The notes below the pieces were generated by a model. The model saw only the letters and a list, made by a program, of their open reading frames with translations, had not been told where the DNA came from and did no database searches. A stretch of DNA of 64,000 nt from Octopus vulgaris (Eukaryota). Where the stretch lies: the NCBI GenBank assembly GCA_951406725.2, contig OX597822.1, positions 17,360,001 to 17,424,000 on the forward strand. Direction: 5' to 3'. Positions 1-64,000 of the stretch are shown in pieces. Each line of letters starts with the position of its first letter. Within the stretch, counting starts at the first letter, position 1. A program made the position numbers and the translations under genes.

Positions 1-649
1 TCCAATAATACTCTTATGGAGGTGATACCATCCATTCTGCCTTTAACCTTTTGCTCCCAAATGTGATCCATATACAACCTAGATATCTCATGTCATATTT
101 GCACTGCTTTCATGAGCACAGTTTTTGATGGGGTCATAATAATCATGTCTCTTTCAAAAGTACAAAAATACAATGACCACATGTACCAAGAAAACATATA
201 TTCGGCATCAAAACAACAACAGTAGGAAGACTGCAGAACAAAATCTGGTAATTTTTTTTTTTTTCCAAATCAGAAAATTCTTCAGCTTTAACAAATACTG
301 TCCTCTAAAAAGCTCAAATGAACACTATCAACACATAAAGGACATTTTAGACCACTTTAAAAAAAAAAAAAGCTAGAGAAGAAAACATCAAAGTTGCATT
401 GCCAAAGAACTCTAAGTTCTGACTAACAGACATTCTGTCTCTTCAAACTGCTTTTTCTGCCACTACTAGAGAGGCTGCTGCTCCTCAGATCTAACTGGCC
501 TAGTGATACTTTCAAAAAGACTTCCCCAAACCATCTGTATCTGTTCTTCTTATCAGCCATAAAGAGCCTACACCAAACATCCAATGCCAAGAATGTAGAG
601 CCACCTTGAATTCTTTTCCTGTCAATTTTCAACTATTCAAACAGAGACT

Positions 650-1062
650 TGGCAGTGTGGTAAGAAGCTTGCTTCCCAACCACATGATTCTGGGTTCAGT
701 CCTATGGTGTGGCACCTTGGGCAAGTGTTTCTGATTATAGTTTTGGGCTGACCAAAGCCTTGTGAGTGCATTTGGTAGGTGGAAACTGAAAGAAGTCCAT
801 TGTATATATTTATATGTATATATCTGTGAGTGCGTGCGTGTGTGTGTGAGTGTGCGCGCATGTGTCTTTGTGTCTGTGTTGTCACTCCACCATCGTTCTA
901 CAACTGATGCTGGTGTGTTTACATCACTGTAAGTGACCAATAAGATAAGTTCTAAGCTTACAAACAGTAAGTCCTGGGGTAGATTTCTTTGACTAAAACA
1001 TTGTAAGGCAGTGCTCCAGAATGGCCACAGTCAAATGACTGAAACAAGTAAAAGAATAAAAA
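650..1062 (+). mobile_element. tRNA-headed SINE family A (other copies at about 30330-30645, 32600-32990, 33762-34170, 34834-35150 partial, 35925-36330, 53860-54030)
   Basis: gtgtggtaagaagcttgcttcccaaccacatg..gggttcagtcc..gcaccttgggcaagtgt..ccaaagccttgtgagtg..gaaactgaaagaag, an internal (TA/GT)n, and the tail gtgctccag..tggccacagtcaaatgactgaaacaagtaaaag. Confidence 0.85.
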
Positions 1063-1229
1063 CCTAATGAGAGCCTTTATGCAGTCATTTGACCTGTTAG
1101 AAATAGCATTCAAATTGTGCTTTAAAATAAGAAGGATATACTGAATAAAGAAGTATTAGATATACTATCAACGTGAAAATAACAAAAACAGGATAGCCAT
1201 GCCATGCACAAAACACATTTGATCCTAGG

Positions 1230-2160
1230 GCTTGCTGTGTCAGATGATTGGACAGGAGAGCCAGCAAGCCAGAAGACTGGACCAAGCTCTGCTGTTTGTT
1301 TTATCATGGTCTCTATGGTTGGATGCCCTTCCTAATGTTACCCACTTTACAGTGTGTACTGCGTGCTTTTTACGCAGCACCAAGTAACTTGCAAGACAAG
1401 ACCCCCCCAACTGATGGGTAAGCAGTATTGAGGGAAGTGGCTTAGTGCCAGGTGATGAGAAGTTAGATTATGAAGAGAGACAGAAACAAGTTACTTCAGT
1501 TGGAGAGAGAATGGAAAAAGAGAGTGGTGAGATCAAGAAGAGATAAGAGAGGAGAGAGATGGTGAAGATGTAATGTGGCATACAGCCAAGTTGCAGGGAA
1601 GTGTGTAGTGAAGTGAACCAGGGGTTGAATAGGATGAGTGGGATGTGGAGGGGAGGGGAATGTAGTGAGTGGGCACAAACAGAGGGAGGGGCATGGATAT
1701 GTTGTAGGGAAGAGATGGACAGGGACATATTGTGTGAAGGTGGATTTGTGAGGAAAGTGAGAGAGAGAGATGAGGGGTATGCAGCGAGTGGGGAATACAA
1801 ATGGGGGAAGGTGTTGGGAAGGTTGATGTAAAGGAAAGGTTTGTTAGGGACAGATTGTATACAGGAGCATGGACATAGAGGTCACACCATTTTGGCCATG
1901 ATTTTACTCGGCTGGGTAGGTTTTCTCAAGCAGAGCAAGTCACCAATTGGTCCATTGTCATCTCCTCTGTGAGGCTCAAAATCTGAAGATTATTTTCCAA
2001 AATTTCCTCCCATATCTTCCTAGATCTTCTTCCACATTTCTTCCATATTTAGAGATCATTATGAAGCTGTCTTCATCCATACACATCACATGACCAAAAA
2101 AGAGCAGTCTTCTCTCTTGCACAATACATCTGATGCCCATCTTCAGGAAAACATTCACAC
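1230..2160 (-). mobile_element. Old RTE LINE 3' fragment with pyrimidine-rich 3' UTR
   Basis: ORF 1976-2158 MGIRCIVQERRLLFFGHVMCMDEDS. GA-rich tract on + at 1500-1860. Tail motif ggatgcccttcctaatg. Confidence 0.75.
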
Positions 2161-4258
2161 TTAAAATTCACATATCTCAACATCAAACTTGAAACAATAT
2201 TTTGAACCTTCACCTGGAAAATTTATATGTTGAAAATATCAAAAGCTACATTGAACACGTTATTATACCAAAACATGTTACTTATAAACAAATGTGGATT
2301 CCATTCATTATATGCAATTCTATCATGTACTCCAGTAAAACCAGTTTTTCAAATGTTAGTTTAATGAAGTATATTTTGTAACGTAGCATTTGTCATCTGA
2401 TGATGAATGGAGACTAAACTGCCTGAAACATGTTTGAAAATAGTGAGAGAGAGAAAAAAGAAAAATAACAGAAAATATCTGCCATATGGCATTATGATCA
2501 AATACAGGCGATAAACCATGATTTTAAGGCTGATAGGCAAATTTGATTATCCAATTGAATTCTAAGGTTAGTAGCCATGATGATAGTATGATAATCCAAA
2601 GGAAGAAACTGCATTGAATGTATGGTAATCAATCTTCAACAACGGAAATCTAGTTCTGAAGAATATATATTTCTTGACAACACATTGCAATGGATGCTAA
2701 ATAATCATTTGTATTGTAAGTTACAACACTTTGCAAAAATGACTATACACACACAAAATGATGTGCAAACACTGAAAACAAATGCTGTTTTAATTCCTTC
2801 AGAATATAAATGGTATACCACCAATGCCTGTAAAATCAACCTAACTGACAAAGTCTCTTCAGAAACTTTCTCTTTTGCAGAGAGACAACATAGCCTAAAA
2901 CAGAGGTGTCAAACTTGTTGGAGCTGCTTGAGGCTTCAAATTTACACATATACACTTTTGTGCATTCACACACCTACACACACACACACTAGTAAATGGT
3001 TGCATATGTAGGGCAAGTTGGCCATGTCACTTCTCAGCCTGTTTGAAGATCAGCATTGTAAACAAATATATGGTGATGACATCTCACATGAAAGTATAAA
3101 CTTTCACATGTACCAAACATATGCATGGTTCTCAACTGACTGGTTGTCATCCTATTGCCAATTTATATGCTGCACATATTGTCAGCCAACCAGGAGTAAC
3201 AATATAAAAGCACTGATTGATCTGTTCATTCCAGTATAGCTCATAGAAACCTATTTCTATGATATCTGTGATTCTAGGACTTTGCCAGGCAGTAACAGCA
3301 ATTTATTTATTTCTACTTGAATATGATCCCATGTGGAACTGCAAATAGTATCAATGTAAAAGGAACATGTGACCGACGTATAGGTCAAAAACAGATGTCA
3401 TCCTATTATGAATGTATAGAAGGTGTAACTTGTCTACCATCGAAACTTATATGTAAGTATGTAAGATAGAGATAGATCTAAGAAAGCACAACGCCACATG
3501 GTTGAGAACATACTAAAAAACTTGAGAATACAAGCAAAAACTAATTTGACTCCAGAGTGAACTATACAAACCTTTTGACATAAAATTTGGAATGTGTCTT
3601 ATTTTATTGAAGAGTGAAAGGTTTTGATAATACTCATAAGAATATCAAGGTACCTAAGTTAGACAAACGTGTAGGATAAAATTATACAAATTGCATGACA
3701 AAAACATTGAGAAACTTCAAGAACACTTCAGATGGTGATTTCTGTAGTTAACGTGAAGAATTTGATGATTACCAATAGTGTAGAGTAAAACACATGGATG
3801 GTACAGGCATTTTATTGTTTATGTTGTTATTGCTTTATAAACAACAAGGATGCTTGGCCAACAGGTACTTCTATATTTGTTAGAGATGGTAGCTATATGT
3901 TCTAGTACTGGCATTTTTGATATTTCTTACATAACAATATGTAACATAAATCATCTGCAGTCTTGTGAAGATTCCCCTCAGATGTAGAAGATACTATAAT
4001 TCACAAACTAATCAGTCTCTTTTTTGAGTGCCGAGAGGCTGGGGGAATATCTAAAACAATAAGCATTTTCTACAAAATACCCACATAAGAAATACAAGAA
4101 TACGGGAAGCTAAAAGGAAATATCCAGATTGAAGATTCCGTTACAGATAGATTTCGATTACACAATTCAATAGCAGCAGAAAGTAAATAATGAAAATAAT
4201 ATTTCCGAAAGCAAAAGAATCATGAGAAACTGTTGAACAGTAATGATGATAATGATTA

Positions 4259-4301
<43 letters not shown>

Positions 4302-5029
4302 ATATGTACATATGTATATTTATATCATCATCATCCACTTCATTGTACATATATATAGCTTTCCAATACATTTACAAAAAAATGAACTCATAATGCTTAA
4401 ATAATTTCAGTTTTCTTTTACAGAAATAAATAATTAGTTTTCTTGATTGCTTATGCCATTTTGGAAGCAAAGCCATTTCATCAGTAAATCTCAGCTTAGA
4501 AGTTCACCTTAATCTAAATTTCTGTCATTTAAATTATCCAGAATCAGACTGAAATATTATTTAACCTTTTAAATTTTGCTTCAATAAGATGTCCAAAAAA
4601 GCAAAAAAACCATCAGAAACTCTGGAGTGATCAGTGGAGATAAAAAAAGGGAAAAATGAAAGTGCAGCTGGTAATTTTGAGTTTAATAAATTTTAATATA
4701 ATGGTTGTAAGACATCAAGTTTATTTTAAGTGAATGTCTTCAAATCAAAAAAATTTTCACAGATGCACATTCCATATTAGTTGGTACACATAATGATTTG
4801 TTCAACCTGCCAAGAGATATGGCAACACCAGAGCTGAAGGAAAGTGAAGATATTGATTTCTAACATAAGCACAAGGCCTCAAATTCTGGGCTTCAAGTAT
4901 AGTCAACACTGACCCAGGTACTTGACTAGCACTCACTTTATTGACCTCAGAAGGATGAACAACAAAGTTAACCTCAGCAGGATTTAAAAGCAGAACAAAA
5001 AAGATTGTTACTAAATATCACTCACTTGT

Positions 5030-5360
5030 TGAAAATACTGGCACTCTGACAGTTACAACAAGGGTTCCAGTTGGTCTGATCTCAATGGTAAAGCTTGCCT
5101 GTGGAATTACTTTTCAAGTGGCTGAGCAGTCAACAGCCCATGTACCCTTAATGTGGTTCTCAGGGAGATTCCACATAACACAGAATGTGACAAGGCTAGC
5201 TCTTTGAAATACTGGTACTATTCATTTTTGCCAGCTAAGTGGACTGGAGCAATGTGAAATAAAGAATCTTGCTCAAGGATACAACAAGCTGTCAGGAACA
5301 GAACTCATGACCTTCTGATTGTGAGCCAAATACTCTAACCACTAAGCCATATGCTTTCAT
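5030..5360 (-). mobile_element. tRNA-headed SINE family C
   Basis: Reverse strand tggcttagtggttagag...gagttctgttcc..ccttgagcaag..ctttatttcacattgctccagtccac. Confidence 0.7.
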
Positions 5361-5811
5361 TACTTGTTCAAAATACGATTCTGAAAGACATCATGTTTCC
5401 AAGCTCTTTATTTGAGCTAACAAGAGAAACCTCTCTAGCCAGAAGTAGGAGTCAAATATTTCACATTTTACACCCTACAATCTAATAAAAAAGAAACATG
5501 TATTGTATAATACAACACTGGATATATAAAAAAAAAAACCTTGTTGGCCAAATTGATATGTTTTAAGTTTTCAACAATAGCATGTTTTATGCTTACACTA
5601 AAATGTCTCGTAAAAGCTTACTAGTGATTGAAATGGGAAATGGTTAACAATAGTTCCAAATGTTGAAGTGCTAACATTTACGAATTTAATCAAGAAATGC
5701 CTTCAGAGATAATGAATATATGAAATAATTTCAAAGCAATCTATTCAAATTAAATTATCACTCATTGATTGACAAAACTGAAACCATTTTATTGTCAATA
5801 TTACCATTAGT

Positions 5812-6035
5812 CTAAGGTGGTGAGCTGGTGGAATTGTTAGAACACCAGGCAAAATGTTTAGAGGCATTTTGTTTGTCTGAAAGTTCTGAGTTCAAATTAC
5901 AACAACATAGACTTTGCCTTTCATCCTTTCAGGGTCGATAAAATAAGTACCAGTTGAGAACTGGGGTTGATGTAATTAATTTAGCACCCCACTACCCCTG
6001 AAATTACTGGCTTTGTATCAAATTCTGAAACCAAC
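5812..6035 (+). mobile_element. SINE family B (copies at about 4850-5020-, 7866-8060+, 23550-23710+, 25270-25410+, 32370-32545-)
   Basis: taaggtggtgagctgg..gagttcaaatt..gactttgcctttcatcctttc.gggtcgataaaataagtaccag recurs at each site. Confidence 0.8.
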
Positions 6036-7759
6036 ATTTGTTAGTTTCCAGTAGTTCAAATATGATTTTCAAGTAGACTGATATACTTGTTCTCAGTCAT
6101 TCCTGAGTAAACTTGACTGTCTGTTTGCCTGTCTCCAAGTTTTACTCTATTCCAGAAACTGAATATCAACTACTCCTACCATTGGTTCAGCAAATAAATC
6201 CCGAAGTAGTCTTATAAACTCAGACTATTAAAGGCATAAAACTTACTACACCAACCAATATCTCTAATGAGTAGCCTATTTCTCAACTCACATGGAATTG
6301 GACGAATTGTTTCAGCTGAGATGCTTTGTGATATCTGTTCTTGTTCTTTCTATTCTGGAGGCAATGCCTCCAACAACACCAGTTCCAAGCAGTACTGAAC
6401 TTGATCATTCTTTTGGGCAACATGAGTGACATGGAGTGAAGAATTTGCTGCATGATTAACTACTGGCCTTGCATAAAAATACTTGTTCAAGGCTATCTAT
6501 ATCTTGGAAAGAAACTTTCCAGATGCAGATAGTTAACCTTGTCCAACAGAAGCCTTATGTACACACAAAAATACATATACATACAAGGAAAGCAAACAAG
6601 AGTAGAGGTGAGAGGGAGGGGGGAGTTAAATTTGCCAAACTTCATATCACTTAAAATAAACACAATGCAAAATGTTTTTTGAGAAATTAGCTTCTTTTCA
6701 TAACCAAATTTCTATCATCTTTAATGAATGTCATAAAAGTTTCATCCCTTGCTGTTTCTTGGATTACTTCACACCTTAAAAATACAATTGTTATGATTTC
6801 ACCCTTCCACATTCAGATTACTCTGCCAATATGTAACGCTTATTTATACACAATGTTTTGTATTAATCATGCATTATCTCATAGCTTTGAGATTTTGATG
6901 ATACGATTGTTTATTTTAAGGATGACACCACACTGACTCCTACCTCCAATCTTTTTTTCCCAGGATGCTGACCTTCAAGAATTTCTTGCCAACATAATCT
7001 TTTTTACAGATGGAAATGTTCAAGAGGAAAATCAATCTGACTAACCACAAAAGAAGGCCAAGGGTATAGACCCAAATCTCCAACTCTAAGCCAAACCAAT
7101 AATGAAAACAGGGGGATAGGAAAGAAATGGCAGCATGAATGAAATGTCTATATACAGCTATAATGAAAAATATTGATATTTTTGCTTAATTTAAATACTT
7201 TGACTAAATACTTATTTTCCAAAGAAATATATCTTAGAGGAAAGAAAAATATAAACCAAGCAATAAAAAAAATATTGAAATGAAAACATCAAGTCGATTT
7301 TTCTCAAAAAACTAAAATATGACTCTGCAATTATAAAGACCATATGAACTTCAAGTAGACATTAAATATTAGTCAAACTGCTAATATCTTAAAACTTTTA
7401 TTCACAGTTGTTTGATCATTTTTTAGCACAGTTGAAAAATTAAGGCTAGTCTGATTAATAAAGTCAGTTTACCAAGAAAGCAAAATAATGAATGAAGATT
7501 AATTGATGCTGAACATTTTTAAAATTTCAATAATCAAAATAAATTAATAAAAAATGGTTATGTTTTAACAACACCAACAACACCAATAGACATTTCTGAT
7601 TTATGCAAGCATTTTTGAGGTTTGTCATTTATGCACAAAGAAATGATTCAGTATCATCACTAGAACATGACTGGTACTTTATTTTGTTGACCCTGCAGGG
7701 ATAAAATAACATGTGATAAGAAAGTGCCTGTGCAAACCAAGCGCAATGAATAACACGTA

Positions 7760-7794
<35 letters not shown>

Positions 7795-8084
7795 TAATAA
7801 TGATAATAATAATAATAATAATAATAATTATTATTATTATTAATAATAATTATTATAATAACTATTAAGGTGGCAAGCTGGGCAAAATTCTTAGTGGCAG
7901 TTTGCCTCTCTTTAATTCTGAGTTTGAATTCCACCAAGGTCCACTTTGCCTGTCATCCTTTTGGGGTTGGTGAAATAGGTACCAGTTGAGTAATGGAGGT
8001 TGATGCAATCAACTTAGCCCTTCCCACAAAACTTCAGACCTTGTGCCTATAGTTGAAAGGATTATTATCATCATCATTGTTTTA

Positions 8085-8745
8085 CTTCTGGCAGGTTCTG
8101 TGAGAGCGAACAGTAGCCTGCTGTCAGAGGTCTCACAGGGTCTCTTTCCACACAATATAAGCTTTGATACTTGGTTGTTAATTATTGTGGGAGACATTGA
8201 ACATCCAAGTACCAATCTCAAAATCCTAGCTGTCCCTAGCATAGCAGGCTTCCTCTGCTCTCATGACAATTCTGATTTCTCTGACATATTTCTCAAACTT
8301 GGTTGTCAGTGCCCTGAGTGCCCCCACAACTACTGGAATGACAGACACTCTCCTTATAGTCCACATTCTTGCAATTTCATCTTTTAGTAGTCTGTACTTT
8401 TCAATCTTTTCTCATTGTTTGTCACTTTTGCATGCATCTCCAGGTATTGCTACATCTATGATTTTAGTTTCCTCTTTTTTCCTTTATCTATCACAAGAAT
8501 ATCTGGTCTCTGAGCCTTGATTAGGGAGTCACATTGGATTATAAATCCAACAGTATCTCATGTTCCTTGTTCTTCTGGTTCATGTTAGTACCATTTCTGT
8601 GCTCTGTTCAGGCTGTACTTTACACATAACCTCCAGTGGACAAACCTAGCCACGTTATACTTCCTTTTGTAGTGCTTTGAGCCAGCTTGCTACACTCACT
8701 CACGATATGTGAGATTGTTTCATTTCTGCTGCCACACATCCTATG
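8085..8745 (-). mobile_element. R4/Dong-type (restriction-like endonuclease) non-LTR retrotransposon 3' fragment
   Basis: Reverse strand: zinc-knuckle part RMCGSRNETISHIVSEC, then VARFVHWRLC, RPDILVIDK..IIDVAIPGD, EKIEKY..LKDEIARMW, VIPVVVGAL, LGTARILRLVL. Ends in a (gat)/(aat) tail. Confidence 0.85.
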
Positions 8746-8936
8746 AAGGGGCAATTTGCTACTTTTATTTATTTGGAACTGGGTGTAATTAGTTTTCAGC
8801 GCTTGTTCCTGGGTGCTGCTTCTATCTCTCTCTCTCTCTCTCTCATATCGTCGTCACCATCATCATCATCGTTATTATTATTATTATTGGGGCATTTCTT
8901 CTGGCTATATATATCAGTTAAAGATATACTCATAAA

Positions 8937-9067
8937 GATGTGGCAGTGTGGTAAGAAGCTTGCTTCCCAACCACATGGTTCCAGGTTTAATACCACTGCA
9001 TGACGCTTTGGCAACCAAAACCTTATGAAGAGATTTGGTAGACAGAAACTAAAAAAACTTGTCATAG

Positions 9068-9115
<48 letters not shown>

Positions 9116-9360
9116 ATGTGCATGTTATTGTCTTCTTGCATTTGACACCATGTGATAGTTGTAAATGATTGCCACTTTGTTTCTAATCTTCTGTGAAAAA
9201 ACATGTCCAGCAGCCATGAGGTAAATATTACCTGACTTGGAAACAGTTGAGGGCTGGCAACAGGGAAGGCATATGGCCATAGAAAATCCACCTCAATAAA
9301 ATTCTATCTGCCCCATCCAAGCATGGAAAAGGGGTTGTAAGAAACAATGATGCTGATGAT
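8937..9360 (+). mobile_element. SINE with family A head but an RTE-like tail
   Basis: Head as in family A. 3' part ggcaacagggaaggcat..cccatccaagcatggaaaag..tgatgctgatgat. A similar 3' part occurs at 54830-55070. Confidence 0.7.
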
Positions 9361-9419
9361 ATATATATATACATACTTTCTCTCTTTCTCTCTCTCTCTA
9401 TTTCATACACACACACAAA

Positions 9420-10760
9420 TAAATAAAATCCTCATCATACAATGTCTGATTGCAATGCTGGTACAGGTTGGACAGTTTGACAGAATCCAAGTCAGAGGTC
9501 TGCTGTAATTCTGCTTTGGCATGACTTTTAAGGTTGGATTTTTACAGAGTCTGCTAGGTGCATTTTTCGTAACACCAGCACTAGTGAGGTCACCAAGTAA
9601 CTTGCAAGTCAAAGAAAAAAAGATTCCTCAACTAAGTGGGCTTCTGACAGGAAGGGAGCTGACTTTATAGCAAGTGTTGAGAGACTAAAGTATAATAGAG
9701 GAACAAATACAGGTGTCTTGCTATAAAGAGAATACAGAGCTACAACATGTTATAAAAGGGTGGGAGAAGCTGCGTGGGAGTAGCTGGAAGGAAGACAAAA
9801 GATGTGGTGACATGCATACTCTCATAGTAGAAAGTGAGCATAAGAGAGAACAAGGACAAATAACTGGGGAGGGTGGTTAAATAAGTTCATAAGAGTGTGA
9901 GAAGGAAGTGACAGATGACTAGAGATGGGGTAGAAGTGAATGTAGAGAATGATGAACAAGGGTGGTGTCACAGATAGTAAATATCAGAATGGGGATAGGG
10001 TGGGGATGAAAGAATTAGGGAGTGGCTCAGGAAGGGGAAAGTGATAAGTTGCAGTACAGGAAGGATGGAGAGCAGCAGTACAATAAACCAGTAGACAGAT
10101 CGAAAGATAGGGAGGTGCTGAGCAGGATAAGAAAGTGGTAGAGAGAAACAGAGATGTACAGTGACAGAGATGGATGTCAGAGATATATTGGGGTAGCTGT
10201 AATGAGAGGAGGACAAAGAGGGTGGGTTGTCAACTGCAGATAGGAACGAGGGTGTTAAAGATGAGATATGGCAGTCTTAAGATGTAGCTCAGAAGAGAGT
10301 AAGAGACAACTGGAGGAACAAAAAATGGTGATCAGTGGAAAATAAATTGGGAAGGGATGATACTGAGAATGCAAAATGGATTTTAAAGGAGAGAGAGGGG
10401 CAACTGGTAGAACAAAGTGGACTGAAATAGATATTCTGCTCCCATATGATTAAAGTTGCTTATAGTGCCAGAATTAGAACAGTGGTAGAAGGATGGATGA
10501 GTATGGGAAAGACTTGAAAAAGACAGGGTCCAGTGAGTGTACAGCCATAAACATAATACTTTTAGGATCTCACTTTCACTGTAACAGATAGGTCTTCTTG
10601 AGCACAACAAATCTCAAATCATTTCAATCCTTTGTCATCTTTTGAGTGAGGTTCATCATGAAATCAGATTACAATAATTTGTTAGATGTCTTCTAGGGGC
10701 TCCTTCTACACATTCCATCCACATTTAGTGATTGACACTGCTTTTAGACTTTCACACAGT
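9420..10760 (-). mobile_element. Old RTE LINE 3' fragment with long pyrimidine-rich 3' UTR
   Basis: Tail motifs at 9430-9610, purine-rich + strand at 9760-10520, degenerate RT C-terminus at 10590-10750. Confidence 0.65.
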
Positions 10761-11189
10761 TTTTGTGTAATTTCCACCTACGAAACATAAATCGATCTGG
10801 AACTTTTAGAAGAGTAGAATCCAATCCATGCATACAAGGTAATCTCAAATAGGATGAGGATGATATAAGACATTGCTAGCATGGGTGGGACGGTTTCACA
10901 AGAGCCAGCACTCTTCAATTCGCAGCTTAAAACTCTACTATATGCTTCAAGAAGGGCAAGCATTTTGCCAGTCAGAGAGCATAATTAGGTCTGAAAGTCA
11001 CAGATAACATACATAATTTGAAATGAAAAGGATTTTAACTATTCATCCTATTGTTAGGAATTTTCTAACACAAAAAATTGTTACGCTTGAGCTTATTAGG
11101 TAGTAAAAACTAGGTATTAAGAGTCAACAGAAATGGAGCCTTCAATGCTCCACCGTATGTGTAATGTAAATGTATATGTTTGACAGTGT

Positions 11190-11720
11190 GCTAGTGTTTT
11201 GAGAGAGAAGTTAGACATAAGAGGAATTAGTTGCTGTGTGCAAGAGAGAAGACTACACTGGTTTGGTCACGTGATGCAGATGGATGCTAACAGCTCCATG
11301 AAGATGTGCTGACCTCTCAAAATTGATGGAGTACATGGAAGTGGGAGACCCAGGAAGTCATGGGATGAAGTATTGAAGAACAGCCTCAGGATGCTGAACC
11401 CTTCAGGCAAGATGACAAAGGACCGAGATGCCTGGTGCCTTCCAGTACTCAAGAAGACCCACACTCCACAACAGAAGTGTTAAGACTGGTCCCTCTGGTG
11501 GTGAAAAGCACCTGTGGCAATGCCACATAAAAATGCCCATGCAGTGCCATGTTAAAGCACCCAGTACACTGTGTAAAGTGGTTGGCATTAGGAAGGACAT
11601 CCAGGTATAGAAACCAAGCAAAATCAGACTAGAGTCTGGTGCAGCTCCCCAGCTTGCCAGCTTTGGTCAAACCATCCTACCCATGCCAGTATGGACAATG
11701 AGCATTAAATGATGATGACA
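11190..11720 (+). mobile_element. RTE LINE 3' fragment
   Basis: REKLDIRGISCCVQERRLHWFGHV..GRPRKSWDEV, then 3' UTR and gatgatga tail. Confidence 0.85.
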
Positions 11721-12566
11721 ACTTCTTCTTCAGGAAATAATAAATCTTCCTTTCTCATTCAACAAATCACTGTATCAGAAATATTTGCACAGAAATATTT
11801 GTATCTTATATTTCAATGAACAGGATAACACAACCATTTGCTTGTCATTGATTTACCTGCACGCGTGAGTGTGTGTGTGTGTGTGTCTTGTTTTCATAAA
11901 CCATTTTATGTTTACTTTTAATGTACTCACATGAACCTGCACATAAGTACCCATGCATGCTCACTACACACAAACGCATAATATATCTTATAGCATTAAA
12001 TGCCATACTGATTTACTAACATACCTGCATGCAGGTACATACTGGAGACATGCAATGACAAGTTTATAGTTTTAAAGTTATTTGAAATTCCTGCTGTCTA
12101 TCAATAAATAAATCTGCTCAAACTATTACATTTCAAGAGAGATTGTCTCTTTGTCAAATATTTGACACATATGCAGTTAATTAGTCTTTCATAACACTTG
12201 AGACTAGTCCATTGATCCCGACAGCATTTTCTTGGATTCTTTAAGTAGGCAATTCTGTTTGTATTAATGTCATATTTACATTCCATTATCATTTCTTACT
12301 TTTTCTTTTTTCTTTTTTTTCACAATACAGCAACACACAAAAATGAAAAACTCAACTCAATTTTTCCATAAGAAAATGCGATTTTTAATGCCATCATAAA
12401 ATTAATCATTTTAAACAGGTAAATTTTGATAATTTTGTGAGTGAGTGCGTGTGTATCTACATATACATATATGACTATACCTATATATATACATATATCA
12501 TCATTTTACATCCACTTTCCACTTTAACTGGCATACAGTGGGGACACACACACTCACACACTCACA

Positions 12567-12601
<35 letters not shown>

Positions 12602-15348
12602 GTCTTCAAGTTGGCTTCTGTGATTACACTAATCATTACAGTGTTTTTCTTCAGTAGAAAAGAATAGAATTGCTCTCATGGTATTTATCCTATTGATTAT
12701 CTCTATGTATATTGAAATACATTTTGCTATTGATTAATGATTTCAACAGTCATTTTAGTCTTCAAAAATGTTAAACATAAGAAAATAATTTCAATGGAAA
12801 GAATAAATAAATAATGAACAGATATATAGATTATTCATATTCCAAGACAATATTGTTGAGTCTTAGTCATCAGTTTCTAGTAATCCTAGCCATAAATCAT
12901 CTTTTTCGGCTACAATGCTCATCAATATCAATAAAGATGCAAGCTATTAAATTTATCAAAAATGATATATTGAATTTTTTTCTCCCACCAACAAAAATTG
13001 CTGTAGAATTGTCAAACACCTTACAAATAAAAAGTACATTTTTCAAAATTCAATACGTAGCACAATTTCTCCAACCAATTTATTGGATTATAATTTAAAC
13101 TGGTTTGTTTCCATCAAGATAATATGGCAGGAATTTGATAGAGTGATATATTTAGGTATGTTGCTAACATCGATTTACAACAATGATTTTTGTCAATTTA
13201 TTCATTTATGTTCGCTTTTTTTTTTTGTTTTTGTAATATGAAAAACTTAATCTTTATATGTATGAAAAACCTATTGGATGTATATAATCAAATTTTAAGG
13301 CTTCTTTTCCAGCAGAACATAATTCAAACTTTTTGACATGCCTAGTAGTTATTTTTCATCATTTCTCTTAGAACAACAAAGAATATTCAATGAATTTGTG
13401 ACCCACGGATTATTTAATTATTCATAACAAAAATTGGAACTAAAAGCATTTAAAAACTTCAATATTGCAAATATCATTAACAATTTGCCAATATAATCAT
13501 GCTTCTTTATGCTAAAACACATTGTCTTATACTGTTCCTTATAATGATGCAAATAAAGTGGGTTTCGCAAGTAGATTAAGTTATAGTATATTAAGAATAA
13601 TAAAGAGATAATTGTTCAACTGTATATCTATTCAAACATCTTTGTAGAAAGTATCTGTTCACATAGAAAATATATTCTCTCTTTCTCTCCAAGTGATTGG
13701 CATTAGGAAAGACATCTAGCTGTAGTAACCATGCCAAAGCAGACATAGCTTCTGGCTCATCTGTTCTTGTCTAACCATCCAACTCATGCCAGCAGGGGTA
13801 AAAAGGATGATGATAATAATGATGATGATGAAGCTATGATATATGCGCATATAAAGGTTTGGTGATACAAGTTGGAAAACAGGACTCAAAACATGGGTAT
13901 ATTTTCTTAATGTTAATAATTGTCAAAAGTTACAGAGTAACTCAAGGGCTGAGAGTACTGTGTTCGATAAGAGCCCATGCATGAAACTCTTGGTACTTCC
14001 ACATCATCAAAATCTCATAGCTACAACATAATTCATGATAAATTCAAAGCAATGTGAATAAATAAGCATTACATTTAACAGCATAATCTGAATGCTAAAG
14101 AGTTAAGAGAGCTTGTGTTGTTATGGGATTTAATTACATGAAGTTTGAGAACTCATGTTGTAACTCAGAAAAATTGTGAGCTTTTCATTTCAAAATTCTT
14201 TACGAGTTGTGTACAAATTTAGTACATTTACTTAATCTATTTAACAATATAAAAAAAACTGGTTAAAGTGTGCAAAATGAATATCAATACTCACTTCTAA
14301 AAATTATAATAATAAATATTTCAAGTCCATGTATTAACTTGAGGCTAATGTTGCTTTTTGTCATCAAATAATAACCAATAATATACTGAGTGGTAATACA
14401 TGATCATAAAGGGTATCTGCATGGCTGCATTTAATTTCCCTTTAAAGCAAAAAAAAAAAAAACACCAGCCCTGTGCTTGGTAAAAAAATAAATAAATAAA
14501 TCTTAATGGCAATACTGCTGCATCACATAGCACCAACAGACTTTTGCTTTTAGGAATAACACCAGTAGACAGTTCCCTGGTGTAATACACATTAAGCTAT
14601 GTACACGGGATATGTTTAAAGTTATATAGCTTTGTACACAACCCTTCTAACTTTCTTACGCAGACAATTCCCAGACAAAGGTCATTTTGTTAACAGTGAA
14701 ATTGCAGATTCTAATTTAGAGTCACCTTGTTTAAACTTTATGACAGTTGAGTTACATAGTAGAGCTGATAGCTGTTTTAGGCTAGAGAAGTATTACTTTG
14801 CATGAGTAATACTTATATATAGAGATTTAGTGAGCTTATTTACTGAAAATGAAATATAAAAGCATAACCAATTTAATAAGCAAATGTTATTTTTAATTGA
14901 AGAGTTTAAAATAATTTTAGCTTTTCAGTAGTTTACATAAGAAAAAAGGAAGAAGAATGCAAACACATGGAACCTATTAGTTTTATGTACATTACTTCAA
15001 TATTAATTTTCTGGCAAGAGGCATCATTCAAATATTGACACATCTGTTTACAAAAATGCTAAATATTATGGTTTACTTTTTACATTATTTTTCTTCATAC
15101 ATAATCACTTCTCAAGATTTATATTTTCCATAATATATCATTTCTCAATTATTCTAAAATTGATCATTATTTGATGGAAATTTTCTTTTACTTCACTGTA
15201 CACTAAAAATGTGTGTAATAGATCTTTGTAAATAAAATTAAGCTTCTTAGCTCGACATGACAAGAGTCTATGCAAAGAAGTTAACAGAAAAATACGACTG
15301 TATAAAATTACAATTTAAAATCTCTCAAAAATGTAAAAAATATCTTAC

Positions 15349-15522
15349 CTATAGCAGCTTTGCCCCAGATTTCTACAACAAATTCCTGAGAATTGTTATT
15401 TGTTTTATTACTTTTCACAACTGGGTTTTCTACTTTCCATTGGGGGGCTTCATATCGTGCTTCTTCCCCATTTTCAAATTCTTCCCCCCATGGGTTCCAT
15501 TCAGGATCATCACGTAAAATAT
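15349..15522 (-). CDS. RXYLT1: Internal coding exon of ribitol-5-phosphate xylosyltransferase 1 (TMEM5)
   Basis: Flanked by an acceptor (ttttgtaaattccag) and a donor (GTAAGA). 174 bp, phase 1/1, open frame xILRDDPEWNPWGEEFENGEEARYEAPQWKVENPVVKSNKTNNNSQEFVVEIWGKAAI(G). EWNPW and (V)xIWGKAAIG match the motifs I recall from vertebrate TMEM5/RXYLT1 (EEWNPWE...VQIWGKAAIGLYLW). Confidence 0.88.
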
Positions 15523-16194
15523 CTGGAATTTACAAAACAAATAATCAATATCTGAAAATAGCTAAGACAACAAACACACACACACAATTAAAAATTATAC
15601 TTTGATTACAAGCTTTCAAACAAATAAAAGAACTTAAAAGTCAAAGTGATAAATCAACTCACTACTTTACCTTCATTAAAAAACAAATGTGCATAGACCA
15701 GTTAGTAAGCACTTGTGCAATTTATATTATCTTGAAAATTTATAGCTTTATAATTTTGTTAGAAAGGCATTTTGAAAATACTTTAAGGAATGAGGATTGT
15801 GGTTTGATGGCCAAGAAGTCTGGAAATCATGGTAACTTAATAAAGGTTGCCCACCACTCACAAAAAGAAAAAATTAAAAATTAAAGAAGGGATCTAAAAA
15901 TGTTCACCCAATCAAAAGCAAATTAAATATATTCAAGTGAAGTATTCACAAGTAATCTAAATTTTGCTTTAAGGAATATTAATTTTTACATTTTCTTAGG
16001 TATGTACAGGCAACAAATGCTGACACATTTGTAATACCCACTTTTTGCATTTTAGATGGTTAACTGAGATTAACTGCCCATCCATTTTTTATCATGTTAT
16101 TCAAGGAAAAGAGCTTTGTTAACAGAAGCTGATAAAGTTCAAATCACTAACAATATTAATTTTATGAAATGAAAATTAAGAAAACTTTTTTTTT

Positions 16195-17120
16195 AAATCT
16201 CCAGAATGTCAACTTTTCAAGCATTTAGAAATTCAGAATCCTTCTACGGATGGTTTTATATTTATTCCTTTTCTTTTATTGTTTTCATTTCATTGAATTG
16301 TGACCATGCGGAGGTGCTGTCTTCATGTTTTTTCTTTATTTCATCCATTATATTTTGTCTGGAACTTATTTGCGTGTGTAGGTTGTGCCAGTTACGCGCA
16401 GTGATGCGTTGAGTACAGACATGAAGACTGTGCTGTGAGATTTTTCGTTTTAGGTCAAGATGACCAAGCACATTGAGCAAAGATACTGTATCAAATTCTG
16501 TCATAAGCTTGGTGGTATGCAAGCCCAGATTATTGAGAAGATTCAGAAGGCCTTTAGAGATGATACTATGGGAAAAACATAAATAAAGGGGTGGTACAAC
16601 TGGTTCAAAGATGGCTGCACCTCAGTGAGCCAGTGTAGCAGACTATCAACTAGCAGAAACGATGAAATTATTGCAAAGGTTCGAGGAATAATCTATGAAG
16701 ACTGAGGTGGTGAAAACGACCTGACCTGTGGGCAGCAAAGAATCGAGAACTCCACCATAACAACACACCAGCTCACATCATCCAAGCATTCCTCATGAAG
16801 CAAAACACACCACTTGTTCATCAGGTTTTCTACTCCCTAGACTTGACTCCGTATGACTTTTGGCTATTCTCAAAGCTCAAAAAAGCACTCAAAGGGAGAA
16901 GATTTGAATCAACATAGGACATTAAGCAAAATTGAATGGCACAACTCTATAGCAACCAAAAAAAGTGATTTCCAGAAATGTTTCCAGCAGTGGCAGGAAT
17001 GCTGGCAGAAATGTGTAGACACCCAAGTCAAATACTTTGACTGAGACTAAATCAAAATAGTGAATTTTTAATATTACTTTTTTTTTGACCAAACGTCAGA
17101 TACTTTTTGACTACCTTATA
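16195..17120 (+). mobile_element. Internally deleted mariner transposon
   Basis: From ATG 16460: MTKHIEQRYCIKFC..LG...IQKAF..WYNWFKDG. After the deletion: KRPDLW..LHHNNTPAH..YSLDLTPYDFWLFSKLKK..FQKCFQQWQECWQKCV. TIR-like end cagatactttttgactacc followed by TA. Confidence 0.85.
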
Positions 17121-19877
17121 TTTAGTCAATTTTTGAATTAAAAACCAAATTAAATACATATTCTTGTAAAGTATTCAAGAGGAGGCTGGGAACTAAACTA
17201 ATGATATGCAAAGCAAAATGTATGCCAAAACATTAAGTATAGAAACAAAATGAGAAAATTTATTGAAAAAGGAGCTTCTTCAGATATTTTCCATGAATTA
17301 ATATTGGAACTAGAAATGAAACAAGTGTTAAGAGAGATTTCTAAATAAAGCTCATGAATCTAATGCATATTTAAGTGACTGTATACATTCCGAAAAGAAA
17401 CACAAATGGTATTTGAGACTAATCCTGTCAAATGTGATACAAACATTAGTCTATAATAGATCTGATATGCATAATACCATTTAAGAATAAGTGAAATCTC
17501 TGATTTAACAATTTACTCAAAGAGAAATAGAAGCATTAAACTAATGATATTACATCTATATTGCAGTTGGTAAGAATACAGAATCTTTACTATAACAAAT
17601 AAACAAGTAGTCCACATTCAAATCACATTAACAGATCCAAAATGTTTTTCTTTGTTTGTTTTTATATAATTGTAAACTCATTTATTTGATTAGTTCAGCT
17701 TATCTCTAAAATATCAGGCAAGTACAATTAAAACTGAAAACAGCCTCTGCTCTTTAAGCTGTTAATAAAGGCTTTTAATTGAAATTGAACAGTGTATTTA
17801 ACTTCTTGGAAAAGGTGAAAACAAAAACAAAAGAAACTTGAAGTACTGCATTAGAAAATTATAATTTTAATTCAATGGAATTTTTTCCTTTCAAAGTTTT
17901 ATCTTTTAGATATCCCAATCTTCTTTATTAAATCAATGCATGCATTAAGACTAGTCTGTAAAGTTAGAGGAAGGTTGGACAGATACTGCTGCATATGATA
18001 TTAGAAAATAAACTTCTCTTTTCCCTAAACAAAAGGTTGTTTGTATATGTGAGCAAAAAAATGTGATGTTATGTGATTATGACCTAAGAAATTAAAAGAG
18101 GATAATGCCATTTCAAAAAGAACAAGTTTATTGCAATTCATATGAATCTAGCTAACTGATAACTAGTTAGAAAAGAAACAGGAAAATGGATGAACAGAGT
18201 ATTGTAGTCAATTGTTGAATCAATAATAATACGTTTACAAAGATGGTAGTAATGTATATATTATAAATCCAGGCCAATGTGGAAACTGGACAAGAAGAAG
18301 GGCATGATTAATGCAATTAACAAAAAGTAGTTTTTAGTTTTTGACAGAATAATAGTATTTTTCAGACTCAGCAACTGTTAAGATTTCTAGTTTTAAAATA
18401 AGAAAATATTTTTCAATATTTTCTAGCCATGTTAAAAAGATGTTACTACATGTAACTGATTTGAAAGAAATGCTAAGAGCAAAGAGTTGATTACACAATG
18501 AATTAAGAACAACAACAATAATTATTATTCATATTTAGTCAATAGATTTCTTGTTTCTCTTTCACAACACTGTAGAGAAGAAAGGGCAGCGAAAGTGATC
18601 TTTTCAGAGCCTTGAAAACTGGAGGGACGAAAAAAAGTTTTCATAACAGAAGTGCTGGCCAAAATGCTTGCAACATAGAGGATTTTGTTGAAAGGCATCC
18701 AACAGCTAGGTAGTCGTGTTAAGCCAAATACCATTTTAAAGTTACTACCTATGAACATAACACTTGTTAAACCTGCTGTCCAATCAGCTTGAACCTGAAA
18801 CTATGGTTGTGGAGCAAAATGTCATAACCACATGACTTTGCTTATTATATCTAGACTTTAGTTTGAAATAGTAAAATCTTACCATTTCTTTCTCATAATA
18901 CATTACAATATAAAAGAAAAAGTAAAAAGAAAAACCAAAAATAAGAAAAATATCTTGAGTTGGTTTTAGAAATGGGAACACAAACAGAAAACAGTAGTTT
19001 AAGCAAGAAAGGAAATTAAGAATAATGAATACAAGTTACAAAGAAAATTGTTTAATGAAATAATAAGGACACCTGTTTGATTTAACAGCATTAATTACAG
19101 TGATGAAAAGTCCATAAGGAATTGTTCGAAGATGAGAAAACATTTGGCAATGACAAAAGTGAAGTGATTTTTAATTAATGATTCCCACATAGATACTTAT
19201 GTATCACGCATAAAAAGCATGAGTAAAATAATTTGAAAGAAACCTCTGATGGATATGAACGATATTTTAAATACTGCACGAAAATATAGCATGTCTTACA
19301 AAAAGTGATATATGGAGGTAGGAGATCACAAAGAAGCTAACAGTGAAAGTGATAGGAAGAAAAACAAACAGTAAAAATGTATAAAAGATATTAGGAAAAA
19401 AAAGATAAAGAAAAGGTATGGAAGCAGAATTTATATTCGTTCTCTTTTACTATCAGAGAATTGAAAGCATAGAGTAAATAGATTGCATTTCCTTAAGAAG
19501 ATCTCTACAGTAAAATAGAACATGAACACCTTTGAATTTAAAACCAAGCAAGATGGGAAACATATTAAATGCTGTTTGACATGTTAGTTCAATTTTCTGC
19601 TGTTTCAAAAACTCACTGCTCAAAACATCTATATCTACAGACTATAAAATAAAGTCAGCTCACAGTAAATTAAAATGGAAATACAAGAAAATCTGTAAAT
19701 CAAAATGAATTTGTGGAATTCATGAACTAAAATGAAATAAAATCACCAAGTATTGTAACTTATGTAATATAACTCAGCTCTTTCTGAAATATTGCATAAG
19801 TCATTACTATATTTTAACACTGCAATTCATCCTTGAGTCTCAAATGACATTTCACAGATATATTTCAAACAAGCTAA

Positions 19878-21060
19878 ATCATCATCACCATATCTTCACC
19901 ATTTCATGTCCGTTTTCCATGCTGGCATGAGTTGGACGGTTTGGCAAGAGGTGGTGGTCAGCTGGAGAGCTGCCCGGGCTCCAAGTTTGTTTTCTATGGT
20001 TGGATGCCCTTCCTATTACCAACCACTTTACCAAGTGTACTGGGTGCTTTTATGCAGTACTGGCATGGGACCTTTTTATGTGGCACCAGCACCCATGAGC
20101 CTGCAAGATTAGGAATGTTCAGCTGAAGAAGGATGCAGGAGACATGTCTGTATGCAAGGACAACCACATATTTACTTAGCTTGATGTGCCTTCTGAAGCA
20201 CAGCAAACTGCCAGAAGTCTCAGTCCTCAGTCATCCCCTCAGTGAGGCCCAACATCTGAGATCCTTTCTCATCACTTTCTTCCACGTCTTTCTGGGTTTA
20301 CCTCTTCCACATGTTCCTTCCTTTATTAATGCTTGGAAATCTTTGATGTGACTGTCTTCATTCATAAGAATTACATGGCCATACCAGTACAGTCTTCTCT
20401 CTAGCACACTGCATCTGAAGCTCTGTATTCCTAGTTTTTCTCTTAAATCACCAATACTCTGTCTTACACGCACACTGACCATACCAGCTTCATTTCTTTC
20501 AAGCCTTCACATATCCTCAATAGTCACAACCCATGTTTCATTGCCATATAGCATAGCTGTTCATACACAGGCATCATGCAATCTGCCTTTCACTCTGAGG
20601 GAGAGGCTCTTTATGACTAACAGAGGAAGGGGCTCTCTGAACTTTGTTCAGCCTATTCTTATTCTAGCAGCAATGCTTTCGAAACATACCTCCAAAGGTA
20701 TGAAAACTGTCTACTACTTCTAAGGATCTCCCTTGACATTTGAGGGAGTCTATTTTATGTACATTCCCGGAGTTTAATGTAACTGCACATCTTCCACATG
20801 TAAGTCTTTCTCTGTTAGTCTTCCAGTGATACTACTGCACCTCTTATGTGTCCATAGATTGCACTGGGTACATTGTAAGGAGTTTCTCCCAACACCTTTT
20901 CTACATATTGAGCAGGACCATCTCCCTGAAGGAAACTGTGCCTTGTCTGTTTTCCTACTTATTAGGACTTTGGCCTTTGCTAAATTAAAAGGTCCTTTGA
21001 TTCCAGGCCTTGGTTCCATACCTGAAATTCCTTTCCTAGTTCTGGTAGTGATTCAGTGGT
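19878..21060 (-). mobile_element. RTE LINE 3' fragment including the PHD-like finger
   Basis: ORFs WSCSICRKGVGRNSLQCTQCNLWTHKRCS and ERRLYWYGHV..GRGKPRKTW. Tail at 19880-19940. Confidence 0.9.
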
Positions 21061-21274
21061 AATCAGAATTTGATATATCAGAATTTAATAAAACAAACAA
21101 TCCATTGTTGTGAGGTCAAGACATTCACTTTGAAATCACTGCTTCTGGGTTCAGTTGTATTGCACTGCACTTTGGGCAAGATTCTTCATTCACCATAGAC
21201 TCCAGTTACTGTGTATGAGACTTTAATAGATTATTTTATGCAGAAGCAAATTTCTACACACACATACGCGTGCA

Positions 21275-21319
<45 letters not shown>

Positions 21320-21737
21320 AAAAATTTACAAAAGTGTAACTACCTTAAAGGTGTTTATATCACTAAAGACAAGTAACACCTCTAAAATTAGGCTATCAAA
21401 TAAAGATTGATAAAATGAATTACTACCATAAAAATACTGAAAGATGATAAAAATAATTCGTCCAAACCTTTGAAGGCAGTGCTCATTCACAGCAACATTT
21501 TTATGACTCAAATGATAAAATTATACTTGAGGTTCAATATTTTCATTTTGGCAGAAGATTCTTAGATAAATTATATCCGATCTCAGAATATAAATTAGAC
21601 TAAAAACATTTTAAAGTAGGTTATTTTAATTTCACCTCAGTTATATTATAATTTATTAAAGTACAACAAAATCTCAATTAACTACCTAAGAACACACAAT
21701 GGGGTCCTAATAGCTATATGGTCTGCAGGAGTGAAAT

Positions 21738-21824
<87 letters not shown>

Positions 21825-22599
21825 GAGAAAATTTAATAAACAAATAATTTATTTGCTTCATCTACCAAAAATAACAAAATTGCTTTCTTTATGCCATCTT
21901 CCATTTCTATGTATTTCACAGTAGACATTGAGGGATTTACACACACATACACCAATAAAAGTTTCATGTATATGTGTAGGTATTTACTTATTGAGAATAA
22001 AAAGGATGAAAAGAAATATCTATTCAAATTTTATTCCATAACAACTCAGTAGTAACACCAATCAATAAATAAAATCATGTGCACAACTTGCTTCAAAGAA
22101 AATTAATTTGTAAGCAAATTTAGAAAGTTGTTTACATATTTTAACATTAATTTTGTTTATGTATTTGAAAGTTTTAGCCTTTTGATATTTCTGAAGAAAA
22201 TGCCAGTCTATTTAAAAAGAAAAAAACCCAAATTTTTGTGGAATGTTTAAGGTCAAGAATGAAAGCAATATTAAACATCAGCTAAACACATACACATAAC
22301 ATCACAATTAAAATTAAATAAGTTTCCTTAGTCTTTAAAAGTTCCATTACTAATGATCTGATCATGATAATAGCCTGGATTTTGAGACTCAAAAGTTAAT
22401 TACAAAAACTTGTATTATTCATTAAGTTTGGCAAGTAGATGAATTTTCCTTGCCAAAGGGCGTAAGTTAAATTCTCTGCTAAAGGTTAATTTTATGAATG
22501 AACATTTCAGTCATTCAGTATACTAACTGCTTACATATTATATTTCAGCACAAAGAAAACAAAAGAGAAAGTTTTGTGTTAAGAGAAGATTTTTTTTTT

Positions 22600-23480
22600 T
22601 TTACTTAGTGAAAGAAGAGTCGTTTCCATGACACTTGCAAGCTGCAGTTGATGCTCAGCTCCAGCTTCGACAAGCTAAGATCAGGCAGTAAGAGCAATAA
22701 TTAATGCTAGAGGTTTTGCTTATCAGTAGTATAGTCTTATTAACTTTCTCTATGATCTTTCTTTATGTAGCTGTACCTCCATTCTTGATATGTGAGGACA
22801 TATTAAATTCACATCTAAGCTTAGCAGTATCACCAACTGATGATAACGGGTTCTAAAGACAGCTTTATCCTCGGGATGTAGTTTTGGCAAAACTATATAC
22901 ATGTGAGGCTAATGTAAAAGATCAATCAGAGATTGTAAGCTGTAATATATTTATAGGGATTTTGAGGGTTTTAGTTGCATGTTCTTTGTGTGTAGGAAAT
23001 GGTGTGATGAGCAAATTTTACCATGTGTAACAATTTTGATACAACCAAAGGAAATTGGAGTGTTATATCCACCTCGGAGGACACTTTCAAGGCGTTTTTT
23101 CCCATTGAAGCAATGTAAGTCTAGTTTGAGATGTCTAGGCTAGATGTGAAAAAAAAACACCTGTGTGTTGGAAGTTGACTTCACCTGCACAGAAGGGTAT
23201 ATTGCTTGAGTTGATAGGGAGAAGAATCTCAATCTGAAGAAAAGTAAGAGATTTAACCAAACCTTTGAGTACACCAGAGATATTTCTTAGCTTTAACACG
23301 AAAAGGAGCAAACATGGTAACATTATCAGATGGAGTGCTAGCTACTAGAGCTACTTTTGCTGAGTATTTGGTAGAATTTCATGATTCAAAAAGAATAGTT
23401 TCCTTTTATGCAGAGAGGATGAAGTAAGTCAGAAGGAATGTTAAGGCTTGCATGGATTAGTATATACTCCACTCTCAAGG
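22600..23480 (-). mobile_element. Highly degenerate CR1/Jockey-like RT remnant
   Basis: Reverse strand has only weak echoes of ISKVxExLV..QYxF..ST, GVPQG and xSFADD. A T-run lies at the left end. Confidence 0.35.
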
Positions 23481-24401
23481 TTGCAGAGGAATAAACATTT
23501 GAGTAATAGAATATAACTTTTTGCACTATTTAATTATATCCCACCAGTTTTTAAGCTCAAATTCTGCTGGAATCAATTCTGGCTTTTATCCCCTCTGGAT
23601 CAATAAATAAATATCAGACATGTATGTACTTGATGTTACCACTAGTTCAATCAATTATTTTCCTCTCCTACAAATTGTTGGCTTTGTGTCTTTATAAGAA
23701 ATCAATATTTTAACAATTTAGAATAAATTCAACCTATATTATAAAGTAACCTACACTTCTAAGCACATGCACGTTATTGCTGAATCACTATTCAAATAAA
23801 ATATAATTCTTTAATAGTCTGTAACCAGAAAATATTGTTTTCCATGCCAAAAGTTTTCAAACACAAGAAACTAGAAAAGAAAATAAACAAATTAAGAAAT
23901 TATATCTTGTATAAAATTTCATAAGATACATTGTTTGAATATCATTTTACTTTTATTGCAGCTAGAAAGACAAGAAACTGTCTATTGAATATTGAGCAAC
24001 TGCGAGTCGATAATTTATGAATGGGCTTTAAATTTTTACTGAATAGACTTAAATTAAATAATGATTCTTGTGTGTTTGAATATTAGATCAATTAATGTAA
24101 CTGACTGCAACTCAATAGTAATAGTAAACTAATTATTAGTAATTAGTGGATACACAGTCAGCATAAATAACTTAAACAATTTAACAATGTAATTAATTTA
24201 CAAATAACTAATACAAGATATACACAATACAACTTTTCAACAAAATCTTCTAGCAATAATTATTATAAAAAACTTCATTTAATTAACTTACAATGGTCTA
24301 AAATTAAAATTTCAAGTTCCAACAAAGAAATTATAATTAAGATTCCAACTTACAACATAAAAATTCAGTGTCAATAATAAACTTTTGAAATTGTATGCGC
24401 A

Positions 24402-24443
<42 letters not shown>

Positions 24444-26599
24444 TTTTACATTCATTTTCCATCTTATCATTGGATAAATTCTTTGTAACAAGACTTTTTC
24501 AGGACCACTTACATTTTATTTCTACACGACTGGAGTATTGTATACATTGAGTGATTCAAATGACATTAAATTTTGATTCAAATGTTCTCTTTAGGCACCA
24601 TACACACAATATTAGAGGGAGGTTTGCATGGTTACAAAACCTGCTAGATATCTTCCTACCTAATGAGAGAAGAAGGGCACATTTAAAAAACGTAATACTG
24701 GGTACACTGTGCTTAGGAAGAATGCAGCATGATTGAAATACCTTTCAGAATGGATATCCTTTTGATTTGACTTAAGACTAATCAATAACTTATATGGGTT
24801 AGGACTGAACTTACAAACCAGCCCAGATTAGTAACAGAGGGTTTTATCTACTACTTAATGATTTCATGTGATGGCTATATCTTAGTGAGTTTTAAGGTTA
24901 TTAGCTCAAATCTCAGTGAAGATGGCCTTATTACTGTAATGACTGCATTAAGTTTATTGATAGGGTTTCAAGCACTATATGCACTACCATACCTTTTGCA
25001 TGCTACATATTTTCTTAACAAAGGTAACTTTATTCAATATCACACTCTGCCATCTTTCTTCTTGTTTTCTCTCTCATTATCAAAGCTTACAAGAAATGTG
25101 GTTATCATCTTGCCTAACAGAAACATGTGTGATATTATAGTAAGTAATACTTTAAATTACTTAATATTTAATTTAATAGTCTTGCAATGCCCTTATAGTG
25201 TAAGGGTATTCTATTTTATAGAATATTATTTATGCCTCTCTCTTTCCTCTGTCAATTTTCTTATGGTTCATTTAGTTCTAACTTCAACCAGGGTTGATTT
25301 TTGCCTTTCAGTAGGGTCAATAGAATAGGTACCAGTTAAGAACCAAGATCAATATAATCCACCATGTCTCATCTCCAAATATATGGTCTTGTATTGTTAA
25401 AAATCAATATCTTTCTATAAAATATAAACAGTATAATGATCTTAGGTAATGTGACCAATATTTGTTCAAAAGAAGATACCCTCTTGGTGGCATATTCTGT
25501 TGTTAGAAGTTTAGCAAAGGACTATACATGCAACAATGTTGTAAACATGTTACTTTGACATGTTAAGGAAAATAAAGATATAGTTTTGGTAGAGCCTTAA
25601 AATGTTCAAAACACCTACTTCTTTTTGTTAAATAGGAATGTGTTGTGCTTTTTTTTCTTTTTCATTCTACATAGGCTATCATACTGATGCATGGAGTTTG
25701 TATGGCTTGGAAGGGGTTGGGTATCTCAAAGCTGTGTTCTCAAAAGAATCCTATATAGATGTTAACCATCCCTTACACTAGTTAGTACACATTATCTAGT
25801 CATATGTGAATTGTTCTAATACAAAAGTTCCAATATATCCATCAAGATGCTTAGTGCCTGTATTAATATTGCAATATTCTTTTTTGTTTTAACTAAAATA
25901 AAACAGTAAAAAATTTAAAAAATAAATTTCTATGACAGTATCTACTTTAATAATACACATTTCTAGCCGCTAACTTTAAAAATGGATGTAAAATTGTACA
26001 GCTAAGAACTTTAATTGGTTTATATTTGCAAATTCCATAATTGAAATACATCTTTTTTTTTTTTCTTTTCAATTTCCTTTTCTTAATGTAGAAATTATAT
26101 TTCACTGAATGATTTATCTCTGGAAATTGAAATAGCAGAATCATTAACTAGAATAGAAAGTGATATATTTAAATGGAAGAGAGGAATATGAGAAACATAA
26201 TAGCAATGGTAAGATGATGGACACTTTTAACAATTTTCTATACCAAATAAGTAACACAGACAATGAAAACACATTAGATAAAAATAACAACTACTAATTA
26301 GCACCAAAATGGAATTTTAACAGTTTTGATCAAATATATATAATTATCATATTTTCTTTGATATGCTGCCTTGTAGCTTCCATTATTAAGAAAATATGTA
26401 ACACGAGCAAGGTGAGAAGGTGCATATAGTGCTTAGAATCCAACAATAAACTGAGTACAATCTTTAGCCTATTAGTCCAATAAGATAATCATTATTGAAA
26501 TGAGAGCTAATATTTTAAAACTTAACTTTGATACATAACAAACCATTACAATATCCTGAAATACATTACTATAATACATTACTATCAGACTATCATTCT

Positions 26600-27470
26600 A
26601 ATATTATTTTAGTTTAATATGCAAGCACAGTTAGTAAAAAATTTCAAAATTTGTAGTTTAATCTGCCCTTCACTCTGAAGATAAAAATCTTTGTTGCTGA
26701 CGGTAGAAGCTCCCTGAATTTCTTCCAAACTGTTCTTACCTTGGCTACTGCAATATATTTTGGAGCCACTACCTCCCCTGCTAATTACATCTCCTTGGTA
26801 ACTAAATCTGTTAAACACTTACGAGAGTTTATTTCTGGTGTGCTCAGAGTACATACCACTCCAATATATCAGTTGCAGAAAAACTTTACTTTCTCTGTTA
26901 GTCTGCCTGTGACTCCACTCCACATCTCATGTCCATGGTTTACATTGGGTACAGCATATGGAGTTATATTTTACCCCTTTTCTGAATAGTGAGCAAAGCC
27001 ATTCTCCTGAAGAGACCAAGGTTCTACAAGCTAAAACCTCAGTCTTTTCTAGGTTCATCTTCAGGCCTTGAGGTTCTAGGCTTAGCTTTCATGACCAGAA
27101 TTTACTCTCTAGCTCCCCTGGAGATTCAGCCTAGAGAACTAAATCATTAGCATATAGGAGCTCCCATGGACATCCAGGCTTAAACTCCTCTCTGATGGTC
27201 CCATAAGATTATGATGACTAGAAGAGGACTGAGGGACTATTATTATCTTTGCACTAAATCCATCACTGACATTGTTATCAACTCTTACTATATTAACTGC
27301 ATCTTTGTACATATCTTGTGCAGCCCTCACAAGCCACTCATCCACACCCAGTTTCCTTCGTGACCACCAAATTAATGAACATGGTACTCCTTCAAATGCC
27401 TTCTCCAAATTAATGAAAGCCAGGAATAGCAGTTTATTCTTAACCAAGTATTTTTCCTGCTTTTGCTTCA
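26600..27470 (-). mobile_element. RTE LINE internal RT fragment
   Basis: QEKYLVKNKLLFLAFINLEKAFEGVPCSLIWWS..KLGVDEWLVRA, and LLYANDL (YADD equivalent). Confidence 0.85.
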
Positions 27471-29155
27471 CAAGGACCACATATAAACACACTAAGTACA
27501 ACATAAAATACATATATGCAAACACAAACTGATGTGACATAATTTTCAAACTCAAATTAAATTAGTTGCTGGTATTTTCTGAATACTGTTCAGATTTCAG
27601 TCAGATGAAGAGCTGGAAGTTCAGCCAGTTCATAAATTTTGTGAAGAGATCATGTACAAATACATCACACTGCAAGCTACAAGCCTCAAGTTTCATTTTT
27701 AAATAGAACACCAAAGTCTATCATATTTACTGTAAAATAGTATCATTGTATGATGAACTACTCTGTTAGTACTAAATAGAAAATACAGTTCAATTCTCAA
27801 TTCAAAGATTTTTTTAGATGCAAATACAACTGTTTTCTTTCTTAAAAGCTACCTCTAAGCATTTTTGAAAATCAGAAAACAAAATGAATACAAATCTATA
27901 ATTTTGTTTTCATGACTTTCAGGCATTAATTAATTAATAAAGCAACACACTTTTCTTAATTCATAACCTGATTTTTCTCAGAACACCATAAAGATCCATT
28001 TTCAATATAGCTTCACTAGTAATTTATCTTTTAAATTAATTAGTCCCAAGATGGGATATTGTAAATAAAATTACAGTACATATGTTAGAATCTATGGCTT
28101 GAAAGAAGATACATAACTGACCACAGACAAGTACAGGGTGCACCCTGAAGAATTTCTAATTATTTGAATAAGGATTATTTTATCAAATTTAATTTTAAAT
28201 TGTTTAAAAATAATTAAAATGCACTCCTCTAGAGGAACACAGGGAAAGAAGAGAACTGAACCTCACTGGGTTTCTTTGCTTTGATTAACTTTACCGTTGC
28301 TAATACAAAGTTCAGAAAACTAACAGATCAGCTTGCCCTTGAACCAACCAGTATGACACACAGACTGATTGAATTTGTTCTTAACAAACACTCAGATACA
28401 GATACATTTGTATTCACAATGTAAAGTTTACCAGTGCCTTTTCCTTAAGAACTCAAAAAGTTCATCACAACAGGGATATATTTCCAACAAAACAGACTAG
28501 CGGTTGAATTCAGAAACCAATGAAGGCAGGACAAAGTCAATGAAGTGTGTAGAATTAATTACTCATAGAGAAAATAAATAAAGAAATTGAAGGCAGCAAT
28601 ATACAAGAAATAATATGAGTAACAAAACTGGCTGCTGCCAAACTAATTAATTATTTAACTAACGATATTTTACATAAAAGGTTTTCAAAACTGTGATGAA
28701 AGAGGATGGTAAAAGGCTCCACAAATTTTTGAAGTTACACATGAAAGTAATCAAAAGTATGTTTAGGTTAAATAAGGAATTTTAGAGCAAAGACTCATGT
28801 TCACCAAGGATCTGTACTCATGCAGCATGGGGTCGAGAAGAGAGGAACAAAGCAAAGATGGTTGTCTGACCTTTCAACACTCATATACCAGGAAAACTTA
28901 GTATCAGTGAATTTTCAGAGCAGTTAGGTATCCCAAATATCTATTAAAGCATACCGGATAATTGTTGTGAATTGGCAGTGGAAAGTAACTATAGCAAACT
29001 AGTGAGAACATTACGTGAATAGTTAGAGCATACACAAGGCCATTGGAAATCCCTGATGACCTAGCAGATAATTCAGACACATGATTTACCTACCAGACCT
29101 ATATAAAGCATGCCATCATTGGAAACTAAGCATAAGGATGGTGTGTGTGTGTGTA

Positions 29156-29218
<63 letters not shown>

Positions 29219-32200
29219 TTATACTGATAAGTGAATTGTACTTTTTATGCAATTCATTTATAAAAGCTACAGAAACAAGAAAATTGATTTTGAAGAAACA
29301 TCAGCTCAGCTTAAAGAAACATATCTCATTTTAATGGAAATAGTATACTACAAATTTAAAACGTTATAATTTGACATACAACATACAAGATTTATACCTG
29401 CAAGTTATTACATTACAAGAGAGAATTAATTCTTCCAACCCAAGACGGCATTAAATTATACAAAGAAGACTAGGCCCTAAAATTCATTTAATCAAATAGA
29501 CGACTTCTTATTTGGTAGAAAAGGAGAGAATGAAATATCCAGAAGACATAAATAAAACAATAACTTTATTATTTATTACAGCTGAATAAATTGTAATTAA
29601 CTACAGTTCCAGAGGATAAATTTAAAAGTTACAAACACATCATTCATCAAATGTCCATTGAGACTATGGTAGCAGGAATAATCCAAGTAAAATCCTACAA
29701 GAATTAATTTTAATGCACAAAATAATTGCATTATGCACTGATGTAGGAATATTTTAGAGAGTCCTAAGTTTAAGATTATTTCACACCATAGCAAAAAGTA
29801 ATTCATAAAGTATTTTAAATATAAAATAAAGATTGATTTACATTTAAAAAAAAAAAGACGTATTGCAGAAACTTGAAACCACATTTCACAAAAACACTGA
29901 AAAATACGTTTTTTTTTTTTAAAACATATTCAAATGAGTCTCTATGCTTGATTGGAAAACCTGATTGATGCAGTAGTGTTTCCAAAATGATTTTGCAATG
30001 TAGCATCTTAAATCAAATAAGGGGAAAAAAGACTGAACATCAAATTTCATCAGGTGATACACCATTCTATTTTATATGCTAATTGCAGTTGCTGAATATT
30101 ATTAAAAATGCAATAAACAAAACAGAAAAAAAAGTAACATTTGAAAAGATAAGTTTTAAATTTGATAGCATCAAGTCATATTTCAGATAAGATATATCAA
30201 ATAGGAAAATGTACATTTTTGTAAACATTAACACCAGTAACAATGAGCCTTGGAAGATGCTGTAGCATTTATATACATATCTACACAACTACACAACTAA
30301 TCAAAAGAAATCATTTTGTGTTACAAGGTGCAGGAACAGGTTTGTTATGTAAAAAGTTTGTTTAGCAGCCATGTGATTTTGGGTTTGATCTCATGACATA
30401 ACAAACATCTTGAACAAATGCTTCAGGGTCATCAATGCTTTCTGACTTCAATTTGGTAGGCAGAAACTGTGCAGAAGCCCATCATATGTACAGGTGTGTG
30501 TGCATGTAAGTTAGTCTGTAACGTACAGAAATTCATAGAATATGAACCAGATTGAGATAAATACTGGGGATGGTACAATGTGTAAAGGTGAAGCTTCGGT
30601 ATGTCTGTTGTCCAATGACTGAACACAGTAAAAGAATAAAAGAATATGAAATCTTTTAGGGTCTAGCTAAAAGAAAAATATGATGTAGATATAGAGTCCC
30701 AGCAAATTTACATGTGCACTTTTGTTGGCATAGAATCCTACAGTCAAAGGATGAAAAGACATCTTCTCTTACTATGTACACTGCCTAACTGTAAATAATA
30801 ACCTTAGAAAGGTTTCTCAACTACCCTAAGTACATTAAGATTGAGAAACATAAGTTCAAATACTAGAAGCTGAAACATAATCTTAACAAAGGTTACTAGA
30901 AAAAAGATGGGCAATACCAGTGATACTATTAACCAAAACAAACCAAAAGTAGCAGTGACTCTAGGTATATATGGATAAATGTGATGTGATACATCACATT
31001 TAGATAGGCATAGATGTATAAAATGAATATTTTTTAAGGAACATAAGCTAGTGATACTCCCTTGTATAGATCTTTACTGGTGGTGATCAATTCTATTTTT
31101 CATAAAGAAGAAGAAGTTTTGTTGTTCATATTGGCAAAGAGTCTTCAATCAATTTAGCTACAAGTTAGGCCGTGATTAGAGTGATGTTTTAACATTAGAA
31201 AGATTATGTTTAAAATGTGCTATGAATTTCTCTTTCTTCTTGTCTCATTCTTCTCCTGATATCTACCTGTGTCAGATATAGGTTCATCTTGGTGAGAACA
31301 CTTAACACAGACGAATTTTTAAGATAACATACATGAGAAATGGTAATTGCATCAATATTGTTATCACTCTATAACTGCTTCCTGTTTCTGAGATAATGAG
31401 ATATGTTTCTAACTCCAAAGGTGTAGATAGCTTTCCTGATGAAAAGCAAGTACAAATATATCTAGCAATAAATATACATAACTCTATAAATTTATGTGAA
31501 TAAATATTTCCAGTGCTACTGTTATTTTAAAATAGACTAATTTATGGTTTATATTTAGATAATCTAACTGACATGGAGTCATTCACCAAAACACTTCATC
31601 TAGTTGCTCTTCACAAATGTTCTTGTCTTCTCACTCTGCCTTTTCTGCTCTTACTACTGAGAGCTCTGCTCTTTAGAACTAGTTGATCTGGTCATCAAAC
31701 TTATTCATTTGTCATCTTGTTACATATGTTGTCCATCTCAATAACTACTGTGCATAATTCTTTCTTCTCAGAATATCACTCCTCTAGAATTCCCTTCTTT
31801 TTTCTACCATTATTGCTGTGAACTTTGCTTCTTGCAGCAAGATGATCTCATGCCACCTTTACTTCAGTTACCCAGTTCACTTGTTTTTTTGTCTTTTCAT
31901 AACTGATCTTGCATCAACTTCACTAACCATCCACACCAACCACAATGCCTAATCCTTCCTCTCTTGAACACCACTCCTCTGGAATCCCCTACCAGCTATG
32001 TTTCCTTGCTTGTCATCGACTTGCAACTATATACAAAATCAATTTCACTGGTCTTAGAAGGCCAGCTAAGGCCATGGGTATGGCTTCTCTTCAAATCCAA
32101 ACCATGGAAACAAAAAAAGAGGTTTGGCACCATCATAATAACATTTTCATATTGAATATAAAGTCTATGTACCTTGATAATAATTAAGCATCCTAAAAAA

Positions 32201-33529
32201 ATGCATATGCTTCATCATAATTTAGGCAGTACATATGTTCAAAAGTATAAAAAAAAAAGATTTTTTAATACTAGTTACATTTCTATTTAATGTGCAATTT
32301 ATAATAATTCCTGTAAAATTAAAATTGGGACTAAAACGTTTACAAACACAGGGGGAACATAACATCTTAAAATAGATATTGGGCTCAAATTATGGTGCAA
32401 GGCCAGGAATTTCAAGGAAGGGGTAAGTCAATTACATTAACACCTGACTGGTACTTATTTTACTGATCCCAAAAGTCTTCTTCAATGGAATTCAAACTTA
32501 AAATGTAGACAAAACACTGCAAAGCATTTTGCTTATTGTGCTAATAATATTAAAAACATTTTACTCTCAAATAAAAAGTCATTTTTTCATTACACTCATA
32601 GGTGTAGGCATGGTTGTGTGGCAAGAAGCCTGCTTCCTAACCACATGGTTCTAGGTTCAGTCCCACTGAGTGGCACACTGGGTGAGTGTCTTCTACTATA
32701 GCCTTTGGTCAACCAAAGCTTTGTGAGAAGATTTGGTAGATGGAAACTAGAAGAAGCCCAGTGTATGTGTGTGTATGTGTGTCTTTGTTTGTCCCCCACC
32801 ACCACTTGATAACCGTCGTTGGTGTGTTTACAACCCTGTCACTTAGCAGTTTGTCAAAAAACACAGGCTTAACATTAAAAAAATTAAGTCCTGGGGGCCA
32901 ATTCACTTGACTCAAAATTCTTCAAGGTGGTGTTCCAGCATGGTCACAGTCTAATGACTGAAACAAGTAAAAGATAAAAGATAAAAATAAGAAATCAAAT
33001 ATGTTAAATGAGCAGCATTACAACATATACCATATTTTCATACTTGCTACTCAAAGTGTTTACGCTGGTGATGCTTATATGAATGACTACCTTTAAACCT
33101 TATCAAATAGTCAGAAGTACAGCTTCAACATTTCACAATCGTTCTCTCAATACACTATCTGAATACAGTCCTGCAGAGTAGTGTAATGGATATGACTATT
33201 GATTTCCTGTGCTGCTGATGGCTTAAGTTCAATCTTACATAATAGACATATGTGTAGACATATGGAATACAATAATATACAAAATTCAGTTTAGATAAGA
33301 ACGGAAAAGAGCAGGTAAATGAATACATACAAGCATCTTACTTAGTTAATATATTTAATATCATATATCTTAATGTTGTTCATGAAAAAATTTTTTTTAT
33401 GAATAGGAAAATCATCCATATGTAAATGCTATAGACTGATGTAGTTCATAAGACTTTATAAGACACAATTTTGTGTTACTGTCCAAAATAATAGTAATGC
33501 ATTTTTGTTGACATTAAATAAGCATTCAT

Positions 33530-33573
<44 letters not shown>

Positions 33574-33761
33574 ACAACCTATAAAGTATCTTAAAGTAAT
33601 CTTTAAACTAAACATAGAGCTGTTCATTAAAAAGACCCAATATCAATTTGCTTTTCAACATATAAATGCTTATGTAGCTAGAAATAAAATGTAAAATAAA
33701 TATTAAAATTTCTATATAACTACAATGACAGAAGTAAAGCAATTAATGATCCCTTAATTTA

Positions 33762-33914
33762 GTGGCTGTGTGGTATGTAGCTTGCTTACCAACCACATGA
33801 GTCCGGGTTCATTCCCACTGCATGGCACCTTGGGCAAGTGTCTTCAACTATAGCCTCGGGCCGACCAAAGCCTTGTGAGTGGATTTGGTAGATGGAAACT
33901 GAAAGAACCCCGTC

Positions 33915-33955
<41 letters not shown>

Positions 33956-34170
33956 TATATGTGTGTGTATATGTCCATGTGTCTGTGTTTTTCCCCCCAA
34001 CATTGCTTGGTGTGTTTACGTTCCTGTAACTTAGCGGTTCTGCAAAAGAGACCGATAGAATAAGTACTAGGCTTCCAAAGAATAAGTGCTGGAGTTGGTT
34101 TGCTCGACTAAAGGCGGTGCTCCAGCATGGCCACAGTCAAATGACTGAAACAAGTAAAAGAGAAAAAAAA
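33762..34170 (+). mobile_element. SINE family A, well-preserved copy
   Basis: Same head, core and tail as 650-1062. Duplicated at 35925-36330. Confidence 0.85.
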
Positions 34171-34274
34171 ATAAGTGCATAACCTTGCAGAAACTAGTTT
34201 TGTTATTTGTTTACAAGGAAATCTTCTCCTAATTTATGGCTAGTGAAGATCTAGTATTATTATTTTAGATTCAT

Positions 34275-34832
34275 GTGTTAAGAAACAGATTTGGAAACAT
34301 CAAAAAATATACACCTGTTACTAGTCCAACAGTAAAGAAGAGGAAAAATAGAAATAGGAAGATCATCTGGTTTACACCCCCTTACTCACCCGAGGTGACC
34401 TTCAATATAGGTAAATATTTCTTAACATTGATAGATAGACATTTTCCAGTTAACCATACTTATAGGAAGCTCTTCAATAAACATCAATTTAAAAATTAGT
34501 TTTATTCAACTACCAATTTTAAAAATATAATCACACATAACACACAAAAGCCACAACAAGAAAACAGCTGTTCATGCAGGAATAAAAAATTGTGCCCGCT
34601 AAATGGAGCTTGCATGTCCGAGACCATCATCTATGAAGCTACCGTGGACTCTATAACCACTAAAGACACCGTTTCGACGAAGTAATACGTGGGCCTTACA
34701 GAGGGTAATTTCAAGGCCAGGTTCAATAATCACACCTGAGTTTTAGGCACTGGAACAAAAGAAAAGCGACAAAATTATTTAATCATATTTGGTCTTTAAA
34801 AGATAAAGGTGTCGATTATAACATCCATTAGA
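34275..34832 (+). mobile_element. Duplicate, further-truncated copy of the Penelope GIY-YIG fragment (inside the tandem duplication)
   Basis: Near-identical to 36435-36992 and cut at the duplication junction. Confidence 0.88.
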
Positions 34833-35694
34833 CAGTGGCACACTGGGTGAGTGTCTTCTACTATAGCCTTTGGTCAACCAAAGCTTTGTGAGAAGATTTG
34901 GTAGATGGAAACTAGAAGAAGCCCAGTGTATGTGTGTGTATGTGTGTCTTTGTTTGTCCCCCACCACCACTTGATAACCGTCGTTGGTGTGTTTACAACC
35001 CTGTCACTTAGCAGTTTGTCAAAAAACACAGGCTTAACATTAAAAAAATTAAGTCCTGGGGGCCAATTCACTTGACTCAAAATTCTTCAAGGTGGTGTTC
35101 CAGCATGGTCACAGTCTAATGACTGAAACAAGTAAAAGATAAAAGATAAAAATAAGAAATCAAATATGTTAAATGAGCAGCATTACAACATATACCATAT
35201 TTTCATACTTGCTACTCAAAGTGTTTACGCTGGTGATGCTTATATGAATGACTACCTTTAAACCTTATCAAATAGTCAGAAGTACAGCTTCAACATTTCA
35301 CAATCGTTCTCTCAATACACTATCTGAATACAGTCCTGCAGAGTAGTGTAATGGATATGACTATTGATTTCCTGTGCTGCTGATGGCTTAAGTTCAATCT
35401 TACATAATAGACATATGTGTAGACATATGGAATACAATAATATACAAAATTCAGTTTAGATAAGAACGGAAAAGAGCAGGTAAATGAATACATACAAGCA
35501 TCTTACTTAGTTAATATATTTAATATCATATATCTTAATGTTGTTCATGAAAAAATTTTTTTTATGAATAGGAAAATCATCCATATGTAAATGCTATAGA
35601 CTGATGTAGTTCATAAGACTTTATAAGACACAATTTTGTGTTACTGTCCAAAATAATAGTAATGCATTTTTGTTGACATTAAATAAGCATTCAT

Positions 35695-35738
<44 letters not shown>

Positions 35739-36080
35739 ACAACCTATAAAGTATCTTAAAGTAATCTTTAAACTAAACATAGAGCTGTTCATTAAAAAGA
35801 CCCAATATCAATTTGCTTTTCAACATATAAATGCTTATGTAGCTAGAAATAAAATGTAAAATAAATATTAAAATTTCTATATAACTACAATGACAGAAGT
35901 AAAGCAATTAATGATCCCTTAATTTAGTGGCTGTGTGGTATGTAGCTTGCTTACCAACCACATGAGTCCGGGTTCATTCCCACTGCATGGCACCTTGGGC
36001 AAGTGTCTTCAACTATAGCCTCGGGCCGACCAAAGCCTTGTGAGTGGATTTGGTAGATGGAAACTGAAAGAACCCCGTCG

Positions 36081-36112
<32 letters not shown>

Positions 36113-36434
36113 TATATGTGTGTGTGTATATGTCCATGTGTCTGTGTTTTTCCCCCCAACATTGCTTGGTGTGTTTACGTTCCTGTAACTTAGCGGTTCT
36201 GCAAAAGAGACCGATAGAATAAGTACTAGGCTTCCAAAGAATAAGTGCTGGAGTTGGTTTGCTCGACTAAAGGCGGTGCTCCAGCATGGCCACAGTCAAA
36301 TGACTGAAACAAGTAAAAGAGAAAAAAAAATAAGTGCATAACCTTGCAGAAACTAGTTTTGTTATTTGTTTACAAGGAAATCTTCTCCTAATTTATGGCT
36401 AGTGAAGATCTAGTATTATTATTTTAGATTCATG

Positions 36435-38060
36435 TGTTAAGAAACAGATTTGGAAACATCAAAAAATATACACCTGTTACTAGTCCAACAGTAAAGAAGA
36501 GGAAAAATAGAAATAGGAAGATCATCTGGTTTACACCCCCCTTACTCACCCGAGGTGACCTTCAATATAGGTAAATATTTCTTAACATTGATAGATAGAC
36601 ATTTTCCAGTTAACCATACTTATAGGAAGCTCTTCAATAAACACAATTTAAAAATTAGTTTTATTCAACTACCAATTTTAAAAATATAATCACACATAAC
36701 ACACAAAAGCCACAACAAGAAAACAGCTGTTCATGCAGGAATAAAAAATTGTGCCCGCTAAATGGAGCTTGCATGTCCGAGACCATCATCTATGAAGCTA
36801 CCGTGGACTCTATAACCACTAAAGACACCGTTTCGACGAAGTAATACGTGGGCCTTACAGAGGGTAATTTCAAGGCCAGGTTCAATAATCACACCTTGAG
36901 TTTTAGGCACTGGAACAAAAGAAAAGCGACAAAATTATTTAATCATATTTGGTCTTTAAAAGATAAAGGTGTCGATTATAACATCCATTAGAAGATTTTG
37001 GCCAAATGTAAGCCCTACACCAACGGCAGCGGAAAGTGCGGTCTATGTGACATGGAGAGATGGTTTATCTGGAAAAGCAGCTTAGACCCTACTACATGTC
37101 TAAACTCAAGGACAGAAGTTTTTGGATCATGCCCACATGTGACAAAATTTTTGTTACGTTTTTGGTCCCCTAAAGAAAACAGATAGAACTTGCTTTCTAT
37201 ATTATGTCCCAAAAAGATTTTTATCTCATTATACCTTTTATTATTTCATATATTTTTATATTTTCACACATAATAATTTTTTCTGTACTCTTCCATCCTG
37301 CATTTTTTCCTGTGCCTATATAGACATGTATATAGATTCATTTGTACACGTGTGTGAATATGTATGAGTGGGCAGTTCTAGATGTGTGCCTGTGTGCGGA
37401 CATAAGAATGCATATATATATAGAAGTTTTTACTTAGTATTTTTCCATTTTTAAAGGGTTTTGGGGGGGGGGAGGGGGCATATGTATATTCATTTTTTGT
37501 GTATGCATGTGTGTGTATGCGTATATAAACATGTGCAGGTATGTACATATATGGGTGTGTGTGTGTATGAGTGCATAAGGGCATGTCCGTATATGAACGT
37601 GGTTTTTATGCTTTGTATACATCCTTATGTTTTTTTATGTTACCTTTAACCATGGTTTTTCTTGTGCTTGTGTGTATATAGACGTATGTATGAACATTTA
37701 CGGTACGCATGTGTGTGCGTATGAGTTTATATATATATGCATATGTATTTGGCGAAAAATGCGAGTGAAGATGTGTATGTTTTCATAGTGACGTATAAGT
37801 ACGCACATGGATCCGCAAGCGCACATGTGAGCATATGACTAGCCATGTTTTACGTGTTTACTATGAAATTTTAATCTTATTTTATATAAGTAGCAGAATT
37901 ATAACACAGTAATTTCCCTTTATATAACGGTATTTTTTCATAGCGTTTTTTCAGATGGCCAGATAACCGAAGAGATGGTGTTGTGGATTTCCACTTCGGC
38001 ATCTGAAACTCAGAGTTTTATCTTGACTATTGAGTAATTGTAACATATTATTTTATAGAT
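36435..38060 (+). mobile_element. 5'-truncated Penelope-like element (GIY-YIG endonuclease region, 3' UTR and pLTR with hammerhead)
   Basis: Translates across frameshifts to RKIIWFTPPYS...CSCRNKKLCPLNGACM..IIYEATV...YVGLTEGNFKARFNNH..SF...LFNHIWSLKDK...KCGLCDME...LNSRTEVFGSCPH, the typical PLE C-terminus. A hammerhead motif lies at 37961-38023 and the element ends in (TA)n. Confidence 0.9.
37961..38023 (+). ncRNA. Minimal type-I hammerhead ribozyme (CCGAAGA core variant) in the Penelope pLTR
   Basis: agataa-CCGAAGA-gatg...catc t-GAAAC-tc a ga-GTT-ttatct. Stem I agataa/ttatct, stem II gatg/catc with inner gtgg/ccac, stem III actc/gagt. Confidence 0.7.
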
Positions 38061-38137
38061 ATAGATATATATATATATGTATGTATCATCATCATCATCA
38101 TATATATATATATATATATATATTTATGTATCATCAT

Positions 38138-38179
<42 letters not shown>

Positions 38180-38221
38180 CATCATCATCATATATATATA
38201 AATCATTAAACAATGATGATG

Positions 38222-38259
<38 letters not shown>

Positions 38260-40132
38260 CATCATCGTTGTTTAATGTCCGCCTTCTATAGAAGCATGGG
38301 TAGGATATATATATATATATATATACATATATATATACATATACCATCCACCCAAGCCAGCATGGAAGAGACGTTAATTGTTGATGATGGATGGATGGAT
38401 GTACATATATCATCATTATCATCATCACTTAATGCCCATGTTCCATGCTGATACATGGGTTGGACAGTTTGAGAGCATCTGATGGGTCCCAAAACTACAT
38501 CATGTTCCATTGTCTACTTATGCATGGTTTCTATGGCTGGATAATCTTCTTAACTCCAACCACTTTGCAACATGCTTTTTTCAAGACATCACCATTAGTG
38601 AGGTTGCCATGAAATATATAGATACATACACACACACGTGTGTGTGCACGCATGCGCGTTCACATGTATGTGCTGAGACTCAAAAAGTTCTTCATAAATG
38701 CTAAAAATTTCAAGTTTGAAAGAAACAATAACAGAACTAGTAAGTTAGCTCACTGTTCAATCAAACCTATTATTAATTATATATTCTTAGATAATTAATA
38801 TACAGTAGTCGGTAAATGAAATACTAAATAAAATGATGAGCATGAAAATAGATAATACACACTAAAGTACAATAAGCCTTCTTATTTTGAAAGTGCTGTT
38901 TAGATCCAACAATGTAGATATGTAAAGATCATAGTTTTTGTTAAAGCTGAAGAGCACACAGGACCATAAGCATATATCTCATACATCCTTTTCTATGATA
39001 TTAAGATGTACTTTGAGGGAAATCTAACTGTTATTTCTAGAAGGTTAAGCAACTGCTTAGAGGACAGCAAGGAGATCTTTGCAAGAGAAATCTAGAAAAC
39101 AGATTCACTCAACAGTTGAAAATATTCAGTAGATTCACATTTAATAATGTAGGAGAAAAAGAAGAAAAAAATTACAAAACACCCTGACTTGTCATTTTCT
39201 GCCCTCCGTAAAATTTAAGGTATCTGTGTATAAAATAATTTACAAATACACTGTAATAAATATTTAAAAGAAACTTAATGTTGAGTATATATTCATACAT
39301 TCTCAACATACGAGGAATATTAGTAGAATATTCTTATAAATATAAAACTTCAATTAAATGTAATCCAACCCATGCTAGCATGGAAAGCGGACGTTAAAGG
39401 GTGATGATGATGATGATGATGACAACAACCCTGGTATGGAAAATCAAAATTATGTACTACTTATGGAGGTCAACTGAATGGCAGGCAGATGTGAACATTT
39501 CACTTAGAATTAGTGACAAAGAGAACAATTACGGTTAAATATTTTGAAATGTACAACTTCGCAAACCAGATAACAGATCCACATTTGTACTTTGTACCCA
39601 GTCTTGTTGGTGCACTTGGTTATGTTACTAAATGTTTATGTAATAGTATGAAAAAATAGGGTTTTATATAAAGAAAGAGACAGTCTAATTTGTACTCTGT
39701 GTTCAAGAAATTCTGTAAGTGGAACAGTGAACAAATGCAAGACTTCTTTTAACCCTTAACTTGTAACTTTATACTTTTGTTGTTATCTAAAGTTTAATGA
39801 TGGAGCTTTGTTTCTAGACCCTTTCTTTATAGAAAAAAATTCATCAGATTAAAAACATACAGAACACACAAGAACATATATATATACACACATTATTATA
39901 TCATATTTGCAAGAAATACCACAAAGTAAGACAATAATTAAAATGGCCTACCAATCAATTAATCAATTGTTAAGATTACAATCTGAGGAATGTGTTTTAA
40001 GCAAGAAACTTACAGTAATGGAATAACGGATTTTTAAAACTATTCTATAATACACACATACACATACACAGATACATACTCACTATACATACATACATAA
40101 CACTTCCTCTCCATACAGATACACAAAAGGTA

Positions 40133-40175
<43 letters not shown>

Positions 40176-40179
<4 letters not shown>

Positions 40180-40837
40180 TCAGGGTGAATACTTGATAAT
40201 TGTAAGCACCTGTATATACTGTTTGGTGGTGTAGGTGGTGGAGTAAATTAATCAAAATAAAAACATGATGCCAAGGATTCAGCAGTACATATGTTTCGGG
40301 CCTTTATTAGACGGATTTATAACAATGCATAATGTGTGTCTATGGCCTTCTTCAGCCGCGCACAACTACTACCTCAAGGACATGTATTACATCAAAAATT
40401 CTACGTTGGGGATGCAAATCCTCTCATTCACGTACGACATAATGCGGCAACAGCATAAAAATGAAGCGTCCATCTCGTCCTTCTCTCAATGTAGAATGAG
40501 GAAGTTTGGATGTTGAGGTAATATAAATAAATGAATAAATAAATATATACATATAAATACAGACAGACGTGAAGGAACCTGGTAATAAGAGCAAATAGGG
40601 ATAAATATGGAAGGGCGAGAATTCAGGACGAAGGATAAAAAAAAAAAAATTTTTTTAAAAATATATATATATAAAAAGTGTAAGTATAGAAAAATATAAA
40701 AATGTAGAGTATAAAGATATAAAGAGATATAGAAAAATATAGGCCATAGACACACATTATGCATTGTTATAAATCCGTCTAATAAAGGCCCGAAACATAT
40801 GTACTGCTGAATCCTTGGCATCATGTTTTTATTTTGA

Positions 40838-40841
<4 letters not shown>
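40176..40841. mobile_element. Rearranged copy of the 880-bp HHR element, with a perfect 101-bp inverted repeat
   Basis: 40248-40348 and 40741-40841 are exact reverse complements. 40176-40245 matches the reverse complement of about 57757-57826. (TA)n on both sides. Confidence 0.88.
40282..40359 (-). ncRNA. Type-I hammerhead ribozyme
   Basis: Reverse strand: gcgg-CTGAAGA-aggcc...ggccc-GAAAC-atat-GTA-ctgc. Stem III is the palindrome ACATATGT. Confidence 0.8.
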
Positions 40842-40876
<35 letters not shown>

Positions 40877-41613
40877 CATGTTTAACTTTAGTGGCACAGC
40901 ATAAAAATATGATTATCAAACAGACTGATATGCAAATTCAGGTGAGTAGTAAAGTAGTATTGGAAACACTTTTTAATAATTCTTCCTTTATATATGCAAT
41001 ATATTTAAAAGGTAGTCATGTAGAATATTATTTCCAGTATACCTAAGCTAATTAAATTGCAAACCTAAATATAGACATAGGTAGAAAATATAGCTAAGCT
41101 ATAAGCTTCAGAAATTTGTTTAATGTAAAGAAAATCTAATCACTATAAGAGAGAATAGTGAATAAGAAAATTTGTTGAAAGCATAAATAATTTTTTAAAA
41201 TCCCAATAAGAAAAATAACATAAAAAAACACAAAACAAAAAAATAAGAGCTATGGTGATATAGAAAATAAATTCTATCTTTTACAAGATCCTCAAATCAG
41301 CCTCAAACATCTAATACACTTTCTTTATAATTTACCCGGTATACAATATTTAATTTTAGGGTAGTCAAAATTGAAATTTTTGGACTACTATCATTATATA
41401 ACTGTTGTTAACTGGAAAGAAATAAGAGACAGGAAGGTGTTTAATGGAGCTTTAATGCTAACAATACCCCCAAAAGAAAGTCTGGTCTTGTTTTATGGTA
41501 CAATAAATAAAAATTCAGCCTATGCAAATTAGAACATTTCAGTTCACATTAAGAATAAAGATCAAGTTACAAAGGAAAAACAAAAAGTAAACAGCTTTTA
41601 TAGTCAAAGCAAA

Positions 41614-42065
<452 letters not shown>

Positions 42066-43084
42066 TTTATATAAATACCATATATATCTAAAGTGTTGTA
42101 AGTCCAAAACGTTGCTTTTTCAGAAAATAAAAAAATGGTTTCACCATTCCATTTCTTTTTACATTAGCAACAGTTTCAGCTTAACAATAATACTTAGTTG
42201 GGTGCATAAAATCAGAACTCCATGTATGTATGATATTTTCAGTCAGAAATACTTTTGCAAAACTTTCGTATGTGGGACTTTTGAAAAATGTTAAACCATT
42301 GTACCACACTTTGACAATTTCCATATCTTGTCATCTGATGCAGCTGGAAATACTATAGTTTGACCAAAAGAACCGGCTATTAAAAGCAAAATTAAATATT
42401 CCTGTCTGTCTCCCTATGTTTCTCTATGTCCCCCTCCTCCCATAAACACCATTGCCACATATAAACTAGGGAACGCATATCAGGGGGGGGGGGGAAATTC
42501 CACTCTCTTCCTAACCCCTAACCAAGAATAACAGACAGCTCGTCATGAATAGATAAAAGATAAGAATCCTTCTTTCAACCTCACTTTCTTCTACCTGCTA
42601 TCTTTGCACATATCATCATTATTCTTTCATTATTCTCTCATTATATTATTCTTTCAGTATTCTCTCATTACTCTGTCTAGTTCAGTAACATGTAAATATG
42701 TTTTTCGTTTAGTCTTGTCTTCCTGTTGCTCCCGAAGATAACTTTATATTCATTGATTCACTTAGCTACCAAAGTCTTAACACTCAGCCACCTATCATTC
42801 TCCTAAAATTTGACTTTCTCAGATTTTTCAAACCTACTTTCTTGGTCTCATGATTAACAGGCCCTCTTCCTAGTTCATGGTGTCCCCGCCCTCCCACCCC
42901 CTCCACACATGCCGGAAGTTTTTATTCTTTGCCATCCTTGAGTTGCTTCCCATGAAGACTGCAAAAACTCTTTCGCTATCCCTACCCCTAGTCTCGGCCT
43001 ATCTCCTATGTAAGGTAATGTTCATACAGTGCAATATATGAAAGGGTAGTGTTATGCAGGTTGAACTGAAGGCTACTGTATTGC

Positions 43085-46000
43085 TTGCTCATGACTTCTG
43101 CCAAATGCGAGTTTTCTTTTCAGGTACATGAAACAACTGTCCACCGTCCTAGGGTCTCTAGGGCACATACCTCCCACACCATCAGGGTTGGCACCCTCAA
43201 CGTTGGCACACTGAAAGGTAGGTCTGGCGAGATAGTCGAGATGCTTGAACGGAGGGAGATGTGTTGATATATGTTGCATCCAAGAAGTAAGGTGGAGAGG
43301 AGGTTCTGCTAGATTCCTCACAGGCAAAGAACACAGGTACAAGATTTTCTGCGCAGGGAACACTGATGGGGTTGGTGGCGTGGGTATACTTATCGCTGAA
43401 AAATGGGTAGATAAAGTAATTGAGGTAATCAGAGTAGGTGACAGAATACTTAAGATTAGATTAGAGCTTCATCATGGATTAGCAACCATTATATCGGCCT
43501 ATGCTCCTCAGCCGGGGCTACCCGATGGACAGAAAGACCGATTCTACGACACTCTACTGCAGACTACCTCGTTGACGAACGACAGAGACCTTCTCTTTGT
43601 GGCTGGTGACTTCAACGGTCACGTTGGACGACATGATGGGGGCTTCCATGGTGTACATGGAGGCTATGGTTAAGGTTCCCGCAACGAGGAGGGAACTAGG
43701 CTGCTGGAGTTCTGCGATGCAAATGATCTTATGGTCTGCAACACTAACTTCAGGAAACCTACCAGTCACCTAGTCACCTAATGATTGGGCTGACATACCA
43801 GCCAAATTGACTACATGCTTGCCAGGAAAAGGGAAAGATGGCTGCTTATAAATGCCAAAACCTTCCCAGGCAAAGAATGTACCCCGCAACATAGACTGGT
43901 AGTTAGTGACTTTAGGATCAGGACTAAGAGGACGACCAGAAGATGACCAACATGGAGAAGAAGGATGTGGAAGCTTAAAGATCCTGCGAATGGACAGAGA
44001 TTTAGGGACATATTACTTGAAGCCTTTGACGAAGTAGAAGGGGATAGAGCATCACATGGGGTAGAAGCCACTGACCAGATCTGTGGCTGGTGCAAAGTCC
44101 CCTCTCAACCCAAAATAACGTGGTGGTGGAACAATGTTGTAGACAGGGCTATTAGAGAAAAGAGACAGGCTTGGAAGGACTGGAAGAATGGTGGTAGCAG
44201 GGAATTGTATCAGACTGCCAAAAGGGAAGCTAGGAGACAGGTCTATTTAGCCAGAGGGGAAGCAGATAAGAAAAAATTTGCCAATGTTCTGCACCGTGAG
44301 GACCAAAGACTTGAGGTGTTTCGTGGTTCACTTGTGCTAAATGAGGATGCAAAGAGAGAGGTTTGGAGATGCCACTATGAAAGGTTGCTGAATAAAGAAA
44401 ATGAATGGGATAAAGAGAGTCTGCCGAATGTCGACCCAACAGAGGGATGAGCTATCCGAGTTGACAGTTCCTTGGTAGTTAAGGCAATTAGAAGCATGAA
44501 GACAGGGAAAGCCCCAGGCCCTTCAGGAATCACTGCAGAGATGCTCAAAATATCTGGTAGTGTCAGCTATAGCCTAGTCACCCGTATAGTTAATCAGGTG
44601 ATACACGAAGGAGTCATACCCAATGACTGGTGTAGCAGCATAATAGTCAACTGCTACAAAGGTAAAGGTGACGCCCTAGATACAAATAATTACAGTGGTA
44701 TCAAGCTGTTTGATCAGGTAATGAAGGTTACGGAGAGGATCATAGCCCAATTAATTAGAGAGGGAGAGTTAATTTAGATGAGATACAGTTTGGGTTCGTG
44801 CCAGGGAAAAGTACCACAGATGCTATATTCCTGGTAAGGCAGCTGCAGGAGAAATACCTAGTCAAAGATAAGCCCCTGTACCTGGCTTTTGTTGACATAG
44901 AGAAAGCCTTCAACAGGGTCCCCCAATCCCTTATCTGGTGGTCAATGAGGAAACTAGGGATAGATGAATGGTTAGTGAGAGCTGTGTGAGCCATGTACAG
45001 GGACGCCGCTAGTAAGGTGAGGGTTGGCAATGAGTACAGTGAAGAATTCCGGGTAGAGGTAGGGGTCCACCAAGGCTCAGTCCTCAGCCCCCTCCTATTT
45101 ATCATAGTCCTCCAGGCAATAACGGAGGAATTCAAGACAGAATGCCCCTGGGAGCTCCTCTATGACCTTGCTCTAATTGCTGAGTCACTATCAGAACTGG
45201 AGGAGAAGTTTCAGGTGTGAAAGCAAGGATTAGAATCGAAGGGCCTTAGAGTCAACCTAGCTAAAACCAAAGTCCTAATAAGTAGGAAGGTAGACAAATC
45301 ACAAATGTCTTCAGGTAGATGGCCCTGCTCGATCTGTAGAAAAGGTGTAGGTAGAAACTCTATAAGATGCACCAAGTGTAAGCTATGGACACATAAGAGG
45401 TGCAGCAATGTCAAAGGAAGGCTAACTAGGAAGATAGTATGTGGCAGATGCTCAGGAGCAATAAACACTGAAAATGCCCTGAGACCTACTTCTGCCACAT
45501 TCCAGGGAGAAAAACTAGAAATAGTTGATAGCTTCCGTTACCTAGGTGACCAAGTCAGTAGCGGGGGAGGGTGTGTTGAAAGTATAACTGCTAGAGTAAG
45601 AATAGCTTGGGCAAGGTTCAGAGAGCCCTTACCTCTGCTGGTGACAAAAGGCCTCTCGCTCAGAGTAAAAGGCAGACTGTATGACGCGTGTGTACGAACA
45701 GCCATGCTACACGGCAGTGAAACATGGGCCGTGACTGCTGAGGATATGCGTAATCTCGCAAGAAATGAAGCCAGTATGCTCCGATGGATGTGTAATGTCA
45801 GTGTTCATACTCGACAGAGTGTAAGTACCTTGAGAGAAAAGCTGGACCTAAGAAGCATCAGTTGTGGTGTGCAAGAGAGACGTTTGCGCTGGTATGGTCA
45901 TGTGCCGAGAATGGATGAAGATAGTTGTGTGAAAAAGTGCCATACCCTAGCAGTTGAGGGAACCTGTGGAAGAGGCAGACCCAGGAAAACCTGGGACGAG

Positions 46001-46578
46001 GTGGTGAAGCACGACCTTCGAACTTTAGGTTTCACTGAGGAAATAACTAGAGACCGAGACCTTTGGAAGTGTGCTGTGCGTGAGAAGACTGGGCAGGACA
46101 AGTGAGACTATAACCCGGGATGTGCCAGTCCACTTATGCATACCTTTCATTCTGGGGACACAAAACTCTACTTGTGAAGACGTTGAGGCAAGTGAGAATC
46201 AAAATCGATCAACATCAATGGAAATTGCAGCTGTGATACCAGTGCCGGTGGCACGTAAGAGAGCCATCCGAATGTGGCCGTTGCCAGCGCTGCCCCGACT
46301 GGCCTCGTGCCAGTGGTATGTAAAAAGCCTCGCCTGGCCCCCGTGCCGGTGGCACTTAGAAAGCACCATCCGAATGTGGCCGTTTGCCAGCCCCGTCTAG
46401 CACCTGTGCCGGTGGCACGTGAAAAGCACCTACTACACTCACGGAGTGGTTGGCGTTAGGAAGGGCATCCAGCCATAGAAACATTGTCAGATCGGACTGG
46501 GCCTGGTGCAGCCTTCTGGCTTCCCAGAACCCAGTTGAACCGTCCAGCCCATGCTAGCATGGAAAGCGGACGCTAAAC

Positions 46579-46612
<34 letters not shown>
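43085..46612 (+). mobile_element. RTE-clade LINE, near full-length, inactivated (APE endonuclease + RT with inserted PHD-like finger, (GAT)n tail)
   Basis: APE motifs IRVGTLNVGTL, DICCIQEVRW, ISAYAPQ, VAGDFNGHVG. RT motifs KAPGPSGITAEMLK, GKSTTDAIFLVRQLQEK, AFVDIEKAFNRVP, GVHQGSVLSPLLF, FRYLG. C-terminus RRLRWYGHV..GRGRPRKTW. 3' tail aacc..cccatgctagcatggaaagcggac + (gat)n. Several stops and frameshifts. The 5' UTR may extend to about 42500. Confidence 0.95.
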
Positions 46613-46614
<2 letters not shown>

Positions 46615-46904
46615 AACACATTAGACCAAATTTGGACATAATAGCAACAATGTATATACTTTATTAAAAAGCAGCAAAAATGTCGCAAAATCTGTTACTC
46701 AGTTTCATGCTCCTGGTCTGATAAATGGTAATGTGAAACTCTGAGTAACAGTTTTTGTGTTATTTTTGCTGGTTTTTAATAAAGCATATTACTCTACCTC
46801 TACTATTCAAATACTATTCTTTCACCCTGTTTCGCACTTATGTGCTTACTCTGGTATACACACACACACCATATATATATATATACATACACATGTACAT
46901 ATAT

Positions 46905-48420
46905 CACCATCTAAGATGTGTGTTTCAAACAGGCACAGGTTAACAGTTTGACAGGATCCAATGTGGCCAAGGACAACATAGTGCTTCAGTGTCTGTTTTG
47001 GCATGGGTTTTACAGATAGATGCTCTTCCTAATGCCAACCACTTTACACAGTGGATTGGGTGTTTTTAATTATTTTGTGTCAGCTGAAATACTGAGGTCA
47101 CCACGCAGGTTATAGAACTACAAACCCTGGCTTGGGGCTGGGTAACTATGGAGAAGGTGGGTAGCAGTATAGGTTCTTGTAGATCTACATGGCTACTCTT
47201 GAATAATAGAAGAAGGGGAAGGAAAGAAAAAATGAACAGTAAGAACTGCGAGAGATAGCTAATGGCAATGGGGTGCTTAAACGGCCCCACATGGCACAAG
47301 GTGAGTTGAAGAATCAGTTTGCATGATTGTATGGGAAAGAGAATGAAGGGATAAGGGCTGGGAGTGGGAGGCAAACTGTCAAAATGGGGATGATTGAAAG
47401 GCAGATAAACAAGGACTCCTGAGTTTGAAGAGATAGAGGGATGCAGAGGACTAAGAGGTAAGGAGCAGAGTAGTGTAGCCAGTGCAGTTGTCAGAGAGGG
47501 AGGACAAGAAAGAGGAGAGACATTGCTGGTAGCCTGCAGGAGCTATGGATGGTTGGAAGAGGCAGGTGTAATTCATAGAAGAGGGTGAATGAGTCACTGT
47601 AATATGGGTGGAGAGTACAATACTTCCAGAATTCAGTTTCACTGAGAAGGGTGGTTCTTTTCAAGAATCCCATATTACCAGATATCCTAGTCTTTTGTCA
47701 TTTCCTACATCAGACTCAGAGTCCAGAGGTCAGCCTTAACTACTTCATTCCATGTCCTCCTGGGTCTCCCTTTACTGCAAGTTCCAGCCACATTTAGCAA
47801 TCGATATTTCTTTACACAGCTGCTCTTATTCAGATGCATCAAATGTCCATACCAGTGTAGTCTTCTTTCTTGCAGATAACAACAACTGACTCCTCTAATG
47901 CCCAGTTTTTTCACTCAGCCCCTTTGTACTAATTCTTTCATGCACACTTACACTGCACATCTAGTAGGGCATGCTTGTTTCATTTCTTTCCAGCTTTTTG
48001 AAGGTCTATGTTTCACTATTATGTAGCATTGCAATTCTAACACAAACACCATACAGTCTGCCTTTTACTCTTAGGGAAAGATCTGTCATTAGCAGTGTTA
48101 GTAGCTCCCTGAACTTTCTCCAACCAGTTCTCCCTCTAGCTACTCTACTTTCAGAGCAACCACATCCATTGCTAATTACATCTAGATAAAAAAAAATATC
48201 AACTACAACTAGTGAATCATCTGGACATTTCAGAAACCTGATTTCCAGTGAGCTTGTACAAACTGTTTCAGTGCATCTCTAGCATATAAAAGTTACATTT
48301 TCAGATAACCTGTAAGTGATTCTACTACATCTCTTGTGTGCCCATAGCTTACATCAAGCACAGCAAATGGAGCTTATAGCAACTCTTTTTCTCGATATCA
48401 AGCAAGGCCATTTCCTTGAA
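46905..48420 (-). mobile_element. Old RTE LINE 3' fragment with pyrimidine-rich 3' UTR, tail-to-tail with the young RTE
   Basis: ORF 47705-47914 LQERRLHWYGHL..GRPRRTWNEV. Purine-rich + strand at 47140-47600. Tail motifs at 46910-47060. Confidence 0.8.
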
Positions 48421-48498
48421 GGTACCAGGGTCCTATTTTTCTTCTTTCCTATTTACTAAAATCTAAATTGTGTGTGTGTATGTATGTATGTATGTATG

Positions 48499-48542
<44 letters not shown>

Positions 48543-51500
48543 CATTCATTATTCTTAATTCTGTTTCTTCTTTTTCCTTTCCGTGAAAGCACCTCATTGC
48601 TATTTTTGATTTTTTGATGAAGTCAATGTATAAATTTTAAAATTACTGATAAGATGATAAAACAAATAGAGGAAGCAATAGCAAAACACTTCATAAATAT
48701 TTACTCAAGCTTATATATATATAGTTTAGTACAAATCAGCCAATGTGATTGCTACAATAAATTACACCTAATGTTTCTTCAAGTTAACAATGAAATCAAG
48801 TTTGCAATGAATTCATAATCATGAACAGTTTTAATAATAAATAGATTTCAGATGTTAAATATTTCAAATTTATTTTCTGAGTAAAATCATCTCCTCCTGA
48901 GACTGCTAATTCCCACTAGAACAGTCATGTTAATACAATAATCTCTCTAAAAAGTATCATTCACAATAATTGGCCAGCGGTTATTAAAAAAAAAAAAAAT
49001 TATGATCACGATCAAGTTACTTATTCACATTCTAGATCCATATTTGATTCCTTTCTTCCATTCAACATCCAGAAACGTTTTCATTTTTCAATCAATATAT
49101 GTTAACAATCATCAGAAAATATGCACAGAATATTTGAACTCTTTACTCCACTGCTAGAACTCCTGTATATAGTATGCAATTTTAAAATCTTGGACAGTCT
49201 CAAATTTAAACTATGAATTTTTCTTTTCACAAATTAAAAATTTAATTTTCCATATTCGAGATGATATTTCTGAAATCAGTCTTGAACTGGAAACTCATCA
49301 TCCCCATCATTTAACTATTGATGTAAATTATAAATACTTGTGATAAATTATTGTTAGTATCGTTATCATCAGCAGCATTACTTTAGATTTATTTATGGTA
49401 ATTATGTATATAAGCACTATAATTATATTGTGGATAGTTAATACATAAAAACAGTATTTCTAATCCTATAAGCCAGCAGTTATTCGAATTCAAATATGTC
49501 TTTTTCTATCTCTGTATATATACATACTTCAATAACTATAACATTAAAAAAAATTAAAAGAAGAAACAAATATAAAGAGAAAATAATAATGACTAAAGAG
49601 CTGACAGAAAAAAGTAAAGAATAAAATAAAAACTTTCTTAACTACTATACAAAGCTTACAACACAACAGCAATATTTCAGACATTTCAGATGAACAAGAA
49701 TGATTATCAGTAGAAATAGCAATGAAATGAAGTCTATAAACTGCTGAGATAGTATGGAAAATATAGTGGATAGTTTTCTGTTACTTTAAGTGACCTAATA
49801 CTTGAAACAGCAAACTAGGCATTAAAGGTTTCTGTTAATGTATTTAGGCAAGGGAGCAGCAATATTATAGAAATGTGATGAGAATGGATAACACCAGCAT
49901 AATGAAAGAAAGTGATATATTGACATTGGAAGGTACCCTCAGAAGAGGAAAGCAAAAGAAGAAATGTAAAGAAGTGAATGTTAGGATGCTAGACTTCACC
50001 AGATTTAGGAAAGTGAAGAGGAGATATGCAGTACTGTAGACTTGCCCAAACTATGCTAACACGAAAAAGAAAATAAGCAAGAAGACAATGATGATAATAA
50101 ACATGACATATTAACTTAGTTAATAAGACTTGTAAGAAGAGAAAACAAATCAAGCAAAAAGAAAGATTGATTTTCAATTAGTTGAACTACAGAAATACTA
50201 CTAATTTCTTGAGAGTAAGTAATAGCTAAAACTAATTTGAAGTAGATTAAAAGTATTTACAAAATCAACAAGAATTACAAGTTAATGCCATTACTCATCA
50301 TTCTGAACTTCTCTAGCTTAATTCACATTGAGAAATATAGTTAACTTTGTTACTACTCTGTTCAAAGATAATTGGCTTTGTTTTCTTGTACGTCTATTTA
50401 CAATTCTTATGTTTATAATCATTTCATTAAACATTACTTGCATTCATTTAAATCAGAATTAACAAGATAATGAAAAGAAAGTTAACATGTAATTAATTGA
50501 AAAATATTCAATACACAACTGTTTTTAATTATTGATGAGGTTTTCATACTAGGCTATTTACGCTGAACAGATGCTTAAAGAATCTTCTGACACTGCAGAA
50601 ATAACAAAAATATTTAATATGCAACAAATGCTGCACAAAAAGTTGATATTTAGGAATTTAGTAACATATCAAAATATTTATATTAATTATATTTTTTGTA
50701 TTTTTTTTATTTAGCAAAGAAACCAAAGGAAGGGGGTGGGGCTTAAAACTGACTCAACTTAAAACAGCTGTTAATTACATAATTTCAAAGAATGATTCAT
50801 TGTTATGAATAGATACTGGATATTTATTTCCTAACCAGCATCAAATATGGAAAATATTTGTATAAACTAATTACATTAATCTAAAAATTAATTAAGCCAT
50901 TCCTCATTGTATGCATGAGCCATCTTCTCTATGATTCATTACAAGTAGATAAAATGATGGATTAAGAATCTCAGCTTGACTACACAAGTTTGTTTCTCAG
51001 AGACACTTTTTTTGTATTGTATTGTTTACTTTTCCAAAACATTCATGTTCAAAAAAATAACTAATTCCCTTTCTCATGATTAAAACAATCACCTCAAATA
51101 GTTCAGAAAAAGTTGTGTCAGTCAACCATGTACATACAAAACATCAAATCCTCCAACAGCATATTTTTGTTAACTGATTGTCTTCCAAAACATGAGGCGT
51201 GGTCAATCTAGTTACAATAACAAGTGCTTAGGAATAAGGAGACATTGCTCCAGCTAATATCAATCAATAAGTGGATTACAGACCCTCCCTATGGTGCTGA
51301 CAAACAATAAGAGATCAAATCACTGCCTTTCCACTCTCTCACATAACACATAGTCTACATTTCAGTCTCATATAAAAGAAACCCCAAAATGCAAGTATTA
51401 TGAATTCCTATTCTTGGCTTTCAGTCTATTGGAATTATCTTACAGCCAAATAATGGTAGCCACAGCCTTTCATTACCGACACTGGCAAGTTATTGCTTAA

Positions 51501-52789
51501 AGAAACAAAAGTTATTTCTTTAACATTGATATAGGATGGGATCCATACTCATTGTTAGAATACAACATATTTTGAGGTAGACTTTTACATTTCAAACTCA
51601 GCTGGTGCAAAGGCAAAACAATCACATTATAGTTGCAGGTAACACCTTTTTATTTATTGCTAAAGCAACATCCTTTGCATATAAATTTCAAAATGAGCAT
51701 CCATGAAATCCAATGCTTTGCATAAAGATGAAAGACAGAGCAAAATAGTTTCTAATTACAAAGAAAACATTCAAGCAAGATGATGTAGGAAAGATACAAT
51801 AAAGTATGGGTGAGCTAAGATACCAAATAAGGTATGAGTTAAACCACTGCTTTGCTTTGAGCTGCTATTTCTAGCATCTGATCACCACTATCATCAGTAT
51901 CAATACTAGAATCAAGTAGATAATAACCAGTTTTTAAACTCATTGAAACAAATGCAGTGTATTTAAAACAAAACAATAAGAAAAGAGTAAAAGACAAAAA
52001 GTCCATAATACAAGTGAAATATTCTGTACCAAGACATTCTACAATAATCAGCAGAAAATGAAGCTCAGTGACTGGAGAAGGGAAAAAGCTTCTGAGCATG
52101 TGGATGAACAATCAATATCAGTTCCATGAGCCTTACTTTAACAGATGGTTGCAACACCCTTTGAAGATTTAAAATAAGTGAGCAGAACGCCATTGCTGAC
52201 AGGCAGAGGACATTTCCAGGTTATTAATTCTTGAAATCAACATCATCAAGAAAGATACTATGAGAAATAAAGTACTAACAGTATAAAATAGCATTATTAT
52301 CATTATTTATTATGATGATTTTTATAACTATTTTTATATTATTACTATTCCTATCTATATAGAAAAAGTACAGTATAATTTTGGTACAGCATACTACTGA
52401 ACATTAGTCAGGTACAGCTAAGCTATACAAACCTTTCTTATAATGCTGTTTACAGTATTTAGTATTAACAAGAATAATATTCAACTTCTGAACAATTAAG
52501 CTTGCAAAAATCAAACTCTTAAGATATTATCCTATTCATGAGTAAATGTATGTGTGTGTGGGTGGATATATGGATATATATATATATAAAATAAAGAAAA
52601 GCAGTGTCTTAGAGAAGGTGGCAACACAATAACAATGCAGAACAAGCATCAAATATCCAAAATTAACAAGAACAAAGATATTGAAATGTTATCATAGAAA
52701 TATTTAATCAGTTTTTATATTTTGGTTTAATAACCCCTTTACAAAAGTATTAAGAGCACAAGAGAGAGAGGGAGAGAGAAATAAATTAT

Positions 52790-53240
52790 GTGTCCATCAT
52801 GTTGTTGAAGAATGGGTAGGGTAAGTTGTACATGCTCCAGCAGGACTCTACTTCCTCCCATAAAGTGCTCAGAACACTGAAGTTGCAGGTTAAGAATTTT
52901 CATGACTATAAGAACATAAAAAATGTGGCCTCCAAGTTCTCTTGATTTGAGCTCCACTCAACGGACTATTATGTCTGGAGCGTATCATCAAAAGGAAGGC
53001 CAGTCGCAATCCTACAATGTCAAAGACATGATGGGGAACATGTACAAGAACTGCCTGATTCTGGCTCTCAGTTACTTCCATGTTGGCACCAATATTGTCC
53101 TTGGGGCTGAAGGTGGGTTCATTGCATAACCTGTGTTTTTAATAGATCCAGTGGAATACACATGCCATTTTTTCTGAAGCTATATTGTAGTTTCCATTTA
53201 ATACTTTTGTTTTTCCTTGTATTTTATTCTCAATTACCTG
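52790..53240 (+). mobile_element. Tc1/mariner-superfamily (probably DD37D/maT-like) transposase 3' remnant
   Basis: QQDSTSSHK...MWPPSSLDLS..DYYVWS (cf. QQDSAPAH...WPPSSPDLNPLDYYVWS). Ends AEGGFIA*. Confidence 0.7.
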
Positions 53241-54309
53241 CACACACTAACACACACAAGCACACATTATTCATTCATTTATTTGACTGCAGCTTCTTCA
53301 CAATGTCTACTTGTATGTGAAAATCAGATGTGTTTTTATTCATCTTCTATTGGTTTTAGCTATGCCATTGCAGACATTCTGGTGCATAGCTTTTGAAATA
53401 CTATCCTCTATTTCTGGAATTATTTACGTCTAGCTATATTATTTCTTTGATAATTCTTGCTGCACTTTCTAGTTAAGAACATTGACTTTAAAGACAAGAA
53501 ATCTTTATTTATTGGGATTTTAATGTTTTTGTTTGTTTCTTTAATTTCTTTTGAGGAATTTATTTTTATTCACTTTTAGTTTTATCATTATTATTGTTTT
53601 ACTATTTTCTTTTTAAACTTATTAGCTTCATACTCAAACTAGCTCATTCATAGGTTTAATGCTTATGCCTAAGTTAATTAAAGTACTTTGGTAAAGCAAG
53701 AATTTTACAATATTTGATTAACTCATTTACAAATATCTTGTCATAGAAACTGTTTTTCAAATTATTATTTTGATGTGTTTCAAATATTTCCTTCTTTCTA
53801 TTTTTTACCAGCTAATTTAATGCATCCTTTTTTCATTTCAAACTAATTAGATGTTTGCAAGCACAACAGTATAGTTAAGTAGCTTGGCTGGTAACCACAC
53901 AGTTGTGGGTTGGATCTCATGACATGCTACTCTGGTTAAATATCTTCTACCAAAGGCTGAGGTAAACCATAGCCTTATGACCGAAATATAGCACACAAAA
54001 GCTGGATGGAGGTTCGCAAAATATGTGTGCATGTGTGTAGCTATATTTAATATGTTTGTGTACAATTTGGATGTGGGAAGACCTTTGCTATAGAAACTAG
54101 CCAGGGAGAAAAAGAATTTCGATTATAAACAATGCATATGAAAGCACATCACTGGGATGTGAATGATATCAATGGGCTGGAGGATACATGCATTTCTGGA
54201 TACAAAACTACTATATTTTATTTTTTAAGTTATATGTGCAAAATTACAGTTGTGGCAGAAACCAGTATAACGCAAATTGGCACATAATAGCATCCATGTC
54301 ATGCAAACG

Positions 54310-54503
54310 ACACCCATGCTGGTGGCATGTAAAAGCACCCATTACACTCTCAGAGAGGTTGGTGTTGTTAGGAGGGGCATCCAGCCGTAGAAAACCATAC
54401 CAAATCAGAGTGGAGTCTGGTGCAGCCTTCCAGCATGCCAGCCCAATCAAACCGTCCAACCCATGCCAGCAGGGACAACAGATGTTAAATGATGATGATG
54501 ATG
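54310..54503 (+). mobile_element. RTE 3' tail fragment (similar short tails at about 13690-13830+, 38410-38610-, 39365-39422+, 60410-60640-)
   Basis: gctggtggcatgtaaaagcaccc...ccaacccatgccagca..taaat(gat)n, matching 46400-46612. Confidence 0.8.
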
Positions 54504-55812
54504 GAGTATATGCAGCCAATATTCAAAGACAAAGTTTGCCTTGTTTTAGCTATCATTTCATCAATCATTTACTTCATTAACAAAGATGTTACAGAACACA
54601 AAAATAATAAAGAAGAAAATTATTTTCAATCCATAGCTATATTGTGAAATATATCATTTAGATATATTAATATATAAAACTCTGATGGTGTAGATAACCA
54701 AAAATAAAACTTGCATAGTGACAAAGATTGACTAATTGGGTTTTAGGTGCTATTATAAAATCAACGTCGTTTGGTTACTATTTACTATTTAGCTGGGTAG
54801 ATAGACAGACAAACAAATAGATATACGTATACATGTGTGTGTTTGTGTGTAGCTTTGTCTTGATATTATTTGATTGTCATACACAAGCATCACTGTCATC
54901 TAAACGATATTCATTTCCATTTTTCATAGAAAACATGTCCTGCCTTGTGACACATTCCTTTACTTGGAACAGGTAAAAGCTGATGACAGAGAGCATCTGG
55001 CTGCAGGAAATCTGCCTCAACAAATACTGTCTGACCCATGTTAGGATTAAAGTGAGTGTGAAATGATGATGCACACATACGAAAATGTGTGAGTGTACAT
55101 CAACACACACACATACATATGCATGTGTGTGTATATTCATACACACGCACATAAACAAGAATAGGAGCACCTAAAATGCAACAGGTAGACACGTGACATT
55201 TGAGTGACAGTTGTGTTTTCTTTTCAAAACTACTTTAATGTAAAATTAAAGTAGTTAACAGTTTTTCACAACTGATTGGTATTGTTTCAAATGTATCAAT
55301 AATAAAATGAAAACAATTTTTAAAGGAAATCCTTGATATGTTCTACATAAAATTAGTTTCAGAATATTTAATTTTACATCACTGTATGTATTTCAGCTCT
55401 AGTTGGCTAGACTTAGATTCTTACATGATTATAACATCAACCTAAATTGATTTATTGAGATATCAGAATGGTATATGGATTTTTAACAATGCAAAACTGG
55501 CTTCTGTTATGATAGAAAGTAAAATAAACTTCAAGTTGATACAGTACAGAGATAACAGGTTTGTATAATGATTATGAAAGTAGTCAAGTAGGAAACCTTT
55601 ACGTAACTGTTCAATCTACCAGAAACAACAGGCAAATCTCTTTCGAATCACAAAAGCACAAGTACAATGATATTTATTTACTTTCTGGCAACATGGACAA
55701 CATTTAATTTCCAGTAATTCAGAATATTTGAGTATATCCATTCACAAAAATATATGTTTATACGTATATATGTCTGTGTGGTTGTTTGTCCACCTGTTAT
55801 CATCCTCTGTTC

Positions 55813-55842
<30 letters not shown>

Positions 55843-55848
<6 letters not shown>

Positions 55849-56524
55849 GTAAATATATGGTACAACGAAGTACCGATATTTACTGGCAGTAAGACAATTT
55901 TTTTCAATTTTGTTGCACACACGCATTTTTGCTAGTACATACGTGGTAAAGCTATACATTAGCGTCGTATTTATTACGTTCGCTATTTTCCAGTAAATAT
56001 CGGTACTTCGTTGTGCCATATATTTACTTCTATGTATAATTTTCCCTCACGGGCTATTCTTTACTGGAAAGCAATACTCTCGTATTGCATTACTATTTTT
56101 ATTGAAACTTCTTCACTGTTCTCGTTCTGTCAGCGTTTGGCGTTTCAGTCGAGTGTATTGGCATTGATGCGGCAACATTTGAAATGTTGTCGAGGTATAT
56201 GTTGGCTGATGAAGATAAATCAAGTATGTGTGCAGACATATCTTGAAAAATCTGAAACCAGTACCACATTATCCCATTCTAGGTATTTCATCTTTCAGAT
56301 GTTCTCCCTGGAGGTAAGACAATTTAAAAAAATTTTGTTGCACACACACATTTTTGCTAGTACATACGCGGTGAAGCTATACATTAGTGTCGTATTTATT
56401 ACGTTCGCTATTTTCCAGTAAATATCGGTACTTCGTTGTACCATATATTTACTTCTATGTATAATTTTCTCTCACGGGCTATTCTTTACTGGAAAGCAAT
56501 ACTCTCGTATTGCATTACTATTTA
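55843..56524 (+). mobile_element. Non-coding HHR-containing tandem element (425-nt unit, about 1.5 copies, 5' inverted piece), flanked by (TA)n
   Basis: 55889-56100 is repeated at 56314-56524. 55843-55886 is the reverse complement of an internal segment. HHR at 56201-56267. Confidence 0.8.
56201..56267 (+). ncRNA. Minimal type-I hammerhead ribozyme with canonical core
   Basis: tgg-CTGATGA-agat..tcaag...cttga..atct-GAAAC-ca-GTA-cca. All core nucleotides are present. Confidence 0.8.
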
Positions 56525-56528
56525 TATA

Positions 56529-56574
<46 letters not shown>

Positions 56575-56640
56575 ATTTTATTTGTTAGGGAATAAAAATT
56601 CCGGCATAACAGGGGTTCAAATTATTCTCAATGACAAAAT

Positions 56641-56926
56641 ATATATTTTCACTTAGAGATAGTAGGCCCCTTCATCTCACCATATAAAAAAGAATTTTTA
56701 TTTTAAATACCTACAACTTTACAACTTGGCTATACGTGTTTCATGAGGTACATTTCCCAGTTTCTAAACCACTCCGTGTTTTGCTGGAGCCATTCTTAAA
56801 ATATAACGGGAAATGTACCTCATGAAACACATGTAGCCAAGTTATAAAGTAGTAGGTATTTGAAATAAAAATTCTTTTTTATATGGTGAGATGAAGGGGC
56901 CTACTATCTCTAAATGAAAATATATA
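56641..56926. repeat. Fold-back (arms about 118 bp, 56641-56758 / 56808-56926)
   Basis: agagatagtaggccccttcatctcaccatat.../...atatggtgagatgaaggggcctactatctct. The arms carry GAAAC-acat-GTA-gcc and GAAAC-acgt-ATA-gcc. Confidence 0.9.
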
Positions 56927-56946
56927 TATATACATATATATATATA

Positions 56947-57826
56947 TTAATCAAAATAAAAACATGACTCAAAGGATTTAGCGGTACATATGTTTCGGGC
57001 CTTTATTAGACAGTTTTATAACAATGCATAATTGATGTAAATGTGTGTCTATGTCCTTTTTCAGCCGCGTACAATTACTACTTCAAGGACATATATTACA
57101 TTGTAAGTTTTACGTTGGGGATGCAAATCCTTATAGTCACGTACGACAGAGTGGGGCACCAACACAAAATCAAAGCGTCCATCCTGCTTTTGACTTGATG
57201 TAGAATGAGGAAGTTTGGATGTTGAGCTAGAGAGGGAAGGGGTTGGGGGGGTTGAATCTTTAGTGAGTTAGGGATCACAAAGGGGAAGTAAAAGAGTAAA
57301 AGATTACAAAAGAGTAAAAAAAATTTTTAAATTATATAAGAAAGATATAAGAATATAAAAAAATATATGAGAATATGAAAAATATATATAAGAATATAAA
57401 AAAAAAAGTATCTATGTATATAAATATATAAATAAATATATAAATATATATACATAAATACACAGGACGTGATAAAAACATGGTAATATAATTAATAGAG
57501 ATATAGATAAAGAAGCGAAAATTAAGGACGAAAAAAATAATAAGGATAAGAAAATAAAAGACTATATAAGGGGATGAAGGAAGAAATGTAAGGGGGTGAA
57601 GAACTAACAGGGTGGTCAGAAGATAGTGTATTCTGGTTGTTGAGGCCTACCTATGTTACGGCGGGTGTCATAAATTAACTGTCTGGAGACCAAGTAGATT
57701 GGTCAATCTCAGTTGTCTCGTTTGTGGCTAAACAGTTTATCTACTTCCTCCTAATATACTCTATCACCTACACCACTAAATGGTATATACAGGTGCTTAC
57801 AACTATCAAGTATTCACCCTGAATTT
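56947..57826 (-). mobile_element. 880-bp non-coding HHR-bearing element in TA-rich tracts
   Basis: Both termini and much of the body are shared with the element at 40176-40841. No protein-like ORF. HHR near the 3' end. Confidence 0.8.
56981..57068 (-). ncRNA. Hammerhead ribozyme, same family as 40282-40359, with a core mutation (CTGAAAA)
   Basis: Reverse strand: gcgg-CTGAAAA-aggac...ggccc-GAAAC-atat-GTA-ccgc. Confidence 0.7.
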
Positions 57827-57854
57827 ATATATATTTAAATTACTTAAATTACTT

Positions 57855-58325
57855 ATATATATATATATATATATTTATAAATAAGGATAATATCGATATT
57901 TAAATATTGATATTATCAAGTGGCCAGCATGGGAAAAAATACCGTACAAAGGTAATAATTTTTTACAACTAAAAATAAGGGTGTCTAAGAGACACCACCA
58001 TACCGAAATAGCAGTCAAAACCCTGACTTTAAAAACCACGTTAAATGTTCATATCGTACTATGAGATAAGACAGAGGGACAAAATAGGCTAGCTAAAAAT
58101 ATTATTGAATAATTCAAGATCCAGGATTTCTGGTTTTGCTTTAAATAAGCTTTACCATCATCGGTTGAATATATCATAGTTGAGTGCCCGAATAACATCC
58201 TTTAGCTTCATTGGAGCCTCAAATATGAAGTGCAATTTATTTGGGAGGAATATACAGGGAAGGCAGAACCAGTGAGAAAGTCATTGCTGATGCATATGAA
58301 AAGGTATATGTAATCATGACAATGA
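57855..58325 (-). mobile_element. Unclassified non-coding HHR-bearing insertion between TA tracts
   Basis: Complex sequence bounded by (TA)n, with an internal HHR at 58112-58170. Confidence 0.55.
58112..58170 (-). ncRNA. Type-I hammerhead ribozyme, CCGATGA core variant
   Basis: Reverse strand: attcaa-CCGATGA-tggt..gct..agc..acca-GAAA-tcc t gg-ATC-ttgaat. Stem I is 6 bp and all three helices pair. Confidence 0.72.
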
Positions 58326-58474
58326 ATATATATATATATATATATATATTCTTTATTTTCTCTCCTTGTTTCTTTCTATATTCCTTTCTGTGGAAGAGCG
58401 TAGGCTCAAAATGTTAAAGACTTATTCACTTCCCTAGCATTATACTAATACATCTGTTTGTTGTCTACACCACA

Positions 58475-58622
58475 CATACATACATACATACATACATACA
58501 TACATACATACATACATACATACATGCATGCATGCATGCATGCATGTATGTATGTATGTATGTATGTATGTATGTATGTATGTATGTATGTATGTATGTA
58601 TGTATGTATGTATGTATGTATA
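58475..58622. repeat. Palindromic microsatellite (CATA)n-(CATG)n-(TATG)n
   Basis: Direct reading. The two halves are reverse complements of each other. Confidence 0.95.
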
Positions 58623-59350
58623 TGCACACATCAATATGATATTGTTGTTTTTCCATTTACACAACATTTTCCTTTTGCTCTACATTGTTGCAGACTTGCA
58701 CATCCATGTACATACACACACCTACATATACATTCAAGAATGAACACAGGTAGACTTCAAACTTTATATTCTGAATCAAATATACTACTACAATATTTTA
58801 CAGTGGAGTCATTATTCCCACCTACACTAAAATATCTAATAATTTTGACTAGTTTAGTCAAATATTGGTCAAATAAATATTTAAATATGAAGCAAGTCAT
58901 CTCAAACTTATAGAGGAAATTTCATTTAAGTATTTATAATACTAGTTTATATGCTCAAAATCTTTGTGAAAGAAAACTAATTAATTTAGTGTCATAAAAT
59001 TTACAATTTCACCTGCTGTAACAGAATAATATTTTGTACCAATCCAAAAACAGCAAACAAAAAACCAGTGTAAGCCAGAATAAATTCATATTTTACTTCC
59101 ATTTGGAACATATATTCCTGTGACCATACACACATAAATGCACAGGCATCTTGTTGCAGTAAGAAGTTTGATTTGGAGCCACATCACTTGGAGTTCAGTT
59201 TGTGTATGTATGACTTATTGCATATTTGCCTTCTCTCGACATGCACACATAGATTGTAATCAAAGCATCACCATTCATTTATCCATATATAAACATATTT
59301 AAACAGGCCCATCCGTCCATCTATCTACATATACACAAGCATACAAAATT

Positions 59351-59586
59351 GAGATGACAAAGGAACAAACAATTATTTTATGAACTTTGTTAGCTTTGTT
59401 AGCTTACAGCTGTTTCTGTCATAGGATGCAGTTGGCTCATAGCTTCCTCACACTTCATGTCTGAAGCACCAATGAAACTATAAGGTGTTACTCAGGCACT
59501 TGGCTATGAGTCCACTGCACCTTATGGCAGAAACAGGTGTAAGCTGATGAAGTTCATAAAATAATTGTTTATTCCACTGCCATCTC
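59351..59586. repeat. Diverged fold-back (arms 59351-59443 / 59503-59586)
   Basis: aacaattattttatgaactt / aagttcataaaataattgtt. The arms contain GAAAC-ag(c/g)t-GTA-agc. Confidence 0.8.
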
Positions 59587-59743
59587 ATTTTCTCATTACT
59601 GCTCTGTACTCTACAAATGCTTCATTCTGAAGCATTATATATTGAATTCTACACCAGGTTATGAGTATCACAATGCCTAAGAAAATATTAAAACACATAC
59701 ATACACACACACACACACACACATATTTAATTCTTACATACCA

Positions 59744-60301
59744 TCTCTGATGAGGGGATATCTTTTATTTCCTGGAAGCAACTGGAAGACTACCCTCCTC
59801 TTTATAAAATGTCCTAGAAATTTCACACTTCCTTGGCTTTGTTGTCTCATTTTATTTAATCAATACATGCTCACACACAACCCACGTTAGACTCTTCACT
59901 CATACTATTATCGAAGCAGGCATTTCCCTTAAGGACACGCCTATTCCTTCACAAAACCTTTCCTCTTACTCACCAAAACTAAGGACCTCATCCAAAGAAT
60001 GCAGTGGAAAGCCTTCCTCCATGACAACCATAACAACCAGAGTGATAATAACATCAACACATACAATCTCTGATCCTACAAAAATTGTCCACACATTTGA
60101 ACTCTACTATTTCCTTCTATTAATCTCTCTCGTATCGTGTCTGATGAGGGGAAATCTTTTATATCCCTGAAGCAGCTGTAAGATTACCCGTCTCTTTATA
60201 AAATGTCCTAAAAATTTCACACTGCCTTGCCTTTGTTGTTTCATTTTATTTAACCAATACACACTCACACACGACCTACATTAGACTCCTCACTCATACT
60301 A
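59744..60301 (+). mobile_element. Mini Penelope derivative: pLTR - N-terminal ORF stub - pLTR (394-bp period)
   Basis: Direct repeats of about 160 bp starting at CTGATGA 59747 and 60141. The spacer translates SLKDTPIPSQ..TKTKDLIQRMQWKAFLHD, like PLE N-termini (SLKNIPIPS..FIKRMRWKAFF). Confidence 0.75.
60138..60183 (+). ncRNA. Degenerate hammerhead (second copy at about 59744-59790)
   Basis: CTGATGA-ggggaaat..atatccct-GAAGC-agct-GTA-aga. Both copies have GAAGC in place of GAAAC. Confidence 0.6.
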
Positions 60302-60408
60302 GTACTTATTCTATTGGTTTCTTTTGTCAAATTGCTATGTTACAGGAACATAAACACACCAACTCTGGTTGTCAAGCAGTGGTGGGGGACAACCCCCCCA
60401 CACACACA

Positions 60409-60468
<60 letters not shown>

Positions 60469-60631
60469 TGTTTAACTTCTACTTTCCATGCTGGCATGGG
60501 TTGGATGGTTTGATTGAGGACTTGAAAGCCAGGAGATTCCACCAGGCTCCGATCTGATTTGGCAAGGTTTCCACAGCTGGATCCTTATCTTAATGCCAAC
60601 CACTCCAAGATTGTAGTGGGTGATCTTTATG

Positions 60632-60685
<54 letters not shown>

Positions 60686-60769
60686 TTTAAATACACAACA
60701 AAAAGAGCTATTAATGGTTTCATGCTTTCATGATACTTGAACAAGCATATTAATAAAATATGCCATGTA

Positions 60770-61500
60770 TCTTAAAGCAATCTTTCAGGGTCTGTTTAAG
60801 CATTATATATATTTTAAAAACAAGGATGCTGTACAGTAGGAAAATAAGAAAAAAACATGAAAATTTTGGTACAAAAAATGGAATGAGAAAAAGAAATGAC
60901 ATCAAGAAAACTAAGATCGTCATCCTCCTTGATTGCAGAAAGCTCATTAAATACAAATGGTTCAGAACAAAATAACAGGAAATATGTCAAAGTCTGCAAG
61001 AGACCAACTCGATCTGGTGTGGGTGAAGCTTTTCAAATTGAAAAAAGAAAACCTGTCCATGAATCTATACTTGCTAAAAATTTGCAAATAGCTGGACCTA
61101 AGAGATCCTTCTGCTACGCATAAGTTGCACTTCTTCAATTCATTAACATATGGCTTGGATTTCTCCTCTATTCTCTACTTAATTGCATGTGGTGTAGAGC
61201 TGTTCTTCTAATTCCATATGTGGCTTGCCAACTTAGTTGCATTGCTTTTATTGATGTGCCAGTCAGAAAGAAGACAGGTGGTTTGCATAATGTCTCTTGA
61301 ATTCACCCTCACATAACCCAATGGAACTCTTCTTTTCAACTGATTTGTCTTGGAGCATAGCTGTAACTTCAGCCTTGTATATGACAGAGTTTATCATACA
61401 TGCCTGGTCAAGTGGGCAAGCTTCAGGGTCCTAACAGTTACAACTGTTAGTGATTTTCACGAGTTATAGTGTACTTCATATTGGGGCAGCAGTTGTATAT
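60770..61500 (-). mobile_element. Second, diverged Penelope-like GIY-YIG remnant
   Basis: Reverse strand reads NSCNC*DPEACPLDQACMINSVIYKAEV...IGLCEGEFKRHYANHLSSF...ATKLASHIWN...KSKPYVNELKKCNLCVAE, with stops. Confidence 0.85.
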
Positions 61501-61639
61501 TTTTACTGAGTGTCTGTTAGAAATTTTCCTGTATTTACAATTTATTGCAAATAGACCAAAAAATAGACCTAAAAGAATAATTTAGTTCACCCCCCCCCTT
61601 TCTCCCTTAATTTTAAGACTTAATGTAGGCAAGGAATTC

Positions 61640-62152
61640 TTGTCTCTTTTAGATAACATTTTCTAGTCCAATCCTCCACATCACTTTACTACATATATAT
61701 TCTTCCTCCATTGTATGCCCTCACACATCTCCACCACCATCTCTCTCCTTTCTTCTATCTTTCTCTCTAAATCTATTTTTCTCCATTTTTTCCTAACTGG
61801 AATATCCTTGTATCACTTCAACTGCAAGATACCCATCTCTATCCCTGTATTATTCTTTTTAACCTCTCATCAATTGGCACAAAGCCACCTCCCTCAATAC
61901 TGCTCACCCGCCCACTCAAGGAGTCTTTGACTTGCAAATCACTTGGTGACCCCACTGGTGCTGGTGCCACGCAAAAAGCACTCACTATACTCAGTAAAGT
62001 GTTTGCTGTTAGGAAGGGCATCAGCTGCAGAAACCATGCCAAATCAGGCAATACAGCTTGAAACAATACTCTGACTTGCCAGCTCTTGTAAATTCATTCA
62101 ACACATGCTAGCATGGAAAATGAACATTAAATGATGATGATGATGATGATGA
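61640..62152 (+). mobile_element. RTE 3' UTR/tail fragment
   Basis: CT-rich stretch, then gttaggaagggcatc...catgctagcatggaaaatgaacattaaat(gat)n. Confidence 0.75.
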
Positions 62153-64000
62153 TATATATATATATGTATGTATGTTTGTAGCCACACACACATATACATA
62201 TAGGCACAAAAGAGAGTAATGAAAATCTTTTAGTTCTGAGACAAAAATTTACAGAGGCTAAAAGGAGTAATGAATCAACCATGATAGACCTACTCATCTG
62301 TCCCAATTGTTTAATTAACAGGATTTCTCTTCCACCTCATCCTAATTAAATGGAAGCATAAATGATTGTGCACAATTTTTTAAGATTTAACTAACTTTTT
62401 CTAAATATTCCTTTAGTGTATCTTATCTATCTGTATTATGGCTGTTCTTTGCTATCATTTCAAAGCATTTTCACTTAAATGGTTATTCAGGGACATTATA
62501 TATATATCCATCACATTGCTGCCACCACTTACACTTATTTATTCAATCCCACAAGTTTAGTTTGATTAACCATCAAATCCTATTGAACTTGCTTCTATTA
62601 TGCTTTCTATTATGTTCCTGGATTTCACTGTTTGTCTATTGCTTAACATTTCCAAATTATCAGAGATACTTGAAACAGTCTAGTTTTCCCTATACAGTAT
62701 GAAATAATTTGCTCTTACTGGATAAGACCAATCACTTCTGATTGAGAGGTTGAATAAAACAGATGTTTTATAATTTCCTTCATATAACCACATTATCTAA
62801 AATTTTAAAACCTGAAATTTAGAACATGTAGTATTCATTTGAAGTATGAAAAATTTTGGAAATGGTATTTAATTGTAACTTTGACTATGTAAAGTGAGTC
62901 TCTAATATTACTTCAAATTTTTTAAACCAATTATCAATATAAATGAAATAGAAAACTATAAATGTTTACACTTTTTTCTTTAAATTAAAAAACAAAAGAA
63001 AAATGAGAAATAACATACATGTACATGGAAGCAGCATTAGTTGTTTTTAGCCAATAATGATGTTACTGAATGCTACAGATAAATATAGTACATTTTCTAT
63101 ATAAAAACATGGTTGTGAACTGAAAGCTAAAATTGGTTAATTTTTGAAATTTCACTTTATGATTTATTTCATGATTAGATCAATAGCAAAAATGTTTTTA
63201 AAAAAATAAAACCTCAGGTAAATTTTACTTTTATTTTCCAATTTATTACTTACACATACATAAAAATATTCTTTTGTTACATTATTGTTACAATGAAATG
63301 AAATTATTCCTACATCAATCATGTGATAAATTTGAAAGTTACCATTAAAAAAGAAATTTTAAAAGTTGATAAAATACAATAGGTACATCTAAGACAACTT
63401 TGAAAAAATGCTTTGACATGTTTCTAACAAAACAAAAAAATAATAAATAAATAAATATAACTTTTACATGTTGAATCAAATCAATAGCAATTACCATCAA
63501 AGACTTATATAGTTTATATAATTTGATGTTTGTCTGTTACCAATATAGGTATATTCTTTGTGTCAATGGGTAACATCTTCAAGTATTCATCACAATTTTA
63601 AATACATCAATTTAGAGACACAGTGACTGAGTACATGATATACAGAATTACTTCTCCTTAGGACACCTTATGCTTATAGTATACAACTTTGCTCAGTGAA
63701 ATGAACAAATACTAGGTTGTCCCTCCCCCATTTATATCACTGAAATTGTGTATATTACACACTAAATTAAGCTAGCAAAGAAACAACAATGACTTTATTT
63801 GTTCCATTTGCATTTTGTAATTTGTACCAATATTCATTTACTTCTTCTTTAAATCATTGTATAAATAATATTCAAACCAGATATGTTCCTAACTCTAACA
63901 GTGAATGAATTATCTTAATTTTCAAAACTATGTCAACTATAAGAGGACTATGCCATCATCACAGAGATAAAAATAAAAGAAAAAAGTCTAACAGAGAGCA

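Follow-up and report, generated by a model that had tools for sequence, protein, structure and literature searches.

An abundant A6U hammerhead family within a cluster of probable Penelope-like retroelement ends in the octopus genome

Introduction

Insertions of Penelope-like retroelements (PLEs) typically carry inverted 5′ duplications and show a bias towards microsatellites (PMC8557442), and the PLE enzyme prefers AT (PMC11167929). A CX2-5CxxC linker is found in Neptune and also in Nematis elements (PMC8557442). Cleavage by the hammerhead ribozyme (HHR) has been described as dispensable for PLE insertion in vitro and, in the same system, as protein-requiring (PMC11167929). The features of PLEs that recur at the locus described below have likewise been reported (PMC4209133, PMC8557442, PMC11167929).

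The window analyzed here is a stretch of 64,000 nucleotides of the Octopus vulgaris genome (contig OX597822.1, positions 17,360,001–17,424,000), and coordinates are counted from its first letter; copies were sought in the whole genome of 2.8 Gb. The original prediction, made from the letters alone, placed at least six HHR-bearing families within the 4.5 kb between 55,843 and 60,301. We read this region, with a probability of roughly 85%, as eight separate insertions nested in one place and drawn from seven families, likely all PLEs or non-coding derivatives of them, which likely accumulated because the endonucleases favour (TA)n.

Results

Seven families and eight insertions in the region

An HHR motif is present at each of the predicted sites, and seven repeat families (A–G) account for the eight insertions (Table 1). 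First-look genome searches, with 40 candidates scored per family, returned 1,781 candidates for A, 675 for B, 1,823 for C, 2,594 for D, 1,906 for E, 1,492 for F, and 1,405 for G. A complete minimal type-I HHR was found in other aligned copies of every family. The CUGANGA/GAAA/UH core with stems I and II is canonical in A, B, C, F, and G, and is absent as the family state in D and E. All seven families possess a palindromic stem III that permits dimer formation; a second form, 6 nt longer, occurs in 12 of 30 family A rows. Copies and architecture thus bear out the expectation of minimal Penelope-type HHRs in distinct multi-copy families. In the window, the family core is kept at only two of nine sites, those of A (canonical) and D (the family variant). 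Elsewhere, G8A in C and G12A in E are accompanied by two core changes in F and by altered GAAA halves in both G copies, and B and the additional F fragment are half-sites; most ribozymes of the window are, as far as these changes predict, dead relics. Identity to the best copies amounts to 94–97% for A–E and to 84–89% for F and G, the latter two being older insertions.

Table 1. Features of the octopus window (positions within the 64,000-nucleotide stretch)
Feature	Position	Strand	Description
Broken GIY-YIG PLE end	36380..38080	+	Own U4C HHR at 37963-38023
Family A	55838..56527	+	Inverted 5′ piece 55838-55886; 425-nt unit 55883-56307; partial second unit 56308-56527
HHR A	56201..56267	+	Canonical core at 56206, GAAAC at 56254; fold z -3.0
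(TA)n	56519..56571	.	Meets 3′ ends of A (from left) and B (from right)
Family B	56572..56927	-	Copy truncated at its 5′ end, with an inverted duplication; HHR reduced to 3′ halves
(TA)14	56920..56947	.	At 3′ end of C
Family C	56948..57830	-	3′ end of element; HHR 56981-57068 decayed here (G8A, stem II change)
(TA)15	57854..57883	.	At 3′ end of D
Family D	57884..58180	-	Piece of ~480-nt tandem unit; HHR 58113-58170, U4C core as in its subfamily
Second family F fragment	58175..58250	-	Decayed HHR 5′ half at 58204-58218
(AT)12	58326..58349	.	5′ side of E
Family E	58350..58473	+	Truncated pLTR of coding PLE; motif 58384-58420; A6U core plus G12A and C15.2U
Family F	59345..59600	+	Old copy, inverted duplication; HHR 59466-59545 complete but decayed; 3′ half in inverted orientation at 59401-59416
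Family G	59724..60300	+	Two pLTR copies 394 nt apart; HHRs 59744-59789 and 60138-60183, both decayed
Broken PLE endonuclease fragment	61109..61448	-	43-46% to 36.4-kb frame

Families A and D recur as head-to-tail units of 425–433 nt and ~480 nt, respectively, the HHR pairs of D lying ~480 nt apart. Two same-strand HHR anchors were seen in one of 29 A loci and one of 24 D loci, and the window copies of both families have one; the stem III palindrome of the A copy is interrupted by a single change. No coding sequence was found in the tandem units of either family, and no PLE open reading frame is joined to A in the fetched loci. An endonuclease near A at one locus (L023) was considered as the partner of A and rejected, as it is separated by (TA)n and belongs to another element. 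With short partial tandems of non-coding units of 425–490 nt, A and D are retrozyme-like in structure, and the window copy of A can be classed as a retrozyme-like partial tandem. Among the 100 family D matches listed, core positions 3–4 read CC in 49, TT in 37, CT in 12, and TC in 2. The core of D, with the canonical CU in only these 12 of 100, thus drifts freely, so a canonical core is not required for amplification.

The half-sites announced for the fold-back at 56641–56926 were recovered in B: its arms (56639–56758 and 56808–56927) are 95% complementary and hold 3′ half-sites only (56728–56747 minus, 56819–56838 plus), and the full HHR, with the 5′ core lost here, is present in 9 of 19 other B loci. 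Copies of B share at least 0.72 kb and copies of C at least 1.35 kb of AT-rich upstream sequence without a consistent open reading frame. A coding parent was found in the fetched loci for none of A, B, C, D, and F.

F and G lie beyond ~720 bp that are matched by no other locus. The fold-back at 59351–59586, predicted to hold half-sites, does contain HHR sequence, but as a complete, decayed motif in family F. A type-II HHR in this fold-back was rejected, since the CTGATGA following the 3′ half is a private change of the family sequence CTAATGA. The second F fragment at 58175–58250 had not been listed before. For G, coding sequence that is GIY-YIG-like lies 0.75–1.9 kb upstream on the same strand in all three long loci, with 79–84% DNA identity among them. 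The G spacer at 59910–60118, which matched one other locus, presumably resembles the start of a PLE open reading frame, judged by motif only.

Target sites and insertion structure

Copies in which a run of (TA)4 or longer begins at the family 3′ end number as follows: A, 35 of 46; B, 22 of 26; C, 24 of 30; D, 27 of 29; E, 14 of 24; F, 14 of 32; and G, 11 of 32. At background positions the share is 3–6%; the end windows were chosen after the data had been seen, and the corresponding p-values are inflated. Enrichment next to (TA)n is thereby supported, from 11/32 to 27/29 copies per family. The picture of modules mostly separated by TA, all aimed at the same microsatellite, fits A–E, which are bounded by TA runs, but not for F and G, which are not TA-bounded here. 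Inverted 5′ pieces occur in 2–11 loci per family, with the exception of E (0 of 24), and two preferred 3′ ends 60–95 nt apart are found in A, B, C, D, and F, resembling the PLE tail, for which 30–40 bp is given (PMC11167929). The signature of PLE insertion is present: 5′ truncation, an inverted 5′ piece, a partial tandem, and an optional 3′ tail. Assembled contigs aligned to the region yielded no usable empty-site joints and no RNA ends.

Mobilization of the modules by GIY-YIG elements had been proposed. GIY-YIG-like fragments do exist at 36.4–37.2 and 61.1–61.4 kb, but no link to the modules could be shown, and the HHR of the 36.4-kb element differs from those of the modules.

Density of hammerhead motifs

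A search with Rfam gave no hammerhead match at the gathering score and none among 54 matches with E ≤ 10. Because no matching Rfam model was available, our own minimal-HHR descriptor was used instead. Its clean setting produced 50 matches in 1.16 Mb of real genome and none in 1.16 Mb of shuffled sequence, so the motifs are more than chance; 11 of the 50 fall in one cluster. A version of the descriptor without the 9a base found few sites. The background consisted of 116 stretches of 10 kb (1.16 Mb) at round coordinates, which are not formally random. Canonical HHRs occur there at 23–28 per Mb (27–32 matches; none in shuffled sequence), are drawn from at least 24 families, and lead to an estimate of 65,000–77,000 canonical cores genome-wide.

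With a library built from the background only, the region scores 2, a value that 17 of 232 background windows reach; with a loose descriptor it scores 3, as do 2 of 232. With eight insertions, the region has ~15-fold the corrected mean (0.54 per 4.46 kb), a ratio that is not like-for-like since the count comes from a more sensitive search. The library was rebuilt after false matches to a SINE-like repeat had contaminated its first version, and one contaminating entry left in it (12 matches, window 46716) makes the background slightly high. The region is denser than usual without being exceptional, and as a hotspot it is modest given the genome-wide density (top 1–7% of windows like-for-like). 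Such ends abound throughout the genome and are concentrated here, in what is a real and largely ordinary cluster of PLE ends.

Family E: a coding parent and an A6U core

The copies of E and G show both families to be pLTRs of coding PLEs. A frame upstream of E copies, which we take from its motif to be GIY-YIG-like, returned 4,951 candidates when used as a genome query, of which 150 were scored, and all six fetched loci with long frames end in an E pLTR. At one of them (L338), a pLTR is followed by a frame of 968 aa that includes an RT (Pfam RVT_1, E 6e-8) and then by a second pLTR, with an E-type HHR on each side. The translation contains a CX4CX2C linker between RT and EN. The endonuclease of this copy was presumptively assigned by motif, Pfam giving nothing for four short endonuclease pieces; it has YIR for YIG, and the copy may be inactive. 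The E parent is a coding PLE with a CX4CX2C linker and of Neptune/Nematis type, as judged by the linker.

The motif at 58384–58420 had been described as decayed. The changes G12A and C15.2U do represent decay, and the HHR of this copy is likely dead, but its odd 5′ core is the family state. The E core reads CUG-U-N-GA: of 16,332 exact matches to a 27-mer, 15,730 contain U6 and 602 have another base at position 6, and all six long-ORF elements carry U6. Among the 100 non-U6 matches listed, about 71 have C, 19 A, and 10 G, which is the pattern that later mutation from T would leave. Position 7 in 100 U6 matches listed is A in 25, C in 22, G in 13, and T in 40. A set of 46 E copies was not chosen for the core; the search anchor, from A9 to the 3′ side of stem I, biases those columns and leaves C3–G8 free. 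U6 is present in 42 of them and the other core positions in 42–46, while N7 is A in 16, T in 14, C in 11, and G in 5, and H17 is A in 35, T in 8, C in 2, and G in 1. Of 35 columns in the HHR, 2 have at least 20% minor bases; in the flanks, the figure is 38 of 104 (Fisher p 2e-4). In a tree of 82 E rows, with positions 6, 7, and 17 masked, the subfamilies are arranged as a ladder, with weak support at many inner forks. Along this ladder N7 and H17 change several times and U6 stays; rows with A6, drawn from the non-U6 matches, are for the most part dispersed over the tree, three old ones excepted. Variation across E subfamilies only at positions that are free in the hammerhead suggests a selected variant core. 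The pattern points to selection on the motif in its U6 state, as distinct from selection on U6 itself or on cleavage.

Discussion

Reverse transcription by PLE enzymes at a TA target likely begins within the pLTR, immediately downstream of the HHR, and terminates prematurely. The product would be a 3′ end that includes the HHR and frequently also has an inverted piece (A, B, C, F) or forms a partial tandem (A, G). The TA left on the flanks of each insertion would again serve as a target, so that target-primed insertion could make repeated use of leftover TA. A and D probably moved in trans. In active parents, the HHR likely cleaves the tandem precursor RNA as a dimer formed via the palindromic stem III, with the protein of the element as a possible aid; in family E, U would take the place of A6 in this reaction.

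Some results count against a nest of PLE ends: the fetched loci gave no coding parent for A, B, C, D, or F, and the core of D drifts. Within-family covariation is also weak, the copies being too alike for a strong test: in D, one compensated stem-II pair is found in three distinct rows (reached in 8 of 500 shuffles, relatedness not controlled), and in G nothing exceeds the shuffles (362 of 500). Two other explanations of the cluster can be considered. That AT-rich repeats resemble hammerheads by chance might be argued from the failure of Rfam to find a hammerhead and from the folding of ten motif stretches, six of which have a z-score above −2. The 32 canonical matches against none in 1.16 Mb of shuffled sequence, however, refute the chance explanation, which is further opposed by the same architecture in seven unrelated families, and it is scarcely credible. 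It is also unlikely, though less so, that every module is a non-autonomous ribozyme retroelement (retrozyme) of independent origin targeting one TA hotspot, as had been proposed. The head-to-tail units of A (425–433 nt) and D (~480 nt) without coding sequence, and the adjacency of A–E to TA runs, agree with this proposal. Yet coding PLEs supply E and G as their ordinary pLTR ends, an outcome that the prediction itself had named as refuting and that refutes the retrozyme explanation for both; B and C copies have long upstream sequence in common, F and G lack TA boundaries in the window, and the region's same-method score of 2 is attained elsewhere.

As a nest of PLE ends, the pile is what PLE biology predicts; the open question is what PLE hammerheads do. 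The most interesting content of the cluster is the abundant A6U hammerhead family. A possible, still tentative account is that a highly successful autonomous Penelope-like lineage of ~48,000 insertions kept a U6 hammerhead across five or more successive master subfamilies, with selection acting on the remainder of its core. It would constitute a natural A6U ribozyme that works, probably relying on dimerization and on the protein of the element itself, in a host genome that, with ~100,000 motifs in dozens of families, may be among the richest in hammerheads reported. We give about even odds to the alternative, which concerns E only, that the A6U motif has lost cleavage and persists either as a folded structure recognized by the element's protein or as a promoter component. 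Three observations favour this alternative: family D has spread with C3U and U4C cores; A6C strongly lowers activity in Mg2+ (PMC3088659, PMC7151607); and PLE insertion in vitro is unimpaired by HHR mutants, with no reads ending at the cut site (PMC11167929). On the other hand, the variable sites of E are those that are free in a hammerhead, all four bases being found at N7 and A, U, C, and G in a ratio of 35:8:2:1 at H17 (n = 46). G17 is avoided in E copies, as the cleavage-site rule of the hammerhead would have it. A report on this position is in line with such a rule (PMC3884650).

Family E amounts to a natural experiment, combining a near-intact autonomous element, a ribozyme that breaks a core rule, and hammerhead-like conservation, and its comparison with D, whose core drifts, would separate "must cleave" from "must fold". 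If it is still cutting, the family represents a natural ribozyme variant that is new. A descriptor built on CUGANGA overlooks the HHR-like family encountered most often in this genome, the cluster with 11 of the 50 clean background matches. A literature search (hammerhead in octopus; A6U or U6 cores) retrieved no description of an A6U variant; Lunse et al. 2017, Arkhipova et al. 2017, and supplements and figures lay outside its scope and may contain A6U. The part of the octopus repeat annotation that was searched (PMC13282606) has no occurrence of ribozyme or hammerhead.

The motifs of the region resemble the HHRs in pLTRs of metazoan PLEs (Cervera and de la Pena 2014, PMC4209133) in their short stem I, the extra base between 9 and 10.1, and the palindromic stem III, and also in being mostly solitary truncated copies, in the many families per genome, and in opposite-strand pairs 100–700 bp apart. 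The 65,000–77,000 cores estimated here exceed the 2,000–9,000 per genome given there, with different descriptors, and the core variant described in the portion of that study considered is U3-A8, not A6U. Among natural core variants (Perreault 2011, PMC3088659; PMC7151607), U4C, seen here in D and in the 38-kb element, and changes at position 6 are known to be tolerated at low activity. However, the viroid U4C and phage A6C are rare single cases, and A6U, fixed in more than 15,000 exact copies, is not among the variants noted in those sources. Like A and D, the animal non-LTR retrozymes (PMC7761336; bioRxiv 10.64898/2026.07.22.740005) are non-coding head-to-tail units with a type-I HHR; in contrast to their long arrays, A and D mostly comprise 1.3–1.5 units with PLE-style inversions, and are known from DNA alone. 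The parent of E has its closest counterpart in the EN+ PLEs of the Neptune/Nematis type (Craig et al. 2021, PMC8557442), with which it shares the RT, the CX4CX2C linker, a C-terminal GIY-YIG-like domain, HHR-bearing pLTRs, and the (TA)n target, and from which it differs by the U6 in its HHR core and, at L338, by YIR.

Hammerhead abundance and variation

With our own descriptor, 32 canonical-core minimal type-I hammerhead ribozymes (HHRs) were found in 116 background stretches of the genome assembly (L176–L291, 1.16 Mb) versus none in shuffles, and extrapolation from this sample yields an estimate of about 65,000–77,000 assembly-wide. The same background contains at least 24 HHR families (Chao1 estimate, ~54).

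Among the matches listed for repeat family D, C3U, U4C and canonical cores occur side by side as subfamilies, the C3U cores without the partner change G8A; this mixture looks like relaxed selection. Among the family-A loci L015–L030, one subfamily has a palindromic stem III that is 6 nt longer, which could allow the monomer to fold. One of these loci, L028, carries a double change that keeps pairing.

Other elements and family E

Features of the window
Feature	Position	Strand	
Tandem duplication (~2.16 kb), two near-identical copies	32670–34830 and 34835–36990		
HHR with U4C core in the terminal repeat (pLTR) of the 36.4-kb Penelope-like element (PLE)	37963–38023	+	
Second family-C relative, inverted pair	40180–40840		
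Canonical HHR within this relative	40355	−	
Broken LINE reading frames	43236–46105	+	
Palindromic microsatellite, (ACAT)n-(GCAT)n-(ATGT)n	58474–58621		

The U4C core of the PLE pLTR recurs in three background copies (L185, L275 and L283), and insertions of this pLTR type are estimated at ~9,700, based on 4 hits. The tandem duplication, whose endpoint falls within the PLE endonuclease, may be real or else an assembly artefact. The LINE frames are presumably RTE-like.

The family-E copy, a pLTR with an A6U core, is truncated by the palindromic microsatellite, which also drew spurious matches to miRNA families in Rfam. Three old E-like copies (L296, L297 and L307) have the canonical A6 and cluster together with one C6 row in the tree (support 89/94); this group is perhaps a canonical sister lineage.
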